This document shows positions 1 to 64,000 of a stretch of DNA of 64,000 nt, in pieces. Origin of the DNA: Zophobihabitans entericus. Lineage in GTDB: Bacteria > Pseudomonadota > Gammaproteobacteria > Enterobacterales > Orbaceae. The position numbers were made by a program, and so were the translations under genes. A model generated the notes under the pieces. The model saw only the letters and a program-made list of their open reading frames with translations. It had not been told where the DNA came from and ran no database searches. The DNA lies in contig NZ_CP050253.1 in NCBI RefSeq assembly GCF_011745665.1, positions 35,418-99,417 of the forward strand, given 5' to 3'. How positions within the stretch are numbered: position 1 is the stretch's first letter; every line of letters starts with the position of its first letter.

Positions 1-36
1 CCACGTTTCACACGATCCGTACCGACTGTTTTGTTC
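1..36 (-). CDS. Partial CDS (N-terminal 12 aa, MNKTVGTDRVKRG...) running off the left edge. The start resembles pyridoxal 5'-phosphate synthase PdxS.
   Basis: Reverse complement of 1-36 begins ATG AAC AAA ACA GTC GGT ACG GAT CGT GTG AAA CGT GG. 'GTDRVKRG' matches the conserved PdxS/SNZ N-terminus (GTERVKRGMAEM). It is divergent from a MocR-type regulator. Confidence 0.4.
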
Positions 37-144
37 ATCTTATTTTCCTTTTGGTTAAAGTGGATAAATTGATTGTTTTTCATACAAAAAATCTACTTTT
101 TTTATGTTAGATAAAATAATCATTGACAAAAACAGCCAATTGGA

Positions 145-1614
145 TTGTTTTTATACCATCCAATTCTAATTATAGAAAACATCATGTGGAAACTATCTGA
201 TAACCAGCATCTGCCGATTTATCAACAAATCATTAAACTGATTGAACAAAAAATTAATAGCGGCCAGCTGCTGACAGGTGAAAAGCTCCCGGCTGAACGT
301 AAATTGGCTGAGTTACTAGGCGTCAATCGGTCCACTGTTATCAGAGCCTTTGATGAACTGGTAGAAAGAGGTGTGCTGATCCGCAGGCGTGGTAGTGGTA
401 CCACCATCAATCAGGATAAATGGGGTGTCGCTCCGCAGCAAACCACCAACTGGCGTCACTACGTTGATCAGAGCAGTTTTTTACCCGCTTCACCTTATAT
501 CCGTAAAACTCACGTTCTACTCAAAAACCCGGATAATGACATCTTAGACCTGGCCACTGGTGAACTTCCTTTAGACCTGATTCCAGAAATCACCATGCCG
601 TCTTATTCCTGGCGGGATCTGATTGCAGAAGAAAAGAATGAAGAGATCGAAGGTTATTTCCCACTAAGGCAAACAATTCAACACCATCTGCTAAACAGGC
701 AACAAATACTGGCACTTCCGGAGCAAATTCTGATTACCTCTGGTGCCCAACAGGCGTTGTTTATGATTACACAGTGTTTACTGCGCCCAGGAGATACAAT
801 CGCTATTGAATCACCCTCTTATTTGTATGCTCTGCCACTCTTTCAGTCTGCCGGACTGAGAATTGTGGCCCTCCCTATGGACAAAGAAGGTATACAACCT
901 GATGATTTGGAACGGCTGTATCATAAATTTGCTATTAAGATGGTGTTTCTCAATCCGACACTCCAGAATCCAACCGGTCTGATGATGCCACAGCAGCGCA
1001 GGAAAGAGATTATTGCTCTATGTACTAAACTGAATTTACCTATTGTTGAAGATCACTCTTACGCTGAACTAAGCTTCGATCATACAGCTCAGCCGCCAAC
1101 CCTTAAACAGCTCGATCATCAAAATGTACTCTATATTGGATCGCTGTCAAAAGTGATGGGATCAATGACTCGTATTGGCTGGCTGGTGGGTCCTGCTGCA
1201 GTGATTAAACATCTGGCTGAGGCAAGGCAAGAAATGGATTTTGGTTTAAGTATTTTCCCGCAGGTACTGGCAAATCATGTACTAAATAATACGTCCTTCC
1301 ACCAGCATCTCACCAGACTCAGAGATACGCTTAAACACCGGTGTGATGATCTGATTAGCGCTCTGAATAATACTATTCAGGAAGATATTGATTTTGCTAT
1401 TCCGCAAGGTGGGATGCACCTGTGGTGTAAACTCCATCCGTCTTATAACATCACCCGTGTAACACAAAAACTTTTGGAACAAAATATGCTGGTGATGCCA
1501 GCCGGTGTCTTTGGCAGTAAAGAAAATGCCCTGCGCTTAACATTTGCCAGACTTAATAAAGATGTGGCTCAGCTGGCAGCTTTCAGACTGCAACAGGTAC
1601 TAAAAGATCCCTAA
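145..1614 (+). CDS. pdxR: MocR/GntR-family transcriptional regulator with a PLP-dependent aminotransferase-like C-terminal domain. The likely true start is the ATG at 184 (MWKLSDNQ...). It is possibly PdxR, given the divergent pdxS-like start.
   Basis: N-terminal GntR-type winged HTH (LPAERKLAELLGVNRSTVIRAFDELVERGVL). C-terminal fold-type I aminotransferase domain with a SLSKVMG Lys motif. Divergent from the putative pdxS fragment. Confidence 0.6.
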   Translation: MFLYHPILIIENIMWKLSDNQHLPIYQQIIKLIEQKINSGQLLTGEKLPAERKLAELLGVNRSTVIRAFDELVERGVLIRRRGSGTTINQDKWGVAPQQTTNWRHYVDQSSFLPASPYIRKTHVLLKNPDNDILDLATGELPLDLIPEITMPSYSWRDLIAEEKNEEIEGYFPLRQTIQHHLLNRQQILALPEQILITSGAQQALFMITQCLLRPGDTIAIESPSYLYALPLFQSAGLRIVALPMDKEGIQPDDLERLYHKFAIKMVFLNPTLQNPTGLMMPQQRRKEIIALCTKLNLPIVEDHSYAELSFDHTAQPPTLKQLDHQNVLYIGSLSKVMGSMTRIGWLVGPAAVIKHLAEARQEMDFGLSIFPQVLANHVLNNTSFHQHLTRLRDTLKHRCDDLISALNNTIQEDIDFAIPQGGMHLWCKLHPSYNITRVTQKLLEQNMLVMPAGVFGSKENALRLTFARLNKDVAQLAAFRLQQVLKDP

Positions 1615-1792
1615 GCTGCAGCCTGACTGAATATCATAATTGGGTATCAATTATATTTTTTATAAATATTAATAGATGTCGTTTATACGCTAAAGCGCCT
1701 ATAATAGAGAATATCCATTATCTCTCTTGTTATATATTCTTACTAAATTAAATATAACATATTGATTAATAAACAGTTTTTAATTAATATTT

Positions 1793-2131
1793 ATGATAAC
1801 AAAGCATATAAATATATTTCTCTTTTTGCTGCTGACATTTTTTATGTCTGTCGGTCATGCTTTGCCTGTCATTCATTCTTCATCAGGCACGTCTCCTGAG
1901 GATCATCATACTCAGCTAGTCTTCGCACAAAGTAACCATTGTGCTCAGGAACTCTCACCATCTGATAATAACTGCGCTCTGCATTGCATGACCTGTTTCT
2001 CATTATTACCAACTATTGAAGTAACAGTTAATCAACATCATCCACAAATAACCGCAACACCATTTACTGTTTACTGGACACCTAACGAGTTTCTGCCGGA
2101 ACTGCGCCCGCCTAGATCCCATCAACGATAA
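1793..2131 (+). CDS. Small secreted Cys/His-rich hypothetical protein (112 aa) directly upstream of a multicopper oxidase. Possibly metal-related.
   Basis: N-terminal hydrophobic signal peptide. Multiple His and Cys residues (HCAQ...CALHCMTCF). No recognisable family. Confidence 0.4.
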   Translation: MITKHINIFLFLLLTFFMSVGHALPVIHSSSGTSPEDHHTQLVFAQSNHCAQELSPSDNNCALHCMTCFSLLPTIEVTVNQHHPQITATPFTVYWTPNEFLPELRPPRSHQR

Positions 2132-2216
2132 ATTTATTAATATCAAAACAACTATTTAAGGTGATATCCTGAGTAAAACGGATATTTAACACGACTTAAT
2201 TAATAGGACATTTAAT

Positions 2217-3719
2217 ATGAATCGTCGAAATTTTTTAACGCGTCTGGGCGTTTTAGTCAGTACAGCTATCGTCGGGCGAGCTCTGGCTAATTCAGGTCAT
2301 AATATGCCCGCAAATACCGGACATAATATGGGACACATGGGTGGTATGAACTCCATGCAAGGACATATGGGACAAAATAAGCTATTACCTGTTTCAGCCC
2401 TGCCAACAGGCACTCCACTGCCTACGCTCCCATTACTCAAAAATACCAGCCAGCAAGCTAACACTTTTGAGGCAACACTCCATGCCAGACCCATAAAGGT
2501 CACTCTGACACCAGAAATTACTACAGAATTTTGGGCTTACAATGACTCTATTCCGGGGCCATCAATTGAAGTTTTTGAAGGTGATACGATTAAAATTACT
2601 GTCAAAAATGATTTACCACAGCCTACTACCGTTCACTGGCATGGCTTACCAGTACCCGCTGATCAGGATGGTAATCCGCAGGATGAAATCCCGGTTGGTG
2701 GTTCACGCGTCTATACATTTACGCTACCGGAAGGCTGTGCCGGGACTTACTGGTATCACCCGCATGGGCATGAAACAGTAGCAGAACAAGCCTTTAGAGG
2801 GCTGGCTGGTACACTGATTGTCAGAGCTAAAAATGATCCTCTGGTACATCTGCCAGAACAACAGTGGCTGTTCTCCGATCTCAAATTAAATAGTGACGGC
2901 CAAATTGCTGATAACAGTATGATGGATTGGATGAATGGTCGTGAAGGCCAATTCACGCTGTTAAATGGCTCTCATCAGCCAAAAATCACCTTAACAGAAG
3001 CCACCCGAGTTCGGTTATGGAATGCCTGTTCCGGTCGTTATCTAAACCTTAACTTCCCGGGTTGTGACGTACAACTGGTAGGTACCGATGGAGGCCTAAT
3101 GGAAAAGCCTTATGCACTTGAAATTTTACTGCTAAGCCCGGGTGAGCGTGCAGAAGTAATTGTCACACCAATTCAAACTGCAACAGCAATGCTGCAATCT
3201 TTTGCCTATGATCGCGGTAAAATGGGACCAAAAGTGATTGAAATCCCTCGCTTTCTGGCTGAAATGGGACTGACAGAATCAAAAGCACCAACACTTCCGT
3301 CAATACTGCGCCCTCTGCCACAGCTTGGCACTGCTACAGCATCTAAATACCTTGAGTATACTGAAGAGATGAAAATGGGAAGCGGTATGAAGTTCTATAT
3401 CAATGGAAAGTCCCACGATATGGCTCGTATCGATCTAGTCAGTAACGCAGGTGAAGTTGAAGAATGGACAATCTTTAATAACTCCCATATGGATCATAAC
3501 TTCCATATTCATGGTACTCAGTTCACTGTCGTTAATTATGAACTTGATGGCGATAAACGTTTACCAGACTATATTGGGCATAAAGATACCGTTAATCTTA
3601 GACCGTATGAAACTGTACGTATTAAAATTCGTCAGGATCTAAAAGGGCTTCGTATGTATCACTGTCATATTCTGGAACATGAAACGCTTGGTATGATGGG
3701 ACAACTCAACGTTATCTAA
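2217..3719 (+). CDS. Three-domain multicopper oxidase (CueO/CopA-like) with a Tat signal peptide and an N-proximal Met/His-rich region.
   Basis: RRNFLTRLGV twin-arginine signal. The Met/His-rich stretch is GHNMPANTGHNMGHMGGMNSMQGHMG. Copper ligand motifs are HWHG, HPHGH, and HCHILEHETLGMM near the C-terminus. Confidence 0.85.
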   Translation: MNRRNFLTRLGVLVSTAIVGRALANSGHNMPANTGHNMGHMGGMNSMQGHMGQNKLLPVSALPTGTPLPTLPLLKNTSQQANTFEATLHARPIKVTLTPEITTEFWAYNDSIPGPSIEVFEGDTIKITVKNDLPQPTTVHWHGLPVPADQDGNPQDEIPVGGSRVYTFTLPEGCAGTYWYHPHGHETVAEQAFRGLAGTLIVRAKNDPLVHLPEQQWLFSDLKLNSDGQIADNSMMDWMNGREGQFTLLNGSHQPKITLTEATRVRLWNACSGRYLNLNFPGCDVQLVGTDGGLMEKPYALEILLLSPGERAEVIVTPIQTATAMLQSFAYDRGKMGPKVIEIPRFLAEMGLTESKAPTLPSILRPLPQLGTATASKYLEYTEEMKMGSGMKFYINGKSHDMARIDLVSNAGEVEEWTIFNNSHMDHNFHIHGTQFTVVNYELDGDKRLPDYIGHKDTVNLRPYETVRIKIRQDLKGLRMYHCHILEHETLGMMGQLNVI

Positions 3720-3743
3720 TCATTCAGCTAAAGTCGAATCCAA

Positions 3744-3766
3744 AGCGCACTGAGGTGCGCTTTTTT
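3744..3766 (+). terminator. Rho-independent terminator after the multicopper oxidase gene.
   Basis: Hairpin agcgcac-tgag-gtgcgct followed by TTTTTT. Confidence 0.6.
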
Positions 3767-3902
3767 GCCAGTTTAAGATAATCGCTTTAATTCATAATCT
3801 TTACCAATTCAAAGGATTAGAAAATCTCTATTGATTACTTATAGTTATAAGAATATATTCTTACCTGTAACGTAATTTAAAGTTAATATTTGAGAAGTTA
3901 TC

Positions 3903-5696
3903 ATGTCTTTAATTGATCTGTTTCATAAACTGCGCCGATTCGTACATCCTTACAGGTTACTGGTGGTTGCTACCCTATTTCTGACTCTAGTCGGTGCTTT
4001 TACTGCACAGGTTAACGCATGGATACTGCGCTATGCAGTAGATAGTATCAGTGCGATTATCAATCATGGTCAGGGACTCAAAGCAGGTTATACCGTACTG
4101 ATTACGATTACCTGTATTTTGCTCGGTAAAGAGGTGCTCAATACCTTTGTACAATTTGGGCAAAAGTACTTTGGGGAACGCCTGCGTATTCTGGTGGCTC
4201 AGGACTTAGCACAAGCCATGATCGAAAAGATCTTAACTTATCGGGTAACCTTTTATACTGATAACGATAACGAAGCCGGACGACTACAGACCCGAATTGA
4301 CCGCGGTATCGCAAGTCTCACACGCCTCGTACAGATATTTTTTATTGAAATTTTACCACTGTTTGCCAACTCCATCATTGCGCTGATTATGATGTTCTAC
4401 GCTAACTTCTATGTTGGCTTAATCGGACTTTGTATTATCCCGATCTATTTTTATGTCACTCACAGACAGGCACTTAAGCTTGGCAGCTGGCGACGTAAAC
4501 AACGTGATTATCGTGAGACTAAAAGCCAGGGCATCATTAGTATCATTGAATCAATCATGGTGATTAAATCCTTTAACCGTGAGCAACTTGAATCCACTAA
4601 GCAACTAACTCTGCAAAAAGAGTTAACTGATAATCAGATGAAAACCCGTCACATCAGTTTTGTTTTTGATGGCATCAAATCATTTATTGAGCAGTTTGGA
4701 GTAGTACTCATCATTATTCTAACCGCTTTTTTAGTGCTTAATGGTCAGATGACGATCGGGGCTATTATGTTCCATATTTTACTGTTCAGTAACGTATCGG
4801 CACCGATTCGTCAGCTACATCGCATCTATGATGAAATGAATGATGGTCTGATTTATGCCGAAAGTTATTTTCAGATACTGGAAGCAGATAACGAAGCTGA
4901 ACCATCCGGTCAGTATATTAATAAAAACCTCAAAGGTTTATTCGAACTCAAACAGGTTAATTTTACTTATCCAAATGGTAAGCAGGCCCTGCATGATATT
5001 AATATGCGTATCGAACCTAATAAAATTACAGCGTTAGTGGGGCTTTCTGGAGCCGGTAAAAGTACGTTGATTAATCTGTTAGATAAGTTCTATACCCCCG
5101 ATTCCGGACAGATCTATTTAGATGGTGTTGATCTGGCTGAATATGATACTCATTTCCTGCGTGAGAATATTGGCTTAGTGTTACAACGCAACCATATCTT
5201 TAACGGTACAATTGAAGAAAATATCCGCTATGGTAATCCAAATGCCGATTTTGACACTGTGGTCGATGCTGCTAAAAAAGCCTTCATTCACGATCAAATT
5301 ATGCTGCTACCCGAACAGTATCAATCTAAGGCACTGGAACTGTCTGGTGGTCAGCAGCAACGCATCGCCATCGCCAGAATGTTTATTAAAAATCCACCAA
5401 TCATCTTTTTAGATGAACCCACAGCCAGTCTGGATGCTATTGCAACAGAACAGATTAAAAATAGTCTGGACGCGATTAAAAAAGATCGTACAGTGATTAT
5501 TATTTCTCACAGTATTTCCCAAATCATCGATTCTGATTATATCTACGTGATGAAAGACGGCAGACTCATGGAAGGCGGTACGCATGAAGAGCTCTATGAA
5601 CAAAACGGTACTTATAGTGAAATCTTTAACGCTATGGCCAGAAGTTTAAATATTGATAAAATTACTGATAAAATTGGGAAAATTCAAAATAAATAG
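3903..5696 (+). CDS. ABC transporter, fused permease/ATP-binding exporter (MsbA-like, type I exporter half-transporter).
   Basis: N-terminal six-TM region. Walker A is GLSGAGKST, ABC signature is LSGGQQQRIAIAR, Walker B is IIFLDEPTASLD, and the H-loop is present. Confidence 0.85.
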   Translation: MSLIDLFHKLRRFVHPYRLLVVATLFLTLVGAFTAQVNAWILRYAVDSISAIINHGQGLKAGYTVLITITCILLGKEVLNTFVQFGQKYFGERLRILVAQDLAQAMIEKILTYRVTFYTDNDNEAGRLQTRIDRGIASLTRLVQIFFIEILPLFANSIIALIMMFYANFYVGLIGLCIIPIYFYVTHRQALKLGSWRRKQRDYRETKSQGIISIIESIMVIKSFNREQLESTKQLTLQKELTDNQMKTRHISFVFDGIKSFIEQFGVVLIIILTAFLVLNGQMTIGAIMFHILLFSNVSAPIRQLHRIYDEMNDGLIYAESYFQILEADNEAEPSGQYINKNLKGLFELKQVNFTYPNGKQALHDINMRIEPNKITALVGLSGAGKSTLINLLDKFYTPDSGQIYLDGVDLAEYDTHFLRENIGLVLQRNHIFNGTIEENIRYGNPNADFDTVVDAAKKAFIHDQIMLLPEQYQSKALELSGGQQQRIAIARMFIKNPPIIFLDEPTASLDAIATEQIKNSLDAIKKDRTVIIISHSISQIIDSDYIYVMKDGRLMEGGTHEELYEQNGTYSEIFNAMARSLNIDKITDKIGKIQNK

Positions 5697-5722
5697 CGTG
5701 GGAAAAAACTACAGATATTCTG

Positions 5723-5881
5723 ATGAAAGATCCTAAGGCAAAGGTGCTCTGTCCATCCTGCAACAAAAACAATTTAGGCATAATAGATATACCAGCCGAA
5801 AAGAAAGAAGAGTTTGAACGACATATGATATGTGACCTATGTGAGATAGATAACAGATTCAGAATCACATTACCTAAATAG
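5723..5881 (+). CDS. Possible small zinc-ribbon protein (52 aa). It is below the ORF-track size cutoff.
   Basis: ORF MKDPKAKVLCPSCNKNN...MICDLCEIDNRFRITLPK carries a CxxC-x22-CxxC arrangement. The Shine-Dalgarno is weak. Confidence 0.25.
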   Translation: MKDPKAKVLCPSCNKNNLGIIDIPAEKKEEFERHMICDLCEIDNRFRITLPK

Positions 5882-5903
5882 TGATAATCTCCACCATGGC
5901 GGT

Positions 5904-5934
5904 ATAAAAAAACCTGTTCTCAAACAGGTTTTCT
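5904..5934. terminator. Bidirectional rho-independent terminator. It is stronger on the minus strand, downstream of the autotransporter gene.
   Basis: aacctgtt-ctcaa-acaggtt hairpin with an A7 tract on one side and TTCT on the other, which gives a T7 tract on the minus strand. Confidence 0.6.
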
Positions 5935-5969
5935 GATAAACAATTTACATTCGCTTCTTAATACCAGCT

Positions 5970-8588
5970 CTAGAACGCATATTTCAAGCCAAGCAATACA
6001 CGAGAATCTTTATAATCATGCGAACCAATATTGTGTGAAAGATTCAACCAGGCAGAGAAGTTATCATTAAACTGGCCGTTAATCCCGGCTTTTAGCTGGA
6101 ACTGATGACGGCTACCGTTTTGTTCAACTGTAATATCATCCATATTGAATGAGAAGTTAGTCGAGCGCATGATGTAGTTTGTCTCAACGAACGGCTTATA
6201 AGCGATATCGTTATATAATCCTTCCATCATAAAACGCATACCTAAGCGCCCTTCAACCGTATTATCGTGATCATAGCTAATCACGGTACCGTTTTCTTCT
6301 ATGTGACCTTCCGGACGGGCATGCATCCAGATAACCTGAGCATTTGGCTGAATATAATATTTAAAGTCGCTATCACTTTGATCTAACTTAAATACATAAC
6401 CACTTTCCAGAGACATATTCAGACCACGGATTTTGTATGTTTCCGTCATCAGACCTTCACCAGATACTTTATTATCAGTCCAGGCATAGTTGAACCAGCT
6501 ATCAATATACAGGCCAGTTTTCTCTTCATCATTGGCAAACCAGTAACCATAAATACCTAAAGAGTAACCATCAGATGTACCAGTTGAGCGATAACCAGTG
6601 AGCTTGGAATCAGTATGACTACGTGTATAACCATAACCAGCCATTAAACCTAAATGTAGGGTATATTTTTTAGCTAAGGTAAAATGCGCCGCTTCAACAC
6701 CCATTTGAGTGACTAAATAGTTACTGCGATTTTTTAATTGTTCAGAACCACTCAGGTAACTATTACGACCGGCACGTTGATTTAACCAAAATGTAGTAGT
6801 ACGCACGTCTCCGGTAGCAATATCAACGTATTGACGTTCACCTGCACGATCGTTAAATGTTAAATTAAACATCGTATTGCTGGCGACTAAGTTAGTTAAA
6901 TAACTACCTACTTCCGGACGGAAATTAGGATTTTGCAGATCACCACTAGTCAGATACCAGTTATTGCTGCTTGTCGCTACACCATCACCACGGGTAATGT
7001 CGTACTCATAAGCACCAGCAATAATACGACCAGACTTAGTAAATTCGCCATCTGACTGACCTTGTACTTCAATAATCTCAATACCATTTTGAGTCTGTGC
7101 GCCGGTACCACCAATATTATTAATCTTAACAGCAGTCGTTCCTGATGTATCACCAGTGATAACTAATTTATCAGAATCCGACGTATCATCACCAAGCACG
7201 GTATTTAAAGTAATTTTTGCACCATCACCATGATAATCGGTAGTCACTGTCAGTGTTTTAAAGATCCCGTCATCATGATTATAAATTAAAGAGGAATTAT
7301 TCAGGCTAAGTTCTGTCACTGATGAATCACCCATCATCTCCCAGACAGAGTTGCCAGATAAATCAAAGTTAATAGTACCACCATTATTTGTCGCTGCGCC
7401 TTTTAAATAAGATGCACTATTAGCGGCAATATCAATAATGCCTGAGCTGCTAGCCAAAAAGTTACCATAAGCAACAAGACGAGCATTCTGTAACGTAATC
7501 GAGCTATTATTATCAGCAGTCATTGCTGTAATCGCGTTATTTTCTCTGTCATGCCCTAAAAAAGTATCACCATTCAGCGTGATAGAGGAATTGTTTGACG
7601 CTTGTACGTAGTAAGTATTACTAGAAAACTGATCGTCAGAGCTAACAAAGTCAATATAGGTTTTACCATTTGTAACCAATGAGCTGTTTAAAGCAGAGAC
7701 AAGACCTGCCACATTGTTAACATTTTTATCCATTTGAATGGTAATATCAGTATTGTTTAGCTCAATACTGCCCTTATTATAGGCTTCAATTCCGACGGCT
7801 TCTGTGGCATTATCTTTGGCATGAATTGTCAGAAGAAAGTCACCCTCTGATTTGAATTTTCCGCCTTTATTGATACCAACCCCATAAAATGCTGTAACCG
7901 CGTCTTCACCGATAATATTAAGCTCAGTTGAACCTAATAAATTAATTTCACCACTATACGCAATAATAGCTTGTGCATATGTCACATTTTTAGCAGTTAA
8001 ATTAATTAAGCTATCTTCAACAGTCAATGTGACTTTGTCAGAAGGTACGACAGCAGCTGAGGCAGCATTATCTCGAACATAATATGCCATTGCGATATAC
8101 ATATCTTCGACATTGAGTTCATTTTCTGTGAGACCTGTCAATGTGACATGATTAGATGTGACGTTCCCGGATGAAACCGCCGCCACAGTGGAAACATATC
8201 CACTACCACGCATGACGCCGTTATTTGAAGATTCTAAGGAAACATAGAGGTTATCCGCCTGGACAGAAGTGATCAGATTATTAAAACCACTTCTTAGACC
8301 ATAAAGATAATTAGTGCCCATTTCAGTTGCATAGATTTTAGATCCACTACCTAAATCAAGTTGTCCCTGACGAACATGTACTACAGAATCATTGATTTTG
8401 GCCTGACCTTCATTAGCGACAGTAATTGAACCATTATCCTGAATAGAGTGAACGTCAGCACCGGCAACAACGATAGAATCGAGTGTATCATTATTGTCAT
8501 GAACTACGACGGCAGCATGCGAAGGAATACTATAAAGAATAGCAAAAATCGCTATCGCCAGCGGACTTCTCTTTTTTTGATATTTCAA
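5970..8588 (-). CDS. Type Va autotransporter outer-membrane protein (adhesin-like passenger plus C-terminal beta-barrel translocator).
   Basis: Signal peptide (MKYQKKRSPLAIAIFAILYSIPSHA). Long Ser/Thr/Asn/Gly-rich repetitive beta-helical-type passenger. C-terminal beta-domain ending in an aromatic residue (…LGLKYAF). Confidence 0.8.
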   Translation of the reverse strand: MKYQKKRSPLAIAIFAILYSIPSHAAVVVHDNNDTLDSIVVAGADVHSIQDNGSITVANEGQAKINDSVVHVRQGQLDLGSGSKIYATEMGTNYLYGLRSGFNNLITSVQADNLYVSLESSNNGVMRGSGYVSTVAAVSSGNVTSNHVTLTGLTENELNVEDMYIAMAYYVRDNAASAAVVPSDKVTLTVEDSLINLTAKNVTYAQAIIAYSGEINLLGSTELNIIGEDAVTAFYGVGINKGGKFKSEGDFLLTIHAKDNATEAVGIEAYNKGSIELNNTDITIQMDKNVNNVAGLVSALNSSLVTNGKTYIDFVSSDDQFSSNTYYVQASNNSSITLNGDTFLGHDRENNAITAMTADNNSSITLQNARLVAYGNFLASSSGIIDIAANSASYLKGAATNNGGTINFDLSGNSVWEMMGDSSVTELSLNNSSLIYNHDDGIFKTLTVTTDYHGDGAKITLNTVLGDDTSDSDKLVITGDTSGTTAVKINNIGGTGAQTQNGIEIIEVQGQSDGEFTKSGRIIAGAYEYDITRGDGVATSSNNWYLTSGDLQNPNFRPEVGSYLTNLVASNTMFNLTFNDRAGERQYVDIATGDVRTTTFWLNQRAGRNSYLSGSEQLKNRSNYLVTQMGVEAAHFTLAKKYTLHLGLMAGYGYTRSHTDSKLTGYRSTGTSDGYSLGIYGYWFANDEEKTGLYIDSWFNYAWTDNKVSGEGLMTETYKIRGLNMSLESGYVFKLDQSDSDFKYYIQPNAQVIWMHARPEGHIEENGTVISYDHDNTVEGRLGMRFMMEGLYNDIAYKPFVETNYIMRSTNFSFNMDDITVEQNGSRHQFQLKAGINGQFNDNFSAWLNLSHNIGSHDYKDSRVLLGLKYAF

Positions 8589-8772
8589 TTTTCATCCAAC
8601 CCGTTGTTTTTATTATTTAATAGTTTTTATTATTGATTTTGGCCGTAATTATAACATTACTTATACAAAAGTAAAAAAATGGATAGGTATTATTCTTGTT
8701 TTGAAAAGAAATTGAAAAGGTGTTTATTTGCTGAACGCTGGGAGTGTCTTAATTAAAGGAGAATGATAAAAA

Positions 8773-8790
8773 CCCCCAATTAAACCCCCA
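8773..8790 (+). repeat. Copy 1 of the CCCCCAATTAAACCCCCA motif. It lies just outside the island's left junction.
   Basis: Exact 18-mer shared with 17103-17120. There is a near-identical copy at 9095-9112. Confidence 0.7.
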
Positions 8791-9011
8791 AATGATGCAT
8801 CTATTAAGCTGAAAGATGTCTTACTAACTTGGTTAATGGCTTGAGAGCTGTTAGCAAAAGGGATTACTCGTATCATCCTGATACTCGCCCTTTGGGCCGT
8901 TGCGCTGCAACGTTCAAAACTGTTCCCGACAGTTTTGTCAAACCTCCTTCGGAGGTTCTCATCCTCGGTAAACTTCAGGCGTAAAAAAACCTGCATAAAT
9001 GCAGGTTTCTC

Positions 9012-9038
9012 AAAATTGGTCGCGAGAGAGGATTCGAA
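9012..9038. repeat. attL-like direct repeat. It is a partial copy of the tRNA-Pro 3' end and forms the left boundary of the genomic island.
   Basis: aattggtcg-cgagagaggattcgaa matches aattggtcggcgagagaggattcgaa at 17226-17253 with one indel. Confidence 0.7.
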
Positions 9039-9094
9039 TTATTCAATTAACTTATTGTTTTATTTAAATATAAAATAATTAATTTTAGCTAAAA

Positions 9095-9112
9095 CCCCCA
9101 ATAAAACCCCCA
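9095..9112 (+). repeat. Copy 2 of the CCCCCAAT(A/T)AAACCCCCA motif. It lies just inside attL.
   Basis: cccccaataaaaccccca, 17/18 identical to the other two copies. Confidence 0.7.
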
Positions 9113-9173
9113 TTTACTTATTTAATTGAATATTGTGATATAAATCACTCTAAGCGATTAAATAACAGGCAAA

Positions 9174-9386
9174 TTATAGAAGTTCTTTTACATTAACGCT
9201 TAAACCCTTAGCAATAATATTAATCACTTCTAAAGTTGGGTTTCTTATGCCACGCTCAATACCACTAATATAGGTACGATCAAGCCCACACTTATCTGCG
9301 AACGCTTCTTGTGACATTCCCTGCTGTAATCGGAGTTGCCTAACTCTCTGTCCAAAAAGGACTTTTACTTTATCTGACTTTTCCAT
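9174..9386 (-). CDS. XRE-family HTH transcriptional repressor (70 aa), copy 1.
   Basis: Cro/C1-type HTH (LRLQQGMSQEAFADKCGLDRTYISGIERGIRNPTLEVI). About 80% identical to the paralog at 9746-9964. Confidence 0.8.
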   Translation of the reverse strand: MEKSDKVKVLFGQRVRQLRLQQGMSQEAFADKCGLDRTYISGIERGIRNPTLEVINIIAKGLSVNVKELL

Positions 9387-9414
9387 CAGATAAATATCAC
9401 ACTATGTTGATTAT

Positions 9415-9437
9415 TAGACCACGGACTATAAGTCACA
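9415..9437. promoter_or_regulatory. Putative operator (tagaccacggactataagtcaca) upstream of XRE copy 1, in the divergent XRE/Ner control region.
   Basis: The motif contains the palindrome GACTATAAGTC. An almost identical 23-mer recurs upstream of XRE copy 2 at 9993-10015. Confidence 0.5.
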
Positions 9438-9529
9438 TTTTATAAAATTCATGCTATTATGTTACTTATAGTCAACATAGTAAGTTTGACTAGTTAGAGG
9501 ATCTAGCAATTCATTAAGGAGTCATCAAT

Positions 9530-9781
9530 ATGGAAAAAGTAGACTGGCATTCATCAGATATTATTGCAGCATTTAAAAAACTGGATACAAGCCTTGCAGA
9601 GGTATCTCGTGCACAAGGTTATGCACCATCAACCTTAGCAAATGCACTTGTTAGACCATGGCCGAGGGGCGAAAAAATTATTGGGGCTGCTTTAGGGATA
9701 CCACCAGAAGAGATATGGCCGTCCAGATATGCCAGACGGTTAAAGCTAAAACTGAAAAAGCACGTCAAGTTTGACGTTTAA
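9530..9781 (+). CDS. Ner-like (Nlp/SfsB family) DNA-binding protein, divergent from the XRE repressor.
   Basis: DWHSSDIIAAFKKLDTSLAEVSRAQGYAPSTLANALVRPWPRGEKIIGAALGIPPEEIWPSRY closely matches phage Mu Ner and E. coli Nlp. The C-terminal tail of the ORF overlaps the next gene. Confidence 0.8.
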   Translation: MEKVDWHSSDIIAAFKKLDTSLAEVSRAQGYAPSTLANALVRPWPRGEKIIGAALGIPPEEIWPSRYARRLKLKLKKHVKFDV

Positions 9782-9964
9782 GCCATTAGCAATAGTATTA
9801 ATCACTTCGAGCGTAGGGTTTCTGACTCCACGCTCAATACCGCTAATATAGGTACGATCAAGTCCGCATTTATCTGCAAATGCTTCTTGTGACATACCAG
9901 CCTGTAAGCGAAGTTGTTTAACTCGCTGCCCGAAAAGGGACTTTATTTGATCTGCTCTTTTCAT
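9746..9964 (-). CDS. XRE-family HTH transcriptional repressor (72 aa), copy 2. It is a tandem paralog.
   Basis: HTH LRLQAGMSQEAFADKCGLDRTYISGIERGVRNPTLEVI. DNA is ~80% identical to 9174-9386, including the upstream operator. Confidence 0.8.
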   Translation of the reverse strand: MKRADQIKSLFGQRVKQLRLQAGMSQEAFADKCGLDRTYISGIERGVRNPTLEVINTIANGLNVKLDVLFQF

Positions 9965-9992
9965 GAGATCAGTATCAATTAATGATGCTTAT

Positions 9993-10015
9993 CAGACCAC
10001 GGACTATGAGTCACA
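9993..10015. promoter_or_regulatory. Second copy of the putative operator (cagaccacggactatgagtcaca), upstream of XRE copy 2.
   Basis: Near-identical to 9415-9437. Located 29 bp upstream of the XRE start. Confidence 0.5.
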
Positions 10016-10299
10016 AATAACTAATTGTTTTTAATCGCTCTCCTTAATTTTAAGCAGATTTATATGCTTAGAATTAAGGAGACAAATCCCTTAAATTAAT
10101 TTTTAAATTTCATTTTGAATTAATTCTCCTCACCCATTCATCACTTTGTTATCTTAATCATGCACAGAAAAATCACATGACCTGAAAGTGATGCAATAGC
10201 GGTCAATCCCTCTAGCTGTAAGTGTCTCTTGAAAGAACAGCATCACTAATGTGATTGGAGACCTCTTATACATAAACTCAATCAACAGGCGAATTCTGT

Positions 10300-10770
10300 C
10301 TGCTGATTCACATAACCACATTGCTTTTAGCAAATATGTACCCCGTGGTGGCTTCGCTACGTCTGGTGAATGCCGTTAAGACATAACCGGCGTGTGCGTT
10401 GCCACTGAACACGACACCAAGGCGTCACTTTTAAAAGCGGTTAGCGCGAAAAGTGACGCCGCATTCACACACCGTACAAACGCCCTTGTATTCACACTTG
10501 CGGCTAAGTATGCGATTTCTGACACACGCCATTTTGCGTTATTTCAACCATCAATCAATAAGGAGTAAAGCGAATCTGATATCGAGGCAGACATAAATGT
10601 CTGGAGGATGACTTGCGAAAGCAAGCGGCTGCACAGAGTGCACAACCGATACCTCACAACACCTCAACCATTGCCGCTCTGGCGTATCGGTATCATTCGT
10701 TGTATATGGCTGTTTAGCCATGTGTTATTTGCCGTACGCCAGAGAATCAATGTTTTAAGTGAGTAGATAA
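10300..10770. other. GC-rich (~50% against ~35% background), hairpin-rich non-coding block. It is a candidate structured ncRNA or a recombination/replication site.
   Basis: Stop codons occur in all frames. There is a 12-bp perfect stem GGCGTCACTTTT...AAAAGTGACGCC at 10421-10460. Palindrome CAGACATAAATGTCTG is at 10588-10603. Nested stems span 10681-10740. TTCACAC-like repeats are present. Confidence 0.35.
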
Positions 10771-10783
10771 TTAAAGGAGAGTT

Positions 10784-11659
10784 ATGGGAAGTTTAAAAGA
10801 CGAAATGACAAAACTGGCTTATCGGGCTGGTGGGAGCTTTAAAACAGTGAATGGCCGAATCACTATTGCTAAAAGATTGAGTGAGAATTTGTATAGACTA
10901 AATATACAAATACACCATGTTAAGCATTTGAAAGCCAAGCATGTTGTTAACTATATACAAGACCGTTTAACCCAAGGAATAGGTAAACGAACGCTGCAAA
11001 ATGAAATGGCGGCTATTCGTTCTATTCTGGTTCAGGCTGAACGGCATAAATTAGCAGAGTCGCCTATTCTGACTAATCAGGCTTTAGGGCTATCCCAAGC
11101 CAACAGAGACGGCACACATAAGGCTATTTCTGATAGACATTATGAACAAGTATTAATTCAGGCTGTGCAGATTAATAAAGGTTTTGCCTGCGCGCTGGAA
11201 CTCGCTTATCAGATGGGTTTGCGTTCTCAGGAAGCTGTTCAATGCTCACTGTCTTTAACAACATGGTTAACTATGTTAGAAAAAGAACAAACCCGATTAC
11301 CTGTGACGTTTGGCACAAAAGGCAGTAGACCACGAGAGACTCTGGTTCTCAATGCTGAGTTACTTAAACAGACTATCCAAAAAGCGCTAAGGGTAATGGA
11401 AGAACAAAAAGGTAAGTTGATTGATAAACCTGATTTAAAATCGGCTATGGCTTACTGGCGACGAACAGCCATAAAGGTAAATTTAAAAGGGGAATACTCC
11501 CCACATAGCTTACGCTATGCGTGGGCACAAAGGGCTTTACAGCATTACCAAGAAAAAGGCTTTAGTCATAAAGAATCATTGGCTTTAGTTTCTATGGATT
11601 TGGGGCATGGTGATGGGCGTGGGAGATATGTGGAGAGGGTTTATAATTTAATAAAATAA
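10784..11659 (+). CDS. Tyrosine-recombinase-fold protein (291 aa). It is the second recombinase-like gene in the island.
   Basis: Conserved recombinase boxes: GLRSQEA (box I Arg), HSLRYAWA (H-x-x-R box II), and LGHGDGRGRYVERVY (catalytic Tyr). Confidence 0.5.
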   Translation: MGSLKDEMTKLAYRAGGSFKTVNGRITIAKRLSENLYRLNIQIHHVKHLKAKHVVNYIQDRLTQGIGKRTLQNEMAAIRSILVQAERHKLAESPILTNQALGLSQANRDGTHKAISDRHYEQVLIQAVQINKGFACALELAYQMGLRSQEAVQCSLSLTTWLTMLEKEQTRLPVTFGTKGSRPRETLVLNAELLKQTIQKALRVMEEQKGKLIDKPDLKSAMAYWRRTAIKVNLKGEYSPHSLRYAWAQRALQHYQEKGFSHKESLALVSMDLGHGDGRGRYVERVYNLIK

Positions 11660-11791
11660 AATTTTATATATCAGATAATTAAAGAAATTAAGATCATTTT
11701 CCTTAAATATATACGATTAAATAAATTTCATGTAACTTATAACACCATAAGCTCAAATGTATACCGATTATCGTAATCAACACTGTATATA

Positions 11792-12571
11792 ATGCAAGCT
11801 TTTATTTTAGGCTTTGATAATTTCATTAACTATCTGTTTATTAAAATTTCAAAACAAGGGAATAAGATGAGAAAAATTATTGTGACAGATTTAACAAGAT
11901 TCTCCACCGATGAAAAGGTATGTATTGCAGCTATTGATATAAGCACAGGAGAATGTTTTCGTCCTATGCCATATATTAAAAGTGCTAAATGTAAAGCATT
12001 AAAAATACACCCAGGAGCAATCTTCGTTGGTGTTCTTGACTTTAAAAAACCTAAAGAAGCCCCTCATGTTGAAGATGCCAGTTATTCAAAATTAGGTTTT
12101 AGCCGAGCATGCAGTAGTGAGGAATTTAGAATGGTTCTAGAGAATTCTTTAACTAATTCAATCTCTAAAGGATTTGGTTTTACTTTTGAAAAAGGCCAAA
12201 AGCATATTCCTAGCAATCAAAAGGTTCATTGCTCAATAATTACAATTAAAATAAACCCAAAACAACTAAGTATTTTTGAAGATCAGTTTAAAGCAGGTAA
12301 AATCAAAGCCACCTTGATAGATAATGATGGGCAAGTATTTAGCTATCTACCCATAACTGATAGAGGTTTTCACGATTATGCTAAAAAGCACCAAGACAAT
12401 GGAAAACTAAATGAAATTACAGAGTTTATTTCTAATCAGGAGATTATTTACTTAAGGATTGGACTAAGCCGTGCTTATCAATCACCTAATGGTAAGAGTG
12501 GGTATTGGTTACAGATTAATGGTATTTATACATATCCTAATTTTCATGAGGAAATAAGAGCATATGACTAA
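11792..12571 (+). CDS. Hypothetical protein, first gene of a three-gene operon. The likely true start is 11867 (MRKIIVTDL..., 234 aa) with an AAGGGA RBS.
   Basis: No recognisable domains. It is translationally coupled to the downstream DUF488 gene by an ATGA overlap. Confidence 0.55.
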   Translation: MQAFILGFDNFINYLFIKISKQGNKMRKIIVTDLTRFSTDEKVCIAAIDISTGECFRPMPYIKSAKCKALKIHPGAIFVGVLDFKKPKEAPHVEDASYSKLGFSRACSSEEFRMVLENSLTNSISKGFGFTFEKGQKHIPSNQKVHCSIITIKINPKQLSIFEDQFKAGKIKATLIDNDGQVFSYLPITDRGFHDYAKKHQDNGKLNEITEFISNQEIIYLRIGLSRAYQSPNGKSGYWLQINGIYTYPNFHEEIRAYD

Positions 12572-13022
12572 AGAAATAGTAGCTAATATTTATACTATAG
12601 GATTTACAAAAAAAAGTGCTCAAACATTTTTTAATTTTATAAAATTATCAAATGTGGCTACTGTATTAGATGTACGACTAAATAATATTTCTCAACTAGC
12701 AGGATTTGCTAAAAAAGATGATCTTCAGTTTTTCCTGAAAGAACTCTGCAATACAAATTACATGCATTTACCTGAATTAGCCCCAACAAAAGAAATATTA
12801 AATCCTTATCAAAAAGGTGATATTTCTTGGCTTGCTTATGAAGATAAATTTCTAAATTTGATGGCTCAACGTAATGTGGAAAAATCAATATCTTCTAAGA
12901 TATTAGAGAATAGCTGTTTATTATGTAGTGAACATGAACCACATTTCTGTCATAGGCGGTTAGTTGTTGATTATTTAAATGAACATTCAAACCTTAAATT
13001 GAACGTTAGGCATTTATATTAA
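12564..13022 (+). CDS. DUF488-family protein (152 aa).
   Basis: Starts IYTIGFT... Has the C-terminal hallmark CLLCSEHEPHFCHRRLVVDYL, the C-x-E-x-x-P-x-x-CHR motif of DUF488 (YeaO-like). GAGGAAA RBS. Overlaps both neighbouring genes. Confidence 0.7.
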   Translation: MTKEIVANIYTIGFTKKSAQTFFNFIKLSNVATVLDVRLNNISQLAGFAKKDDLQFFLKELCNTNYMHLPELAPTKEILNPYQKGDISWLAYEDKFLNLMAQRNVEKSISSKILENSCLLCSEHEPHFCHRRLVVDYLNEHSNLKLNVRHLY

Positions 13023-13645
13023 TGAATAAAATTTTATTGCTTTACCCAAAATCATTTAAATGTTACTCAAAATTTTTTCGTAAAGTGGAAAAGATTATAA
13101 GTAAGTTAGACCTTGTGACTATATTATTTTTAGAGGATTCTAATAATTTTATTTCCAGATTATCAAAAGAAAGTATGCATATTAAGGAAATAAAAAAATT
13201 ATCAAATTGGTCAATAAATAATATCACACATGCAATTATTTTTGATGATGGTGAAGAGTTTCCAGAAGAGGTAAAACAGATAGAATCTTTAAATATTCCT
13301 CTTCGTTATATTAAAATCGCCATCACTCGGGTTGTAAATATAAAAAATGAAATTGAGTACACCTCAGAAAAAAGTACCTCTACATATGAATATATAGGCA
13401 GAGGATCTTATTGGGGAAATCCTTATTCAATCTATGAAGTAGAAGATCTAGATAAAGGAGAAACCCCTAGAGAAAATGTAATCAGAAAATTCAAATATGA
13501 TTTCGAACATGATTGCTTATTGAATCGAGATAAAAATAAAGTATATGAACTTGCTGGAAAACGTCTAGGTTGCTTTTGTAAACCTGAAGCTTGCCATGGT
13601 GATGTTATCGCTGATTTTTTAAACTCTTGGGATGATGAAAAGTAA
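13022..13645 (+). CDS. Two-domain protein (207 aa): an unknown N-terminal domain plus a C-terminal DUF4326 domain.
   Basis: Carries the DUF4326 signature motifs GNP (YWGNPYS) and CHG (CFCKPEACHGDVIADFL). The start codon overlaps the upstream stop (TAATG). Confidence 0.65.
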   Translation: MNKILLLYPKSFKCYSKFFRKVEKIISKLDLVTILFLEDSNNFISRLSKESMHIKEIKKLSNWSINNITHAIIFDDGEEFPEEVKQIESLNIPLRYIKIAITRVVNIKNEIEYTSEKSTSTYEYIGRGSYWGNPYSIYEVEDLDKGETPRENVIRKFKYDFEHDCLLNRDKNKVYELAGKRLGCFCKPEACHGDVIADFLNSWDDEK

Positions 13646-13729
13646 TTTTAAATTAATAGGATAAAATAAGCACAGTCTTGATTTTAGCTCCAGCTTGCCT
13701 TAGAGAGCACTTTTCAATATTAATTACAT

Positions 13730-14059
13730 TTATAATGTTATAACTATTTGATAACGACCACTCATTTTTTGTGACTTACCCCAAATTATTAATGCATTAT
13801 CACTTGTATTATATTCATAGGCTTGATAATCCCTTGATAAATCAAGATGAAAATTATCTGGGATCAATTCTCCACTTTCCATGAGCTGTATATTGCCACC
13901 ATGGTAGCCATTTCGGATAAACTTGACTGTTGTTTTTTCAAAAGCATTTCTAATTTTACTTTTGTAGTTAATAAATCCTTCAAATTCACAGTTTCCATAT
14001 GAATCTGTTCGTAGATTATTTTGGCTTATAAATTCAGTCATTGCTAATATTGATTTCAT
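13730..14059 (-). CDS. Hypothetical protein (109 aa) immediately downstream of the OLD-family nuclease gene.
   Basis: GAGGAAA Shine-Dalgarno 6 nt upstream of the ATG. Sits 36 bp after the OLD gene stop on the same strand. No recognisable domain. Confidence 0.5.
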   Translation of the reverse strand: MKSILAMTEFISQNNLRTDSYGNCEFEGFINYKSKIRNAFEKTTVKFIRNGYHGGNIQLMESGELIPDNFHLDLSRDYQAYEYNTSDNALIIWGKSQKMSGRYQIVITL

Positions 14060-14095
14060 TCATCTTTCCTCGTTGTAAGGGCATCTTATCCCAAC

Positions 14096-15745
14096 TTAAC
14101 TATCTAGTTTTTCAAGCTCACTAATATCTGTATATAACCCTGAATGAGAGTTATCAATAATAGAGCTTAAGGCATTTCGAAGAAGTTCATACTTAGGAGA
14201 TTCTTCAAAGTGGTCTGAATTTAAGTGTTTCATTAAATTATACGGTTTATCCTTAGATATTGACTCGTTAAAATAGAATCCCTCAAAATCTGGATAATGT
14301 ACAACGGTTTGAACTCTTCCCTCCGTTTGATCTGCTGCCTCTCTGATATTTATATTGATTGTTCTCATTGGGTTTTTACGTCCGCTTTTATCATACTCCG
14401 AGTCAAGATCATGGATAGCTATTGCTGTCGCTTTAAATTGATTAAATATCTTTATAAAAGATGGAATATTAGCCTTTCCTCTACAGTTAATTACACAATG
14501 AGAATCGTTTAAAGATAGTTTATCGATAAGATATTGATATGCTAAATATTCAGTATCACCTTCAACTAAAATAGATTTCTGATAAAAGAAAAATTCATTT
14601 ACTGTAGGGCAGCATCTATTCAGCATTTTTAAATTATCCTTTTCATCATCTGTGAAATTGGCTTTATCTGTTTGAAAGTAATAGATTTTATCAGGGCTAT
14701 TAGACACTTTAATGAGAGTGGTGTGATTTTGTGCTAAATCGATAAATATTGGAGAGTGTGTAGTACAAATAATTTGCCAGCCGTCAACTTCAGCTAGTGC
14801 GTAAATTGCTTTTCGTGCAGCTTTTATAACTGCTGGATGCAAGTTTATTTCAGGTTCATCAATTAATAATATTTTCGGTTTATCACTACTTATCAATTTC
14901 TTACTTTGAATAAATAAATTTTCACTACATAAAGCATTTATTGCTGACCACAAAAATGCTCTCTGAACACCAGATCCTTGACTGGATAGGGACGTTGAAC
15001 ACCCATTACTTTGTATATTGAATTTACTTCCGTCTTTAATTATATCTTCTGTTTTTAACTTCCCAACACCGCAATCAAATGAAACAGAAATACCAGAAAA
15101 AACTTTATTTAACTCACTTTGAATTTTTTCATTAACTTGAGAAATATTACCAGATAGCTCTACTTTGACTTCTTGAGCCAGATCTTCAATTTTTTCAATA
15201 ATATTTGCTAATTTAGAATTATCATTTTTGAGTTTCTCTGACACTTTTTTAGACACTAGATCTTTTACAATCTTTTCTAGGGAGTCGTAATCGTCATTGG
15301 GGTTGATTCTTATTGGAGTTGGTAACCGACTTTGTAATAATGTATCCCAACCTCCAGCCCCTCCTTTTTTCCAATCATTAGTATCTTTACTGAAACTATA
15401 TTTTTGTCCTTTTTCATTAGGTGCTTCCCAACGGACTTGAAACTTAGCACAAGTTCCAAAATTAGGATCATTAGCTAAAACCCACTCTTGACCAATTGTT
15501 TTTTGATCTTCTTCTGTAATATCAACAAAAACACCAGTAATCAAGATAGTATTACTACTATCTTGATTATGAAAATATTCTATACTTAATGCCGACCCCA
15601 TTGATACATACGCTTCGTATGCGTCCAGAATTGTAGACTTACAGCAATTATTTGGTCCAATCAAAACAACAATGTTATCCATCAAAATTGTTACTTCGTC
15701 GGAGATTCCTTTAAAATTAGAAATTAATAATGCAGCAAGTTTCAT
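14096..15745 (-). CDS. OLD-family (overcoming lysogenization defect) ATP-dependent nuclease. It has an ABC-type ATPase (AAA_15/21) plus a C-terminal Toprim domain, and is a class-1 OLD or PARIS-like single-gene form.
   Basis: Walker A is GPNNCCKST, ABC signature is SQGSGVQRAF, Walker B is ILLIDEPEINLHP, and the H-loop is TTHSP. Toprim motifs are ILVEGDTEYLAY and IAIHDLDSEYD. Size (549 aa) matches P2 Old. Confidence 0.8.
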   Translation of the reverse strand: MKLAALLISNFKGISDEVTILMDNIVVLIGPNNCCKSTILDAYEAYVSMGSALSIEYFHNQDSSNTILITGVFVDITEEDQKTIGQEWVLANDPNFGTCAKFQVRWEAPNEKGQKYSFSKDTNDWKKGGAGGWDTLLQSRLPTPIRINPNDDYDSLEKIVKDLVSKKVSEKLKNDNSKLANIIEKIEDLAQEVKVELSGNISQVNEKIQSELNKVFSGISVSFDCGVGKLKTEDIIKDGSKFNIQSNGCSTSLSSQGSGVQRAFLWSAINALCSENLFIQSKKLISSDKPKILLIDEPEINLHPAVIKAARKAIYALAEVDGWQIICTTHSPIFIDLAQNHTTLIKVSNSPDKIYYFQTDKANFTDDEKDNLKMLNRCCPTVNEFFFYQKSILVEGDTEYLAYQYLIDKLSLNDSHCVINCRGKANIPSFIKIFNQFKATAIAIHDLDSEYDKSGRKNPMRTININIREAADQTEGRVQTVVHYPDFEGFYFNESISKDKPYNLMKHLNSDHFEESPKYELLRNALSSIIDNSHSGLYTDISELEKLDS

Positions 15746-15814
15746 TTGGTATCCCTATGAATAAATGTATTATCTAAACAGTATAATAACATGAAGTTTT
15801 TATACTGTTATAAT

Positions 15815-17071
15815 TTATTCAAACTCATAAGGCGCAACAAACCCAACTTTGTTTGCGTCTAAATAATCAGCCCACCATTGCATCATGCGTTTACGCTCAT
15901 CAATAAACTGTGCCTTGTGAATATAAGCAGCTCTGACGCTGTTACGCTCTTGATGGCTCATTTGTCTTTCTATCGCATCTGTTGACCACTGCCCTGACTC
16001 ATTCAGTGCACCACAAGCAATAGTCCTTAAACCATGCCCGCAAATCTCAGTTTGAGTGTCATAACCCAATCTACGCAATGCCTGATTAATCGTATTTTCA
16101 CTCAATGGTCTGTGCGGTCTGCCCAAACAAGGAAAGATCAATTCATTCTCACCTGTCATTTCCTGTACTTCCCTAAACAAGCTCACCGCCTGAGTTGATA
16201 AAGGTACTAAATACTCACTCATCTTTGCGCCACGGTAAGAATATCGAACACCTTCAAGTGGCTCTCTGTTATCTGGAATAATCCACATAGCACGCTCGAG
16301 ATCGATCTCATTCCAACGGGCAAGGCGTAATTCACTTGAACGAACAAACAGGTAAATATTGAGTTTTAGCGCTAATAAGGTGAGTTGTCTGGCTCTGCCT
16401 TGACTATATAGATCGATACGCTCAAAAAGCTCAGGCAAACGCTCTAATGGTAAGGCTGGATAATGCTTTTTCTTTGGTGACTGAACAGCCCCTTGCAGAT
16501 CGAGCGCTGGGTTATATTCAATAATTCCATTTTGCAGAGCATAACGCATAATAGAAGTTAGACAGTATTTCAGGCGAATAACCGTATCAAGATAACCCTT
16601 TCTTTCAACCGCTTTCAAAGCCAGAAGAAGATCCTGAGTTTTTAAGCTCACCACTAGGCGATTTTTTAATACAGGAAAAAGGTAGGTTTCAATTGCCCGA
16701 ACAATGGAATGTGAATAACTTTCAGACCAACCCGATAATTTACCCTGATAAATCCACCATGATCGCGCAGTTTCTTCAAAGCGTTTACCCACTTGTCGAG
16801 CTACTTTTTCTTTTTGTTTTTCAGCTCCGGGATCAATAGATTGGCTGAGTAAGGTTTTAGCCTCTTCACATAGTTTACGTGCGGCAGATAAGGAAACTGT
16901 TGGATAAGCACCATAAGCAAGGCGTTTTTCTTTTCCATCAAAACGGTACTTCTGATACCAGAGTTTCGAACCAGAGGGGTTGATTATAATGTGCAGTCCA
17001 AAACCGTCACTGAGTTTATAGGGCTTGCTTCGAGGCTTGGCATTACGGATAGCAACGTCTGTTAGCGCCAT
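15815..17071 (-). CDS. int: P4-type tyrosine integrase (site-specific recombinase). The probable start is at 17071 (MALTDVAIRNAKP...). The ORF track extends it to 17137.
   Basis: N-terminal DUF4102-like arm-binding region (ALTDVAIRNAKPRSKPYKLSDGFGLHIIINPSGSKLWYQKYRF). C-terminal catalytic domain (…HGLRTIACGAL…, Y in …SVRAAYIHK). AGGAG RBS. Adjacent to the tRNA-Pro 3' end. Confidence 0.9.
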   Translation of the reverse strand: MALTDVAIRNAKPRSKPYKLSDGFGLHIIINPSGSKLWYQKYRFDGKEKRLAYGAYPTVSLSAARKLCEEAKTLLSQSIDPGAEKQKEKVARQVGKRFEETARSWWIYQGKLSGWSESYSHSIVRAIETYLFPVLKNRLVVSLKTQDLLLALKAVERKGYLDTVIRLKYCLTSIMRYALQNGIIEYNPALDLQGAVQSPKKKHYPALPLERLPELFERIDLYSQGRARQLTLLALKLNIYLFVRSSELRLARWNEIDLERAMWIIPDNREPLEGVRYSYRGAKMSEYLVPLSTQAVSLFREVQEMTGENELIFPCLGRPHRPLSENTINQALRRLGYDTQTEICGHGLRTIACGALNESGQWSTDAIERQMSHQERNSVRAAYIHKAQFIDERKRMMQWWADYLDANKVGFVAPYEFE

Positions 17072-17102
17072 TGGGGGTCTCCTGAAAATTGGGCTGTAAA
17101 GA

Positions 17103-17120
17103 CCCCCAATTAAACCCCCA
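17103..17120 (+). repeat. Copy 3 of the CCCCCAATTAAACCCCCA motif. It lies ~32 bp upstream of the integrase start, inside attR.
   Basis: Exact 18-mer identical to 8773-8790. Confidence 0.7.
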
Positions 17121-17230
17121 CATAGTGTGGCTGTCAAAGGTAGTTCATGGACTTTATAGGACGAAGAAGATTTGTAACTTGTTGATTTTTTTTAATCTAA
17201 GGACTTCGCTGGAAGTCCTCGGAAGAGAAT

Positions 17231-17307
17231 TGGTCGGCGAGAGAGGATTCGAACCTCCGACCCACTGGTCCCAAACCAGTTGCGCTACCAAGCTGCGCTA
17301 CTCGCCG
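17231..17307 (-). tRNA. tRNA-Pro (anticodon UGG).
   Basis: The reverse complement folds as a canonical cloverleaf: acceptor CGGCGAG/CTCGCCG, D-stem GCGC, anticodon loop TTTGGGA, T-loop TTCGAAT, 3' ACCA. It is identical to the E. coli proM-type sequence. Confidence 0.95.
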
Positions 17308-17361
17308 TTAGGATGCGAATAATACTGCTCCGGATGGCAAGTGTCAAGGGGGATAGAGAAA

Positions 17362-18558
<1,197 letters not shown>

Positions 18559-18732
18559 TTATATCACAACGTTTTTAATGTATCCCTATGATTTTATTCA
18601 ATAATAATCTGATATCTTGAATATAATCTAAGATAAGCTTTTAATTATGATAGTATAACTATCAAGGGCGCTAGTCTAACGTGACAAGTTACAGACAGCA
18701 AGCCAAAATCTTTATTTATCTGCGGGCAATTT

Positions 18733-19413
18733 ATGTTAATAAAATTCTCTCAACGCGTTTTATTATTGATAGTTATACTGCTTACAGGTTGCCAAAACCA
18801 ACCAACGGTTAGCAGCTATCCGCCTGAGAATTTCGCCTCCCTGACAGAGCAGGATATCATTGAGATCAGCCGACAATTTTGTGCTGATCAAGATAGCACT
18901 GCATTTCTATTAGCCAAAGACAGTAACTATCAAAAGCGTCTAAATCACCTTGCTGACACACTTGGTTATCAGCTTCACGGGCAGACACTAAATTATCGGG
19001 TTTATCTGGATTCTAATATTAATGCATGGTCAACTGCCAGCGGCTGCATACGTGTTACGACCGGCATGCTCAAAGCCTTTACTGATAGTGAAATTCAGGC
19101 AGTGATTGCACATGAGTTTGGTCATATTGAGCTGCAACATAAACTTCGTTCTTTTCAACATGCCCAAAGAGTTGAGATGGGTAAAGACATCAACTCAATT
19201 GCTATCTATGTAGAAGAAGAATTTGCCCATAAGCTGGAGATTGAAGCCGATAATTATGCCCTCGCTTATCTGCAAAAGCATAATCTTGATGCCAGTGGTA
19301 TGTTGACGATGTTTGATAAAATGCCACAAGATAATAATCAGGTATTAAGTACTCACCCGACATCGGCCGAACGCCTGAATAACATTAAAAATAAACTCAA
19401 ATTAAACCAATAA
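18733..19413 (+). CDS. M48-family zinc metalloprotease lipoprotein (YcaL-like), paralog 1.
   Basis: Lipobox LLTGC. HEFGHIELQH (HExxH) zinc motif. Confidence 0.7.
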   Translation: MLIKFSQRVLLLIVILLTGCQNQPTVSSYPPENFASLTEQDIIEISRQFCADQDSTAFLLAKDSNYQKRLNHLADTLGYQLHGQTLNYRVYLDSNINAWSTASGCIRVTTGMLKAFTDSEIQAVIAHEFGHIELQHKLRSFQHAQRVEMGKDINSIAIYVEEEFAHKLEIEADNYALAYLQKHNLDASGMLTMFDKMPQDNNQVLSTHPTSAERLNNIKNKLKLNQ

Positions 19414-19414
19414 G

Positions 19415-20443
19415 TTATTTTTTAGTAATAAACATCGCATCGCCATAACTAAAGAAGCGATATTTTTCCTGTACCGCAACCTGATAAGCATGCATGGTAT
19501 GTTCATAGCCGGCAAAGGCCGAAACCAGCATAATGAGTGTTGATTCTGGTAAATGGAAATTGGTAATGAGAACATCAATAACGTTAAAGTGATATCCGGG
19601 ATAGATAAAGATGCGAGTATCCGCAAAAAATGGTGCGATAGTGCCACTTTGCTGTGCGGCACTCTCTAGTGCGCGTACTGATGTAGTACCAACAGCCACC
19701 ACCCGATTCCCCCGCGCTTTACAAGCCAGTACCGCATCCACGACTTCTTGTGGCACTTCAGCATATTCTGCGTGCATCACGTGCTGATAAATGTCATCCA
19801 CCCGCACTGGCTGGAATGTTCCGGCTCCAACATGAAGCGTAACAAACGCCATCTCAACACCTTTATCTTTTAAGGCTTCCAGTAAAGGTTCGTCAAAATG
19901 TAAACCCGCGGTTGGCGCAGCAACAGCTCCCGGTTTTTGGTTATAAACAGTCTGATACAGCTCTTTATCCGTCTCTTCATCGGGGCGATCGATATAAGGC
20001 GGTAGCGGAATATGACCAATCTTATCTAAAATAGTCAGCACATCACCCGGAAATTGCACTTCAAATAACGTATCATGACGAGCCAGCATCATGGCAGAAA
20101 CAGATTCATCTTCCCCCAAAATAAGTTCTGTACCCGGTTTTGGTGATTTAGAAGCCTTAATATGTGCCAGTACTCGGTTATTATCCAGCAGACGCTCAAC
20201 TAAAATCTCAACCTTACCACCTGACGCTTTACGGCCAAACAGACGCGCTGGAATGACTCGCGTATTATTAAACACCAGCAGATCACCGGGGTTTAGCTTA
20301 TTTAAAACATCAGTAAAAATACCGTGTTCAAGCGCACCACTTGTCCCATCAAGGGAAAGTAAGCGACACTGGCTACGCTTTGGACAAGGATAACGAGCGA
20401 TCAGCTCATCAGGGAGATCAAAACGAAAATCAGATAACTGCAT
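19415..20443 (-). CDS. queA: S-adenosylmethionine:tRNA ribosyltransferase-isomerase.
   Basis: [19 protein letters not shown]... aligns with the E. coli QueA N-terminus. The ORF track starts 12 nt upstream at a GTG. Confidence 0.95.
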
Positions 20444-20577
20444 GGATGTTTTCACAATAAGACGAATATCAATAAGTAAAAATAAGTGGATTATGATACC
20501 ATGAAAAAATTCAAAATAAGAGACTCACATTTAAACCATTCAGTGTCTTATCACTATTATTAGAAAGGAAAACATTT

Positions 20578-21336
20578 ATGAAACAGAAAGTTCGTTCAAT
20601 TATCGCTGCCTCAGTATTTGCGGTTATTGCCTCAGGATGCCAACAAATTAGCTCTGACAGCTTAGTGGGTCTTGGTACTCAAACCGCGCAAGTGATGAGC
20701 CTGACAAATCAAGAAGTAAAAACACTGAGTGATGATTCTTGTGCAGCCATGGATGCTGAGTCTAAAATTGCTCCGGCAAGTAGTCCATATACAGCTCGTC
20801 TGAATAAGATTGCCGATACTTTGGGTCATGACATCAATGGTACTGCGATCAACTATAAAGTTTACCTGACCTCTGATGTGAACGCATGGGCAATGGCAAA
20901 TGGTTGCGTGCGTGTTTATAGTGGCCTGATGGATCTCATGACTGATAACGAAATTCAAGGTGTACTGGGTCATGAACTAGGTCACGTAGCTCTTGGTCAC
21001 AGTAAGCGTTCAATTCAGGTTGCTTACGGCGCAGAAATCGCTCGTGGTGCAATCGCAGCAACCACTTCCGGTATTTTAGCTACACTAACTAAATCTCAAA
21101 TCGGTGATTTAGCGCAGCAGGTTGTAACGTCTCAATTCTCACAACACCAAGAAACAGAAGCGGATAACTACTCATTTGATTTTCTGGTGAAAAAGGGAAT
21201 TAATCCGGTAGGTATTGCCACAGCATTTGAAAAATTAGGTGGTGGTGAAGCGACCTTACTTAGTACTCACCCGTCATCTTCTGATCGTTCTAAAAATATT
21301 TATAACCGTATTGAGAAGCTAAACCAAAGCAAATAA
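20578..21336 (+). CDS. M48-family zinc metalloprotease lipoprotein (YcaL-like), paralog 2.
   Basis: Lipobox IASGC. HELGHVALGH motif. Similar architecture to the 18733-19413 gene. Confidence 0.7.
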   Translation: MKQKVRSIIAASVFAVIASGCQQISSDSLVGLGTQTAQVMSLTNQEVKTLSDDSCAAMDAESKIAPASSPYTARLNKIADTLGHDINGTAINYKVYLTSDVNAWAMANGCVRVYSGLMDLMTDNEIQGVLGHELGHVALGHSKRSIQVAYGAEIARGAIAATTSGILATLTKSQIGDLAQQVVTSQFSQHQETEADNYSFDFLVKKGINPVGIATAFEKLGGGEATLLSTHPSSSDRSKNIYNRIEKLNQSK

Positions 21337-21409
21337 TCCAATAAACTGATACAAATAAGCCCTGATAATCCGATTAAGTTTATCAGGGCTATTTTATTTA
21401 TCTGAATAA

Positions 21410-21979
21410 TTAAAAGTTTGGTTTATATTCAAACCCTTGTGCTGCTTCGCTATCACTAAATACATTAAGCTTTTGCTTTTTAGTAAAATTATTGTTGATG
21501 ATTGAATTAGGGAATACTTCAATTCCGGTATTAAAATCAGCAACATTACTATTAAAAATACGAATCGCTGCACCAATGTTATCTTGTTGCTCTGCGATCT
21601 CTTTCATTAAATTAGCATAAATCGTTGATGCTTTAAGATCAGGATAGTTCTCAGACACCGCATATAAGTTATTAATCAGACTACGCGTTTTAAGCTGTGC
21701 TTCTTTTAACTGAGCCACATCAACGGATTCACTGGATAAGCCCTTAAGCGCTGTTCTCAGTTCAGTAATACCATTCAGAACTGATGATTCGTGAATTTTG
21801 TATTGCTCAGCAATTCTTTCCAACTCAGGCAGTATTTTGTTCTTTTGTCTCTCCTGAGCAATCACATCAGCCCAGGCTCTTTGTGCTGAGTTATAACTTG
21901 CAATAATTTTATTATGAATGCTGATACCCATCACAACGATAATAACGGCGATCACTAATAAGACGATAATCATCTCCAT
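21410..21979 (-). CDS. LemA-family membrane protein.
   Basis: N-terminal TM followed by the characteristic LemA region (ASYNSAQRAWADVIAQERQKNKILPELERIAEQY...). Confidence 0.8.
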   Translation of the reverse strand: MEMIIVLLVIAVIIVVMGISIHNKIIASYNSAQRAWADVIAQERQKNKILPELERIAEQYKIHESSVLNGITELRTALKGLSSESVDVAQLKEAQLKTRSLINNLYAVSENYPDLKASTIYANLMKEIAEQQDNIGAAIRIFNSNVADFNTGIEVFPNSIINNNFTKKQKLNVFSDSEAAQGFEYKPNF

Positions 21980-21981
21980 GC

Positions 21982-23043
21982 TTATAAACCCTTCTCTCTG
22001 TTTGTATCAAAATTGTTATCAGAATAAGTCATTAATTGTTCAATGTGAACTAAAACTGCCTGTAATCCGGTTAATATTTTAGGTTCTTTGAGTTCTGCCA
22101 GAAACAGATCCGGCTGCTCTAAAGTAAATTGTTGTGTGTAATCCAGTAGATGGTTGTCATTAAATGACATACATAGTTGACTGGCTGCATTAAACTCAAA
22201 ATGCAGCTCTTTATACTGGCTATATGCATTTGTTAGTGCTGACACAATCATCGGTTTTAAGAATTTAGCCGCGACCATCTCTGACTGGCCATTAACCACG
22301 TAACAACGATTAAATTCATTAGAGGCAGGTTTATAAACACCACCATTAAAAAGTCCCGGTTTATCTAAAGAAATACCAGATACATAAGGAAAATCTAAAA
22401 ACACGCCATAACGATAATAATCATCATAGACAGTCTCCCTGGATATTTTCCCATCACTATCTCTGCTCGTTTCAACTCTTCTAACCACGTAATGATACTG
22501 ATAATAGTGATATTTAAACTGGTGATCGGAACCTTGGTACAAACCGGAGTAGAGTTGCTTTATCTCGCGCTTATCATTACCGCGAATAAAGTCTTTAAAG
22601 CGTTGCTGTAAAGCCAGAGCCATCTCCACGCCATTAAATGTTTCAGGTGTAAGATGATTATCAAATAATACCTTTTTGAGGAAAATTTTTTTAGATGAAT
22701 TGGGCATTGCGCGGCTACGTTTAAAAGCAAAAATACTTAACAAAATAACCGCTATCAGTATAAAAATCAGGAGTAATGGATAATCATTCCAGCCTTGCAT
22801 AAGGCTTAGTATCATAAGCAGAAATAACAATCCACCAATGCCTATAAAAATAAAAGTGTTATTATATTTTAATGGTTTACCAAACGATTTTACCCGCTCA
22901 ACTAATCGATACAGCTCTTCCGGGCTTTTTGCGTTATCAATACCCCGATCGAGTTGGTGGTAAAAATCTTTAATTTGCTCATTATGTTCAAGAATTGAAA
23001 GTATTCCCATTCCTACCCTGACTTTTTTGTTGTTATATAACAC
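21982..23043 (-). CDS. Membrane protein of unknown function, paralog A. Possibly DUF3137-like, the kind often found next to LemA.
   Basis: Two central TM helices. Conserved C-terminal block YRYGVFLDFPYVSGISLDKPG...PASNEFNRCYVVNGQSEMVAAKFLKPM, shared with the next gene. Confidence 0.5.
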   Translation of the reverse strand: MLYNNKKVRVGMGILSILEHNEQIKDFYHQLDRGIDNAKSPEELYRLVERVKSFGKPLKYNNTFIFIGIGGLLFLLMILSLMQGWNDYPLLLIFILIAVILLSIFAFKRSRAMPNSSKKIFLKKVLFDNHLTPETFNGVEMALALQQRFKDFIRGNDKREIKQLYSGLYQGSDHQFKYHYYQYHYVVRRVETSRDSDGKISRETVYDDYYRYGVFLDFPYVSGISLDKPGLFNGGVYKPASNEFNRCYVVNGQSEMVAAKFLKPMIVSALTNAYSQYKELHFEFNAASQLCMSFNDNHLLDYTQQFTLEQPDLFLAELKEPKILTGLQAVLVHIEQLMTYSDNNFDTNREKGL

Positions 23044-23106
23044 ATATTCATGAACTGGTAATCAACATTAACACTAATCATCGTCTCTTTCACACTTAAG
23101 CACGCT

Positions 23107-24132
23107 TTACGAGCTTTCAGTATCCCTATCAAAATTAGAGTCAGAATACGTCATTAACTGTTCAATATAAGAAAGTATTGTATTTAATTTAGCAACTGCT
23201 TTTGATTCTTTTAATTCCTGTAAAAACTCAGTCGGTTTACTTAAATTATATATTGGAGAAATATTCAATAAGTTATCGTTAAACGAGACACATAATTGGT
23301 TTCTTTTACTAAAGTCAAAATGTATTTCCTTCAACTCCGGATAGATTTCCTCAAATATCTTCACCACCATCGGCTTTAAAAATTTTGCTGCCATAATTTG
23401 TGAATCACCGTTAACCGTATAGTAACGATTAAATTCATTCGATGCTGGTCGATAAACTCCCTGCGCCTTGGGTTTATCTAAAGAAATATCAGCAACATAA
23501 GGGAAAGTTAAATAGATCCCATAACGATAGAAATTATAATACACCGTTTTATATGAATGACCTTTCTCTACCTTTACCCATTCTCGCTTTTTTACCACGT
23601 AGTGAAACTGATAATAACGATAATCAAACTGATGATCTTTACCTTCATATCGTCCAGCACCAAGCATCTCTATCTCACGAGTATGATTACCGCGATTAAA
23701 ATCTTTAAAACAGACTTGTAATTCAGAAGCTAGCTGCACTCCATCATACTTTTCAGGAATTAACTGGTTATCAAAGAGTATTTTTTTCTTGAAGATTTCT
23801 TTTGAGAGATCGGTAATTGGCTCATTACGTTTTAGTGCATATATACCAAGCACCATTATTGCACCTATCATAACTATAAACAGGTAACCACCGATATTAG
23901 AATCGTTATAAGCATAAGGATCAGAAACATTAAAAAGCATTATAATAACTGTAACAACAACGATACCTAACATGAGCAGATATATCGGCTTGTTGGTATA
24001 TTTTAAAGGTTTACCAAAGGCGATAACCTTTTCAACTAACCGATATAAATCATCAGAATTTTTAGCTGACTCAAAATCTTTCTCTAATTGTTCGGATAAC
24101 TGTTTAACTGCATTATTATGCTGAGAGTACAC
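23107..24132 (-). CDS. Membrane protein of unknown function, paralog B of the preceding gene.
   Basis: YRYGIYLTFPYVADISLDKP...PASNEFNRYYTVNGDSQIMAAKFLKPM. Same topology as paralog A. Confidence 0.5.
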   Translation of the reverse strand: MYSQHNNAVKQLSEQLEKDFESAKNSDDLYRLVEKVIAFGKPLKYTNKPIYLLMLGIVVVTVIIMLFNVSDPYAYNDSNIGGYLFIVMIGAIMVLGIYALKRNEPITDLSKEIFKKKILFDNQLIPEKYDGVQLASELQVCFKDFNRGNHTREIEMLGAGRYEGKDHQFDYRYYQFHYVVKKREWVKVEKGHSYKTVYYNFYRYGIYLTFPYVADISLDKPKAQGVYRPASNEFNRYYTVNGDSQIMAAKFLKPMVVKIFEEIYPELKEIHFDFSKRNQLCVSFNDNLLNISPIYNLSKPTEFLQELKESKAVAKLNTILSYIEQLMTYSDSNFDRDTESS

Positions 24133-24176
24133 TTCCTGACAACCTTATTTCTTATTATTTTTATGAAGTAAATATA

Positions 24177-25550
24177 TTAACGGCGCGGCAATCCACCAAA
24201 GCCACCGCCGCCCATCATGCCTTTCATATTACGCATCATCTTCATCATGCCGCCGCCTTTCATTTTTTTCATCATGCGTTGCATGTCATCAAATTGTTTT
24301 AACAGGCGGTTAACATCTTGTACCTGAGTACCGGAACCCATAGCAATACGGCGTCTTCTGGAACCTTTAATAATATCGGGATTAGCGCGTTCTTTGAGCG
24401 TCATGGATTGAATAATCGCTTCCATTTTTACGGTTACTTTATCATCCATTTGTGATTTAACATTCTCAGGAATCTGGCCTGCACCTGGCAACTTAGCCAG
24501 CATCGCAGTCATACCACCCATGCTTCTCATCTGTTTTAGCTGATCCAGGAAATCGGTTAAATCAAACTTATCACCTTTTTTGAGCTTAGCCGCCATTTTT
24601 TCGGCTTTTTCATGATCGACTTTACTTTGTAACTCTTCGATCAATGAAAGCATATCCCCCATACCCAGGATTCGTGAGGCTATACGATCTGGATAAAAAG
24701 GCTCAAGTGCATCAGTCTTTTCGCCCATACCTAAGAATTTAATCGGTTTACCAGTAATATGACGAATAGATAGTGCCGCACCACCACGTGCATCACCATC
24801 GACTTTAGTCAGAATCACCCCGGTTAAAGGCAACGCTTCATTAAATGCCTTGGCAGTATTCGCTGCATCCTGACCAGTCATAGCATCAACCACAAACAGC
24901 GTTTCAATCGGTTTGATCGCCTGATGTAGTTGCTTAATTTCATCCATCATGTCGCTATCAACATGCAGACGACCCGCGGTATCGACGATCAAGACATCAT
25001 AGAAGTTTAATTTTGCGTGATGTAAGGCTTTATTCGCAATATCGACCGGACTTTGATCATTACTGGATGGGAAAAAATCAACATTAATCGCTTTAGAGAG
25101 TGTCTCAAGCTGTTTGATCGCAGCAGGGCGATAAACGTCAGCAGAAACCATAAGCACTTTTTTCTTCTGCTTCTCTTTTAAGAATTTAGCCAGTTTTGCC
25201 ACGCTGGTGGTTTTACCCGCACCTTGCAAGCCCGCCATGAGCATAACAGCAGGAGGTTGAGTCGCCAGATTAAGCTCACTGTTGACTGCGCCCATGGCGA
25301 TAGTCAGTTCATTTTGAACAATTTTGATAAATTCCTGACCGGGTGTCAGGCTTTTATTCACATCCTGACCAACAGCTTTGTCTCTGACCTGATTAATAAA
25401 GTCACGAACAACAGGCAAAGCAACGTCAGCCTCAAGCAAAGCCATACGCACATCGCGTAATGCATCTTTGATATTGTCATCGGTTAATCTACCACGGCCA
25501 CTGATATTGCGTAGTGTTTGGGACAGGCGTTCAGTTAAATTCTCAAACAT
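24177..25550 (-). CDS. ffh: Signal recognition particle protein Ffh.
   Basis: NG domain with GLQGAGKTT. Met-rich C-terminal M domain (…MGGMTAMLAKLPG…MKGMMGGGGFGG). Confidence 0.95.
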   Translation of the reverse strand: MFENLTERLSQTLRNISGRGRLTDDNIKDALRDVRMALLEADVALPVVRDFINQVRDKAVGQDVNKSLTPGQEFIKIVQNELTIAMGAVNSELNLATQPPAVMLMAGLQGAGKTTSVAKLAKFLKEKQKKKVLMVSADVYRPAAIKQLETLSKAINVDFFPSSNDQSPVDIANKALHHAKLNFYDVLIVDTAGRLHVDSDMMDEIKQLHQAIKPIETLFVVDAMTGQDAANTAKAFNEALPLTGVILTKVDGDARGGAALSIRHITGKPIKFLGMGEKTDALEPFYPDRIASRILGMGDMLSLIEELQSKVDHEKAEKMAAKLKKGDKFDLTDFLDQLKQMRSMGGMTAMLAKLPGAGQIPENVKSQMDDKVTVKMEAIIQSMTLKERANPDIIKGSRRRRIAMGSGTQVQDVNRLLKQFDDMQRMMKKMKGGGMMKMMRNMKGMMGGGGFGGLPRR

Positions 25551-25650
25551 AAATATTCTCTAAATAAATTAAAAAATTCACTTCCTAATGATAGCAGAAA
25601 ACTATAATATATTCCCGTTTAATAATAACAATAAACATAAGGAAATTATC

Positions 25651-26220
25651 ATGCACGATATGCAAGACGTTACTCCACCACAAATCTCCGTCGAAAGACA
25701 AAACGAAGTAAAAAAAGCCAGCTTCTGGATCAGTCAGTTATTCATCTTACTTGCTACAGTATCTGGTGTTTATTTAGCAGCAAATCAAGGTTTCAAACAA
25801 GCAGTTGAGTTTGAAAATATGAATACCTATAAAGACACCTATTATTTACAAAAATCCCTACAAAATGAGCTACAAGATAACATTATTATCTTGCAGAAAT
25901 ATATGGAAAAAGTTCAGGATGGAGCCTATTTTGGCGCTCGTAATGAACCATTAAATTTCTATTCTCTGGTTTGGGAAAATATGAAATTTTCACCAACAAC
26001 ATTATCTGCAGCACCAGAAGTTCTGCGTGATGCACAACGTTTTTACCGTGAAGTAGCAAGAATTCACCAGGCAGTTGCCACTGGCAATATGTCAATTCCT
26101 AATGGTATTAAATACTTCCAGGAAGAGATCAACATTATCAATGACAATACTATTCCGATGATCGAGAAAAGTAACGCGTCGATTAAAGTTAAACTTGATG
26201 ATACTAATGTAGTCTTATAA
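25651..26220 (+). CDS. Hypothetical inner-membrane protein (189 aa from the ATG at 25651 with an AAGGA RBS). The ORF track starts at 25588.
   Basis: Single N-terminal TM helix. No recognisable domain. Confidence 0.5.
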   Translation: MHDMQDVTPPQISVERQNEVKKASFWISQLFILLATVSGVYLAANQGFKQAVEFENMNTYKDTYYLQKSLQNELQDNIIILQKYMEKVQDGAYFGARNEPLNFYSLVWENMKFSPTTLSAAPEVLRDAQRFYREVARIHQAVATGNMSIPNGIKYFQEEINIINDNTIPMIEKSNASIKVKLDDTNVVL

Positions 26221-26241
26221 GTTTAATTTAATGTGATTAAG

Positions 26242-26265
26242 AGCCAGTTTGACTGGCTTTTTTTA
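26242..26265 (+). terminator. Rho-independent terminator.
   Basis: agccagt-ttg-actggct hairpin followed by a T7 tract. Confidence 0.65.
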
Positions 26266-26270
26266 TTTGA

Positions 26271-27092
26271 TTAACGAGAGTTCTTCTCAATAATGACTTC
26301 AAACATTGTTGATTCTATTTTGTCTTGTACCTTCTCAACAAACCCACCTAAATTCCAACGATTTTTAGCCGGCGGTAATAATGTAGTTAAGGGCACAAGC
26401 TCAATATCATCAGGTAGATTAGCAATTTTATCGCGCAAGACATTCACAGTTTGTGAATAAGGATGTCCAATAGCAACTGCACTACCATTACGGCGGGCAA
26501 GACGAACAGCTTCATTAAACTGATGAGCAATAGATTCTTCGGTTTGAGTATCATCTAAAAATACGTCACGCCCAACAGCAGGAATATCATATTCAGCAGC
26601 CGCCACCATCCCTTGGGTTTTAGCAATCGTACGACTATCTAAAAAGAACAGAGAATAATAGTTTAGTTGTCGCATCACTTTGCGCATTCCATCCAGATTA
26701 CCTGTCATCAGGCTACCCATATGATTGTTGACACCAATTGCATAAGGTACTTTTTCAACCGCTTCATAAATGATACGTTGAATTTCTGTTTCTGGCATAG
26801 TGGGAAAAATGGTGTCTTTTTCTAATGGCTGCTTACTGGTTGGTGCCATTGGTAGATGAATAATTACTTCATTACCATTTTGATGAGCTTCTGTAGCCAT
26901 TTGCTTAGCATGAGGAGAGTTTGGTAAGACTGCTACGGTAATTTTAGGTGAAAAATGGATAATCTGCTGCTCATTATGAACACGATAACCAAAGTCATCG
27001 ATCACAATAGCCAGACGCGCTGCCTGCACACTGAAAGTACATATAAACAGAGCGCTTACTACCAGTAAAAACCGTTTCATTTCTTTAACCAC
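26271..27092 (-). CDS. yibQ: Divergent polysaccharide deacetylase family protein YibQ.
   Basis: Signal peptide plus YibQ-type domain (LAIVIDDFGY…). Conserved gpmI-envC-yibQ gene order. Confidence 0.8.
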   Translation of the reverse strand: MVKEMKRFLLVVSALFICTFSVQAARLAIVIDDFGYRVHNEQQIIHFSPKITVAVLPNSPHAKQMATEAHQNGNEVIIHLPMAPTSKQPLEKDTIFPTMPETEIQRIIYEAVEKVPYAIGVNNHMGSLMTGNLDGMRKVMRQLNYYSLFFLDSRTIAKTQGMVAAAEYDIPAVGRDVFLDDTQTEESIAHQFNEAVRLARRNGSAVAIGHPYSQTVNVLRDKIANLPDDIELVPLTTLLPPAKNRWNLGGFVEKVQDKIESTMFEVIIEKNSR

Positions 27093-28309
27093 GCTTGAGG
27101 ATCCAAAGCTCGCCCGTCCCGACGAATTTCAAAATAAAGTGATGGTTTCCCCTGACCACCACTCGAACCAACCAAAGCAATTGGCTGGCCGGCTTTAATA
27201 TTATCACCAACGTTCACTAAAACACGCTGGTTGTATCCATACAGACTCATATCCCCTTTACCGTGATCCAGTGCCACCATAAAGCCATAACCCTGCAACC
27301 AGCTTGCCAGAATAACTTTTCCTTCAGCGATCGCTTTTACTTCTGTACCTTCTTTAGCACCAATCACCAGTGCTTTCCAGTGTAGCTCACCTTGTAGAGA
27401 TTCACCAAAACGATGTTCAACTTTACCATTCACCGGCCAGAGTAACTGATTTTGCGGTTTACCGATTCCGCTCACCCGCGCCATTAAAGAGCGTTCATCT
27501 GCAGTTGGTTTATAATTAGAGACTTGTTGTCTGCTACGAATCTGTTCAGCCTGACGCGCCTCCTGCTCAGCAAGCGCTCTGGCCTGACGTGCCGCATTAG
27601 CTAGCTGAGCCTGTAGCTTGGCTTCGTTCTCACGCAGCTCTTCCAGTTTTTGCTGCCCGACCTGCATAGAGGTATCTAAAGAGCTTATGGTTTTTTGACG
27701 TTCACGCTGATTCTGTTCTAGATGACTTTGTTCTTCTTTTTGCTTAGTTTGCAAAGCTTGTTGTGCCGCCAGTTTCTCTTGCAGTGCCTGCTGGCTTTGC
27801 TCTAACTTGTCGTGAGTTTCCTGTAACTCTGCGATCTGTTCTTGTCTGGCCTCATTAAAGTAGCCAAAGTAAGTAATAATTCGTTCATTGCGCTCACTCT
27901 CAGCTCCGTTAAATACCAGTTCCATACCAGAGTTTTTACCGAGCCTAAAAGCGCTTTCAAGTTGTTTAGACAGTGCTGCTTGTTGCAGAACTTGTTTAGC
28001 TTCCAGCTCTTCAATCTGTTTAGACAGGACTGACACATCCTGACTTAGTTTTTTAAGTTCAGTTTGTGTTTGTTGAATAGAACCAAGGAGTTTAGCAATC
28101 GCCGTTTCTTGCTTTTTGAGTTCTTCAACTAAAGCGATACGTTGCTTACGTTGCTGTTCAAGTTTTCTTTCTTGTTCTGCGATTGATTTTTGAATTGTTG
28201 CCAGTTGGCTTTTATCATCCGCATGAGAAATAACAGGAGCCAGTAAAGCACCTGAGATAAGAATGATGTTCAAAAATCGCATGAGATTAGTCACTAAATA
28301 ATGAATCAA
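27077..28309 (-). CDS. envC: Murein hydrolase activator EnvC (coiled-coil plus degenerate M23/LytM domain).
   Basis: Long Gln/Glu-rich coiled coil. C-terminal LytM domain. Lies between gpmI and yibQ. Confidence 0.85.
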   Translation of the reverse strand: MIHYLVTNLMRFLNIILISGALLAPVISHADDKSQLATIQKSIAEQERKLEQQRKQRIALVEELKKQETAIAKLLGSIQQTQTELKKLSQDVSVLSKQIEELEAKQVLQQAALSKQLESAFRLGKNSGMELVFNGAESERNERIITYFGYFNEARQEQIAELQETHDKLEQSQQALQEKLAAQQALQTKQKEEQSHLEQNQRERQKTISSLDTSMQVGQQKLEELRENEAKLQAQLANAARQARALAEQEARQAEQIRSRQQVSNYKPTADERSLMARVSGIGKPQNQLLWPVNGKVEHRFGESLQGELHWKALVIGAKEGTEVKAIAEGKVILASWLQGYGFMVALDHGKGDMSLYGYNQRVLVNVGDNIKAGQPIALVGSSGGQGKPSLYFEIRRDGRALDPQAWLKK

Positions 28310-28341
28310 CCCTGATATTTACCAGGGTTGATTGGTCTAGA

Positions 28342-29880
28342 TTATTTAGTAATAAATAACGGTTTACCCGTCATTTCTGCCGGTACTGGCATACCAATAA
28401 GTGTCAGCATTGTTGGTGCTAAGTCAGATAATTTACCGCCACTGACCGCTGTTGCTGGTTTACCAACATAAATTAGTGGAACTGGTAAGTTAGTATGGGC
28501 AGTGTGTGCCTGGCCTGTTTCGTCATCACGCATTTTTTCTGCATTACCATGGTCTGCCGTAATCAGTAACTGGCCATCGACTTTCTTAACCGCTTCAACG
28601 ACACGACCAATACAGTGATCAAGCGCTTCAACCGCTTTCACCGCTGCATCAAACATACCTGTATGACCAACCATATCACCATTTGGATAGTTACAAATGA
28701 TTACATCATATTTAGCACTTTCAATCGCACCAACCAGTTTGTCTGTAAGCTCTTCAGAACTCATTTCTGGTTGTAAGTCATAAGTTGCTACTTTTGGTGA
28801 ATTAACTAAAATACGATCTTCGCTGGTAAATGGAGCTTCAACACCACCATTAAAAAAGAAAGTCACATGAGCATATTTTTCAGTTTCAGAAATACGTAAC
28901 TGAGTTTTATTGTGTTTAGCTAACCATTCACCCAATGTATTAGTCAGTGACTGAGCAGGGTAAGCAATTGATGCATCAATATTGTCAGCGTATTCAGTTA
29001 ACATCACAAAATCTGCAAAATTAACTACACGGCTACGTTTGAAGCCATCAAAATCTTTATCTACAAATGTACGTGTAATTTGACGAGCACGGTCAGCACG
29101 GAAGTTCATGAAAATCATTGCATCACCGTCTTCGATCGCAGCTGAAGGTTGGCCTGCACCACGAATAACAGTTGGTTTGACAAATTCATCGTTCTCATCA
29201 CGAGCATAGGCCGCTTGCAGGCCTTCTACTGCGGTAGTTGCAGTAAATTCACCTTTTGCATCAACCATTAAGTCATAAGCAAGTTGTACACGATCCCAGC
29301 GGTTATCACGATCCATAGCATAATAACGACCAACAATTGTTGCAATACGCCCCTTACCTAACTCTTTAAATTTATTAGAGAAAACCTGAAGTGTTGACTC
29401 TGCACTACGTGGTGGAGTATCACGTCCATCTAAAAATGCGTGTAAATAAATCTTTTCTGCACCACGAGCAGCAGCCAGCTCTACCATCGCTAAGATGTGA
29501 TCTTCATGGCTATGAACGCCACCTGGTGACATAAGACCCATTAAATGAACCGCTTTACCGGCTTTTACAGCTTTATCCACAGCAGCACAAAGTACCGGGT
29601 TATTTTGGAATTCACCATCCATAATATCTTTAGTGACTCGGGTCAGATCCTGATAAACCACACGACCCGCGCCGATATTGGTATGACCTACTTCTGAGTT
29701 ACCCATTTGCCCTTCAGGTAGACCAACGTCCATACTTGATGCAGCAATTAAGGTATTTGGATAGGCTTTCATCAAACCATCCATAACTGGTTTTTTAGCA
29801 CTGGCAATAGCATTATCTTTTTGTTCTTCGCGATAGCCATAACCATCAAGAATCACTAGAACGATTGGTTTCTTACTCAT
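28342..29880 (-). CDS. gpmI: 2,3-bisphosphoglycerate-independent phosphoglycerate mutase.
   Basis: [18 protein letters not shown]… Full-length iPGM (512 aa). Confidence 0.95.
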
Positions 29881-30092
29881 TCAATTTCACCTTTTACTTT
29901 AAATTGCTAATTACTTTAAATTCTTTCAGCCCAAATATAAGCAGCATTTTACTATAAAACAGGGGGGCAGGTATAGCGAAACCCTTGGTAATTTGCGCTA
30001 ACTTTTCTCTATTCCTTCGATAGTGACACTGCCTACGAAAAAATATACAATATAGACCTTATTATAAAAAGAACGATGATTTAGAAAGAACG

Positions 30093-31484
30093 ATGGCTAA
30101 ACAGATAAAAGTAATCAAATGTCCGAACTGTGGTAGCGTCCAGAAGACGGAAATAAAAGAAGATCATTATCGTTGTGATAACTGTAACACCGACTACTTT
30201 TTAGACAACGATGATATTAATATCAATATTAACCAGTCTGAAACTAAAAAACACACAATAGCATCAAACTCTACGGCTAAAACTATTGGTATTGCAGTCG
30301 GTGCCGCTGTAATTGCGCTGATTGTAGTTTTTGCATTCCTGCCGAGTAAACCAACACGAACCACCGTTACTGTCGTGACCCCAACGGTCAGAACAACGAC
30401 TCCACCGACGCAAACGACCCAAACTCCATCAACGACGCCACAACAGGTTAAACCACCCGTTATCAAATACAGTACGACTTATCCTTACTGTGATACTGTC
30501 ATTGATGGTGACAGAGTATATATGCTGGCTATTGAGCAGCGTTCTGCCTATGAGTGGAAAGAAGATAAGTACTATTTCATGATTTATGACTTACTGAACG
30601 AAAAAGTCATTAAAGAAAATCCAATCAGTGATGTCTTTGCAGATAAAAACCGTCAGGTAAAATGGCAATATTTAAACTATACGTCAGACAAGACCTATTT
30701 TACCTTAAACGATCGTGAAGTTTATTTGCTGGATAAAGTCAATTATAGCTTCAATAAAGTGACATCAACACTACTGGCTAAACACCCTGAATATCAGACA
30801 GGTATCGCTTCGGTTACAACATCCATTACCACTTCCGGTAATGCCCTGCATATTCTGACTAACGATGGTAAAAAAGCGTATTACTATCCGGCTATTGATC
30901 AAATTTACGCGGATAATTACGATTTCCATATGTTAAAAAATCGTCCGCCAAAACCACAGCCGGATACGGCCGAACATATCTATTATGCGTTTGCTAATAA
31001 CTACGGACGTAATAACAAGCTCATTCAGTCAACCTATGTCAGTCCTGATGGTAAAAATCATTTTGAATATCGTTCATCAGAAGTAGGTGCACAGAAACTT
31101 GGTGATTACCCGCCGTCAGTTGTTCATCAGGATGAAGACTCAGCTTATGACATTATTCCGGACACAAATCTGGATACACGAATTATTAATCACAAAAACT
31201 TAACACCGGGTCGCCTCTATTTTGATCCATCTGTTATTTATTTTGACGATAACCATTTAATTATAAAAACTAAAATCAATGCTGCACCAGATGCAACCTA
31301 TAACTATCAGAGTATCGATACTAAAACAGGTAATGTTTTATGGACGATCACTGATGATAAAATCACAATTCAAAGCGTTGTGCCTTTTGACGGTAATTTC
31401 ATCGCCAAACAGAGCTGTAACAAATACTCCATCATTGGCGCTGATGGTCAAATTATTAAGCAAATCACATTGAAAGGTAACTAG
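30093..31484 (+). CDS. Hypothetical membrane protein. It has an N-terminal zinc ribbon, one TM helix, a Thr/Pro-rich linker and a large extracytoplasmic domain.
   Basis: CPNCGS…CDNCN zinc ribbon. TM helix IGIAVGAAVIALIVVFAFL. Linker TVVTPTVRTTTPPTQTTQTPSTTPQQ. Confidence 0.55.
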   Translation: MAKQIKVIKCPNCGSVQKTEIKEDHYRCDNCNTDYFLDNDDINININQSETKKHTIASNSTAKTIGIAVGAAVIALIVVFAFLPSKPTRTTVTVVTPTVRTTTPPTQTTQTPSTTPQQVKPPVIKYSTTYPYCDTVIDGDRVYMLAIEQRSAYEWKEDKYYFMIYDLLNEKVIKENPISDVFADKNRQVKWQYLNYTSDKTYFTLNDREVYLLDKVNYSFNKVTSTLLAKHPEYQTGIASVTTSITTSGNALHILTNDGKKAYYYPAIDQIYADNYDFHMLKNRPPKPQPDTAEHIYYAFANNYGRNNKLIQSTYVSPDGKNHFEYRSSEVGAQKLGDYPPSVVHQDEDSAYDIIPDTNLDTRIINHKNLTPGRLYFDPSVIYFDDNHLIIKTKINAAPDATYNYQSIDTKTGNVLWTITDDKITIQSVVPFDGNFIAKQSCNKYSIIGADGQIIKQITLKGN

Positions 31485-31486
31485 CC

Positions 31487-32515
31487 ATGGGATTAAAAAA
31501 CTTTTTTAAACGTCAATTAAGAACTGTTATTGAGTGGAATAGTCAGGATAGCAATATCTTATTCTTTCAGTTTGAAGCCCCAACTGACGAAATCAAAACG
31601 GCGAGTAAACTGATTGTGAACCCGGGTCAAGGGTGCTTACTGGTTTATGAAGGTAAAATTATTGATGTACTAAGTGAACAAGGTACTTATTCACTTAAAA
31701 CCGCTAACCATCCGTTTATTACTAATTTACTTAAAATTCTACAAAGTTTTGAAAGTGAACATAAAATGAGAATCTATTTCTACCGTAAAGCAGAAGTAGT
31801 GAATCAAAAATGGGGCACTTCAACACCGATTAAATACATGGATAGCGTGTATAAATTCCCAATTGAGCTTGGCGCTTACGGTACCTATTCACTTAATGTT
31901 GAGCTACCAAAAGCGTTCTTTGAAAACATTGTGGGTACAAAAACAGTTTATACCACTAAAGATCTGCAACAATTGATGGTTTCACGTATTATTCCTGAAA
32001 TTTCGTCACATTTAGCGACAGATAGCTACTCATATCAGAATATTGATTCTCAGCTTATGAAGCTTTCTGGTGAACTCAAAACAAGTTTACAAGGAACCTT
32101 TAATCAATTAGGTTTAGCGTTAAGTGATTTCCGTATTGAAGCAACTTCATTTAATGAAGAAACAGTTGCTCGTATTAATCGTATCGCTGAGTCCCGTACT
32201 GATGCAATTGCAGCGCAAGAAGTTGGACTTGATTACGTTGATCACGAAAGACTTAAAGCGCTGCGTGATGCCGCTAAAAATGAAGGTGGTCTGGCTGGTG
32301 CAGGACTACAAATTGGCGCAGGTTTTGAGCTGGCGAAATCTTTTGATCTGAAAAAAGGTGGTGCTGGTTCAGCTGATAATCAGGCTGTAGCTCAACCAGC
32401 AGCAGAGGATCCATCAATTGCTCAATTGAAGAAATTAAAATCACTACTTGATGATGGAATTCTGACTCAGGAAGAATTTGATGCGAAAAAGAAAGAGATA
32501 TTAGATCGTATTTAA
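31487..32515 (+). CDS. SPFH/band-7 domain protein with a C-terminal SHOCT domain (COG4260-like).
   Basis: C-terminal SIAQLKKLKSLLDDGILTQEEFDAKKKEILDRI is a SHOCT motif. Start is 3 nt after the upstream stop. Confidence 0.6.
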   Translation: MGLKNFFKRQLRTVIEWNSQDSNILFFQFEAPTDEIKTASKLIVNPGQGCLLVYEGKIIDVLSEQGTYSLKTANHPFITNLLKILQSFESEHKMRIYFYRKAEVVNQKWGTSTPIKYMDSVYKFPIELGAYGTYSLNVELPKAFFENIVGTKTVYTTKDLQQLMVSRIIPEISSHLATDSYSYQNIDSQLMKLSGELKTSLQGTFNQLGLALSDFRIEATSFNEETVARINRIAESRTDAIAAQEVGLDYVDHERLKALRDAAKNEGGLAGAGLQIGAGFELAKSFDLKKGGAGSADNQAVAQPAAEDPSIAQLKKLKSLLDDGILTQEEFDAKKKEILDRI

Positions 32516-32815
32516 TTTTCATTCATTAAGAGAAAAGCAGGCTTTGCCTGCTTTTTTTATTGCTTAAGATTTTGTATATATCGATATTGTAGTGTGTGGA
32601 TTGCGCGACGCAGTCGCGCTTGTAGATCTTGGTATGGTGAAAAAATTAGCCTGTATGTGAGCTTAGCAGTACTATTCCGATGCGCTGAACATGCAAGCCA
32701 TGTAACGCTTACTCCATAGCACCGCTAAGCTCAGTATGCATCCAATAACATTTACTGATAAAAGATTAAGAGATTATATATTTAAAGAAAAACAGAAAAG
32801 TTAAATATAAAACCC

Positions 32816-32860
32816 AATAAAATCAAATATTTAATATATTTATAACTATTTGATTTTATT
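32816..32860. repeat. AT-rich palindrome AATAAAATCAAATAT…TATTTGATTTTATT. It belongs to a recurring inverted-repeat family.
   Basis: 15-bp arms around a 16-bp spacer. The same core recurs at 45754-45805, with a degenerate copy at 55798-55830. Confidence 0.6.
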
Positions 32861-33111
32861 AGATTTTTATGTTGAGAATAGATTGAAATTGTTGTAAGTT
32901 TTTTAGAATACCAGAGTTGAATTTGATGGAGAGCGTATTCCATAGGTCTTAGCGAGTCCCCGAGCGGGCGCCTATGGTGTACGGTAGGCCATCAAACCCA
33001 CGGAATAAGCAACCTCACCCAAAATATTGCGCAAGGGCGGCGCAGTCCGCCCCAAATCCAATGCCAATAACAAATAACAACACCAGAGCAGCTCACGCTG
33101 CCCACAACAAA

Positions 33112-35361
33112 TTATGACGAAAATCTTTTCGCTTCAAGCACATCTGGTAACTGCCCTACTTTAACCAGCATCCGTCCAAGCACTTCCTGATTTGGGACTT
33201 CAATATCCATATCGATCGTTGCCAGTTGCTGTTTAAGATCGCTGCGGCTGGTTACGCCAAGCACATTGACCTTCTCATTAGCAAGAACAGTAGTAATATC
33301 CCGTAACAACCCACTGCGGTCATTAGCAATAATACGAATACTGAGTGAATAGTTATTTTCCGCGCCATGGCCCCAGACAGCTTCAACTACACGCTCCGGT
33401 GCATGGCTTCTTAAATCAATCAATTGCTCACAATCAGCCCGGTGAATTGAGATACCTCGCCCCTGAGTGATAAAACCTACAATTTCATCACCCGGAATTG
33501 GTCTGCAACAACGAGCGATGGTGTGCATTAAATTACCTACGCCTTCAACCACGATTTGGCTACTATTGCTCTTACCATTGCGCGCCTGACTGTTTTCCGC
33601 TTTTTGTGTCAGCTGTTTTAGTGCGGCTTCATCTTCTTGTGCTGCCGTTGGCTTATTAAAGGTGGCATTTAAGAAGTTACTCAGCTGATTAATACGGATG
33701 TCACCACTACCAATACTTGCCAGTACTTCCTCAAAGGAGTGAGCGTTATAACGATCGATTAAGATCTTCTCGACATCTTTTAAAGTCAGCCCGAGTTGTT
33801 CCAGCTCAGTATCTAAAGTCTGACGACCAGCCAGAATATTCTTATCCCGATCCTGCTTTTTAAACCATGCCTGAATCTTAGCACGAGCCCGGCTGCTATT
33901 CACAAACCCGGCATTTGGATTTAACCAGTCACGACTTGGGTTTGGTTGTTTTTGAGTAATCACCTCAATCTGATCACCCATTTGTAGCTGATAGGTAAAC
34001 GGTACGATGCGCCCGCCAATTTTTGCCCCAATGCAGCGATGACCAATATCACTGTGAATATGGTAAGCGAAGTCCAGAGGAGTTGAATGCATGGGTAAAT
34101 CAACCACATCACCTTTTGGTGTAAACACATAAACTCGATCGTCAAACACCTGACTACGGACCTCTTCACGAATCTCTCCGCTGTCAGACATTTCTTCCTG
34201 CCACGCCAGTAACTTACGCAACCAGATGATACGCTGATCATAAGCGGTCATCTTATCAGTGCTGCCCTCTTTATACTTCCAGTGAGCAGCGACACCAAGT
34301 TCTGCATCATTATGCATCTGCTCAGTACGGATCTGAATTTCAATGGTTTTATTCTGTGGCCCCAGAATGACAGTATGAATTGACTGATAACCATTTGGCT
34401 TAGGATTTGCTACATAATCATCAAATTCTTTGGCAATATGCTTATAATGAGAATGTACAATCCCCAGTGCACCATAACAATCCTCAATTTTTTGAGCGAT
34501 AATTCTGACGGCCCGAATATCATAAAGCTCTTCAAATGACAGATTTTTCTTCTGCATCTTACGCCAGATGCTATAGATATGTTTGGGACGACCATAAATC
34601 TCAACCTGGATATCATCAGCCTTCATGAGTTTTTGCAGATGCTGAGTAAAATCTTCGATATAGCGTTCACGATCTAAACGGCGTTCCTGCAACTTATTAG
34701 CGATCGTGCGGTACTCTTCCGGGTGCAGATAACGGAAGCAAAAATCTTCCAGTTCCCACTTTAACTGCCCAATCCCTAAACGGTTGGCAAGTGGCGCATA
34801 AATTTTAAAACACTCTTTAGCTGCCAGAACTCTCTCTTCTTCCGACGCACCAACAATATCGCGCAGGAACATAATTCGTTCTGCCAGCTTAATAATCACA
34901 CTACGGAAGTCTTTTACCATCGCCAGTAACATACGGCGAATACTATCAACTTGTTCAGTCGTGGCTGAGCCGTTATGAATAGCACGTAGCTGACGAATAT
35001 TCTTCATTCGTACTACGCCATCAGCTAAATGGACGATATCTTTACTGATCTCATCTTTAATATCATCATAGCGAATGACTTTAGCATCAAGGAAAGGGAA
35101 TAATAACGCTGCGCTTAAACTATCCGCATCCATATTTAATGTGGACAGGATTTCAATCATCTCAATAGCGTTATGGAAACAGAGAATTTGTTCAGGTGAG
35201 CCTGCACTGTTTTCAAAACAGAAATCCCACACTGACTTAAATTTTTTATACGCGGCCTCGTTGGCTAGTGGTAGTTCCTGCTTAGCCCACTTCTCGAAAT
35301 CAAATTGTTCTAAAGCATAGTGTTCATCAATATTTTGATGAGCGCCTCTTACTGATACCAT
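33112..35361 (-). CDS. relA: GTP pyrophosphokinase RelA ((p)ppGpp synthetase I).
   Basis: MVSVRGAHQN… Collinear with E. coli RelA through the HD-like, synthetase, TGS and ACT regions. Confidence 0.9.
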   Translation of the reverse strand: MVSVRGAHQNIDEHYALEQFDFEKWAKQELPLANEAAYKKFKSVWDFCFENSAGSPEQILCFHNAIEMIEILSTLNMDADSLSAALLFPFLDAKVIRYDDIKDEISKDIVHLADGVVRMKNIRQLRAIHNGSATTEQVDSIRRMLLAMVKDFRSVIIKLAERIMFLRDIVGASEEERVLAAKECFKIYAPLANRLGIGQLKWELEDFCFRYLHPEEYRTIANKLQERRLDRERYIEDFTQHLQKLMKADDIQVEIYGRPKHIYSIWRKMQKKNLSFEELYDIRAVRIIAQKIEDCYGALGIVHSHYKHIAKEFDDYVANPKPNGYQSIHTVILGPQNKTIEIQIRTEQMHNDAELGVAAHWKYKEGSTDKMTAYDQRIIWLRKLLAWQEEMSDSGEIREEVRSQVFDDRVYVFTPKGDVVDLPMHSTPLDFAYHIHSDIGHRCIGAKIGGRIVPFTYQLQMGDQIEVITQKQPNPSRDWLNPNAGFVNSSRARAKIQAWFKKQDRDKNILAGRQTLDTELEQLGLTLKDVEKILIDRYNAHSFEEVLASIGSGDIRINQLSNFLNATFNKPTAAQEDEAALKQLTQKAENSQARNGKSNSSQIVVEGVGNLMHTIARCCRPIPGDEIVGFITQGRGISIHRADCEQLIDLRSHAPERVVEAVWGHGAENNYSLSIRIIANDRSGLLRDITTVLANEKVNVLGVTSRSDLKQQLATIDMDIEVPNQEVLGRMLVKVGQLPDVLEAKRFSS

Positions 35362-35375
35362 AATTTTTCATTCCA

Positions 35376-36701
35376 TTAACGCATAAATAAGGCCATTGAT
35401 TCCAGATGCTTAGTCTGTGGGAACATATCTAAAACTGATAATTTCACTAGTTTATAGCCTTGTTCCGTCAATATTTTACTGTCCCGTGCTAACGTCGCCG
35501 GATTACAGGAAATATACACAATGTGCGACAAGTCCTTTGTTGCAATTTGTGTGACCACAGTTAAAGCACCAACCCGAGCTGGATCCAGCAAGACTTTATT
35601 AATCGAGTTTTTTAACCAGACCGGATGCTTAGGTAGTTCATCCAGATTCTGCTGATAAAACTCAATATGACATGCTGAGTCCAATAAATCTTTATTCAAT
35701 ATAGTGTTTGTTTGCGCTTTTTCAACCAGCGCATCCACACCTTCAACACCAATCACCTGTTTTGCCACTTTTGCCATTGGCAGAGAAAAATTCCCCATCC
35801 CACAAAACAGATCAAGCACTTCATCGTTTGAACTCAGTTCCAGCCAGCTTAATGCTTGTTCCACCATCTTCTGATTTATCTGACCATTTACCTGAATAAA
35901 ATCTAACGGACTAAAAGTCAGAGCCAGATCATCAATCTGGTAATAAGGTGTTTTATCTTCGGTCACACAAACCAGTTCTGTTCCGTGTAAGTACAGTGAT
36001 AACTGATACTTCTGCGCAAACTGAATCAAACTCAAATAGTCAGATTCAACCAGTGGCTGAGTATGTCTTAAAACTATAATTAGACCACTTTCAACAGACA
36101 ATAGTTCCACATGTCCAATCACTTGCTTACTTTTTAGCTGATTCAAACAGGTACGCAGAGGAATCAGTAAATCATCTAAAGACTTTACCAAAACAGGACA
36201 GGTTTGGATGTTAATAATGTCGCTGGAAAGTTCCTGACGAAATCCCATCTGCAACTTACCTTTTTGCCACATAACCGCTAGTCTGGCACGGCGACGATAA
36301 CCATATTCGCTAGCTGCAACGACAGAGCATTGTTCTGGTGCAATATCCTGTTTTGTTTCACGGCGCATTAAGTTCAGTAAAGCCGCTTGTTTACTTTGCT
36401 GTTGTAACTTTTCAGCCACGTGCTGCATCTGACATCCGCCACACTCATCATAATGAGGACAGCGTGGAATTACTCGTTCAGGGCTATCATTATATCGTTT
36501 TAGTACTCTGGCTTTAGCAAACTGCTTTTTATCTTCGGTCAGTTGAATATCAACGGTTTCACCCGGTAAGGCATTTTTAATAAAAATGGTTTTTCCTGAG
36601 TGAGAGGCCACTCCTTGTCCAAAAGCATCTAATGCGTGTACTTCAACAGTTAATTTTTGCTTAGTAGGCTGACGCTTAGTCGGAACATAAAAATTGGCCA
36701 T
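35376..36701 (-). CDS. rlmD: 23S rRNA (uracil1939-C5)-methyltransferase RlmD (RumA).
   Basis: TRAM domain. Fe-S cluster cysteines CPHYDECGGCQ. SAM methyltransferase motifs. relA-rlmD synteny. Confidence 0.9.
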   Translation of the reverse strand: MANFYVPTKRQPTKQKLTVEVHALDAFGQGVASHSGKTIFIKNALPGETVDIQLTEDKKQFAKARVLKRYNDSPERVIPRCPHYDECGGCQMQHVAEKLQQQSKQAALLNLMRRETKQDIAPEQCSVVAASEYGYRRRARLAVMWQKGKLQMGFRQELSSDIINIQTCPVLVKSLDDLLIPLRTCLNQLKSKQVIGHVELLSVESGLIIVLRHTQPLVESDYLSLIQFAQKYQLSLYLHGTELVCVTEDKTPYYQIDDLALTFSPLDFIQVNGQINQKMVEQALSWLELSSNDEVLDLFCGMGNFSLPMAKVAKQVIGVEGVDALVEKAQTNTILNKDLLDSACHIEFYQQNLDELPKHPVWLKNSINKVLLDPARVGALTVVTQIATKDLSHIVYISCNPATLARDSKILTEQGYKLVKLSVLDMFPQTKHLESMALFMR

Positions 36702-36721
36702 AACGCTATTTCACCAGAACC

Positions 36722-37213
36722 TTATTTGCTATTTACTTTCTTTAATAATTGTTGTTCTACATGCTTTGGTACAAGACCCGACACTTCACCTTTATGCAAG
36801 GCAACTTCACGCACGATAGACGAAGAGATAAAACCGGTCTCCGGAGATGGCATCAGAAAAATAGTATCTAAATCGGCTTTTAAGTGGCGATTCATCTCTG
36901 CCAGCTGGCGCTCATACTCAAAATCATAGGTTGTACGCACACCACGCACCAGCATTGTGGCTCCTTGTTGCGAAGCAAATTCAGCCATTAAATTGGTATA
37001 ACCAATAGCTTCAACATTAGGTAAATGCTTAATCGCTTCTGCAGCAAGTAAAACACGCTCTTCCAGTGAGAATAATGTCTTTTTACTTGGGCTTGCTGCC
37101 ACGCCAATAATCAGGCGCTGAAACAGTGGTGCAGCACGGGTAATCAGCTCAACATGGCCATTAGTAATAGGATCAAAAGTTCCCGGAAAAATTGCAGTTG
37201 GCATTTGTTTCAT
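36722..37213 (-). CDS. coaD: Phosphopantetheine adenylyltransferase.
   Basis: AIFPGTFDPITNGHVELI (T/HxGH nucleotidyltransferase motif). 163 aa. Confidence 0.95.
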   Translation of the reverse strand: MKQMPTAIFPGTFDPITNGHVELITRAAPLFQRLIIGVAASPSKKTLFSLEERVLLAAEAIKHLPNVEAIGYTNLMAEFASQQGATMLVRGVRTTYDFEYERQLAEMNRHLKADLDTIFLMPSPETGFISSSIVREVALHKGEVSGLVPKHVEQQLLKKVNSK

Positions 37214-37297
37214 AACAAAACCTGTGTATGATATTTAGATTAGCTCTATCATACAAAATTTCTTATGAAATTGTTAGATAAATGAGACATATCACTT

Positions 37298-38083
37298 ATG
37301 GAAAATAAAATCTCAGCGGTCATTATTACACTTAATGAAGAAAAGAATATTGGACGCTGTTTAGCCTCGCTGCAAGGCATTGCCGATGAAATTATCATTG
37401 TTGATAGTTTCTCAACCGATAAAACCGAAGAAATCTGCCAGCAATACGGTGCGAAATTTATCCGACAAGCCTGGCTGGGATATGGTAAACAGAAAAATTT
37501 TGCTGCTGAACAAGCTCAGTATGACTATATTCTCTCGCTGGATGCGGACGAAGCTCTATCTGATGAACTTAAAGCCTCAATTTTACAACTTAAATCTCAG
37601 TCAATGTCAGAAGCTTATTCCCTTAATCGCCTGACTAACTATTGTGGTAAATGGATCCGCCATTGTGGCTGGTATCCTGATCGTAAAATCCGTTTATGGA
37701 AAAAAGGTTGTGCCAACTGGACGACTCCGCGTGTACATGAAACCATTAAACTGGCACCCAATATTACACCAATTCATCTCAAAGGTGATTTACTGCACTA
37801 CACTTATTACACCATAGGTGAACATATTCAGATCGCTAACAAATATACTACGCTTGTAGCTGAAGAATATGCTGATCGTGGACGTAAAGCGTCATTTATC
37901 AAAATCTTCTTAAATCCGCCATTTAGCTTTTTCCGTGATTACTTCCTGCGCCTTGGGATTTTAGATGGTTATTACGGATTTGTGATTTGTGCAGTAGCTT
38001 CCTTCTCCACCTTTTTAAAATATTCCAAGTTAAAACAGGTTCTGGAACAACGTAAACTGGAGCAACGTAAACATGATGCCTAA
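37298..38083 (+). CDS. Family-2 glycosyltransferase, WaaE/KdtX-like LPS core glycosyltransferase.
   Basis: GT2 N-terminal domain (SAVIITLNEEKNIGRCLASL…DDGSTD-like, DxD). Divergent from coaD, as LPS-core genes are in enterobacteria. Confidence 0.7.
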   Translation: MENKISAVIITLNEEKNIGRCLASLQGIADEIIIVDSFSTDKTEEICQQYGAKFIRQAWLGYGKQKNFAAEQAQYDYILSLDADEALSDELKASILQLKSQSMSEAYSLNRLTNYCGKWIRHCGWYPDRKIRLWKKGCANWTTPRVHETIKLAPNITPIHLKGDLLHYTYYTIGEHIQIANKYTTLVAEEYADRGRKASFIKIFLNPPFSFFRDYFLRLGILDGYYGFVICAVASFSTFLKYSKLKQVLEQRKLEQRKHDA

Positions 38084-38873
38084 ATCCGTTTCATTAGTTG
38101 TCACAACGTATAACTGGCCACAGGCTCTGGAGCTGGTATTAATCTCTATTCTTAAGCAATCTGTTCTGCCTGATGAAGTGATTATTGCTGATGATGGCTC
38201 TAAACAGGAAACCATTGATTTAGTTAAGCGCTATCAGACCACGTTTCCGGTTCCTTTAATCCATAGCTGGCAAGAGGATTTAGGTTTTAGAGCAGCACGT
38301 TCACGTAACTTAGCCTTTGCTAAAGCGAAAAGTGATTATATTGTGATGCTGGATGGGGATATGGTACTGCATCACCATTTCATTCGTGATCATAAAAGAG
38401 CGGCTGCGCCTAATCAGTTTATTCAGGGGCGCCGGGTTATTCTGACTAAACCGTTAACTGAACAAGCACTTGAGTCTAAACAGACACTATTTAGTATTTT
38501 TTCCAGCGACGTAAAAAATAAAGCCAATACTATTTCTTGCCCGCTGCTTTCTCCTATCATGTCTAAACTCTTTTCTAAGCAATCTCTGCGCGGTATTCGT
38601 AGTTGTAATATGGCAATCTGGAAATCGGATCTCATCAAAGTAAATGGTTTTAACGAAGCATTTGTCGGCTGGGGACGTGAAGACAGTGAATTTGTCGTGC
38701 GTCTGTTTAATAATGGACTAATACGCAAAGATCTGCGTTTTGGCGGAGTGGCGTACCACCTCTACCATAACGAAAATTCCAGACAGAATCTGGAAGAGAA
38801 CGACAGACTACTGGAAGACGCAATTAAGCAAAACGTGAAATTCTGTGAACGTGGCCTGGCGGATCATCTGTAA
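38073..38873 (+). CDS. Family-2 glycosyltransferase (second, overlapping start).
   Basis: VSLVVTTYNWPQALELVLISI… GT2 motif. DGD at the Mn-binding position. Confidence 0.7.
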   Translation: MMPKSVSLVVTTYNWPQALELVLISILKQSVLPDEVIIADDGSKQETIDLVKRYQTTFPVPLIHSWQEDLGFRAARSRNLAFAKAKSDYIVMLDGDMVLHHHFIRDHKRAAAPNQFIQGRRVILTKPLTEQALESKQTLFSIFSSDVKNKANTISCPLLSPIMSKLFSKQSLRGIRSCNMAIWKSDLIKVNGFNEAFVGWGREDSEFVVRLFNNGLIRKDLRFGGVAYHLYHNENSRQNLEENDRLLEDAIKQNVKFCERGLADHL

Positions 38874-38928
38874 CTATCAGCGCTAACAAGCTGATTTAAA
38901 TATTCTATTTATTTTTATAAATTGTCTA

Positions 38929-38962
38929 TTGACAAATTATCACTGAACTAGTTTAATGATAC
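38929..38962 (+). promoter_or_regulatory. trp operon promoter with an overlapping TrpR-operator-like sequence.
   Basis: -35 TTGACA, 17-bp spacer, -10 TTTAAT. GAACTAGTTTAATGATAC resembles the E. coli trp operator half-sites (GAACTAGTTAACTAGTAC). Confidence 0.5.
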
Positions 38963-38988
38963 AAAATAAAATTAAGTAGAATACTCCC

Positions 38989-39048
38989 ATGTTAATACAA
39001 AATACCTTTACAGCAAACTTATGGTGGCACATCACACTTAACGGGTGA
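38989..39048 (+). CDS. trpL: trp leader peptide (19 aa) with tandem Trp codons.
   Basis: Encodes MLIQNTFTANLWWHITLNG. The tandem TGG TGG codons sit ahead of an attenuator terminator. Confidence 0.8.
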   Translation: MLIQNTFTANLWWHITLNG

Positions 39049-39083
39049 TGTGTTTTGCTGTACTTAGATTTTATCTTACACAA

Positions 39084-39108
39084 GCCCGCAAATTGCGGGC
39101 TTTTTTAT
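39084..39108 (+). terminator. trp attenuator (rho-independent terminator).
   Basis: gcccgcaa-att-tgcgggc hairpin followed by TTTTTTATT, located between trpL and trpE. Confidence 0.8.
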
Positions 39109-39130
39109 TGCTTAAAAAAGAGAAAAGATC

Positions 39131-40684
39131 ATGAAGAGACCAATGTTAAAACAGTTTCAACAAGTCACTGAATATCATTCAGATCCGACCTCTGTCTTTT
39201 ATCATTTATGTCAGAAAAAACCAGCCAGCTTGTTACTGGAGTCTGCTGAAATTGATAATAAACAAGGAATTAAAAGTTTAATGATCATTGATAGTGCTTT
39301 ACGGATAACAGCACAAGGTCGAACTGTTAAAATTGAAGCATTAACTGACAATGGCTTATCGTTATTACCTTTACTAAAAGCACAACAATCCGCTTTAGTG
39401 ACCACTCAGTTAACTGATAATCACCTGATACTCACCTACCCACCTATTGATGCACTACTTGATGAAGACAGTAAAATTAAAGCACCATCAGTATTTGATA
39501 CGCTAAGAGATTTACTCAAACTAGTCGATTTGCCCGCTGATGCCGACCAGCATAGTCTGCTGGTTGGTGGATTATTTAGTTACGATTTAGCCACAGAGTT
39601 TGAAGCTATCGCCACTTTACCCGAATATCAGCATTGTCCTGATTACTGTTTTTATCTGTCAGAAACACTATTTACCCTTAATCATAAAACTAAAACAGCC
39701 AAGCTTTCAGCCTGTTTATTCACACCAAATGATAACGAAGAACAGCGTTTAAAAGCCCGTCTGCTGGATATTACCACCCAGCTTACCTGTTCAACGGTTT
39801 CTATTCCAAAACAAACTCTGCCATCACCCGAGCTAACAGGCTCTGTCAGTGATGAGCAATTTAAAACGACGGTTAAAAAGATGCAGGACGCGATCACTCA
39901 GGGGGAGATTTTTCAGGTTGTTCCTTCGCGCAGATTTTTTGTTCCCTGTCCTGAACCTCTTGCAGCCTATCAAACACTAAAACAGCAAAATCCAAGCCCT
40001 TATATGTTTTATATGCAGGATGAGCATTTTACACTGTTTGGCGCTTCGCCAGAAAGTGCCCTTAAATACACCAAAGAAACCAATCAAGTTGAAATTTACC
40101 CCATCGCAGGTACTCGCCCTCGTGGACGAAACCCACAGCAAAAAATTGATCCGGATTTAGATAGCCGTCTGGAACTGGAAATGCGCACTGATAAAAAAGA
40201 GCTGGCAGAGCATCTGATGCTGGTTGATTTAGCCCGCAATGATTTAGCCCGTATTTGTCAGCCTGGTACCCGCTACACACCGGAGCTGCTAAAAGTTGAT
40301 CGCTATTCTCATGTGATGCATCTGGTATCGCGGGTTGTTGGTCAGCTAAGACAGGATTTAGATGCCCTGCACGCCTATCAGGCAACCATGAATATGGGAA
40401 CACTAACAGGCGCACCAAAAGTCAGAGCAATGCAACTGATTGCAGAAACAGAACAAACAAGGCGTGGCAGTTACGGCGGAGCTATTGGTTACTTTACCGC
40501 AAAAGGTGATTTTGATACCTGTATTGTGATTCGCTCTGCGTTTGTAGCTAATGATATTGCTACCATTCAGGCTGGTGCAGGAGTAGTCTTTGATTCAGAT
40601 CCGCAAGCTGAATCTGATGAAACTTATTACAAAGCCAAAGCAGTCATTAATGCAATTCAGACTGCTCATCAGGAGGCACGATAA
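39131..40684 (+). CDS. trpE: Anthranilate synthase component I.
   Basis: Chorismate-binding domain. First gene after the trp leader. Confidence 0.95.
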
Positions 40685-42312
40685 TGGCTAACATCTTACT
40701 TTTAGATAACATCGATTCCTTCACCTATAACTTAGCGGATTTACTACGTCAACAGGAACATCAGGTGACAATTTATCGCAATACCGTTCCTGCTGATGTG
40801 ATTATCGATAAACTCAATCAGATGAGTGATCCAATTTTAATGTTATCACCAGGTCCTGGCACACCGTCGAAAGCAGGTTGCATGGCAGAGCTTATCAAAC
40901 GCCTGAAAGGTCAAATTCCTATCATTGGTATTTGTTTAGGCCATCAGGCTATTGTTGAAGCTTATGGCGGAATTATTGTGCCAACAGGTGAGATTCTGCA
41001 TGGTAAAGCCTCACTCATTGAACATGATAATCAGGCGATGTTTGTTGGTCTGCCCAATCCATTACCTGTAGCGCGTTACCATTCACTCAGAGGGGAAAAC
41101 ATTCCTAACAACCTGACGATCAATGCCTATTTTAACCGCGTTGTGATGGCAGTACGTAATGAAGCAGATCGGATTTGTGGTTTTCAGTTCCACCCTGAAT
41201 CAATCCTGACCACACATGGTGCTAAACTTTTACAGCAAACTATTGAGTGGATTGCAAAACTTCCTAAAGTACTACCAGAGTCACAAAATTTAGTCGTTAA
41301 GCATCGGGCAGTGCGCCCCATTATTGACAAGCTCTATCAGGGACAATCTCTAACCCAGACAGAAAGCCAAATCTTCTTTGAACAAGTGATTCAGGGCCAA
41401 ATTGCCGAAACTGAGCTGGCAACAGCCATTATCAGCATGAAAGTGCGCGGTGAAACACCTTATGAAATAGCCGGAGCAGCACAAGCTCTGCTGAATAATG
41501 CTGAAGCATTTCCGGCACCTGACTATGATTTTGCAGATATTGTCGGTACTGGTGGTGATGGCACTAACAGTATTAATATTTCAACGGCCAGTGCTTTTGT
41601 TGCTGCTTCACTTGGCTTTCCGGTCGCCAAACATGGTAATCGTGGTGTATCCAGCCAGTCTGGTTCATCAGACGTATTATCAGTACTTGGACTTAAACTG
41701 AATCTGGCGGCTGATATCTCTCGTCAGGCGCTGGATGATTTACAGGTTTGCTTCCTGTTTGCTCAGCAATACCATTCTGGTTTCCGTCACGCGGCACCTG
41801 TACGTCAGCAGCTTAAAACCAGAACCATTTTTAATATTTTAGGTCCACTGATTAATCCGGCCAGACCAAAAAGAATTCTGCTGGGTGTTTATCACCCGGC
41901 GCTGTTAAAACCAATAGCAGAAACACTGAAAATGCTGAACTACCAGCACGCTTTAGTGGTACATGGTTCGGGTTTGGATGAGGTAGCGATTCACGGTGAA
42001 ACTCAGGTGGCAGAAGTTAAAGATGGCACAATTAATTATTACTCCGTCACTCCAGCTGATTTTGGCTTAGAGCAATATGCACTGGAAGATATCTGCGGCG
42101 GCACACCAGAACAAAATGGGCATATTTTACAAACGATCTTACAAGGTAAAGGTACTCTCGCCCACGAATCAGCAATTGCCGTTAACGTAGCTATGGTAAT
42201 GCGCTTATTCGCTAAAGATGACCTTAGTGCTAATGCACAGCAAGCACTGGTTATGATCCGCAGCGGTCAACCTTATCAACGCTTACAACAACTTGTCGCC
42301 AGAGGTCAATAA
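40684..42312 (+). CDS. trpD: Bifunctional anthranilate synthase component II (glutamine amidotransferase) / anthranilate phosphoribosyltransferase (fused TrpG-TrpD).
   Basis: N-terminal GATase (…GICLGHQ…). C-terminal PRTase with a GTGGDG motif. Same fusion as E. coli. Confidence 0.95.
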
Positions 42313-43715
42313 TGCCTATTCTTACTGATAATATTAAACACTCAACGGTCCTGACTAAAATCGTACAAGACAAAGCGATCTGGTTAGAGAAACAGAAACA
42401 TCGTCTGCCGCTTACTCAGTTTGAGTCGCACATTAATACTCAAACTCGCGACTTTTATCAGGCACTAAAACAACCCAGACCGGTGTTTATTTTAGAATGT
42501 AAAAAAGCCTCTCCGTCTAAAGGACTGATTCGGGCTGATTTTGATGTTGAGCAGATTGGTACAGCGTATAAACCTTATGCTGATGTTATTTCTGTGTTAA
42601 CTGACGACCCCTACTTTCAGGGTGATTTTAGTTATCTAAAAATCATGCATGATACCGTTCCTCAGCCGGTGCTGTGCAAAGATTTTATTATCGATCCGTA
42701 TCAAATTTATCTCGCACGTTACTATCAGGCTGATGCGATTTTACTGATGCTCTCGGTACTTGATGATGAACAATATCAAATTCTGAGTCAGCTTGCTCAT
42801 CAGCTCAATATGGGTGTATTGACTGAAGCCAGCACAGAGGAAGAAGTTACCAGAGCAATCAATCTTAAAGCAAAAGTCATTGGTATTAATAATCGTAATC
42901 TGCGCAACTTATCTGTAGATCTGAACCGCGTGAAACAGCTTTCAACCGCTATTCCCAAAGAAACCACGATTATCAGCGAATCAGGTATCTATACACATAA
43001 ACAAGTACAGGAACTCAGTCCATTTGCTAATGGTTTTTTAATTGGTAGTGCCTTAATGGAAGAAGAGGATCTAAGTAACGCCGTACGTAAAGTGATCTTT
43101 GGTGAAAATAAAGTGTGTGGTTTAACTAATCCTCAGGATGCACAAGCTGTTTATCAGGCTGGCAGTTTTTATGGTGGTTTAATCTTTGTGAAAACATCTC
43201 CACGCGTTGTGACGGTTGATCAGGCAAGAGAGATCATTCAGTCAGTACCTCTGAACTGGGTGGGTGTGTTTCGTGATGAAGCAATTCCAACCATTGCTGA
43301 TATCGCTAAGGAACTCAAATTAACCGCGGTGCAACTGCATGGGCAGGAAGACGGTCATTACATTGAATTGCTGGCTAAATCTTTACCCAAGCATTGCCAG
43401 ATCTGGCAAGCCGTCACAATCAAAGATCACGTTCCAGCTTGTGATAACCCACTGGTTAAACGCTATATCTTTGACAATGGTGCCGGTGGTACCGGGCAGC
43501 GTTTTAACTGGCAATTATTAAAACATAGCCCACTCAATAGCGTACTGCTCGCCGGTGGGATTAACCCGGAGAACGTACAACAAGCACTGAGTTATGGATG
43601 TTTAGGAGTGGATATTAATTCTGGTGTTGAATCCAAGCCCGGTATTAAAGATCACCAACTATTAACACAAATCTTTACTCAATTACGCCAGTATCAGGCA
43701 AGAAGCACAGCTTAA
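42312..43715 (+). CDS. trpC: Bifunctional indole-3-glycerol-phosphate synthase / phosphoribosylanthranilate isomerase (TrpC-TrpF).
   Basis: 467 aa, with IGPS and PRAI domains. Overlapping start. Confidence 0.95.
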
Positions 43716-43728
43716 CAGGATAACTATT

Positions 43729-44931
43729 ATGGCAAAACTTAACACTTATTTTGGCGAATTTGGCGGACAATATGTACCGCAAATTCTGATCCCGGCTCTA
43801 AACCAGCTGGAAGAGGCATTTATTGAGGCGCAAAGTGATCCTCTTTTTCAACAACAGTTCTTTGCTCTGCTACATAATTATGCCGGCAGACCAACGGCGC
43901 TCACGCTTTGTCAAAACCTGACTAAAGGAACCAAAACTAAACTTTACCTGAAACGTGAAGATTTACTCCATGGCGGTGCTCACAAAACCAATCAGGTTCT
44001 GGGTCAGGCACTGCTTGCCAAACGTATGGGTAAGACCGAAATTATTGCCGAAACCGGCGCCGGTCAACACGGGGTTGCCTCCGCACTGGCTTGTGCTTTA
44101 CTTGGACTTAAATGCCGTATCTATATGGGAGCAAAAGATATTGAGCGTCAGGCACCAAACGTTTTTCGTATGAAACTGATGGGAGCAGAAGTCATCTCAG
44201 TTAAAAGTGGTTCTGCCACATTAAAAGATGCCTGTAATGAAGCACTGCGAGACTGGTCTGGCAGCTATGAAACAGCGCACTATATGCTAGGTACTGCTGC
44301 AGGCCCTCACCCATTCCCGACGATTGTCAGAGAGTTCCAGCAGATGATCAGTGCAGAAACGAAACAACAAATTCTGGTCAAAGAAGGACGCTTACCTGAT
44401 GCTGTAATCGCTTGCGTGGGCGGTGGTTCTAATGCCATTGGCATGTTTACCAATTTTATTGCTGACAAACAAGTACAACTAATCGGCGTAGAGCCTGCTG
44501 GTAAAGGCATCGAAACAGGGCAACACGGCGCACCACTAAAACATGGTCATGTCGGGATCTACTTTGGAATGAAATCCCCAATGATGCAAACAGAGGAAGG
44601 ACAAATTGAAGAGTCTTATTCTGTCTCTGCTGGTTTAGACTTCCCGTCTGTTGGCCCGCAGCATGCTTATTTAAACAGCATCGGACGAGCTGATTATGTC
44701 TCTATCGCTGATGACGAAGCATTGGACGCCTTTTTAGCACTCTCAAGACATGAAGGTATCATCCCGGCACTTGAATCATCACACGCATTAGCTCATGCAT
44801 TAAAAATGATTAAACAGGCACCAGACAAAGAACAACTACTGGTAGTAAACCTATCCGGACGAGGTGATAAAGATATTTTCACTGTCTCAGATATCTTAAA
44901 GGCAAAAGGAGAATTCCATGACAGCATCTAA
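43729..44931 (+). CDS. trpB: Tryptophan synthase beta chain.
   Basis: [25 protein letters not shown]… PLP-lysine region. Full length. Confidence 0.97.
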
Positions 44932-45736
44932 TCGTTATCAGGCTTTATTCACCGGACTAAACGTTAAAAAAGAAGGCGCCTTTATTCCGTTTGTCACCCT
45001 TGGCGATCCTACGCCTCAAATATCCTTAGATATCATTGATACACTGGTAACATCAGGTGCTGACGCGTTGGAGCTGGGGATTCCGTTTTCCGATCCTTTG
45101 GCTGATGGGCCAACCATTCAAAATGCAACACTGCGTGCATTTGCCGGTGGCATTACCGTGGCTAAATGTTTTGAGATGTTGACTATAATTCGCAGTAAAT
45201 ACCCTGATCTACCCATTGGTGTGCTGGTTTATGCTAATTTAGTCTTTCGGGGCGGTATCGATTCATTTTATGCACGATGCGCTAAAGCAGGTGTTGATTC
45301 TGTCCTTGTTGCCGACGTCCCTCTGGAAGAGTCAGAACCATTCAGACAAGCTGCTCTGGCACATGATATTGATCCTATTTTTATCTGTCCACCTAACGCC
45401 ACGCCAGAAGTTATTCAGCAGATTGCATTAAATGGCAGTGGCTATACTTATCTAGTCTCCCGCTCTGGTGTCACTGGTGCAGAAAATAGCGCGAGTCAAT
45501 CTCTGACTCATCTGGTTAAACAGCTGGCTGAAGCAAAAGCGCCGCCAGCAATTCAGGGATTTGGTATATCTAAACCAAAGCAAGTAAAAGAAACCATTAC
45601 GTCCGGAGCGATGGGCGCAATTTCAGGTTCCGCAGTGGTCAATATTATTGCCCGTCATCTGACTCAACCGGAACAGATGAAAACTGAACTGATGCAGTTT
45701 TGCTTACAAATGAAGGGGGCAACAAAGTATAACTAA
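44918..45736 (+). CDS. trpA: Tryptophan synthase alpha chain.
   Basis: [13 protein letters not shown]…[20 protein letters not shown]. Overlaps trpB. Confidence 0.97.
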
Positions 45737-45753
45737 TTCTTAATATATAATTC

Positions 45754-45805
45754 CTTCAATAAAATCAAATACTTATAAATATAATAACTTATTGATTTTA
45801 TTGAA
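45754..45805. repeat. AT-rich palindrome CTTCAATAAAATCAAATA…TTATTGATTTTATTGAAG immediately after trpA.
   Basis: 18-bp arms, 16-bp spacer. Same core as the palindrome at 32816-32860. Confidence 0.6.
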
Positions 45806-45905
45806 GAAAATATTTCATTCTTATCTCAAGCTACTTTACCTATTAAAACAATCGGTTAATTTACCCATCTTTACGCTGTTTTTTCAATCTGATTACGTGT
45901 ATAAA

Positions 45906-45926
45906 TTAGTCAATATAGTTGACTAA
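45906..45926. promoter_or_regulatory. Candidate operator palindrome TTAGTCAA-TATAG-TTGACTAA upstream of the aldehyde dehydrogenase gene.
   Basis: Perfect 8-bp inverted repeat about 100 bp upstream of the ATG at 46027. Confidence 0.35.
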
Positions 45927-46026
45927 TCATATCAACTATTAGATAGTAAAAAAACAGAAGTATGACGTGTTCTTTTACTAAATATCTAATTCATACTTTT
46001 CTTTTATCAGGAAAAAGGAGTGTTCT

Positions 46027-47514
46027 ATGAAAATGATTAAAGACTTACCAGAGCAGGTTCGTCCCCAGAAACATTATCAGTTTTTAATTAATGGTGAGTG
46101 GCGAGACGGCGCAAGCAAAAAAACGTTTGTCAGTAACAACCCGGCAACCGGTGAGCAAATTGCTACATTTGCTGAAGCTGATAAAGCAGATGTGGATTTA
46201 GCCGTAGAAAGTGCCTGGAATGCATTTAAAACCTGGAGCAAAACCAGTGTTGCTGAACGCTCTGCACTACTGTTAAAAATCGCTGACAGCCTCGAAGCAC
46301 AAAAAGAACGCTTTGCTATCTTAGAAACACTCGATTCTGGTAAACCTATTCGTGAAACAAGTTCTGTCGATGTGCCTTTTGCAATTGACCATTTCCGCTA
46401 TTTTGCTGGTGTCATTCGCGGTAACAGCGGTGAAGCAGATAATATCGATAACGAAACCCTAAGTTTAGTTCTGGATGAGCCAATTGGTGTGGTTGGTCAA
46501 ATTGTTCCGTGGAACTTTCCACTACTCATGGCTGCATGGAAGCTGGCTCCGGCTATTGCCGCTGGTGACTGTGTGGTCATTAAACCATCTAAAGAAACCT
46601 CATTATCTCTGGTTGAACTTGGTAAGATCTTAAATGATATTTTACCTCCGGGTGTTGTAAATATCCTAACTGGCGCAGGTTCAAGAACTGGTGCTGAAAT
46701 GTTAGCCCATAATGGCTTTAGTAAATTAGCATTTACCGGTTCAACAGAAGTTGGTCTGGAAGTGGCTAAAGCAGCAGCAGAAAAACTGATTCCAGCAACG
46801 TTAGAACTTGGTGGTAAATCAGCTAACATCGTATTTGAAGATGCTCAGTTTGATAAAGCACTGGAAGGTGTTTGTCTGGGAATTCTGTTCAATCAGGGAC
46901 AAGTTTGTTGTGCCGGCTCACGCCTACTGTTACAGCGCTCTATCTATGATAAATTCTTAGCTGAACTGGCGTTTAAATTTGAAAATGTCAAAGTCGGTGA
47001 CCCGCTTGATCCAAATACACAAATGGGTGCACAAATTGACGATCGTCAGCTAAACAAAATCTTAAGTTATGTGGAAATTGGTAAGCAAGAAGGTGGTAAA
47101 GTGATTACCGGTGGTAAACGCTTTGGTGAGCAAGGTTCATTCCTGTGTCCAACCATCATCGCTGGCGTAACCAACAAAAACCGTATTGCTCAGGAAGAGA
47201 TTTTTGGACCAGTCTTAACCGTTATTCCATTTGATACCGAAGCAGAAGCCTTAGCGATTGCTAATGACTCTGAATATGGTTTAGGTGGTGGTGTCTGGAC
47301 TCGTGATCTTAACCGTGCACTACGTGTTGCTAAAGGCATTCAAACCGGACGTGTTTGGGTTAATACTTATAACCAAATTCCGGCACATTCACCATTTGGT
47401 GGATACAAAAAATCAGGTATCGGTCGTGAAACTCATAAATCGATCCTTGAAGCATATACTCAGAAGAAAAATATCTATATTAGTCTGTCTGAGAAGAAAC
47501 TCGGTTTTTACTAA
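46027..47514 (+). CDS. NAD(P)-dependent aldehyde dehydrogenase.
   Basis: ELGGKSANIVFEDA glutamate motif and catalytic Cys in NQGQVCCAGSRLL. AAGGAG RBS. Confidence 0.9.
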   Translation: MKMIKDLPEQVRPQKHYQFLINGEWRDGASKKTFVSNNPATGEQIATFAEADKADVDLAVESAWNAFKTWSKTSVAERSALLLKIADSLEAQKERFAILETLDSGKPIRETSSVDVPFAIDHFRYFAGVIRGNSGEADNIDNETLSLVLDEPIGVVGQIVPWNFPLLMAAWKLAPAIAAGDCVVIKPSKETSLSLVELGKILNDILPPGVVNILTGAGSRTGAEMLAHNGFSKLAFTGSTEVGLEVAKAAAEKLIPATLELGGKSANIVFEDAQFDKALEGVCLGILFNQGQVCCAGSRLLLQRSIYDKFLAELAFKFENVKVGDPLDPNTQMGAQIDDRQLNKILSYVEIGKQEGGKVITGGKRFGEQGSFLCPTIIAGVTNKNRIAQEEIFGPVLTVIPFDTEAEALAIANDSEYGLGGGVWTRDLNRALRVAKGIQTGRVWVNTYNQIPAHSPFGGYKKSGIGRETHKSILEAYTQKKNIYISLSEKKLGFY

Positions 47515-47540
47515 GCGTTACTCCTGTCGTACAAACATTT

Positions 47541-47572
47541 GCCCGGTGACCTCTACACCGGGCCTTTTTTAT
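47541..47572 (+). terminator. Rho-independent terminator after the aldehyde dehydrogenase gene.
   Basis: gcccggtg-(loop)-caccgggc hairpin followed by TTTTTTATTT. Confidence 0.8.
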
Positions 47573-47641
47573 TTCTCTTTTTATCTTAATTAAATATCAC
47601 GCCTAATTGTCTTTTTTATCGATAAACTACATTAGCATTAA

Positions 47642-48076
47642 TTAATCTGATTCAATTTTACAGACAGTAAACAATTTTCCGTTAATGTAGCTAAGATGTT
47701 TATAATAAACATTCTCCTCCATTCCCTGAGGTTTCTCGGTCACCTGATAGATCACTTCTTTAAACTCCTGCTGCATATAATCAGAACTATTTAAGATGTT
47801 ATCTATTCGTTGTAAGGAAGAAAGAAGATAATCTTTTTGTCCAAAGACACTAATTAGACTATTTATTCGGCTTTTACACGAACTTAAACTCCGGATCAAA
47901 TGTCCGATATCCGTACTCTCTGAACGAGGATGGCCAAGAATTTCAAGCACTTCTTTTTCTGTCATCCCTTCCTGAATGAGATCTACTCTGGGAGATATTT
48001 CTGTCTTAGGTGCATTATCACAGCCAGACAGCATCAGGCAGATTATGAATAATGATAATTTTATTTTACTAAACAT
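47642..48076 (-). CDS. Hypothetical lipoprotein (144 aa).
   Basis: Signal peptide with lipobox LSGC. Confidence 0.5.
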   Translation of the reverse strand: MFSKIKLSLFIICLMLSGCDNAPKTEISPRVDLIQEGMTEKEVLEILGHPRSESTDIGHLIRSLSSCKSRINSLISVFGQKDYLLSSLQRIDNILNSSDYMQQEFKEVIYQVTEKPQGMEENVYYKHLSYINGKLFTVCKIESD

Positions 48077-48319
48077 GGTAAACCTTAAATCCAGAGAATA
48101 AATTGCCTATATCATATAACAACTTTATCCATTCGATTAATAGCTATGACCACTTTTTTAAGTCTTATTACTCATCGTTATCCTAATAGCAATAAACCAT
48201 AATCAGAGATATAACATAAGTCTATTATTGCGGCATCTTTCTCAATATTTTTGCCTGTCCGGTAAAAACTGCGTACAATCAAGGCTGAAATTTTATTACT
48301 GATAACACAAAAATTTACT

Positions 48320-48775
48320 ATGCATAAATCTATTCTGGCAGCGTTAATTACTGCTATTTTGTCCGCGGTTTTGGTTTGGTTCTCAGCCTATTTAGGTCTT
48401 CCTTTCTGGATGTGTTTACTTGGCGGAGCGGCATCTTTTGCTATCCCTAAATCAGGACTCGCTGGTTTACTGACGACATTACTGACCACATTACTTGGTG
48501 TTTTATTCGGCGTATTATTACTCAAAGGTACCCCGTTACTGCCACATTTTGCATATCAGAGAGAAATCCTCATCGGTCTGCTGGTGTTTATTTTGTATCT
48601 GAGTACACGCGCTGGTTTACTTGCCTTTTTCACCGGTTCAGTCATTGGTTTTGCTGTACTTGTTGCCTCACAAGGTAACTGGATGATTGTCTGTCAGGCG
48701 CTGGTGATTGGCGTATTATTTGGTTTTATCGCCAAATCCCTCAATCAGCTTGTGGCTGGCGAGAACATAAAATAA
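48320..48775 (+). CDS. Small polytopic inner-membrane protein (possibly DUF1097/YcdZ-like).
   Basis: Four predicted TM helices. Gly/Leu-rich. Confidence 0.5.
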   Translation: MHKSILAALITAILSAVLVWFSAYLGLPFWMCLLGGAASFAIPKSGLAGLLTTLLTTLLGVLFGVLLLKGTPLLPHFAYQREILIGLLVFILYLSTRAGLLAFFTGSVIGFAVLVASQGNWMIVCQALVIGVLFGFIAKSLNQLVAGENIK

Positions 48776-48783
48776 TTGGCTAA

Positions 48784-50991
<2,208 letters not shown>

Positions 50992-51110
50992 ATCACCGAT
51001 AATTTTTGCGAGATAGTTCGATAAATTCACTTTTTCTGCATTACAACCTATCCCTTTATGATTAATCTTGTCGCCATTTTTCATGACTCTTTTCTTTCAT
51101 AACAGGATTA

Positions 51111-52190
51111 ATGATGACCAAGCCAACAATGCGGGATGTAGCAAAACATGCCAATGTTTCAGTCGCCACTGTTTCACGCGTGATAAATCTGCCACACCTG
51201 ACATCAGACAGAGCTCAGCTCAAAGTCCATCAGGTGATTGAAGAACTGGGATATGACACCACGCAATTACTTAAACCTAAAGCGCCAAAATATCATCATA
51301 AAAAGATTTTAGTGATCGATAACCAGCTATTCTCTAATAGCCAAATCAATAAAGGTCTGGAAAGTAGTGCTAAAGCTGCCGGCTATAAACTGCTCTATCT
51401 GCGCTTTTTATATTTTACCGATTATGAAACTCAGCAAATCATTCATTACACTCTTAATCATAAGGTGGATGGCATTATCTTTATCAATGATTCTCCTTAT
51501 CTGCACGAATTACAAAAACTCATTACCGTTTTGCCACCTATTGTAGTTCTGAATTATTTTTCCCTCGACTATTCCTGCCTCTACTTTGATCATTTGACTA
51601 TTGCTTTTAAAGCGACAGAATATCTGTTGCAACAAGGGCACAATCGTATCGCTTGTTTGATTCCATCGCGGGAAAAACAAAGTAATATCTATATTCAGCA
51701 GGGTTACACGCAGGCTCTAAATCGTCTTGGACACAGTTTTAACATCGACTATTTTATTGAGGGCTGCTGCACTTTTGAAAGTGGCAGGCTGGCAGTAAAA
51801 ACCCTGATGAAAAGTCGCCAGCCACCTACTGCTCTTATCTGTTTTGATAGCACTAATCTTAATTATTTAGATGAAGACTGTTTTATAGAGGCCTCATCCA
51901 GCCAACCCTCCTCAGAACAAAGTCTGCTTAAAGGCGTACTCTATCAGATCAAAAAGCTGGGTCTGGTAATACCCGGGCATCTGTCAATTATGCATACCAC
52001 TCATCTGCAACAACATGAAGATTTTACTGAACCACTACTCACACATATCCATAAACCGTTGTATAAAATGGGGGAAGAGGGATTTGCACTGTTACTGACT
52101 AAATTAAAATCCTACTCTGTGGCAAATACCTCAAAATTGATTCCAACAGAACTTGTCATCAGGCATTCTGTTCTGGATAAAACTGTGTAA
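51111..52190 (+). CDS. LacI-family transcriptional regulator. It sits in the CytR position relative to priA.
   Basis: N-terminal HTH MRDVAKHANVSVATVSRVIN. Periplasmic-binding-protein-like effector domain. priA-cytR adjacency as in E. coli. Confidence 0.75.
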   Translation: MMTKPTMRDVAKHANVSVATVSRVINLPHLTSDRAQLKVHQVIEELGYDTTQLLKPKAPKYHHKKILVIDNQLFSNSQINKGLESSAKAAGYKLLYLRFLYFTDYETQQIIHYTLNHKVDGIIFINDSPYLHELQKLITVLPPIVVLNYFSLDYSCLYFDHLTIAFKATEYLLQQGHNRIACLIPSREKQSNIYIQQGYTQALNRLGHSFNIDYFIEGCCTFESGRLAVKTLMKSRQPPTALICFDSTNLNYLDEDCFIEASSSQPSSEQSLLKGVLYQIKKLGLVIPGHLSIMHTTHLQQHEDFTEPLLTHIHKPLYKMGEEGFALLLTKLKSYSVANTSKLIPTELVIRHSVLDKTV

Positions 52191-52274
52191 AAATGAGCGT
52201 TGTTTTCTATTCGCATTTTTGCCATATTTATTGCATACTATACAACTAATTTGTAAGTCAATTAGGTATATGTC

Positions 52275-53270
52275 ATGGAACTACTCTGCCCTGCTGGTTC
52301 ATTACCAGCGCTAAAAACTGCAATCGATAATGGAGCTGATGCAGTTTATATTGGTCTTAAGGATGACACCAACGCGCGTCACTTTGCAGGACTTAACTTT
52401 ACCGATCAAAAACTGGAAGAAGCCTCTTCTTACGTTCACAGTCATGGTAAAAAACTACATATTGCAATTAATACCTTTGCTCACCCGGATAAATTTACCC
52501 GCTGGCAACACGCGGTTGACGTAGCTGCTGATATTGGTGCCGATGCTTTAATCATTGCTGATCTGGCAATGCTGGAATACGCTGCCGAGCGCTACCCGCA
52601 TATTGAAAGACACGTTTCAGTACAAGCATCAGCCACCAACGAAGAAGCAATTAAATTTTATCATCGTAACTTTAATGTCGATCGTATCGTGTTACCACGT
52701 GTATTATCTATGCATCAGGTTAAACAGTTGTCACGCGTAACACCTGTTCCGCTTGAAGTATTTGCCTTTGGTAGCTTGTGTATTATGGCTGAAGGTCGTT
52801 GCTATTTATCTTCTTACCTGACCGGTGAATCACCAAACACTGTAGGTGCTTGCTCACCCGCTAAGTTTGTACGCTGGCAGGAGACTGAAAAAGGTCTGGA
52901 ATCACGTTTAAATAACGTCTTAATCGATTGTCATAAAAAAGGGGAAAACGCCGGTTATCCGACGTTATGTAAAGGCCGCTACTTTGTTGATAATACGCTG
53001 TATCATCCAATTGAAGAGCCAACCAGTCTAAATACTTTAGAGCTGTTACCTGAACTGTTTGCTGCCAATATTGCTTCAGTCAAAATTGAGGGACGCCAAC
53101 GCAGCCCGGCTTATGTCTCTCAAATTACTAAAGTATGGCGTGAAGCTATCGATCGTTATAAAGCAAATCCAGATAACTTTGCACCACAAAAACAGTGGAT
53201 GGATACGCTTGATTCTATCTCTGAAGGGACGCAAACCACACTAGGTGCCTACCACCGTAAGTGGCAGTAA
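52275..53270 (+). CDS. ubiU: U32-family protein UbiU (O2-independent ubiquinone biosynthesis hydroxylase component).
   Basis: Near-collinear with E. coli YhbU/UbiU (MELLCPAGSLPALKTAIDNGADAVYIGLKDDTNARHFAGLNFT…TLGAYHRKWQ). Confidence 0.9.
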   Translation: MELLCPAGSLPALKTAIDNGADAVYIGLKDDTNARHFAGLNFTDQKLEEASSYVHSHGKKLHIAINTFAHPDKFTRWQHAVDVAADIGADALIIADLAMLEYAAERYPHIERHVSVQASATNEEAIKFYHRNFNVDRIVLPRVLSMHQVKQLSRVTPVPLEVFAFGSLCIMAEGRCYLSSYLTGESPNTVGACSPAKFVRWQETEKGLESRLNNVLIDCHKKGENAGYPTLCKGRYFVDNTLYHPIEEPTSLNTLELLPELFAANIASVKIEGRQRSPAYVSQITKVWREAIDRYKANPDNFAPQKQWMDTLDSISEGTQTTLGAYHRKWQ

Positions 53271-53301
53271 TTTAACAATAATGTATTGCAGGTAATTAAT
53301 T

Positions 53302-54177
53302 ATGAAATACGCCTTAGGCCCTGTTCTGTATTATTGGCCTAAAACAGAAACTGAAAGTTTTTATCACGCAGCAAAAGAAAGTGAAGCGGATATCATCTAT
53401 TTAGGTGAAACTGTTTGTACCAAACGTCGAGAGATGAAAGTACCGGACTGGCTGGACTTAGCAAAAGCGCTTTCCTCTTCCGGTAAACAAATCGTCATTT
53501 CAACACTAGCACTGCTGGAAGCTCCGTCAGAAATGAATGAGCTACGCCAGTATGTCAATAATGGCGATTTTTTAGTTGAAGCTAACGACCTGGCCGCAGT
53601 TAATCTGGCACAGGAATATCATTTACCTTTTGTGGCAGGACCTGCCCTCAACTGCTATAACGCTCATACGCTGAAAATCTTGTTAAAACAAGGAATGACA
53701 CGCTGGTGTATGCCCGTTGAACTGTCCCGAGACTGGTTACAAAATGTGGTAACTCAGCTTGATGAGCTGCAACTGCGCAATAAGTTTGAGATTGAAGTCT
53801 TTAGCTATGGTTATTTACCGCTTGCTTACTCTGCTCGTTGTTTTACTGCACGTTCTGAAGATAAGCCAAAAGATAAATGTGAAACCTGTTGTATCAAGTA
53901 TCCGCAAGGGCGCGAAGTGTTCTCACAAGAGCAACAAAAAGTCTTTGTGCTAAATGGTATTCAGACACAAAGTGGTTATTGCTATAACCTTGGCAATAAT
54001 TTGGTCGATATGCATGGTCTGGTTGATGTGGTACGACTTTCCCCAAATGATGTTGGTACTTTAGATATTCTGAGCCAGTTTAAACGTAATGAACATGGCA
54101 ATTCACCAATTACTGTTGAATCTGCCAGAGATTGTAATGGCTACTGGAACGGTATCGCAGGACTGGATTTAAGATGA
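53302..54177 (+). CDS. ubiV: U32-family protein UbiV.
   Basis: MKYALGPVLYYWPKTE…IYLGETVCTKRR matches E. coli YhbV/UbiV. Conserved Cys cluster. Confidence 0.9.
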   Translation: MKYALGPVLYYWPKTETESFYHAAKESEADIIYLGETVCTKRREMKVPDWLDLAKALSSSGKQIVISTLALLEAPSEMNELRQYVNNGDFLVEANDLAAVNLAQEYHLPFVAGPALNCYNAHTLKILLKQGMTRWCMPVELSRDWLQNVVTQLDELQLRNKFEIEVFSYGYLPLAYSARCFTARSEDKPKDKCETCCIKYPQGREVFSQEQQKVFVLNGIQTQSGYCYNLGNNLVDMHGLVDVVRLSPNDVGTLDILSQFKRNEHGNSPITVESARDCNGYWNGIAGLDLR

Positions 54178-55382
54178 AAATCTTTGAGCCGGTTGGTTTT
54201 CGGCAGGCATTCCCTGCTTTACAGCAACCAACCGTCTATCTGGACTCAGCCTCTACAGCACTCAAGCCTCAAACTATGATTGAGGCTATTACCGCTTATT
54301 ATGCAACCAATACCGCGACAGCTTATCGTAGTCTTCACCCGCAGGCACAAGAAACGACACGTGCTTTAGAGCAGGCTCGCCTTCAGGTGGCAGATCTATT
54401 ACACGCAAGCAGCTTTCAGCAGATTGTCTGGACCAAAGGTGTCACTGAATCATTAAATCTCATCGCTCAAAGCTATGCCAGAAGCACCCTGCAAGCCGGA
54501 GATGAGATTATTGTCAGTGAGCTTGAACATCATAGTAATCTGATTCCGTGGCTAATTGTGGCGCAGCAAACTGGCGCTAAAGTCATTAAATGGCAGGTAG
54601 ATTCAACAGGTTCATTGAGTTTACATGATTATCAACAATGCCTAAGTACGAAGACTAAAATCGTGGCGATTAGCCAGATGTCTAATGTAACCGGTTATGC
54701 TGTTGATATAGAGAAAGTGATTAAACTTGCCCATAAGCACAGTGCGGTTGTCGTTGTTGATGCGGCACAAGGTATTGTACATCACCCCTTGAATGTGACT
54801 GAACTGGATATCGATTTTTACGCCTTTTCTGCCCATAAGTTATATGGTCCGACCGGACTTGGGGTTCTATACGCCAAAACTGAATTGCTTGCTCAAATGC
54901 CCGTCTGGCACGGTGGTGGAAAAATGTTAAAAACCGCCAGCTTTGCTGGATTTGAAGCACTACCAGCACCGCAAAAATTTGAAGCAGGTACACCGGATAT
55001 TGCTGGAATTATCGGTTTTAATGCGGTACTTGATTGGTATCAGACCATCGACTGGCAACAAGCTGAACAATATACTTGTCATCTGGCTGAGCTAGCTGAA
55101 CAGCGTTTATCGCAAATGAGTGGATTTACCAGCTACCGGGCAAAGCAAAGCACTATTTTATCTTTTACAATTAAAGATATTCATCACAGTGATTTAGCCC
55201 TACTGCTGGCAGAACAACATATTGCTATCAGAACAGGCGAACTCTGTGCCCAGCCTTTGATAAAAGCTCTGGGGGTTTCTGGTGTGATCCGGGCTTCTTT
55301 CATGCCATACAATAATGCAAGCGATGTCGAGCTGTTTGTCACAGCCCTGCAAAATGCGTTAGTTATTCTGACTGAAGACTAA
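54174..55382 (+). CDS. csdA: Cysteine desulfurase / cysteine sulfinate desulfinase CsdA (class V aminotransferase).
   Basis: FPALQQPTVYLDSASTALKP…SAHKLYGPTGLGVLY PLP-Lys region. Followed by csdE. Confidence 0.85.
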   Translation: MKIFEPVGFRQAFPALQQPTVYLDSASTALKPQTMIEAITAYYATNTATAYRSLHPQAQETTRALEQARLQVADLLHASSFQQIVWTKGVTESLNLIAQSYARSTLQAGDEIIVSELEHHSNLIPWLIVAQQTGAKVIKWQVDSTGSLSLHDYQQCLSTKTKIVAISQMSNVTGYAVDIEKVIKLAHKHSAVVVVDAAQGIVHHPLNVTELDIDFYAFSAHKLYGPTGLGVLYAKTELLAQMPVWHGGGKMLKTASFAGFEALPAPQKFEAGTPDIAGIIGFNAVLDWYQTIDWQQAEQYTCHLAELAEQRLSQMSGFTSYRAKQSTILSFTIKDIHHSDLALLLAEQHIAIRTGELCAQPLIKALGVSGVIRASFMPYNNASDVELFVTALQNALVILTED

Positions 55383-55393
55383 GGAAATAATGT

Positions 55394-55795
55394 ATGTTAA
55401 CTGAGTCTGAACTCATCGCTCTGTTTGTGACACAAACTAACTGGCAGGATCGTTATCGTCTGATTATTCAACAAGCGAAGCAATTACCTGACTTAGCACC
55501 CGAGCAAAAAACAGATGAGTTATTAGTCTCAGGTTGTGAAAATAAAGTATGGATTGGAGCAAATAAACATAATGATAATACTCTCACCTTTTTTGGAGAT
55601 AGCGACGGGCGCATTGTGAAAGGTTTGCTGGCGATTTTAATAACTTTGGTAAATGGTAAGACTACTGAACAGATTCAGAACTTAGATATTGAACACTATT
55701 TTGAACAGTTACATATCAAAAAAGAATTAAGCCAATCTAAACAGATTGGCTTACAGAGTTTAATCAAAAGAATCAAAGAGTTATCTATTAATTAA
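55394..55795 (+). CDS. csdE: Sulfur acceptor protein CsdE (SufE family).
   Basis: SufE-like with the conserved Cys in VSGCENKVW. Confidence 0.85.
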   Translation: MLTESELIALFVTQTNWQDRYRLIIQQAKQLPDLAPEQKTDELLVSGCENKVWIGANKHNDNTLTFFGDSDGRIVKGLLAILITLVNGKTTEQIQNLDIEHYFEQLHIKKELSQSKQIGLQSLIKRIKELSIN

Positions 55796-55814
55796 CCCTT
55801 TGATTTTATTGAAT

Positions 55815-56396
55815 TTATTCTTCAATATAAGTAAATGCAGTTACGACTAATTTAACACCGGCAACTTTACTGGCAACTTCCGCAGCGGTACGCGCTTCAT
55901 CACGAGTCACAATACCCATCAGGAACACTTCACTATTTTCAGTCACTACTTTAATGTTACGGGCTTTAGTTTCGCTATTAGCAACAAGCTGAGTTTTTAC
56001 TTTAGTAGTAATCCAGGCATCATTGGTCAGCGTGCCTGCACCAATCTTTTCACCTAAGCGAATTTGGTTATAAACCTGTACAACACCATCTGTTTCTGAC
56101 GTCAGATCGGCTGCACGTTGAATTTGTGTCTCGTCCGCTGCCTGACCCGTTAACAGTACTGAACCGTTATAAGATGTCGCTACGATGCGTGCGTTTTGGA
56201 ATTCACTTTCGTGATCTTTTAATTTAATACCCACACGTGAATCTAAAGTAGTATCATCAACTTGTGTACCAACTGTACGAGGATCCGAGGCAGTTTTTGC
56301 TGTCACTCCAGCAGCAGTCCCGATTGCGACCGCCACACACCCTTGCAATAACAGTGCACCCGATAAAATCATTGCAATATAAGCAAATCTTTTCAT
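55815..56396 (-). CDS. dolP: Dual-BON-domain outer-membrane lipoprotein DolP (YraP).
   Basis: Lipobox LLQGC. Two BON domains. Conserved yraN-diaA-dolP order. Confidence 0.85.
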   Translation of the reverse strand: MKRFAYIAMILSGALLLQGCVAVAIGTAAGVTAKTASDPRTVGTQVDDTTLDSRVGIKLKDHESEFQNARIVATSYNGSVLLTGQAADETQIQRAADLTSETDGVVQVYNQIRLGEKIGAGTLTNDAWITTKVKTQLVANSETKARNIKVVTENSEVFLMGIVTRDEARTAAEVASKVAGVKLVVTAFTYIEE

Positions 56397-56421
56397 AATT
56401 ATCCCTCTATTAATTATCTAA

Positions 56422-57009
56422 CTACTCTTTATACATAAAGAGTGAATGCTCAATCAATTGGCATAAACAGTCTAAAACCAGTGTATGCATCTCTTGAATT
56501 CTTACTTTTTTGTAGGACGGGATACGAATCTCAATATCGTGTTGCCCAAGTAAACCTACAATCTCACCACCATCACAACCTGTTAATGCGATGATCGCCA
56601 TATCTTTAATGACTGATTCTTGCACTGCCCGGATAATGCTAGAATTGACGCCTTCACTGGAGATAACCAGTAAAATATCCCCGGACTGGCCCAAAGCCTG
56701 TATCTGCTTGGCATAGATCTCATCATGTTGTCCACCATTAGCAATAGCACTGAGTACAACGGCATCTGAAACCAGAGAAATCGCTGGCATACTGGGTCTT
56801 TCTATCTCAACGCCATTGATCAGTTTAGACGTGAAATTCTGTGCATTAGCAGCAGAAGCACCATTACCACAAGATAAGATTTTATTACCATTTAATAGTG
56901 CCTGTACCAATTTTTGAGCGGATACTTCAATGGTTTCACTTAACGCTTCTGCAGTGACTATCTGTGTCTGAATACTTTCTGTAAAATAACTTTTAATTAA
57001 ATCTTGCAC
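56422..57009 (-). CDS. diaA: DnaA initiator-associating protein DiaA (SIS-domain).
   Basis: Collinear with E. coli DiaA (CFTESIQTQ…ILCCGNGTSAANAQ…). Confidence 0.9.
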   Translation of the reverse strand: MQDLIKSYFTESIQTQIVTAEALSETIEVSAQKLVQALLNGNKILSCGNGASAANAQNFTSKLINGVEIERPSMPAISLVSDAVVLSAIANGGQHDEIYAKQIQALGQSGDILLVISSEGVNSSIIRAVQESVIKDMAIIALTGCDGGEIVGLLGQHDIEIRIPSYKKVRIQEMHTLVLDCLCQLIEHSLFMYKE

Positions 57010-57027
57010 AACCTATTACCTGTAAAA

Positions 57028-57417
57028 TTAAGCCCCGAACACGTGCGTAATCCATTGTTTTTCCTGTCCTGTGATAGCAAAAATATCAAAGCGATACTCT
57101 TCAGTTTCCGGATTAAGCCCCTGACGTTGTAACCATAACATTGCCGAGGTAATCAACCGTTGTTGCTTACTACTATTTACAGTCGCTGCCGCACTACCAA
57201 AATGACTGTTACGTCTGAAACGCACCTCCACAAATACCCAACACAAACCATCCTGCATAATCAGATCGATTTCACCACCTTTGAAATAGCAATTCTGATC
57301 GATAAAAATCAGCCCGTGATGTTGTAAAAAATCACGAGCGATAATTTCAAAGCGGGTACCGATCTGTCGCTTATTTAGCGAACGGGTACCACTGTTCCGC
57401 GTCGGTATTGTTGCCAA
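57028..57417 (-). CDS. yraN: UPF0102 family protein YraN.
   Basis: Conserved GEIDLIMQDG…VFVEVRFR motif. Confidence 0.85.
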   Translation of the reverse strand: MATIPTRNSGTRSLNKRQIGTRFEIIARDFLQHHGLIFIDQNCYFKGGEIDLIMQDGLCWVFVEVRFRRNSHFGSAAATVNSSKQQRLITSAMLWLQRQGLNPETEEYRFDIFAITGQEKQWITHVFGA

Positions 57418-59447
57418 ATTAATTCCCGGGTCACATCACAGCGTTCAACGACAGACAACTTGCCGGTCATTCCTTCTAAGAAGTCTGCTTTATAAGGTTT
57501 CAACTCATCATAACGATTAGCCAGACGCCATGCATCAATACCCATCGCATAGAGACGTACTAATGAATAATCATTCTTAATATAACTTGGTAAAGTCTCC
57601 AGCATATCTGCCTGATTAACAATAAGTGGAATTTCACTAAATTGTACGCGATCCATTTCGTTACTGAAATCACCACCACTGTTCACACTATGGCTACGTG
57701 AACTACTATAAATTGGCGGCGTCGGCTTTTCTTTCATCTCTGCTTCAGGTTCTTCTTCGATCCCTTCTGTATTACCTTCTGCTATCGCCTGAGCAAGTTG
57801 TGCGGCACGCTCCGCTTGAGCTTTTTCGCGCTCTTTTTCACGTTCAGATTTCATGTCCAACATCGGTTTAATCAGTGTTAACTCATCAGCTGTGGCAAAA
57901 ACATAAATGGAATCAATCTCAGGAACGATATCTTCTGCTGGTTCTGTAGAATCAACGACTGTTGAAGTATCCGGTTGCGCCTGCAAAATCAGTCCAGCCA
58001 GAGGGTCTTGCTCCATTGGATCGTGTGGTAGTTGTGATCTGTCAATGATCAGTTCACCATTCACTTCCAGACCAACACCTTTATTCATTGTACGACTTAG
58101 CTGATCAGCTGATGCAAAATATTGTACATAAGCATTAGCTTCACCTTTAAGTTCAAGCCATTGCTGAGCAAAAGCATTCGCTACGCGACGTCCAAGATCA
58201 CCTTGTGGTGCAATAACCAGCGGCATCTGTTTACGTTGACTAAAAATATGGCGAGCAGCATCGCGCGCTTCATCTTCTGGTGATAGCGCAAAATAACAAA
58301 CATTTGCAGCTGTTACAGAACCTGTTTCTGCCGCATCAGTACGATTTAAGGCAAGAACAGGAACATTAATGGCTAATGCTTCCATGGCTGACACGTTATT
58401 TTTAAGTAAAGGACCAACAATTAAGTTAGCACCTTGTTGCTGAGCTTGCACCGCAAGGTCGGCAATAGGTGCTGCCGTTGTATCATAAACATTGATATTC
58501 TGATTTTGTTCGGATGGATAAAACTTACTGGCATCCATATACCCTAACCTGATAGTTTCACCAAACACTTTAGAAGAACCACTTAGTGGTAAAAATAATG
58601 CGACAGTCAGGTGATTATCAGTTTCTGGCAAACGACGTGCCTCACCATAGATATTGCGCGGCAAATAAATAGCAGCAGGATTACTTGAATACTGAATTTG
58701 CCAGCCATGTATCGCATTTTTTAAGTTCAGAAAATGTTCTTGTTCTTCTGGTGTATTAAACTCACCAGTATAAGCACCACCGCTATTACGATAAGTATAA
58801 AGTAAGTCAATCCAACCTTGTAAAGTGACTTCATTAACATAGACGATGACTTTATTAACTTGAGCATCGCTTAAGCTAGTTAAAAAATCCCATGTTTCAT
58901 TGATCGTTTGATGGCGCTGCTGTTCTGTCCCTAATTGTTCAAGAGTGATGTAATCACGAAGCTGTGCACCCGTATCACCCTTTTGTCCACTAACACCAAT
59001 ACGAATATGGTAGTAGCGTATTTTTTGTGCTTCAGAGAGGTCATCTACATTTAGCTGAGCAATATCAAATGAAGTACGTTGCTTAACCGCTAATTCACCA
59101 AGATTTAACAACTGTTCTTTTTTCTGCTCACCGCTTAAATTGTCAGGCAGCTGAGATAAGATATTTTTAGCTTGTGATAATTTATTCTCGCTAATTAAAG
59201 AACGAGCAGCCAGAAGATTCCAGTTAACTTGTTCTTTGCCAGATGAATTCTGTGCTAAGGAAAGATAATAAGCAGAACCCTTGGTCGCATCATAATCCAG
59301 CGGTTTACTCGCTGTCGTGATACAACCAGCCAGTAGTATCACCATACCAAGAGTAAGCACCGCCTTAGTCCAATAGGCAGTCTGCTTTGATAAATAACTA
59401 TTGAATGAACTTATCATATTTTTCTCATCATTTTGATGGCAGATCAT
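57375..59447 (-). CDS. lpoA: Penicillin-binding protein activator LpoA (outer-membrane lipoprotein).
   Basis: Lipobox LLAGC. N-terminal TPR-like domain plus C-terminal periplasmic-binding-like domain. Divergent from rlmM/rsmI region, as in E. coli. Confidence 0.85.
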   Translation of the reverse strand: MICHQNDEKNMISSFNSYLSKQTAYWTKAVLTLGMVILLAGCITTASKPLDYDATKGSAYYLSLAQNSSGKEQVNWNLLAARSLISENKLSQAKNILSQLPDNLSGEQKKEQLLNLGELAVKQRTSFDIAQLNVDDLSEAQKIRYYHIRIGVSGQKGDTGAQLRDYITLEQLGTEQQRHQTINETWDFLTSLSDAQVNKVIVYVNEVTLQGWIDLLYTYRNSGGAYTGEFNTPEEQEHFLNLKNAIHGWQIQYSSNPAAIYLPRNIYGEARRLPETDNHLTVALFLPLSGSSKVFGETIRLGYMDASKFYPSEQNQNINVYDTTAAPIADLAVQAQQQGANLIVGPLLKNNVSAMEALAINVPVLALNRTDAAETGSVTAANVCYFALSPEDEARDAARHIFSQRKQMPLVIAPQGDLGRRVANAFAQQWLELKGEANAYVQYFASADQLSRTMNKGVGLEVNGELIIDRSQLPHDPMEQDPLAGLILQAQPDTSTVVDSTEPAEDIVPEIDSIYVFATADELTLIKPMLDMKSEREKEREKAQAERAAQLAQAIAEGNTEGIEEEPEAEMKEKPTPPIYSSSRSHSVNSGGDFSNEMDRVQFSEIPLIVNQADMLETLPSYIKNDYSLVRLYAMGIDAWRLANRYDELKPYKADFLEGMTGKLSVVERCDVTRELIWQQYRRGTVVPVR

Positions 59448-59569
59448 CTACCACAACATAAATTTTGTGCCATTATAACCTGAATTATTTGATATACATC
59501 GTATTATCAAACATCTCATCACACATAATGCTCATTTTACACGTCATCTCTGGTGAGATCTATGCTAAA

Positions 59570-60706
59570 TTATTCAGGGACTTTCGTTCCCCAGATACAT
59601 CTGACATGAACTGTTACTTCTTCCCGGTCATGATAAAGCTGTTTTGCCTGAATCAGAGCATTCACTCCATTTTCTTTGAGCTGTTCATCTAAAAAAGTCA
59701 GATTTTGTTTCACTTCTTCATAACGTTTTTTCATTGGCAGTTTCAGGTTAAATATCGCCTCACGACACCAGCCATTAACCAACCATTTAACCATCAGCTC
59801 AGTGATTCGAGCTGGTTTTTCTACCATATCGCATACCAGCCAGGTGATATTATTGCGTTTAGGCTCAAACTTAAAGCCATCTTCACGATAATGTTTAACC
59901 TGTCCGGTATCCATCAGCTTTTGGTCCATCATTCCGTTATCAACCGCCTGCACCATCATACTGCGCTGTACTAACTGATAAGTCCAGCCACCCGGGCAGG
60001 CTCCAAGATCTACAGCATGCATGCCACCAACTAAGCGCTCATCCCACTCTTCATACGGAATAAAGATATGAAACGCTTCTTCTAGCTTAAGCGTCGAGCG
60101 ACTTGGTGCATCAGACGGAAATTTTAAGCGCGGAATTCCCATATGAAATGGAGAATTATTATTACTGAGGGAATATCCAACATAACAGCAACCACTGGCA
60201 ATAAAAAAGACATGAATCACCGGACGGGATGCATTCTCTGTCCGTAATAAAATGCGTTTATCCCGCAATACTTGCCTCAATGGCACAGTAAATTTTCGGC
60301 AAAAAGCTGCTAACTCTTTACCTTCATTAGTATCAGGCACTTCGACTCTTAAAGTTCCTGCTTTTTGAATCACACCCTCAAGTACCGTGACAATTGGCGT
60401 AATCCGATCTTCAGTTGGCAAATGTTGTAATAAATCACCAGCAGCAAAAAACTGGCGAGCAAAAATCAAAGAGCCAAAAGGGATCTTAGCAATGAGCTTT
60501 TCTGCCTCACCTTCCTGATAGCACTCAAAGGAGACATAACCGCTATTTTCTTTAGCCTTAGCAAATCCATAGACTTCAAGCTGTGATGCTTTATCGGTAA
60601 TTTCTGCTGCACACTCTTTCTCAAAACCAGAGCGGCAATAGAGGATAACTTTATTTAATTTTTGCATGATATCTTTCTGCGTAGTCATAACGTGTCTGGC
60701 AGACAT
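59570..60706 (-). CDS. rlmM: 23S rRNA (cytidine2498-2'-O)-methyltransferase RlmM. The probable start is the internal Met ([11 protein letters not shown]…, ~60667).
   Basis: Near-collinear with E. coli RlmM/YgdE ([18 protein letters not shown]…FIAPGCCY…[14 protein letters not shown]). Confidence 0.9.
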
Positions 60707-60823
60707 ATCAGCCAGATTTAAAATTTGTCTTAGTGTAGTCGATATCAGCTATCGGATCACGCAATTGTCACATTTTAGGTAAAATATTCGCCAGAAATTA
60801 AAGGATTCATTCAGTTAAATAAT

Positions 60824-60854
60824 AAAAAAAGCCAGCATATAAAAATATGCTGGC
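60824..60854 (-). terminator. Rho-independent terminator (minus strand) downstream of the 485-aa secreted-protein gene.
   Basis: gccagcatat-aaaa-atatgctggc hairpin preceded by an A7 tract on the plus strand, which gives a T7 tract on the minus strand. Confidence 0.7.
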
Positions 60855-60921
60855 AACCTTGGATGGTTAGGGAAAATTTAAAATAATAAAATCAAACTAT
60901 AATGTTTATCTCTGTATAAAC

Positions 60922-62379
60922 TTATAAAATACACACAGCACCAAATGCACCTGTAGTACCACTGTATTTACTAAGCGTAGATGATCCACTAGCACTATAT
61001 CCCCAGATTGTTGTCCCATCAGCTTTAAGTAATTCACCAGTCCATTGCCCCGTTCTCATCTCTGATAATGGATAAGCGGTAAGAAATGTACCGCCTTGCC
61101 CCCATTCGCTGGACAAATTCACTGATTTGGGATTAGCCGCACTGGCATCACGATACGGTGGAATATTACTAAATGCTGCGGCAGGGTTCCCGCTTCCAGC
61201 TGGATACAAGGAATTATCAGCATAAGATGCCTGCACAAACTCAGATCTTAGAGGTAACCGCCCACCTTTAGCTGTACAATATGCGGCTGCCTCAGAAAAA
61301 TATGCTCGATTATTTGTATTATTCGTAAAATAGGTCGGATCAAATACATCTGCATTATGGAACCACAATCTGACTGTTGAAGTATGCACCACTTCTGAAG
61401 CTGGATTAGCTTTAGAATAGGCAATATATTTAACAGTTGCCGGCCAGCTGCCTTTAGTTGGTTTCTTCATAAAGGTAAAATTACCATTCGCGTCCACTTC
61501 AATCTCTTTTGATTGTGTTCCCGCACCAGAGGTATCAGCAACGTTAATACCATTAATTTCAACCCGATAGTGATAGTCTGTCTGTGTACCACTTGCCATC
61601 ACCATCTGAAACTTAGCGCCATGGAAAGCAGTTGTCGGAAACGTGGTTTTATCACGAATAAAGCCTTTGTTCGTGGTAAAGACTGCGCTATTGTAACCAC
61701 CCGCTGAAGAACCATCCGTTAATGTTGTTACAGCAGACACATTCATCTGCGCAGGTTTAAGGTAACAAGAGTAGTCTCCTGTCATAGAAACAAGATAAGT
61801 CACACTTCGGTAAGCATAATCACTCGTCAGTGGATCACCATAAGCCGAATTCACCACAACACGAGTGGTTGCATCTCCCGCAGAAAGTTGTAGGCGATAA
61901 GGTGCTGCACAAATATTCATATTGTCATCTAAGCTGGTAATCACATTACCACTAGCATCAGTCCATTTACCAACTAGTGCGCCACTAATTGAAGCAATCG
62001 TGTCACCGTCAACATCCTTCCCCCACGTTAAGGGAATCGTTTGTACGGTATTATCAGGTGTCAAATTTACCATAAAATCACTAAATTTAGTCCCGATAGG
62101 AACATCAATATAAGTTGGTTTTGTCAACGTTGTATAAACTGTTCCATCTGGCGTAGTGATATTGAGCATATCAACCAGTGTTGCTTCTGCATCATTAAGC
62201 CAGAGTTTAGGCCCATTACCTTGAATAGTTGAAGCGGTGGTTGCTGATATCAAAGCCTGTGTAGGTAAAGATATACCAAACCCGGTTAATAAGGAGAAAA
62301 TACACGTTAAAGAACGCATATTAAAAATATGATTATAATAACCTTTACTCTTTATTAAAAAAGCGTTGTTTTTGTTCAT
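60922..62379 (-). CDS. Secreted protein with a C-terminal C-type-lectin/FGE-like domain. Possible adhesin or invasin-like surface protein.
   Basis: N-terminal signal sequence (…IFSLLTGFGISLPTQALISA). Thr/Ser-rich probable Ig-like region. C-terminal AYFSEAAAYCTAKGGRLPLRSEF motif resembling lectin/FGE-fold proteins. AT-rich flanks. Confidence 0.45.
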   Translation of the reverse strand: MNKNNAFLIKSKGYYNHIFNMRSLTCIFSLLTGFGISLPTQALISATTASTIQGNGPKLWLNDAEATLVDMLNITTPDGTVYTTLTKPTYIDVPIGTKFSDFMVNLTPDNTVQTIPLTWGKDVDGDTIASISGALVGKWTDASGNVITSLDDNMNICAAPYRLQLSAGDATTRVVVNSAYGDPLTSDYAYRSVTYLVSMTGDYSCYLKPAQMNVSAVTTLTDGSSAGGYNSAVFTTNKGFIRDKTTFPTTAFHGAKFQMVMASGTQTDYHYRVEINGINVADTSGAGTQSKEIEVDANGNFTFMKKPTKGSWPATVKYIAYSKANPASEVVHTSTVRLWFHNADVFDPTYFTNNTNNRAYFSEAAAYCTAKGGRLPLRSEFVQASYADNSLYPAGSGNPAAAFSNIPPYRDASAANPKSVNLSSEWGQGGTFLTAYPLSEMRTGQWTGELLKADGTTIWGYSASGSSTLSKYSGTTGAFGAVCIL

Positions 62380-62972
62380 CCCATTCCCTTTATTCTTTTA
62401 TATACTGCTTTATTTTTATAATTAATTATTTGGCTGATTCTTGGTATTATATTTACACTCTCTCGCATGTATAAACGAAAAAGTACCTAACAGAATTTAT
62501 TCACCCAATATATTTTCGCTACATTTTTAAACAATCCAATAAGGCAACATTAACAAAAAATTCGGGTATATAAAGCAAGTTGCTTGATATTATTCATGAT
62601 TCCTAAATAAATAAAAAATCGTTTATATCGATCAATCCGCCAACTTATCATAAATTAAATCTATCAAAAAATAAACAATCGATCGCCAATACTGATCAAA
62701 AAGATAAAAAACCGATGAAAAAGTGCAAAAAACTTGTTCATCTATAGATGCAATAAAATTAATCAATATCATAACCAGAGCGCTTCAAATCGGTGTAATT
62801 CATTCCCACCAAAGAATTATGACCCAAAATTAATCCTCAAATTGAATAACATTTATTCTTGTATTTTCCTATTTATTACTGGTCTCTACCCCCACAAATG
62901 ATTACAATAGACCACGCTAAAATCACGGAATTAAAACCGTTTTCATTTTAACAATTACAATTAGAGTCACTG

Positions 62973-64000
62973 ATGAGCAAGAAACTATATATCAAAACCT
63001 GGGGCTGCCAGATGAATGAATACGATTCATCAAAAATGTCAGACCTCCTGCAATCAACCCACGGATATGACCTGACAGAAGACGACGAAGAAGCAGATAT
63101 TTTATTACTCAATACCTGTTCAATTCGAGAGAAAGCTCAGGAGAAAGTCTTCCACCAACTTGGTCGCTGGCGTAAATTAAAAAAGAAAAACCCAAACATT
63201 ATTATTGGCGTCGGTGGTTGTGTTGCCTCTCAGGAAGGGGATCAGATTCGTAAACGTGCACCATTTGTGAACATTGTCTTTGGGCCGCAAACCTTCCACC
63301 GTTTACCTGAAATGATTAATCAGGTGCAGGGAACAAAAAGCCATGTTGTAGACGTGAGTTTTCCTGAGATTGAAAAATTTGACCGTTTACCAGAACCTCA
63401 CTCATCAGGACCAACCGCCTTTGTTTCCATCATGGAAGGCTGTAATAAATATTGTACTTACTGCGTGGTGCCTTATACACGTGGTGAAGAAGTTAGTCGT
63501 CCATGTGATGATGTACTATTTGAAATTGCTCAGCTTGCCGCACAAGGTGTACGTGAAGTGAACCTGCTGGGTCAAAACGTGAATGCTTATCGTGGCGCCA
63601 CATTTGACGATGGTATTTGTACTTTTGCTGAATTACTGCGTTTAGTAGCAACTATTGATGGTATTGACCGTATCCGCTTTACAACCAGTCATCCTATTGA
63701 GTTTACCGATGATATTATTGAAGTCTATAAAGATACGCCTGAACTGGTCAGCTATCTGCATTTACCAGTACAAAGTGGTTCTGACCGTATTTTGACTATG
63801 ATGAAACGCTCACATACGGCACTGGAATATAAATCGATTATTCGTAAATTACATAAAGCTCGCCCTGGTATTCAAATCAGTTCTGACTTTATTGTTGGCT
63901 TCCCGGGGGAAACTCAGGAAGACTTCGAGCAAACGATGAAGTTAATCGCTGATGTCAACTTTGACCTTAGTTATAGCTTTATCTATTCAGCTCGTCCGGG
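62973..64000 (+). CDS. miaB: tRNA-2-methylthio-N6-dimethylallyladenosine synthase MiaB (5' portion). It continues beyond the window.
   Basis: [22 protein letters not shown]… MTTase N-terminal domain. Radical-SAM CNKYCTYC motif. No stop before the window end. Confidence 0.9.

What the first reader, a model, noticed from the sequence alone, without database searches (positions are those of the whole stretch)
9012..17253. Compact ~8.2 kb integrative island at tRNA-Pro(UGG) with att direct repeats and defence-type cargo.
The 3' 22-28 nt of tRNA-Pro (aattggtcggcgagagaggattcgaa, 17226-17253) recurs at 9012-9038 with a single-base deletion. The two repeats bracket a segment that starts with a P4-type integrase next to the tRNA. 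The segment also carries an OLD-family nuclease, a second recombinase-like gene, XRE and Ner regulators, and the DUF488/DUF4326 operon. Flanks are core genes (autotransporter on the left, tgt-queA on the right). Size and content fit a defence island or a small phage satellite (P4/PICI-like). No capsid or packaging genes are visible.
Basis: seen in the sequence. Interest (0 to 1): 0.65.

Follow-up and report, generated by a model that had tools for sequence, protein, structure and literature searches.

The report
Small tRNA-Pro integrative defence island
An 8.2 kb mobile island inserted at the end of a proline tRNA gene of the insect-gut bacterium Zophobihabitans entericus carries anti-phage genes in a swappable slot; it is an ordinary kind of element and probably spreads by conjugative mobilisation, not as a phage satellite.

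Summary
The last 23 nt of tRNA-Pro(UGG) plus 3 nt (17228-17253) recur at 9014-9038 with one base missing. The pair brackets 8.2 kb of low-GC DNA, with a P4-type integrase next to the tRNA.

Left of the distal repeat lie the tRNA's own terminator and an RtT-like trailer. A Gilliamella relative has tRNA, terminator and trailer contiguous, with no island.

Between conserved backbone parts lies a 4.2 kb cargo slot (11646-15820). Here it holds a class-1 (P2 Old-like) OLD nuclease, an orphan 109-aa gene and the conserved DuOB/DUF488/mSLOG-DUF4326 cassette. A sister element (integrase 88% identical) has the same backbone but a complete Lamassu system in that slot.

The "second recombinase" belongs to Pfam PF12835, the family of the SGI1 atypical relaxase MpsA. 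This pairing held in all 10 loci examined, including E. coli tRNA islands, the ICE SGI-4 and plasmids.

No capsid, packaging or replication gene is present, so the satellite reading is not supported. An integrative, possibly mobilizable, defence island fits best. No same-species empty site or excised form could be found. It is a new member of a known kind, of moderate interest.

The parts
17231..17307 (-). tRNA-Pro(UGG), intact; integration target
   Evidence: ARAGORN; Rfam tRNA 65.8 bits; the aligned tRNA sequence printed by cmscan is the same as for the Gilliamella L002 tRNA-Pro.
17228..17253 (.). attR core: tRNA T-loop to CCA end plus 3 nt (26 nt)
   Evidence: Exact 17-mer repeat; sequence read.
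9014..9038 (.). attL core: displaced copy of the tRNA 3' end, 25 nt, one G missing
   Evidence: It is followed, in tRNA orientation, by the native terminator.
8983..9011 (-). Native intrinsic terminator of tRNA-Pro (hairpin AAACCTGCA-TTTA-TGCAGGTTT plus a T-run), now separated from the tRNA by the island
   Evidence: Sequence read. The Gilliamella L002 locus has a terminator hairpin at the same place directly after the tRNA.
8849..8980 (-). RtT-like tRNA-trailer element; native flank that marks the outer boundary
   Evidence: Rfam RtT 44.1 bits (gathering score 45), E 2e-7. L002 gives a weaker RtT match at the syntenic position, 22.2 bits; alignment A2.
15815..17071 (-). P4-type tyrosine integrase (418 aa), specific for the tRNA-Pro 3' end
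   Evidence: Pfam Arm-DNA-bind_3, Phage_int_M, Phage_integrase. 100% identical to a Z. entericus protein. The 63%-identical relatives sit next to tRNA-Pro(UGG) wherever the contig reaches the tRNA (L086, L088), and the 88%-identical sister's contig starts inside the tRNA 3' end.
17102..17137 (-). Conserved integrase upstream element: TTGACA (17132-17137), a 17-nt spacer, then GGGGGTTTAATTGGGGG (17102-17120). Putative Pint and/or arm-type site
   Evidence: Conserved in three integrase lineages (alignment A3). The motif is found only upstream of these integrases among 105 loci.
9094..9112 (-). Second copy of the G5-N7-G5 motif (GGGGGTTTTATTGGGGG) 56 nt inside attL; candidate P' arm-type site
   Evidence: 3 copies in the window, 0.03 expected; alignment A4.
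9174..9386 (-). XRE/C-protein-like regulator 1 (70 aa)
   Evidence: Pfam HTH_3 7.8e-18; PADLOC Control_protein 2.4e-24.
9530..9781 (+). Ner-like HTH_35 regulator (83 aa); conserved backbone gene
   Evidence: Pfam HTH_35 1.8e-26. 60-67% identical to HTH_35 genes in the E. coli EFASI islands.
9746..9964 (-). XRE/C-protein-like regulator 2 (72 aa), paralogue of regulator 1
   Evidence: 245-nt duplication at 80% identity, 9193-9437 and 9771-10015; 53 of 70 residues identical.
10570..10744 (+). EFASI structured element (Rfam model 10570-10699) plus a covarying 3' helix extending to about 10744
   Evidence: Rfam RF02957 104.6 bits, gathering score 51.2, E 2e-21. The extra helix 10675-10686/10735-10744 shows UA-to-CG compensatory changes in E. 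coli copies.
10784..11659 (+). MpsA-family (Pfam PF12835 Integrase_1) tyrosine-recombinase-fold protein, 291 aa; candidate atypical relaxase
   Evidence: Pfam Integrase_1 6.6e-54 and Phage_int_SAM_2 6.9e-33. SGI1 MpsA hits the same family (4e-11). BLASTP to MpsA: 24% over 272 aa, E 1e-4. The catalytic R, K, HxxR and H columns are invariant, and a Tyr near the C-terminus is present in all seven sequences.
11646..15820 (.). Swappable cargo slot (4.2 kb, GC 0.302)
   Evidence: Homology to sister element L085 stops at 11645 and resumes at 15821. L085 carries Lamassu (LmuA/LmuC/LmuB) there.
11792..12571 (+). DuOB (dual OB-fold) protein, first gene of the cassette
   Evidence: Pfam DuOB 1.5e-5, below the gathering score. 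A DuOB gene occupies the same position in Aeromonas, Vibrio and Photobacterium cassettes. 55% identical relatives in viral contigs.
12564..13022 (+). DUF488 (DUF488-N3a 'active' subclade) protein
   Evidence: Pfam DUF488 1.3e-21 and DUF488-N3a 2.1e-10; PADLOC PDC-M45C 3.2e-64.
13022..13645 (+). mSLOG-DUF4326 fusion protein
13730..14059 (-). Orphan 109-aa ORF of unknown function
   Evidence: No Pfam, PADLOC or PHROG hit. The only homologue is a Vibrio vulnificus gene lying among many short ORFs and CcdAB pairs (superintegron-like context), not linked to OLD.
14096..15745 (-). Class-1 (P2 Old-like) OLD family ATPase-Toprim nuclease, 549 aa
   Evidence: PADLOC Old 5.2e-82; Pfam AAA_15 and OLD-like_TOPRIM; best solved structure 6P74, an OLD-family endonuclease; no helicase partner next to it.

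Best explanation
This is an integrative genomic island of Zophobihabitans entericus (Orbaceae). A P4-type tyrosine integrase inserted it by site-specific recombination between an element-borne copy of the tRNA-Pro(UGG) 3' end and the chromosomal gene. The tRNA was regenerated at attR. Its original 3' fragment, terminator and RtT-like trailer were pushed 8.2 kb away to attL. The element has a conserved backbone: the integrase with its conserved upstream motif, XRE/Ner/XRE regulators, and an EFASI structured element directly ahead of an MpsA-family (PF12835) recombinase-fold gene. Between the two recombinase genes lies a cargo slot. Here the slot holds a class-1 OLD nuclease, an orphan small gene and the DuOB/DUF488/mSLOG-DUF4326 cassette. 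The island therefore acts as a portable anti-phage gene carrier. Shown: repeats, boundaries, gene content, backbone conservation and cargo swapping. Inferred: the cargo defends against phage, because Old and Lamassu are validated families elsewhere whereas the DuOB cassette is only predicted. Also inferred: the island can still excise. Also inferred: it moves between cells by conjugative mobilisation, with EFASI plus the MpsA-like protein as its transfer module, rather than by phage packaging.
For: Repeat and tRNA. Native terminator and RtT-like element outside attL, and the same order uninterrupted in Gilliamella L002 with no island protein. Low GC of the island and cargo. Integrase family targets tRNA-Pro(UGG) in independent elements and has a conserved upstream motif. 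Sister element L085 has the same backbone (78.7% and 75% nucleotide identity) with the cargo replaced by LmuA/LmuC/LmuB. The integrase, Integrase_1 and Ner-like proteins are 50-67% identical to those of E. coli islands at tRNA-Phe and tRNA-Asn, which carry OLD, AbiE, BREX and other cargo. Defence calls: Old 5e-82 and PDC-M45C 3e-64. The three-gene cassette keeps its order in a small integrase-bearing element next to a Dus-family gene (Vibrio-type), a Photobacterium prophage region and an Aeromonas chromosomal spot. MpsA link. EFASI lies upstream of the PF12835 gene in 10 of 10 loci, including the ICE SGI-4 and plasmids, where the gene heads a leading-region-like block.
Against: No empty-site allele, circular form or second strain of the same species could be examined; only one sample holds these proteins. 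attL carries a 1-nt deletion, which may mean post-integration decay. No recognisable excisionase (AlpA/Xis) was found. No defence function has been shown for the DuOB/DUF488/DUF4326 cassette, and PADLOC matched only one of its three proteins, to a candidate system. The MpsA relationship is distant (22-24% identity). EFASI is not detected upstream of SGI1 mpsA. Some plasmids with the EFASI-PF12835 pair also have a canonical MOBH relaxase. A third copy of the integrase-promoter motif lies outside attL (8772-8790) and is unexplained.
Confidence: 0.8

Rival explanations
1. More specific variant: the island is an integrative mobilizable element (IME). EFASI, perhaps with the conserved inverted repeat 110-150 nt upstream of it, together with the PF12835 protein forms an oriT or sRNA plus atypical-relaxase module like oriT/sgm-sRNA/mpsA of SGI1. 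A co-resident conjugative element would then transfer the excised island, for example an MPF_G ICE of the kind that uses the same tRNA-Pro site in other Orbaceae.
For: PF12835 is the signature a published genomic-island classifier uses for MpsA-type relaxases (PMC10484663). SGI1 MpsA scores 43.5 bits on PF12835 and aligns with the window protein across the catalytic residues. In SGI1 an essential sRNA core lies between oriT and mpsA (PMC9299015), which is the position EFASI occupies here. EFASI and the gene are adjacent in 10 of 10 loci. In SGI-4 and plasmids the pair sits at the head of a leading-region-like block with ArdC-like and methylase genes and STAXI elements. The two 'non-mobilizable' plasmids examined that carry the STAXI and leading-region block have a mating-pore type but no typed relaxase. 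A related integrase heads an ICE at tRNA-Pro.
Against: Identity to MpsA is only 22-24%. No MpsB-like gene follows the PF12835 gene; here the N-terminal domain is fused to it. EFASI is not found in SGI1. pEB102 has a MOBH relaxase as well. No STAXI and no T4SS or coupling-protein gene is in the island. No helper is visible in the 64 kb window. There is no functional test.
Confidence: 0.35
2. Immobile relic: the segment was integrated once, possibly as the two ends of a larger ICE that later lost its conjugation genes. It is now a fixed chromosomal defence locus that no longer excises.
For: 1-nt deletion in the attL core. No recognisable excisionase. The closest more distant integrase relatives head full ICEs. 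EFASI-PF12835 is a normal component of ICE and plasmid backbones. Only one genome is available.
Against: The integrase ORF is full-length, and all three integrase-domain families match above their Pfam thresholds. Its upstream motif is conserved and is duplicated inside the other arm. A sister element with an 88%-identical integrase and a different cargo shows the backbone is still being reshuffled. All ten ORFs are uninterrupted.
Confidence: 0.25
3. Phage satellite (P4-like or PICI-like) that is packaged by a helper phage.
For: P4-type integrase at a tRNA and a Ner-like regulator. E. coli islands with the same backbone carry C4-type and isrK RNAs; from my own knowledge, not checked here, the C4 family includes the immunity RNAs of P1/P7 and P4. 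The OLD gene is related to P2 old.
Against: No primase/helicase (alpha), Sid, Psu, Delta, Epsilon, AlpA, capsid-remodelling, terminase or packaging gene by Pfam or PHROGs. No C4 or isrK RNA in the island. No megablast match in phage genomes. The integrase-promoter motif is absent from viral contigs.
Confidence: 0.04
4. The repeat is a chance or unrelated tRNA fragment, and the genes between are ordinary chromosome.
For: None beyond the 1-nt imperfection.
Against: No shuffle out of 100 gave two copies. The integrase is adjacent. The native terminator and trailer are displaced exactly to the distal repeat. GC drops. The backbone is shared with other elements.
Confidence: 0.01

Closest known systems
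Sister element on Logan contig SRR31341460_10460 (locus L085)
   Same: Integrase 88% identical. Its contig starts inside the same tRNA 3' end and has the same upstream motif. The PF12835 protein is 79% identical and EFASI scores 104.4 bits, in the same relative arrangement.
   Different: The cargo slot holds a complete Lamassu system (LmuA, LmuC, LmuB) instead of OLD, orf109 and the DuOB cassette. The contig is incomplete, so its left end is unknown.
E. coli tRNA-Phe (yqgA/pheV side) and tRNA-Asn islands with an integrase / PF12835 / EFASI / HTH_35 backbone (loci L106-L110, L084, L083)
   Same: P4-type integrase (50-58% identity), PF12835 protein (55-56%), Ner-like HTH_35 (60-67%), EFASI directly upstream of the PF12835 gene, and defence cargo including an OLD-family nuclease, AbiE and BREX.
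   Different: They use other tRNA targets and are much larger. The cargo lies distal to the regulatory module, not between the two recombinase genes. They carry C4 and isrK RNAs and a 156-aa gene that the window lacks. The window has two XRE/C-protein-like genes instead.
Salmonella genomic island 1 (SGI1), an integrative mobilizable element with oriT / sgm-sRNA / mpsA / mpsB (PMC6414798, PMC9299015)
   Same: A site-specific integrative island whose second tyrosine-recombinase-fold protein (MpsA) is in the same Pfam family (PF12835) and shares the catalytic residues. A structured non-coding element lies immediately upstream of that gene.
   Different: SGI1 integrates in trmE, is about 43 kb, and carries a replicon, T4SS subunits and resistance genes. 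MpsA is only 22-24% identical and needs a separate MpsB. Rfam detects no EFASI upstream of mpsA. Mobilisation of the window island is untested.
P4-like satellites with defence hotspots (recalled from Rousset et al. 2022; not read here)
   Same: P4-type integrase at a tRNA 3' end, a compact element, and a variable slot that exchanges anti-phage systems between otherwise conserved backbones.
   Different: None of the P4 hallmark genes (alpha primase-helicase, sid, psu, delta, epsilon) and no CI/C4 RNA are present.
ICE SGI-4 and MPF_G/MPF_F plasmids carrying STAXI / EFASI / PF12835 (loci L122-L126)
   Same: The EFASI plus PF12835 gene pair (47-56% protein identity).
   Different: These are 70-270 kb conjugative or plasmid replicons, most examined ones with STAXI copies, leading-region genes and mating-pore genes, all of which the island lacks.

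Membership tests
tRNA-integrated genomic island (tyrosine-integrase type) | Direct repeat made of the 3' end of a tRNA gene, bracketing the element | tested here: met
   25/26-nt repeat at 9014-9038 and 17228-17253; 17-mer exact; 0 of 100 shuffles.
tRNA-integrated genomic island (tyrosine-integrase type) | Intact tyrosine integrase at the tRNA-proximal end | tested here: met
   418-aa ORF with Arm-DNA-bind_3, Phage_int_M and Phage_integrase domains, 160 nt from the tRNA.
tRNA-integrated genomic island (tyrosine-integrase type) | Unoccupied site in related genomes that ends at the repeat | tested here: inconclusive
   Cross-genus only. Gilliamella L002 has tRNA-Pro, terminator and RtT-like trailer contiguous and no island protein. 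No second Zophobihabitans genome was available, and the empty-junction scan of metagenomes gave 0 hits.
tRNA-integrated genomic island (tyrosine-integrase type) | Excision to a circular attP form | not testable with these tools
   Needs PCR or long reads on the strain.
Defence island / defence-carrying mobile element | At least one gene of an experimentally validated anti-phage family | tested here: met
   PADLOC Old model 5.2e-82 over residues 1-472. The sister element carries full Lamassu in the same slot.
Defence island / defence-carrying mobile element | Variable cargo in a conserved backbone (hotspot behaviour) | tested here: met
   Window 11646-15820 against L085 1442-4990: unrelated content between homologous flanks.
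Class 1 OLD nuclease (P2 Old type) | Stand-alone ABC-type ATPase plus Toprim protein, with no adjacent UvrD/helicase (class 2), retron or AriB partner | tested here: met
   AAA_15 + OLD-like_TOPRIM. The best PADLOC model is Old, not GajA or AriA. The best solved structure is 6P74, deposited as an OLD-family endonuclease; its class-1 assignment is from my own knowledge. The neighbours are the integrase and an unrelated 109-aa ORF.
P4-like satellite | Alpha primase-helicase, Sid, Psu, Delta, Epsilon and AlpA in addition to the integrase; CI (C4-type) RNA | tested here: not met
   No such Pfam or PHROG hits in any of the 10 ORFs. No C4 hit in an E<=1 Rfam scan.
PICI / cfPICI | Pri-rep replication module, packaging or capsid-redirection genes (terS, ppi, cpm, or capsid genes) | tested here: not met
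   No replication, terminase or capsid hits.
Integrative mobilizable element (IME), SGI1-like mobilisation type | MpsA-family (PF12835) atypical relaxase | tested here: met
   PF12835 6.6e-54. SGI1 MpsA is in the same family. Catalytic R, K, HxxR and H columns are invariant, and a C-terminal Tyr is present in all seven sequences. Membership is at family level only, with 22-24% identity.
Integrative mobilizable element (IME), SGI1-like mobilisation type | Functional oriT and helper-dependent transfer | not testable with these tools
   Candidates only: EFASI at 10570-10744 and the inverted repeat at 10421-10460.
Integrative mobilizable element (IME), SGI1-like mobilisation type | Separate MpsB auxiliary protein downstream of mpsA | tested here: not met
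   The next gene is the DuOB cargo gene. Here a Phage_int_SAM_2 domain is fused to the N-terminus.
EFASI RNA motif (Rfam RF02957) | Score above the Rfam gathering threshold over the full model | tested here: met
   104.6 bits against 51.2; model positions 1-133 of 133.
EFASI RNA motif (Rfam RF02957) | Location upstream of an integrase-type gene, often downstream of STAXI (Rfam description quoted in PMC12370729) | tested here: met
   85 nt upstream of the PF12835 gene. STAXI is absent here but present in the ICE and plasmid copies L122-L125. The host is Orbaceae, outside the Enterobacteriaceae range given for the family.
DuOB / DUF488-N3a / mSLOG-DUF4326 three-gene system (Pfam families; prediction recalled from Burroughs & Aravind 2023, which could not be read) | All three genes adjacent, in this order, on one strand | tested here: met
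   11792-13645, with overlapping or abutting ORFs. The same order occurs in Aeromonas, Vibrio and Photobacterium loci, and all three proteins are matched in that order in viral contigs L111 and L113.
DuOB / DUF488-N3a / mSLOG-DUF4326 three-gene system (Pfam families; prediction recalled from Burroughs & Aravind 2023, which could not be read) | Demonstrated anti-phage activity | not testable with these tools
   Association only: a PADLOC candidate PDC-M45C hit for DUF488, carriage on mobile elements, and a slot shared with Lamassu.

The most novel reading that the evidence does not exclude
EFASI, catalogued since 2017 as an sRNA of unknown function, may not be a free-standing regulatory RNA. 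It may be the cis element (oriT, or an sgm-sRNA-like relaxosome RNA) of a self-contained transfer module whose enzyme is the adjacent PF12835 MpsA-family tyrosine recombinase. If so, this two-part module would make small defence islands, such as this 8.2 kb one, conjugatively mobilizable across Enterobacterales and Orbales. It could also be the missing relaxase of ICEs and plasmids that typing tools call 'non-mobilizable' despite their having a mating pore.
Probability: 0.3. Interest if true: 0.65.

Novelty: new member of a known kind. Interest (0 to 1): 0.4.

Why it matters
tRNA-borne islands that shuttle anti-phage systems are well known, so the island itself is not surprising. Three things give it some value.

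- It is a very compact natural example (10 genes), and a sister element shows a clean cargo swap: OLD plus the DuOB cassette against Lamassu. This places the still unvalidated DuOB/DUF488/mSLOG-DUF4326 cassette in a proven defence slot and makes it a good candidate for testing.
- It extends the EFASI-PF12835 pair to Orbaceae. The pair is tightly coupled in 10 of 10 loci across islands, an ICE and plasmids, and the protein is a relative of the SGI1 relaxase MpsA. Together these give a concrete, testable hypothesis for an RNA motif of unknown function.
- It shows that gut symbionts of insects share island backbones with enteric bacteria.

Tried and rejected
- Same-species empty site: an exact-protein look-up of Tgt found nothing. 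Look-ups of the integrase and of a neighbouring peptidase found only one sample, 100% identical to the window. A metagenome scan for the predicted empty junction gave 0 hits.
- My second metagenome scan, for the integrase-promoter motif, used the wrong spacer length (5 N instead of 6). Its 0 hits are therefore uninformative. The corrected pattern gave 0 hits in viral contigs.
- Megablast of the island against plasmids and phages found no match.
- Satellite reading: rejected on gene content.
- The 109-aa ORF as a partner of OLD: rejected. Its only homologue is a stand-alone Vibrio vulnificus gene in a superintegron-like context.
- STAXI, C4 or isrK in the island: not found.
- EFASI upstream of SGI1 mpsA: not found.
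- Tandem-island explanation for the third motif copy at 8772: alignment shows only the 19-27 nt motif is shared, and no further tRNA fragment exists in the window. It remains unexplained.
- Burroughs & Aravind 2023, the source of the DuOB, mSLOG and DUF488-N3a families, is not held. What I say about its predictions is from memory.
- SGI1 was not in the E. coli genome collection. It was found via a knockout-primer sequence in a Salmonella record of the plasmid collection.

Full report
OBSERVATION. The window has one tRNA gene, tRNA-Pro(UGG), at 17231-17307 on the minus strand. The 17-mer GCGAGAGAGGATTCGAA occurs exactly twice, at 9022-9038 and 17237-17253. With up to three mismatches allowed there are still only these two copies, and no shuffle out of 100 gave two. 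Read directly, the repeat is AATTGGTC-GCGAGAGAGGATTCGAA (9014-9038) against AATTGGTCGGCGAGAGAGGATTCGAA (17228-17253).

BOUNDARIES AND NATIVE FLANK. Read in the tRNA's orientation, the distal repeat is followed at once by a canonical intrinsic terminator (hairpin plus T-run, 9011-8983). Next comes a 132-nt element that matches the Rfam RtT tRNA-trailer family at 44.1 bits (gathering score 45; E 2e-7 in a local search). The closest genome locus I could obtain is a Gilliamella MAG whose Tgt is 89% identical (L002). It has tRNA-Pro, a terminator hairpin and a weaker RtT-like match (22 bits) in one uninterrupted run. None of the ten island proteins is encoded within 10 kb of it. So the island sits exactly between the tRNA and its original trailing sequences, as integration at the tRNA 3' end predicts. 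GC is 0.352 for the island (0.302 in the cargo part) against 0.405 for the rest of the window. Its core status was not shown.

ORGANISM. The integrase is 100% identical to a protein of Zophobihabitans entericus (Orbaceae), on a 2.63 Mb contig. Only one other assembly, a Logan assembly of SRR11341694, carries the island, and it is 100% identical over 11.4 kb. Because of this rarity, no same-species empty site could be examined.

GENE CONTENT, listed from the tRNA side:
- A P4-type integrase at 15815-17071. Its real start is the ATG at 17071.
- A 549-aa OLD-family ATPase-Toprim nuclease at 14096-15745. Its best PADLOC model is 'Old' (5e-82) and its best solved relative is the OLD-family endonuclease 6P74. 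It has no helicase partner, so it is class 1.
- A 109-aa orphan ORF at 13730-14059.
- On the other strand, a tight operon: DuOB (11792-12571), DUF488-N3a (12564-13022; PADLOC candidate PDC-M45C, 3e-64) and mSLOG-DUF4326 (13022-13645).
- A 291-aa protein with Phage_int_SAM_2 and Integrase_1 (PF12835) domains at 10784-11659.
- Two XRE regulators that resemble restriction-modification controller proteins (2e-24), at 9174-9386 and 9746-9964. They arose by a 245-nt duplication and flank a Ner-like HTH_35 gene at 9530-9781.
- No protein has a capsid, terminase, packaging, primase or helicase hit in Pfam or PHROGs.

A full-length match to the Rfam family EFASI lies at 10570-10699 (104.6 bits, gathering score 51.2, E 2e-21), 85 nt upstream of the PF12835 gene on the same strand. 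Rfam describes EFASI as an Enterobacteriaceae motif of unknown function that is frequently near STAXI motifs and upstream of integrase genes (quoted in PMC12370729).

RELATED ELEMENTS. A Logan contig (L085) encodes an integrase 88% identical to this one. It is homologous to the window from the tRNA fragment through the integrase (78.7% nucleotide identity), and again through the PF12835 gene and EFASI (75%). Everything between is different: three genes that PADLOC identifies as a complete Lamassu system, LmuA 1e-83, LmuC 7e-47 and LmuB 8e-132. Window 11646-15820 is therefore a cargo slot that exchanges defence systems within a conserved backbone. Integrases 63% identical head an ICE with MPF_G-type transfer genes. 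On the two contigs that reach that far (L086, L088) they lie next to tRNA-Pro(UGG). All these integrases share an upstream element, TTTGACAGCCAC-N6-TGGGGGTnTAATTGGGGGT. Among 105 fetched loci the G5-N7-G5 motif occurs only there.

In E. coli, integrases 50-58% identical sit at tRNA-Phe (next to yqgA) or tRNA-Asn, in islands that contain the same backbone trio. These are the PF12835 protein (55-56% identical), the Ner-like HTH_35 (60-67%) and EFASI (108-119 bits) directly upstream of the PF12835 gene. Their cargo includes an OLD-family nuclease, AbiE, TerB and BREX genes, a PAAR toxin and DUF4297. The E. coli versions also carry C4 and isrK RNAs, which the Zophobihabitans island lacks.

THE SECOND RECOMBINASE. 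A published genomic-island classifier uses PF12835 as its signature for 'INT_DTR-like' proteins, meaning the atypical tyrosine-recombinase-type relaxase MpsA of SGI1 (PMC10484663). I tested this link directly. A knockout-primer sequence from the supplement of PMC6414798 located SGI1 in a Salmonella record. Its MpsA (321 aa) hits PF12835 at 43.5 bits (gathering score 23). It aligns with the window protein over 272 residues (24% identity, E 1e-4). The Arg, Lys, His-x-x-Arg and His columns are invariant in the alignment, and a Tyr near the C-terminus is present in all seven sequences.

In SGI1 the order is oriT, then the core of an essential small RNA (sgm-sRNA), then mpsA and mpsB (PMC6414798, PMC9299015). 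Here the order is a conserved inverted repeat, then EFASI, then the PF12835 gene. The inverted repeat is at 10421-10460, and 30 nt around its second arm are 100% conserved in L085.

EFASI lies 85-115 nt upstream of the PF12835 gene in all 10 loci examined. These are the window, L085, four E. coli islands, the excised ICE SGI-4 and four plasmids. In SGI-4 and the pEB102-type plasmids the pair is flanked by STAXI elements and heads a leading-region-like block with ArdC-like, DUF1281 and N6-methylase genes. Of 50 plasmids with the gene, MOB-suite types 37 as 'non-mobilizable'; the four of these I examined all have a typed mating pore but no typed relaxase.

Against a relaxase role:
- Identity to MpsA is low.
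- There is no separate MpsB.
- Rfam detects no EFASI in SGI1.
- pEB102 also has a MOBH relaxase.

An alignment of five EFASI regions shows that the segment the Rfam model leaves unpaired (CGCTCTGGCGTA, 10675-10686) pairs with a downstream complement (10735-10744). E. coli copies carry UA-to-CG compensatory changes in this helix. The structured element therefore extends to within about 40 nt of the start codon.

CARGO. The mSLOG-DUF4326 protein has at least 1189 homologous clusters, about 60% identical across Vibrio, Photobacterium, Aeromonas, Pseudoalteromonas and others. The three-gene order DuOB, DUF488-N3a, mSLOG-DUF4326 is kept in three settings. One is an Aeromonas chromosomal spot after the succinyl-CoA ligase genes. 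The second is a small element on metagenome and Logan contigs, whose protein cluster a source names Vibrio cholerae, bounded by a tyrosine integrase next to a Dus-family gene. The third is a Photobacterium region with prophage genes; viral contigs also carry the genes. That is the patchy, mobile-element-borne pattern of conflict systems.

My inference, at low confidence, is as follows. The SLOG domain binds a nucleotide-derived ligand or a nucleic-acid end. The two rhodanese-phosphatase-fold enzymes (DUF488, DUF4326) act on ribose-phosphate or DNA/RNA termini. DuOB supplies single-strand binding. Nothing here shows anti-phage activity. The 109-aa ORF has a single homologous cluster, a stand-alone Vibrio vulnificus gene lying among many short ORFs and CcdAB pairs (a superintegron-like context), so it is not an OLD partner.

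HOW IT MOST LIKELY WORKS.
- Shown: a site-specific integrative element at the tRNA-Pro 3' end, made of a conserved backbone plus an exchangeable defence slot.
- Inferred (likely): the integrase binds the core and the G5-N7-G5 motifs found in both arms (17102-17120 overlapping its own putative promoter, and 9094-9112) to integrate and excise. The XRE/Ner genes control this. OLD, and probably the DuOB cassette, protect the host against phage.
- Inferred (about one in three): after excision the island is mobilised by a conjugative helper, through EFASI and the MpsA-like protein.
- Not supported: packaging as a phage satellite.

UNEXPLAINED. A third perfect copy of the integrase-promoter motif (ACCCCCAATTAAACCCCCA, 8772-8790) lies outside attL, beyond the native terminator and RtT element and 183 nt upstream of the autotransporter gene. 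Only the motif itself is shared with the other copies. It may be a scar of an earlier related element, but no second tRNA fragment exists in the window. The origin of the 1-nt deletion in attL is also open: an imperfect attP core or later decay.

VERDICT. The 'integrative island with defence cargo' reading is supported, and the 'satellite' alternative is not. This is a new member of a known kind, namely tRNA-integrated defence-carrying islands that share a backbone with E. coli tRNA-Phe and tRNA-Asn islands. Interest is moderate and rests mainly on two points: the EFASI/MpsA-family link, and the placement of the DuOB/DUF488/DUF4326 cassette in a slot that elsewhere holds Lamassu.

Noticed in passing
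window 8849-8980 (-): An RtT-like tRNA-trailer element (Rfam RtT 44.1 bits, just under the gathering score of 45; it also matches Aggregatibacter sRNA 22 at 33 bits) lies downstream of the displaced tRNA-Pro terminator. A weaker syntenic match exists in Gilliamella L002 at 11327-11454.
   Followed up: partly
window 8772-8790: A third perfect copy of the integrase-upstream motif ACCCCCAATTAAACCCCCA lies outside attL, upstream of the autotransporter gene. Among 105 loci the motif is otherwise found only in front of tRNA-Pro-type integrases. It may be a scar of an earlier element; unexplained.
   Followed up: partly
window 10675-10686 with 10735-10744: The EFASI segment drawn as unpaired in Rfam pairs with a downstream complement. 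E. coli copies show compensatory UA-to-CG changes (alignment A5), and a small covarying hairpin lies in between. The motif seems about 60 nt longer than the Rfam model.
   Followed up: partly
window 10421-10432 / 10449-10460: A perfect 12-bp inverted repeat (GGCGTCACTTTT / AAAAGTGACGCC) lies 110-150 nt upstream of EFASI. Thirty nt around the second arm are 100% conserved in the sister element, whose contig ends there. It is a candidate oriT-type or operator site.
   Followed up: no
window 10039-10082: A near-perfect AT-rich palindrome (21-nt arms, 90% complementary, 2-nt loop) lies just upstream of the second XRE gene. It gave a sub-threshold '23S-methyl' Rfam hit that is probably only a hairpin.
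   Followed up: no
window 9193-9437 and 9771-10015: A 245-nt duplication (80% identity) produced two XRE genes (53 of 70 residues identical) that flank the Ner-like gene. Both resemble restriction-modification controller (C) proteins (PADLOC Control_protein about 1e-22 to 1e-24), although no restriction-modification system is present.
   Followed up: partly
window 13730-14059 (-); loci L102-L105: The orphan 109-aa ORF has a single homologous cluster in 5.8 billion protein clusters: a Vibrio vulnificus gene (55% identity) lying among many short ORFs and CcdAB pairs, a superintegron-like context.
   Followed up: yes
loci L098-L100, L101, L094-L097: The DuOB/DUF488/mSLOG-DUF4326 cassette occurs in three other settings: a small element bounded by a tyrosine integrase next to a Dus-family gene (protein cluster named Vibrio cholerae by a source), a Photobacterium kishitanii region with lambda-P/ANT/pRha prophage genes, and directly after the succinyl-CoA ligase genes in Aeromonas.
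   Followed up: partly
loci L086-L093: An ICE with MPF_G-type transfer genes (TraG-D_C, RAQPRD, DUF3262, DUF2976 and others) is headed by an integrase 63% identical to the island's. On two contigs it lies next to tRNA-Pro(UGG). It recurs on more than 20 metagenome and SRA contigs and is a possible helper type.
   Followed up: partly
loci L122 (pSGI4), L123, L124, L126: An ICE and plasmids that carry the EFASI-PF12835 pair are typed 'non-mobilizable' by MOB-suite although a mating-pore type (MPF_F or MPF_G) is called. This fits an unrecognised relaxase.
   Followed up: partly
loci L083, L084, L106, L109: E. coli islands with the same backbone carry isrK and C4-type RNAs upstream of a 156-aa gene and the HTH_35 gene. 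These RNAs are absent from the window.
   Followed up: partly
window 17196-17219: The regenerated tRNA-Pro is followed on its own strand by a hairpin (AGGACTTC-cagc-GAAGTCCT) and then an A-run rather than a T-run. The tRNA now lacks a canonical terminator before the integrase promoter region.
   Followed up: no

What the first reader, a model, noticed from the sequence alone, without database searches (positions are those of the whole stretch)
10300..11659. GC-rich, hairpin-dense 470-bp non-coding block directly upstream of a second tyrosine-recombinase-like gene.
GC content is about 50% against a ~35% background, and all six frames are closed. There is a perfect 12-bp stem (GGCGTCACTTTT / AAAAGTGACGCC, 10421-10460) with a 16-nt loop. 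The palindrome CAGACATAAATGTCTG is at 10588-10603. A nested stem-loop spans 10681-10740. TTCACAC-like short repeats are also present. It abuts a 291-aa protein with R…HxxR…Y recombinase boxes. It could be the recombination site for that enzyme, an origin with iterons (satellite or plasmid-like replication), or a structured regulatory ncRNA.
Basis: seen in the sequence. Interest (0 to 1): 0.6.

Follow-up and report, generated by a model that had tools for sequence, protein, structure and literature searches.

The report
EFASI RNA leader of island mobilisation gene
The GC-rich block contains a full copy of the already catalogued but functionally unexplained EFASI RNA motif and a conserved hairpin, and it sits in front of an integrase-like gene from the family of the SGI1 relaxase MpsA, so it is most likely the transfer-origin and RNA part of the mobilisation module of a small defence-gene island.

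Summary
Window 10300-10783 is GC-rich, has no ORF longer than 58 aa, and folds better than shuffles. Its core (10570-10699, + strand) is a full-length match to Rfam EFASI (104.6 bits; threshold 51.2). The 291-aa gene is Pfam Integrase_1 (PF12835). I show here that the SGI1 atypical relaxase MpsA also belongs to this family.

Comparison with about 78 related loci adds two features that the Rfam model does not cover:
- The 12-bp hairpin (10421-10460) is present in 74 of 78 loci. Its lower stem is nearly invariant and its tip covaries.
- A covarying 9-11 bp stem (10677-10687 with 10734-10744) crosses EFASI helix P1 and gives a pseudoknot topology.

The whole unit lies in an 8.2-kb island bounded by tRNA-Pro repeats. 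The island also carries a P4-type integrase, HTH regulators and defence cargo.

The layout matches the SGI1 module (oriT, then sgm-sRNA, then mpsA) almost position for position, but no sequence similarity to the SGI1 non-coding DNA was detected.

Best reading (about 0.55): this is a mobilisation module of the tyrosine-recombinase-like relaxase type. Transfer-origin activity and any RNA role are inferred, not shown. The iteron-origin idea is rejected.

Verdict: a new member of a known kind, of moderate interest.

The parts
10359..10393 (+). HP0: degenerate counterpart of a hairpin (TTGCTATGCC-loop-GGCAT..GCAA) that is conserved upstream of HP1 in relatives
   Evidence: Alignment of 77 upstream regions and comparison with Serratia fonticola. 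In the window itself the fold is not significant (z = -0.46).
10421..10460 (.). HP1: perfect 12-bp stem with a 16-nt loop. The lower stem CGTCAC/GTGACG is nearly invariant and the apical part forms its own variable stem. It is a candidate protein-recognised inverted repeat of the transfer origin.
   Evidence: I4. Present in 74 of 78 loci at -373..-285, with 48 unique variants that all fold as an extended hairpin. Apical segments are more self-complementary than shuffles (mean z = -1.96; 23 of 46 at p<=0.05). DNA fold z = -4.5. No Rfam family covers it.
10518..10525 (+). Conserved 8-mer TCTGACAC between HP1 and EFASI (candidate recognition or nick region; role unknown)
   Evidence: Exact in 50 of 78 loci at -279..-230, against 2 of 234 control windows. 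Conserved in alignments.
10560..10565 (+). Conserved Shine-Dalgarno-like AAGGAG a few nt before EFASI helix P1. No conserved start codon or reading frame follows it.
   Evidence: Seen in 64 of 78 loci. Alignment A3, columns 55-65.
10570..10699 (+). EFASI RNA motif (Rfam RF02957), full length: P1 (10571-10584 with 10688-10699), P2 hairpin (10588-10603), GAGG/CCUC helix (10604-10607 with 10652-10655), two inner hairpins (10612-10625, 10626-10648)
   Evidence: cmscan 104.6 bits (gathering score 51.2), E = 1.4e-20, model positions 1-133. Helices covary across 77 sequences. Helix P1 has 88 G-U cells against 25 A-C cells, which favours folding of the + strand.
10677..10744 (+). P5: a newly noted long-range stem (10677-10687 with 10734-10744). 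It encloses the 3' strand of P1 and a variable hairpin (10706-10721). It crosses P1 (H-type pseudoknot topology) and extends beyond the 3' end of the Rfam model.
   Evidence: RNAalifold predicts it independently. Nine core pairs are 97-100% paired, with compensatory changes at 4 positions (UA/CG 58:19 and 39:36; CG/UA 69:8). DNA fold z = -4.6. The inner hairpin shows a compensatory swap against Serratia.
10784..11659 (+). 291-aa Integrase_1 (PF12835) plus Phage_int_SAM_2 protein: a tyrosine-recombinase fold in the MpsA (MOB_M-type relaxase) family
   Evidence: Pfam 182 and 113 bits. Invariant R147, K179, H241-x-x-R244, H275 and Y287. MpsA hits PF12835 at 43.5 bits. BLASTP to MpsA E = 1e-4. hhalign probability 94%. 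AF2 model pLDDT 88, with best folds XerA, Tn1549 Int, lambda Int, XerH and Cre.
9174..9964 (.). Regulator cluster of the island: two paralogous XRE HTH_3 genes (9174-9386 and 9746-9964, both on the - strand) and an HTH_35 gene (9530-9781, + strand). The same trio lies in front of the block in Serratia relatives.
   Evidence: (D1).
9013..9038 (.). Distal attachment-site repeat (25 of 26 identical to the 3' part of tRNA-Pro)
   Evidence: (D5).
11867..15745 (.). Cargo slot: DuOB, DUF488 (PADLOC PDC-M45C), mSLOG-DUF4326, a 109-aa ORF, and an OLD-family ATPase-TOPRIM nuclease
   Evidence: The same slot holds other cargo in relatives.
15815..17137 (-). Island integrase (P4-type: Arm-DNA-bind_3, Phage_int_M, Phage_integrase)
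17231..17307 (-). tRNA-Pro(tgg), the integration site. It contains the proximal att repeat at 17228-17253.

Best explanation
The block is the non-coding half of a mobilisation module that belongs to an 8.2-kb integrative mobilisable island at tRNA-Pro.

Proposed mechanism (inferred):
- The 291-aa protein is a tyrosine-recombinase-like relaxase of the MpsA / MOB_M kind.
- It acts on a transfer origin that lies directly upstream of its own gene. That origin includes the sequence-invariant hairpin HP1 and the TCTGACAC motif.
- A helper conjugative element supplies the mating pore.
- The + strand is transcribed through the block into the relaxase gene. Its EFASI domain, which here also carries a 3' pseudoknot stem, either matures into an RNA needed for transfer, as sgm-sRNA does in SGI1, or tunes relaxase expression.

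Shown here:
- EFASI family membership.
- Conservation and covariation of HP1, the EFASI helices and P5.
- Fixed spacing between these elements.
- The protein's membership of the same Pfam family as MpsA.
- The island borders, and the recurrent island layout with a variable defence cargo.

Inferred, not shown: nicking at this origin, mobilisation, the existence and ends of the transcript, and any role of the RNA.
For: 1. EFASI matches at full length, 104.6 bits.

2. The protein is PF12835. SGI1 MpsA, retrieved here as L082, also hits PF12835 (43.5 bits). It aligns to the window protein (BLASTP E = 1e-4) and to the clade profile (hhalign 94%). PF12835 is used in the literature as the signature of MpsA-like 'INT_DTR_like' proteins (PMC10484663).

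3. For all three characterised relaxases of this type, oriT lies directly upstream of the gene and is rich in inverted repeats: SGI1 125 bp, GC-rich (PMC6414798); pIGRK within a 456-bp region and pCW3 151 bp (PMC8152469).

4. The layout matches SGI1 (SGI1 coordinates):
- SGI1 oriT at -304..-428; window HP1 at -363..-324.
- SGI1 sgm-sRNA core at about -30..-300; window EFASI at -214..-85.
- SGI1 inverted repeat at -17..-43; window P5 at -107..-40.

5. HP1, TCTGACAC and EFASI are conserved with constrained spacing, 98-118 nt. The lower stem of HP1 is invariant in sequence while its tip and the EFASI helices covary. This is the pattern expected for a protein-recognised hairpin.

6. The island is bounded by att repeats, has its own integrase and no mating-pore genes. 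Relatives repeat the layout next to tRNA genes with different cargo.

7. A 2026 preprint reports that MOB_M relaxases are abundant in chromosomes, often annotated as integrases, located near integrases, and found in MPF_G ICEs or relaxase-only islands. STAXI, EFASI's frequent neighbour, is typical of MPF_G ICEs. In E. coli, all 736 homologous places are chromosomal.

8. In some loci P5 ends about 20 nt before the start codon, which leaves no room for a separate promoter. The gene must therefore be transcribed through EFASI in those loci.
Against: - No experiment on any member of the EFASI-associated clade was found. Relaxase function is extrapolated from MpsA at 24% identity.
- The Rfam EFASI model does not hit the SGI1 sgm-sRNA region at E<=10, and I saw no sequence similarity between the two origin regions. 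The parallel is therefore positional only.
- There is no separate MpsB-like gene. The N-terminal SAM-like domain is fused to the protein.
- No sigma-70-like promoter was found in 9900-11900.
- HP0 and the TCTGACAC region do not fold significantly in the window.
- A catalytically complete tyrosine recombinase could equally be a true recombinase.
- I could not apply the preprint's MOB_M profile.
Confidence: 0.55

Rival explanations
1. EFASI plus P5 is only a cis-acting 5' leader that controls translation or stability of the Integrase_1 mRNA. The enzyme is a conventional site-specific recombinase (for example for island resolution or stabilisation), with HP1 as an operator or RNA-processing hairpin. 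Conjugation is not involved.
For: EFASI is always on the gene's strand, at -210..-62. In some loci P5 ends about 20 nt before the start codon. G-U pairs favour the sense strand. The catalytic residues of a full recombinase are conserved. The fold is closest to Xer, lambda Int and Cre.
Against: The protein shares its Pfam family and motifs with MpsA. No second HP1-like site is available for recombination. The invariant stem sequence of HP1 and its fixed distance from EFASI are not needed for a leader. The family's association with conjugative and mobilisable elements would be left unexplained.
Confidence: 0.2
2. The conserved structures act as folded single-stranded DNA of the transferred strand and not as RNA. 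They could be a priming site or a single-strand promoter used on entry into the recipient, with 'EFASI' a DNA structure mistaken for an RNA.
For: The block sits where a transfer origin is expected. STAXI, its frequent neighbour, was itself suggested to act as ssDNA (Rfam text quoted in PMC12370729). Covariation cannot tell RNA from ssDNA. HP1 is stable with DNA parameters.
Against: P1 tolerates many G-U pairs (88 cells), which are weaker in DNA. EFASI signal was detected by RT-qPCR in E. coli vesicle RNA (PMC12370729; not strand-specific). In SGI1 the equivalent region acts as a diffusible RNA (PMC9299015).
Confidence: 0.12
3. HP1 or the whole block is the recombination site of the 291-aa enzyme: an attP-like site, or a folded integron-attC or CTX-like site used to capture the variable cargo downstream.
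For: The invariant inverted repeat resembles paired recombinase-binding arms. Cargo between the gene and the island integrase varies between relatives. Tyrosine recombinases that act on folded hairpins are known (established knowledge).
Against: The spacer between the arms varies from 8 to 21 nt and is itself paired, unlike a 6-8 bp crossover region. There is no second copy in the island or window apart from a degenerate, non-significant repeat at 10139-10193. Nothing similar flanks the cargo genes.
Confidence: 0.08
4. The block is a replication origin with iterons for a plasmid-like or satellite replicon.
For: Non-coding DNA of unusual composition containing two ATTCACAC copies.
Against: No tandem or regularly spaced repeats. 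The 8-mer is at chance frequency and is not conserved. There is no Rep gene in the island. There is no AT-rich unwinding element inside the block.
Confidence: 0.02

Closest known systems
EFASI RNA motif (Rfam RF02957; Weinberg et al. 2017, PMC5737381)
   Same: Full-length match well above the gathering score, same helices, same position upstream of and on the strand of an Integrase_1 gene.
   Different: The host is Orbaceae (Orbales), outside the Enterobacteriaceae named in the family description. There is no STAXI upstream. I find a covarying 3' stem (P5) that crosses P1, and a conserved hairpin about 108 nt upstream (HP1). Neither is in the Rfam model.
SGI1 mobilisation module: oriT, sgm-sRNA, mpsA, mpsB (PMC6414798, PMC9299015)
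   Same: The relaxase-like gene is in the same Pfam family. A GC-rich, inverted-repeat-rich segment lies 300-430 nt upstream. A structured RNA-coding segment lies between that segment and the gene, on the same strand. An inverted repeat lies just before the gene. The module is carried by an integrative element with its own separate integrase.
   Different: Protein identity is 24%. No similarity was detected between the non-coding parts. MpsB is absent as a separate gene, because the N-terminal domain is fused. There is no S021/S022 and no T4SS genes. No experimental evidence exists for this clade.
MobK/oriT of pIGRK and TcpM/oriT of pCW3 (tyrosine-recombinase-like relaxases; PMC8152469)
   Same: An integrase-annotated gene has its transfer origin in the IR-rich region directly upstream, and that region has a GC content unlike the rest of the element.
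   Different: These are plasmid-borne. No RNA partner has been described. I did not compare their sequences directly.
STAXI RNA motif (RF01728)
   Same: Occurs in the same islands, upstream of EFASI, in 3 of the 8 relatives scanned (at -933..-680). Typical of MPF_G ICEs.
   Different: Absent from the window. It is distinct from HP0 and HP1, which lie between STAXI and EFASI.
Integron attC / CTX attP folded single-strand recombination sites
   Same: A conserved imperfect hairpin lies next to a tyrosine-recombinase-fold gene, and the neighbouring cargo is variable.
   Different: There is only a single copy, no cassette-flanking sites, and the gene family is different.

Membership tests
EFASI RNA (Rfam RF02957) | Covariance-model score at or above the curated gathering score, over the whole model | tested here: met
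   104.6 bits against 51.2, model positions 1-133 of 133, window 10570-10699 on the + strand.
EFASI RNA (Rfam RF02957) | Located upstream of an integrase gene | tested here: met
   It ends 85 nt before the start of the PF12835 gene, on the same strand. The same holds in 8 of 8 relatives scanned.
EFASI RNA (Rfam RF02957) | STAXI motif several hundred bp upstream (frequent, not obligatory) | tested here: not met
   No STAXI at the gathering score anywhere in the window, nor at E<=10 in 9900-11000. Present in 3 of 8 relatives.
EFASI RNA (Rfam RF02957) | Found in Enterobacteriaceae | tested here: not met
   The host is Zophobihabitans entericus, Orbaceae. The relatives collected span several families of Enterobacterales. 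This widens the known range and does not exclude membership.
EFASI RNA (Rfam RF02957) | Expressed as an RNA | not testable with these tools
   Only indirect evidence: excess of G-U pairs on the + strand, and RT-qPCR signal for an E. coli EFASI (PMC12370729).
Integrase_1 (PF12835) / MpsA-like MOB_M relaxases | Pfam PF12835 above the gathering score | tested here: met
   182.3 bits (cut-off 23), plus PF12834 at 113.5 bits.
Integrase_1 (PF12835) / MpsA-like MOB_M relaxases | Detectable homology to a characterised member (SGI1 MpsA) | tested here: met
   MpsA (L082:2231-3196, - strand) hits PF12835 at 43.5 bits. BLASTP E = 1e-4, 24% identity over 272 aa. hhalign probability 94%.
Integrase_1 (PF12835) / MpsA-like MOB_M relaxases | Conserved catalytic Arg, Lys, His-x-x-Arg, His and C-terminal Tyr | tested here: met
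   R147, K179, H241, R244, H275 and Y287 are invariant in 16 sequences. Their assignment to catalytic roles is by analogy with tyrosine recombinases.
Integrase_1 (PF12835) / MpsA-like MOB_M relaxases | Score of 84 or more with the MOB_M profile of the 2026 preprint | not tested
   The profile (Dataset S2 of 10.64898/2026.01.13.699239) is not available here.
Integrase_1 (PF12835) / MpsA-like MOB_M relaxases | IR-rich transfer origin directly upstream of the gene | tested here: inconclusive
   A conserved hairpin and motifs lie at the expected place. Origin activity cannot be tested, and there is no sequence similarity to oriT of SGI1.
Integrase_1 (PF12835) / MpsA-like MOB_M relaxases | Nicking and mobilisation activity | not testable with these tools
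   Needs mating and nicking assays.
Integrase_1 (PF12835) / MpsA-like MOB_M relaxases | Separate MpsB-type partner gene downstream (SGI1 type only) | tested here: not met
   The next gene is a DuOB-domain protein. The SAM-like N-terminal domain is part of the 291-aa protein.
sgm-sRNA of SGI1 | Encoded between oriT and the relaxase gene, on the gene's strand | tested here: met
   Positional comparison only: window EFASI at -214..-85, SGI1 core at about -30..-300.
sgm-sRNA of SGI1 | Sequence or structure similarity | tested here: not met
   The EFASI model gives no hit at E<=10 on L082 1800-4400 on either strand. The sequences are unlike by eye.
Integrative mobilisable element | Flanking att repeats, own integrase, no mating-pore genes | tested here: met
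   25 of 26 nt repeat at 9013-9038 and 17228-17253. P4-type integrase. All island ORFs are accounted for and none is a T4SS gene.
Iteron-type replication origin | Three or more regularly spaced direct repeats plus an adjacent Rep gene | tested here: not met
   No Rep gene.
Paired recombination site (att/attC type) | A second copy of the site within reach | tested here: not met
   Only the two arms of HP1 match with 1 mismatch or fewer inside the island. The degenerate repeat at 10139-10193 is not significant.

The most novel reading that the evidence does not exclude
EFASI, extended by the P5 pseudoknot stem and coupled at fixed distance to HP1, is the general RNA partner of tyrosine-recombinase-type relaxases. 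It would be the widespread counterpart of SGI1's sgm-sRNA. Under this reading, conjugative mobilisation of a large class of chromosomal islands depends on a structured RNA in the relaxosome. Homologues of the gene occur in about 11% of complete E. coli genomes and across Enterobacterales and Orbales, and many of the islands carry defence systems.
Probability: 0.3. Interest if true: 0.75.

Novelty: new member of a known kind. Interest (0 to 1): 0.42.

Why it matters
EFASI has been an orphan RNA motif since 2017. RNA-dependent mobilisation is known from a single element, SGI1. Tyrosine-recombinase-like relaxases have only recently been recognised as common in chromosomes.

This locus puts the three together in a compact 8.2-kb island. 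The island holds only an integrase, three small regulators, the block, the relaxase-like gene and defence cargo. That makes it a convenient minimal system for two tests: whether the block is a transfer origin, and whether EFASI is required in trans.

The two structural additions, hairpin HP1 and stem P5, would also improve the family model. If the reading is right, it explains how small defence islands of this type spread between Enterobacterales and an insect-gut Orbaceae.

Tried and rejected
- Rfam search for STAXI or any other family in the block. Only EFASI passed; the other matches were sub-threshold and treated as chance.
- Coding potential. ORFs are 58 aa or shorter, frames are broken by indels in relatives, and the AAGGAG before EFASI is not followed by a conserved start codon.
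- Iterons and tandem repeats. None found.
- Sigma-70 promoter and terminator scan of 9900-11900. No promoter-like site was found, and no + strand terminator after EFASI.
- Search for a second HP1 or TCTGACAC site as a recombination partner. None found.
- EFASI model against the SGI1 mob region. No hit. The SGI1 core folds only weakly better than shuffles (z = -1.79).
- DNA-level search of plasmids with the window block. Only the gene's 3' part matched.
- Search for E. coli copies of the block without the gene. None seen among the 40 rows sampled across the ranking.
- Sequence search of PDB with the clade profile. No hit. Only fold-level similarity to tyrosine recombinases was found.
- The paper that localises oriT of SGI-4 (DNA Research 2025) is not held. 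I could not check whether that experimentally mapped origin contains EFASI or HP1.
- Looking up the preprint's seed accessions among cluster members did not identify them.
- Wobble-pair counting to assign a strand to P5 is inconclusive, because there are too few non-Watson-Crick cells in the core pairs.
Full report
**1. Observation**

The block is real. GC content in 200-nt windows is 0.445-0.495 across 10300-10799 and 0.25-0.38 on either side. Only ORFs of 42-58 aa overlap it.

The 12-bp perfect stem at 10421-10432/10449-10460 is present and is far more stable than shuffles (DNA parameters, z = -4.5). The palindrome at 10588-10603 is present. The 'nested stem-loop' is real, but its conserved form is 10677-10687 paired with 10734-10744, around an inner hairpin at 10706-10721. 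The whole stretch 10340-10750 folds better than all 100 shuffles (z = -3.99).

The 'TTCACAC repeats' are two copies of an 8-mer that occurs at chance frequency in the window. Tandem Repeats Finder finds nothing in the block.

**2. What the core is**

Rfam finds a full-length EFASI RNA (RF02957) at 10570-10699 on the + strand: 104.6 bits against a gathering score of 51.2, E = 1.4e-20.

EFASI stands for 'Enterobacteriaceae, Frequently Around STAXI and Integrases'. It was found by comparative genomics and has no known function (Rfam text quoted in PMC12370729; source paper PMC5737381). No STAXI is present in the window.

The adjacent 291-aa protein is Pfam Integrase_1 (PF12835, 182 bits) with an N-terminal Phage_int_SAM_2 domain. 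An identical protein is recorded from Zophobihabitans entericus. That species is an Orbaceae, so this copy lies outside the taxonomic range given for EFASI.

**3. Comparison with relatives**

I collected 80 loci that encode relatives of the protein (54-59% identity) from genomes of Enterobacterales. I added one E. coli locus and two Serratia fonticola loci at about 80% identity.

Conservation upstream of the gene is confined to discrete patches. In window coordinates these are:
- a weak patch at 10354-10380;
- the hairpin HP1 at 10421-10460;
- TCTGACAC at 10518-10525;
- an AGGAG motif at 10560-10565;
- EFASI;
- a patch at 10732-10745.

*HP1.* It is present in 74 of 78 loci at -373..-285 from the start codon, in 48 distinct versions. 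The lower stem (CGTCAC/GTGACG) is almost invariant. The closing pairs and the apical part change, and the apical part nearly always forms its own small stem with different sequences. Apical segments have mean z = -1.96 against shuffles, and 23 of 46 are significant at 5%. The loop length of 8-21 nt rules out a simple dimer operator on duplex DNA. The pattern fits a hairpin whose stem is read sequence-specifically.

*TCTGACAC.* It is exact in 50 of 78 loci, against 2 of 234 control windows.

*Spacing.* HP1 lies 98-118 nt (median 108) before EFASI helix P1. These parts therefore form one unit.

**4. An addition to EFASI**

On a MAFFT alignment of 77 distinct sequences (A3), RNAalifold predicts a stem between window 10677-10685 and 10736-10744. 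The 5' arm is annotated as unpaired in the Rfam model. The 3' arm lies beyond the model's end.

Counting pairs for a structure that holds both this stem (P5) and the Rfam helices gives the following:
- Nine P5 core pairs are 97-100% paired, with compensatory changes at four positions (UA/CG 58:19 and 39:36; CG/UA 69:8).
- The P1 core also covaries (CG/UA 52:22).
- The structure beats all slid controls (81.6% of cells paired against 29-47%).

P1 and P5 cross each other, so together they have the topology of an H-type pseudoknot. Alternatively, they may form at different times.

P1 has 88 G-U cells against 25 A-C cells, which points to folding of the + strand. For P5 the numbers are too small to decide.

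In five loci the 3' arm of P5 ends about 20 nt before the start codon. There the gene must be transcribed through EFASI.

**5. Context**

A 25 of 26 nt repeat of the 3' part of tRNA-Pro lies at 9013-9038. It delimits an 8.2-kb island, 9039-17230. The island holds:
- two paralogous XRE genes and an HTH_35 gene;
- the block and the Integrase_1 gene;
- a cargo of DuOB, DUF488 (PADLOC PDC-M45C) and mSLOG-DUF4326 genes and an OLD-family nuclease;
- a P4-type integrase next to the tRNA.

The two Serratia islands have the same order: HTH_3 / HTH_35 / HTH_3, about 1 kb of non-coding DNA, Integrase_1, cargo, P4-type integrase. Their cargo differs: an SMC-like 986-aa protein in one, and DUF3644 + reverse transcriptase + STM3845 in the other. 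An E. coli locus and a Salmonella locus carry DUF4297, or a methyltransferase-ParA-SIR2 set, downstream of the gene.

In 18 of 60 loci a tRNA gene on the opposite strand lies 1.6-7 kb downstream of the gene. In E. coli, 609 of 5426 complete genomes have a DNA-level homologue. All 736 places are chromosomal.

In the three-way alignment the window keeps HP1 through P5 at high identity but lacks segments that Serratia has further upstream. HP1-to-P5 therefore looks like the core.

**6. Link to mobilisation**

SGI1 is mobilised through a module made of a 125-bp GC-rich, inverted-repeat-rich oriT, the genes mpsA and mpsB, and an essential small RNA. That RNA, sgm-sRNA, has its functional part encoded between oriT and mpsA (PMC6414798, PMC9299015). 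MpsA is a tyrosine-recombinase-like atypical relaxase.

I recovered an SGI1 fragment using primer sequences from the paper's supplement and tested the link directly:
- MpsA hits PF12835 above threshold (43.5 bits).
- It aligns with the window protein (E = 1e-4, 24% identity).
- It aligns with the clade profile (hhalign 94%, including the shared GTKGGRxR and LEL..GLR..E motifs).

PF12835 is used elsewhere as the signature for MpsA-like proteins (PMC10484663). A 2026 preprint reports that relaxases of this type (MOB_M: TcpM, MobK, MpsA) are the most common in chromosomes. It also reports that they are often annotated as integrases, lie near an integrase in 96% of cases, and occur in MPF_G ICEs or in relaxase-only islands. 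STAXI, the frequent neighbour of EFASI, is typical of MPF_G ICEs. For MobK and TcpM, too, oriT is the IR-rich region directly upstream of the gene.

The geometry agrees, counted from the start codon:

| Element | SGI1 | Window |
|---|---|---|
| oriT / HP1 | -304..-428 | -363..-324 |
| sgm-sRNA core / EFASI | about -30..-300 | -214..-85 |
| IR before the gene / P5 | -17..-43 | -107..-40 |

The AF2 model of the protein (pLDDT 88) is a two-domain tyrosine-recombinase fold. It is closest to XerA, Tn1549 Int, lambda Int, XerH and Cre. XerH and Cre are also the templates reported for MpsA.

**7. Limits of the parallel**

- The EFASI model does not hit the SGI1 region.
- The two non-coding regions are unlike in sequence.
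- There is no separate mpsB.
- Identity to MpsA is low.
- I found no experiment on the EFASI-associated clade.
- I found no promoter-like site in 9900-11900.
- HP1 could instead correspond to the terminator-like GC-rich inverted repeat that controls the SGI1 primary transcript.

The assignment 'HP1 = part of oriT' is therefore an inference. It rests on position and on the invariance of the stem sequence.

**8. Verdict**

- The 'structured ncRNA' reading is right, and the RNA is an already catalogued family.
- The 'site for the enzyme' reading is probably right in the sense of a transfer origin and not a recombination site.
- The iteron-origin reading is rejected.

The most likely function is the non-coding part of a MOB_M-type mobilisation module in a small island that carries defence genes (confidence about 0.55). 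The main rival is a purely cis-acting leader of a conventional recombinase gene (about 0.2).

The locus is a new member of a known kind, in a new bacterial order. Two structural additions, HP1 and P5, and a testable hypothesis for the function of EFASI come out of the comparison.

Noticed in passing
window 9013-9038 and 17228-17253: A 25 of 26 nt direct repeat of the tRNA-Pro 3' part delimits an 8.2-kb genomic island (9039-17230). The finding lies in the middle of this island.
   Followed up: yes
window 8767-8793, 9089-9115, 17097-17123: Three copies of a 27-nt motif, TAAAAACCCCCAATTAAACCCCCAAAT (81-100% identity). Two lie just inside the island ends. One lies about 250 nt outside the distal end. 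They may be arm-type integrase sites. The outside copy hints at a remnant of an earlier or tandem island.
   Followed up: no
window 9193-9437 and 9771-10015: A 245-nt duplication at 80% identity. The two XRE HTH genes and their upstream regions are paralogous copies. The upstream part (9965-10017) is also conserved in a Serratia fonticola island (L090).
   Followed up: partly
window 10039-10082: A 21-nt-arm near-perfect palindrome (90% complementary, 2-nt gap) lies in the AT-rich region between the XRE gene and the block. It gives a sub-threshold Rfam '23S-methyl' match (35 bits against 50), which is probably chance. It could be an operator or a terminator-like hairpin.
   Followed up: no
window 10139-10147 and 10185-10193: CATCACTTT / AAAGTGATG is a 9-bp perfect inverted repeat that differs by one base per arm from the HP1 arms. 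It has a 37-nt AT-rich loop. The fold is not significant (z = -1.29). It may be a decayed second HP1 or chance.
   Followed up: partly
window 11867-15745: The cargo looks like anti-phage defence. It comprises an OLD-family ATPase-TOPRIM nuclease (PADLOC Old, E = 5e-82) and a DuOB / DUF488 (PDC-M45C, E = 3e-64) / mSLOG-DUF4326 gene trio with overlapping or abutting reading frames.
   Followed up: partly
L089 9149-12109; L090 9009-12217; L001 7288-10166; L088 10069-13083: In relatives, the slot downstream of the Integrase_1 gene holds different cargo: an SMC_N 986-aa protein; DUF3644 + reverse transcriptase + STM3845; DUF4297; and a methyltransferase-ParA-SIR2 set. In the two Serratia loci (L089, L090) a P4-type integrase closes the slot, as in the window. 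This suggests a family of small islands with an exchangeable defence slot.
   Followed up: partly
L002, L005, L008, L010, L012, L029, L073 (for example L012 9256-9343): C4 antisense RNA, and often isrK RNA, lie 150-480 nt downstream or about 2 kb upstream of the Integrase_1 gene in 7 of 8 relatives scanned. L016 has a radC RNA motif. None of these is in the window.
   Followed up: no
L090 about 7680-7805 (alignment A4 columns 845-969): One Serratia island has an insertion of about 125 nt between the TCTGACAC motif and the AGGAG/EFASI start. The fixed HP1-EFASI spacing is therefore not absolute.
   Followed up: no
window 10560-10565 and the equivalent position in 64 of 78 loci: A Shine-Dalgarno-like AGGAG is conserved a few nt before EFASI helix P1. 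No conserved start codon or reading frame follows it. Its role is unexplained.
   Followed up: partly
window 39016-39108: Rfam Trp_leader match just at threshold (41.5 bits against 41), in front of what looks like the trp operon. Ordinary chromosomal feature.
   Followed up: no
plasmid records NZ_CP084289.1 (8.2 kb), NZ_CP029827.1 (15 kb), NZ_CP072795.1 (22 kb): Small plasmids of Caballeronia, Burkholderia and Thiothrix, typed 'non-mobilizable', encode 31-33% identical Integrase_1 proteins. They are candidates for unrecognised MobK-like relaxases.
   Followed up: no

What the first reader, a model, noticed from the sequence alone, without database searches (positions are those of the whole stretch)
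13730..15745. OLD-family ATPase-Toprim nuclease co-transcribed with a 109-aa unknown partner.
The 549-aa protein has the complete ABC-ATPase motif set plus Toprim EGDTE/DxD motifs, and it is the size of P2 Old. It is followed 36 bp later on the same strand by a 109-aa ORF that has a strong RBS and no recognisable domain. Known OLD systems are class 1 (single gene), class 2 (with a UvrD-like helicase), Gabija (GajA with a GajB helicase) and PARIS (AriA plus AriB DUF4435). A small non-helicase partner does not fit the described two-gene classes. The partner could be an accessory factor, an anti-toxin-like modulator, or an unrelated gene.
Basis: partly seen in the sequence, partly recalled or inferred. 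Interest (0 to 1): 0.55.

Follow-up and report, generated by a model that had tools for sequence, protein, structure and literature searches.

The report
Stand-alone OLD nuclease plus unrelated small gene
This is an ordinary single-gene (Class 1) OLD anti-phage nuclease in a small tRNA-integrated island, and the 109-aa gene behind it is a real but unrelated mobile gene that elsewhere travels alone as an integron cassette, not a conserved OLD partner.

Summary
A 549-aa ATPase-Toprim ORF (14096-15745, minus strand) is followed after 36 bp by a 109-aa ORF (13730-14059) with an AGGA ribosome-binding site and no terminator in between.

The large protein is a complete Class 1 OLD nuclease (PADLOC 'Old' 5e-82, all catalytic motifs intact). 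It belongs to a widespread ~548-aa subfamily.

- In nine independent genomic contexts of this OLD subfamily, a family HMM finds no relative of the small ORF. In Marinobacter the OLD is itself a single-gene, attC-flanked integron cassette.
- The small ORF belongs to a real, uncharacterised ~110-aa family (129 cluster representatives, AF2 pLDDT 94.5, weak PH-like fold, no Pfam or PDB match). It occurs without OLD as a single-gene cassette in the Vibrio vulnificus superintegron, in other integron-like arrays and in metabolic operons. No neighbour is shared between independent loci.
- One residual lead remains. A metagenomic Gabija locus has a degraded copy just downstream.

Best reading: a stand-alone Class 1 OLD with an unrelated, possibly co-transcribed passenger gene, as with old-tin in phage P2. 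Interest is low.

The parts
14096..15745 (-). Class 1 OLD-family nuclease, 549 aa: N-terminal ABC ATPase (with an inserted region, as in Ts OLD) and C-terminal Toprim domain.
   Evidence: PADLOC Old 5e-82. Pfam AAA_15, AAA_21 and OLD-like_TOPRIM. Nearest solved structure is 6P74 (Ts OLD). K36/S37, D296/E297, H330, E395/E399, G423/K424 and D446/D448 are invariant across the subfamily and P2 Old.
14060..14095 (-). 36-bp spacer between OLD and the small ORF. It carries an AGGAAAG Shine-Dalgarno sequence and no terminator.
13730..14059 (-). 109-aa gene of an uncharacterised family of ~110-aa proteins (motifs RNGYxDG, FHLDF, GxSxKMGGxYxV). It is a mobile passenger gene, not a conserved OLD partner.
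   Evidence: 129 representatives; H71, S96, K98, Y103 invariant. (pLDDT 94.5). (only weak PH-like fold matches). (single-gene cassette in Vibrio).
15783..15811 (-). Promoter-like site (ATAACA-17-TATTAT, with TG) in the 69-bp gap upstream of OLD. It is a candidate promoter for an OLD/small-ORF transcript.
   Evidence: This is a consensus match only; the number of sites found is not above the shuffle expectation.
15815..17137 (-). P4-type tyrosine integrase (Arm-DNA-bind_3, Phage_int_M, Phage_integrase). The real start is probably the internal Met (MALTDV...) near 17071.
17231..17307 (-). tRNA-Pro(UGG), the integration target. Its 3' end carries the att core.
17237..17253 (.). att core copy inside the 3' part of tRNA-Pro (GCGAGAGAGGATTCGAA).
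9022..9038 (.). Distal att core copy. It is an exact 17-nt repeat that extends to AATTGGTC(G)GCGAGAGAGGATTCGAA, and it sets the far end of an island of about 8.2 kb.
   Evidence: The autotransporter gene beyond it and tgt beyond the tRNA are core-like.
11792..13645 (+). Convergent three-gene operon: DuOB, DUF488, and mSLOG-DUF4326. It is a separate candidate defence module in the same AT-rich cargo block.
   Evidence: DUF488 protein matches PADLOC PDC-M45C at 3e-64. (GC3 16-22%, like OLD and the small ORF).

Best explanation
The 549-aa gene is a stand-alone Class 1 OLD-family anti-phage nuclease. It is carried as cargo in an island of about 8.2 kb integrated at tRNA-Pro by a P4-type integrase.

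Inferred mechanism, by homology with Ts OLD, P2 Old and Vc OLD:
- An ABC-ATPase dimer senses or gates the response to infection.
- The Toprim domain then cuts nucleic acid by two-metal catalysis, using E395, E399, D446 and D448.
- The target could be DNA (nicking or degradation, as in Vc and Ts OLD) or tRNA (as reported for P2 Old).
- The result is a block to phage replication.

The 109-aa gene 36 bp downstream is an independent mobile gene. It encodes a small helix-plus-beta-sandwich protein that elsewhere moves on its own as an integron gene cassette. It has landed behind OLD and is probably read through from the OLD promoter, much as the unrelated tin gene shares an mRNA with old in phage P2. 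It is not required for OLD function and is not part of a conserved two-gene system.

My guess for its role is a self-sufficient small binding protein of the accessory, defence or counter-defence gene pool. That part is inference only.
For: Shown:
- Domain and motif completeness of the OLD. The best model is single-gene 'Old', not GajA or AriA. The nearest structure is Class 1 Ts OLD, 6P74.
- More than 100 homologues of ~548 aa at 51-69% identity.
- Nine independent contexts, each with different flanks and no shared neighbour: Scandinavium, Pseudoalteromonas, Microbulbifer, Aeromonas, Proteus, V. parahaemolyticus, a Klebsiella P4-like satellite hotspot, Acinetobacter and Marinobacter.
- In Marinobacter the OLD is bracketed by two canonical attC sites, so it is a one-gene cassette.
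- The small-ORF family HMM finds nothing in any of these loci (tblastn).
- The small ORF is a real family.
- The V. vulnificus homologue (55% identity) is a 478-bp single-gene cassette between two 120-nt attC-like repeats.
- L017 has an integrase plus an attC directly upstream of its copy.
- The Burkholderia pBMC401 copy sits in an integrase-headed run of about 40 small unidirectional genes.
- Other copies lie in metabolic operons or next to IS110, HNH, Mrr or HEPN genes.
- No neighbour is homologous between independent loci.
- P2 old and tin are annotated as sharing one mRNA.
- Literature: Class 1 means a single gene without a helicase or RT, of 500-600 aa. Vc OLD and YbjD alone give anti-phage phenotypes (PMC12392090, PMC13261556, PMC7049728).
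Against: - The tight 36-bp spacing, good RBS and lack of a terminator would also fit a functional operon.
- One metagenomic locus (L036) has a Gabija (GajA/GajB) pair followed on the same strand by a small-ORF family copy. Another (L031) has an AAA_13/PDC-S06 ABC ATPase 450 bp downstream of one.
- So 2 of about 11 loci with readable upstream sequence carry an OLD-family gene in front. That is more than a random gene would show.
- No other genome carries this exact island, so lineage-specific recruitment cannot be excluded.
- No expression, interaction or phenotype data exist.
Confidence: 0.8

Rival explanations
1. Lineage-specific two-gene system. In this island the small protein has been recruited as an accessory factor of the OLD nuclease, acting as a sensor, adaptor or antitoxin-like brake. 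This would be a new OLD layout.
For: - 36-bp spacing, same strand, RBS, no terminator, and no promoter-like site found immediately upstream of the small ORF.
- OLD and the small ORF share the same AT-rich composition.
- Reviews note it is still open whether Class 1 OLDs associate with other proteins (PMC10568477).
Against: - There is no co-occurrence in 15 loci (nine contexts) of the same OLD subfamily.
- The OLD occurs as a one-gene cassette and the small gene occurs as a one-gene cassette.
- The whole cargo block, including the convergent operon, has the same composition, so composition says nothing about linkage.
- Characterised Class 1 OLDs work alone (PMC12392090, PMC13261556).
Confidence: 0.08
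2. The small-ORF family is a general modulator or inhibitor of OLD-family and ABC-ATPase nucleases. It would be an anti-defence or 'immunity' protein spread by integrons and plasmids, and here it is paired with an OLD like an antitoxin.
For: - Recurrent proximity to ABC-ATPase defence genes: Class 1 OLD (window), Gabija (L036) and AAA_13/PDC-S06 (L031).
- The family lives in integron arrays and on a conjugative megaplasmid.
- It is a small single-domain binder-like fold.
- Phage-encoded small OLD inhibitors exist, for example Oad1 (PMC12392090).
Against: - The L036 copy is a pseudogene with a stop codon and a frameshift, next to an apparently intact Gabija.
- Most family members have no ATPase nearby.
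- In L031 the ATPase is downstream and is replaced by another gene in the sister locus L032.
- There is no hit in phage genomes, and the best viral structural match is weak.
- Co-location is expected for any gene that rides in defence islands or integrons.
Confidence: 0.07
3. The 109-aa ORF is a chance ORF or a decayed remnant with no function.
For: It sits in AT-rich DNA and has no annotated domain.
Against: - It is full length.
- It keeps all the invariant family residues H71, S96, K98 and Y103.
- 129 cluster representatives exist at E<=1e-3.
- The AF2 model has pLDDT 94.5.
Confidence: 0.02

Closest known systems
Class 1 OLD family nucleases (P2 Old; Thermus scotoductus OLD, PDB 6P74; V. cholerae Vc OLD; E. 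coli YbjD/OldB)
   Same: [quoted passage not shown]
- 549 aa, inside the 500-600 aa range used for the class.
- No helicase, RT or DUF4435 partner.
- All catalytic residues conserved.
- Carried on a mobile island with other defence cargo, like the Vc OLD phage defence element.
   Different: - Only 26% identical to P2 Old. Only the C-terminal half aligns to Ts OLD by sequence.
- It belongs to a distinct, tightly conserved ~548-aa gammaproteobacterial subfamily for which I found no experimental work.
- Here it has an unrelated small gene directly downstream.
P2 old-tin transcription unit
   Same: A Class 1 old gene is followed on the same strand by an unrelated gene and is annotated as sharing one mRNA. 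Tin acts independently of Old.
   Different: Tin is 253 aa and has no similarity to the 109-aa protein. The spacing in P2 is 174 bp, against 36 bp here.
Gabija (Class 2 OLD GajA + GajB helicase)
   Same: The same ATPase-Toprim architecture. GajA models hit at 1e-14 to 5e-25.
   Different: The downstream gene is not a UvrD-like helicase. The best GajA score is far below the 'Old' score (86 against 274 bits).
PARIS (AriA ATPase + AriB Toprim/DUF4435)
   Same: The ATPase half resembles AriA (1.3e-32).
   Different: ATPase and Toprim are fused in one protein, and there is no separate AriB.
Integron gene cassettes of unknown function (Vibrio superintegron cassettes)
   Same: The closest relative of the small ORF is a single-gene, attC-flanked cassette. 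Other relatives lie in integrase-headed arrays.
   Different: In the window the gene has no attC site on either side and sits in a tRNA-integrated island.

Membership tests
OLD family nuclease | N-terminal ABC-type ATPase with Walker A, signature motif, Walker B and H-loop | tested here: met
   GPNNCCKST at 30-38, QGSG at 256, LLIDEPE at 293-299, TTHSP at 328. Pfam AAA_15 1.2e-30 and AAA_21 3e-15.
OLD family nuclease | C-terminal Toprim domain with the conserved Glu and DxD acidic residues | tested here: met
   VEGDTE at 394-399 and HDLD at 445-448, invariant across the subfamily and P2 Old. OLD-like_TOPRIM 1.3e-14. Aligns to Ts OLD 6P74 residues 269-498.
OLD family nuclease | Metal-dependent nuclease and ATPase activity; anti-phage phenotype | not testable with these tools
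   Needs biochemistry and phage challenge.
Class 1 OLD (single gene) | [quoted passage not shown] | tested here: met
   The downstream gene is 109 aa with no helicase or other domain. The next gene is convergent.
Class 1 OLD (single gene) | No adjacent reverse transcriptase or retron ncRNA | tested here: met
   Island ORFs scanned with Pfam show no RT. The Rfam scan of 8500-17500 shows no retron RNA.
Class 1 OLD (single gene) | Length of about 500-600 aa, lacking the Class 2 helical insert | tested here: met
   549 aa. The best PADLOC model is 'Old' at 274 bits, against at most 86 bits for GajA models. The helical insert itself was not examined structurally.
Class 1 OLD (single gene) | Functions without a conserved neighbouring gene | tested here: met
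   Nine independent contexts of the subfamily share no neighbour. One is a single-gene attC-flanked cassette.
Gabija (Class 2 OLD) | GajB helicase encoded directly downstream of GajA | tested here: not met
   No GajB hit for any neighbour.
PARIS (Class 4) | Separate AriA ATPase and AriB (DUF4435 Toprim) genes, or an AriAB fusion matching those models best | tested here: not met
   A single fused protein. AriAB model scores 6e-16, against Old at 5e-82.
Proposed OLD + small-partner two-gene system | Conserved co-occurrence of the small ORF with OLD homologues | tested here: not met
   The family HMM finds no small-ORF relative in any of the 15 OLD-subfamily loci. Of about 11 small-ORF contexts with readable upstream sequence, only the window and L036 (a Gabija with a pseudogene copy) have an OLD-family gene.
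Proposed OLD + small-partner two-gene system | Physical interaction or functional dependence between the two proteins | not testable with these tools
   No multimer prediction is available, and no paired alignment is possible because the pair occurs only once.
Integron gene cassette (small-ORF family) | Gene bounded by attC recombination sites | tested here: inconclusive
   Met for relatives: L002 sites at 7862-7981 and 8340-8459, and L017 at 3067-3179. Not met for the window copy, which has no attC-like site on either side.

The most novel reading that the evidence does not exclude
The ~110-aa family could be a new small modulator or inhibitor of OLD-family ABC-ATPase nucleases. It would circulate as an integron or plasmid cassette, and in this island it would be paired with a Class 1 OLD as an antitoxin-like brake or accessory subunit. 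That would make this a new two-gene OLD layout. The only support is tight spacing here, a degraded copy behind a Gabija locus (L036), and an AAA_13 ATPase near another copy (L031).
Probability: 0.1. Interest if true: 0.55.

Novelty: new member of a known kind. Interest (0 to 1): 0.2.

Why it matters
As it stands, this adds one more Class 1 OLD to a rare but already described class. It also shows that the apparent 'new two-gene OLD architecture' comes from a passenger gene.

Two modest points of value remain:
- The ~548-aa OLD subfamily is widespread, highly conserved and demonstrably autonomous. It appears as a single-gene integron cassette, as P4-satellite hotspot cargo and as tRNA-island cargo. 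That makes it a good candidate for studying how a lone OLD senses phage.
- The 109-aa protein defines an unannotated, confidently folded family of mobile cassettes that has no Pfam entry.

Tried and rejected
- Domain searches of the small ORF in Pfam, PADLOC, PHROGs and NCBIfam gave nothing. Scanning 61 family members individually against Pfam gave only scattered noise.
- A profile search of PDB sequences gave only insignificant hits, E>=0.08.
- L029 shows small ORF, then 285 aa, then 154 aa, the same sizes as the Vibrio order (small ORF, DUF2971, ASCH). I tested it as a possible conserved gene order and found no homology, so it is coincidence.
- I tested whether the L036 small-ORF remnant is attC-flanked, and the result was unconvincing.
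- I looked for attC sites around the window genes and found none.
- I compared base composition to ask whether OLD and the small ORF arrived together. It is uninformative because the whole cargo block is uniformly AT-rich.
A narrower alignment worked.
- A pseudo-multimer prediction by translating across both genes was considered and dropped.

Full report
**Observation**

The two ORFs exist exactly as described, on the minus strand. The 549-aa ORF lies at 14096-15745 and the 109-aa ORF at 13730-14059. They are separated by 36 bp that contain AGGAAAG about 5 nt before the ATG. No terminator-like hairpin lies in or near the spacer. The nearest promoter-like site on that strand is upstream of the large gene, at 15811-15783. 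Co-transcription is therefore plausible but untested.

**Identity of the large protein**

- Pfam gives AAA_15 (1.2e-30), AAA_21 (3e-15) and OLD-like_TOPRIM (1.3e-14).
- PADLOC's single-gene 'Old' model scores 5.2e-82 (274 bits). The best AriA model scores 1.3e-32 and the best GajA model 5e-25.
- The only solved structure found by sequence is the Class 1 Thermus scotoductus OLD, 6P74.
- P2 Old aligns at 26% identity over 82% of the protein.

I aligned the protein with eleven subfamily members and P2 Old. Every catalytic element is invariant: Walker A K36/S37, signature G257/G259/R262, Walker B D296/E297, H330, Toprim E395/E399, G423/K424 and D446/D448.

None of the other genes on the island encodes a helicase, a reverse transcriptase or a DUF4435 protein. 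An Rfam scan of the island finds no retron RNA. By the published definitions this is a Class 1 OLD: a single gene, 500-600 aa, with no downstream helicase and no RT (PMC7049728, PMC10568477, PMC12392090).

**Setting**

tRNA-Pro(UGG) lies at 17231-17307. It is followed by a P4-type integrase at 15815-17137, then OLD, then the small ORF. Beyond these lies a convergent three-gene operon: DuOB, DUF488, and mSLOG-DUF4326 (11792-13645). The DUF488 protein hits PADLOC candidate PDC-M45C at 3e-64.

A 17-nt exact copy of the tRNA 3' end sits at 9022-9038. This delimits an island of about 8.2 kb between an autotransporter gene and tgt. The cargo block from 11.8 to 15.7 kb is uniformly AT-rich, with GC3 of 16-22% against 33-39% in the integrases and core genes.

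**Test from the OLD side**

The protein belongs to a large, tightly conserved subfamily of about 548 aa. More than 100 cluster representatives are 51-69% identical across the Gammaproteobacteria and beyond. I examined nine independent genomic contexts.

| Organism | Locus | Context |
|---|---|---|
| Scandinavium | L001 | OLD gene is frameshifted |
| Pseudoalteromonas | L006 | stand-alone |
| Microbulbifer | L007 | followed by an acetyltransferase |
| Aeromonas | L008 | next to parC |
| Proteus | L009 | stand-alone |
| V. parahaemolyticus | L011-L014 | stand-alone |
| Klebsiella | L040-L043 | P4-like satellite, between psu/delta and the integrase |
| Acinetobacter | L044 | stand-alone |
| Marinobacter | L045 | single-gene integron cassette |

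The flanking genes differ in every case. In Marinobacter the OLD is bracketed by two canonical attC sites, so it is a single-gene integron cassette. Neither tblastn nor an HMM built from 61 small-ORF family members detects any relative of the small ORF in these 15 loci.

**Test from the small-ORF side**

The word-indexed search found only the gene's own sequence (Zophobihabitans entericus) and a 55%-identical Vibrio vulnificus protein. The exhaustive HMMER search found 129 cluster representatives at E<=1e-3, and 36 at E<=1e-10. Nearly all are stand-alone proteins of 105-125 aa. Their alignment shows the motifs RNGYxDG, FHLDF and GxSxKMGGxYxV, with H71, S96, K98 and Y103 invariant. The ORF is therefore a real gene.

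It has no Pfam family and no PDB sequence relative. An AlphaFold2 model built on 13 sequences is very confident, with pLDDT 94.5 and pTM 0.86. It shows an N-terminal helix packed on an antiparallel sheet. Structural matches are weak:
- Foldseek against PDB gives nothing significant.
- One uncharacterised phage protein matches at TM 0.64.

Contexts of the family:
- In V. vulnificus the gene sits in the superintegron, between two 120-nt attC-like repeats 478 bp apart. It is a one-gene cassette among CcdAB and other cassettes.
- In L017 an integrase is followed by cassettes, and an attC lies directly upstream of the gene.
- On Burkholderia ambifaria pBMC401 the gene lies in an integrase-headed run of about 40 small unidirectional genes that include MazEF and Abi genes.
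- Other copies lie between PEP mutase and adenylosuccinate lyase, inside a sugar-biosynthesis-like operon, next to a HEPN gene, or next to IS110, HNH and Mrr genes.

No neighbour is homologous between independent loci. The family has no hit in phage genomes.

**The residual lead**

In metagenomic locus L036, a bona fide Gabija pair (GajA 4e-113, GajB 3e-58) is followed about 140 bp downstream, on the same strand, by a small-ORF family copy. That copy is degraded: it has an in-frame stop, a frameshift and a broken N-terminus. In L031 an AAA_13/PDC-S06 ATPase lies 450 bp downstream of a family member, but the sister locus L032 has a different gene there.

So two of roughly eleven contexts with readable upstream sequence carry an OLD-family gene in front of the small gene. 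This is more than a random gene would show. It is what one expects, however, for a cassette that rides in defence islands and integrons. The pseudogenised state in L036 also argues against a requirement for the small gene. I keep a functional link at about 10-15% overall.

**Interpretation**

The best-supported picture is a stand-alone Class 1 OLD plus an unrelated mobile gene that happens to lie, and is probably transcribed, behind it.

The archetype offers a direct precedent. The P2 record annotates an 'old-tin mRNA', in which the unrelated tin gene follows old. Experimental work shows that Class 1 OLDs act alone. Vc OLD needs its Walker A/B and Toprim acidic residues and nicks DNA (PMC12392090). 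YbjD gives anti-phage phenotypes by itself (PMC13261556). P2 Old has been reported to cleave tRNA (PMC12445682). Which of these activities this subfamily has cannot be said from sequence.

**Verdict**

The interpretation as a novel two-gene OLD class is not supported. This is a new member of a known kind, and interest is low (0.2). The unannotated ~110-aa cassette family and the autonomous, widely mobile ~548-aa OLD subfamily are the only mildly useful by-products.

Noticed in passing
window 11792-13645 (+): A three-gene operon with overlapping junctions: DuOB-like (259 aa), DUF488 (152 aa; PADLOC candidate PDC-M45C at 3e-64) and mSLOG-DUF4326 (207 aa). It is convergent on the small ORF and looks like a separate predicted defence or conflict module in the same AT-rich cargo block.
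   Followed up: partly
window 10570-10699 (+): A strong full-length Rfam EFASI RNA match (104.6 bits, E 2e-21) lies immediately upstream of a second integrase gene (PF12835 Integrase_1, 10784-11659) inside the island.
   Followed up: no
window 9174-10015: Two Xre-type HTH genes (9174-9386 and 9746-9964, minus strand) lie in a 245-nt direct duplication of 80% identity. They flank an HTH_35 winged-helix gene (9530-9781, plus strand) that overlaps the second copy.
   Followed up: no
window 8767-8793, 9089-9115, 17097-17123: Three copies of a 27-nt C-tract repeat (TAAAAACCCCCAATTAAACCCCCAAAT) lie near both island ends. One is just upstream of the likely true integrase start, and one lies outside the distal att copy. 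They could be integrase arm-type sites or the trace of an older tandem insertion.
   Followed up: no
window 8849-8980 (-): An RtT-like RNA match at 44.1 bits, just under the gathering score of 45, overlaps the 90-aa ORF at 8724-8996. That ORF has no Pfam hit and may not be a gene.
   Followed up: no
L045 2933-4726 (Marinobacter sp. NFXS11): The OLD homologue (67% identity) is bracketed by two canonical attC sites (CTTAAC...GCGTTAAGC). It is therefore a single-gene integron cassette, followed by a HigBA cassette.
   Followed up: partly
L040-L043 (Klebsiella): An OLD homologue (57% identity) occupies the variable slot of a P4-like satellite, between psu/delta and the integrase. This is the known satellite defence hotspot layout.
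   Followed up: no
L036 2208-5201 (metagenome Ga0105355): An intact-looking Gabija pair (GajA and GajB) is followed on the same strand by a degraded copy of the small-ORF family, with a stop codon and a frameshift.
   Followed up: yes
L001 6001-7654 (Scandinavium sp.): The closest genome-collection OLD homologue (66% identity) is split into 389-aa and 168-aa ORFs by a frameshift near 7150. It is likely a pseudogene or a sequencing error.
   Followed up: no
L017-L020 (metagenome): In this lineage the small-ORF relative is always followed 59 bp later by the same 89-aa ORF, with no attC-like site between them. This may be a two-gene cassette.
   Followed up: no
window 15815-17137 (-): The listed integrase ORF starts at a TTG and adds 22 N-terminal residues. 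The Arm-DNA-binding domain begins at residue 25, so the real start is probably the internal ATG (MALTDV...).
   Followed up: no
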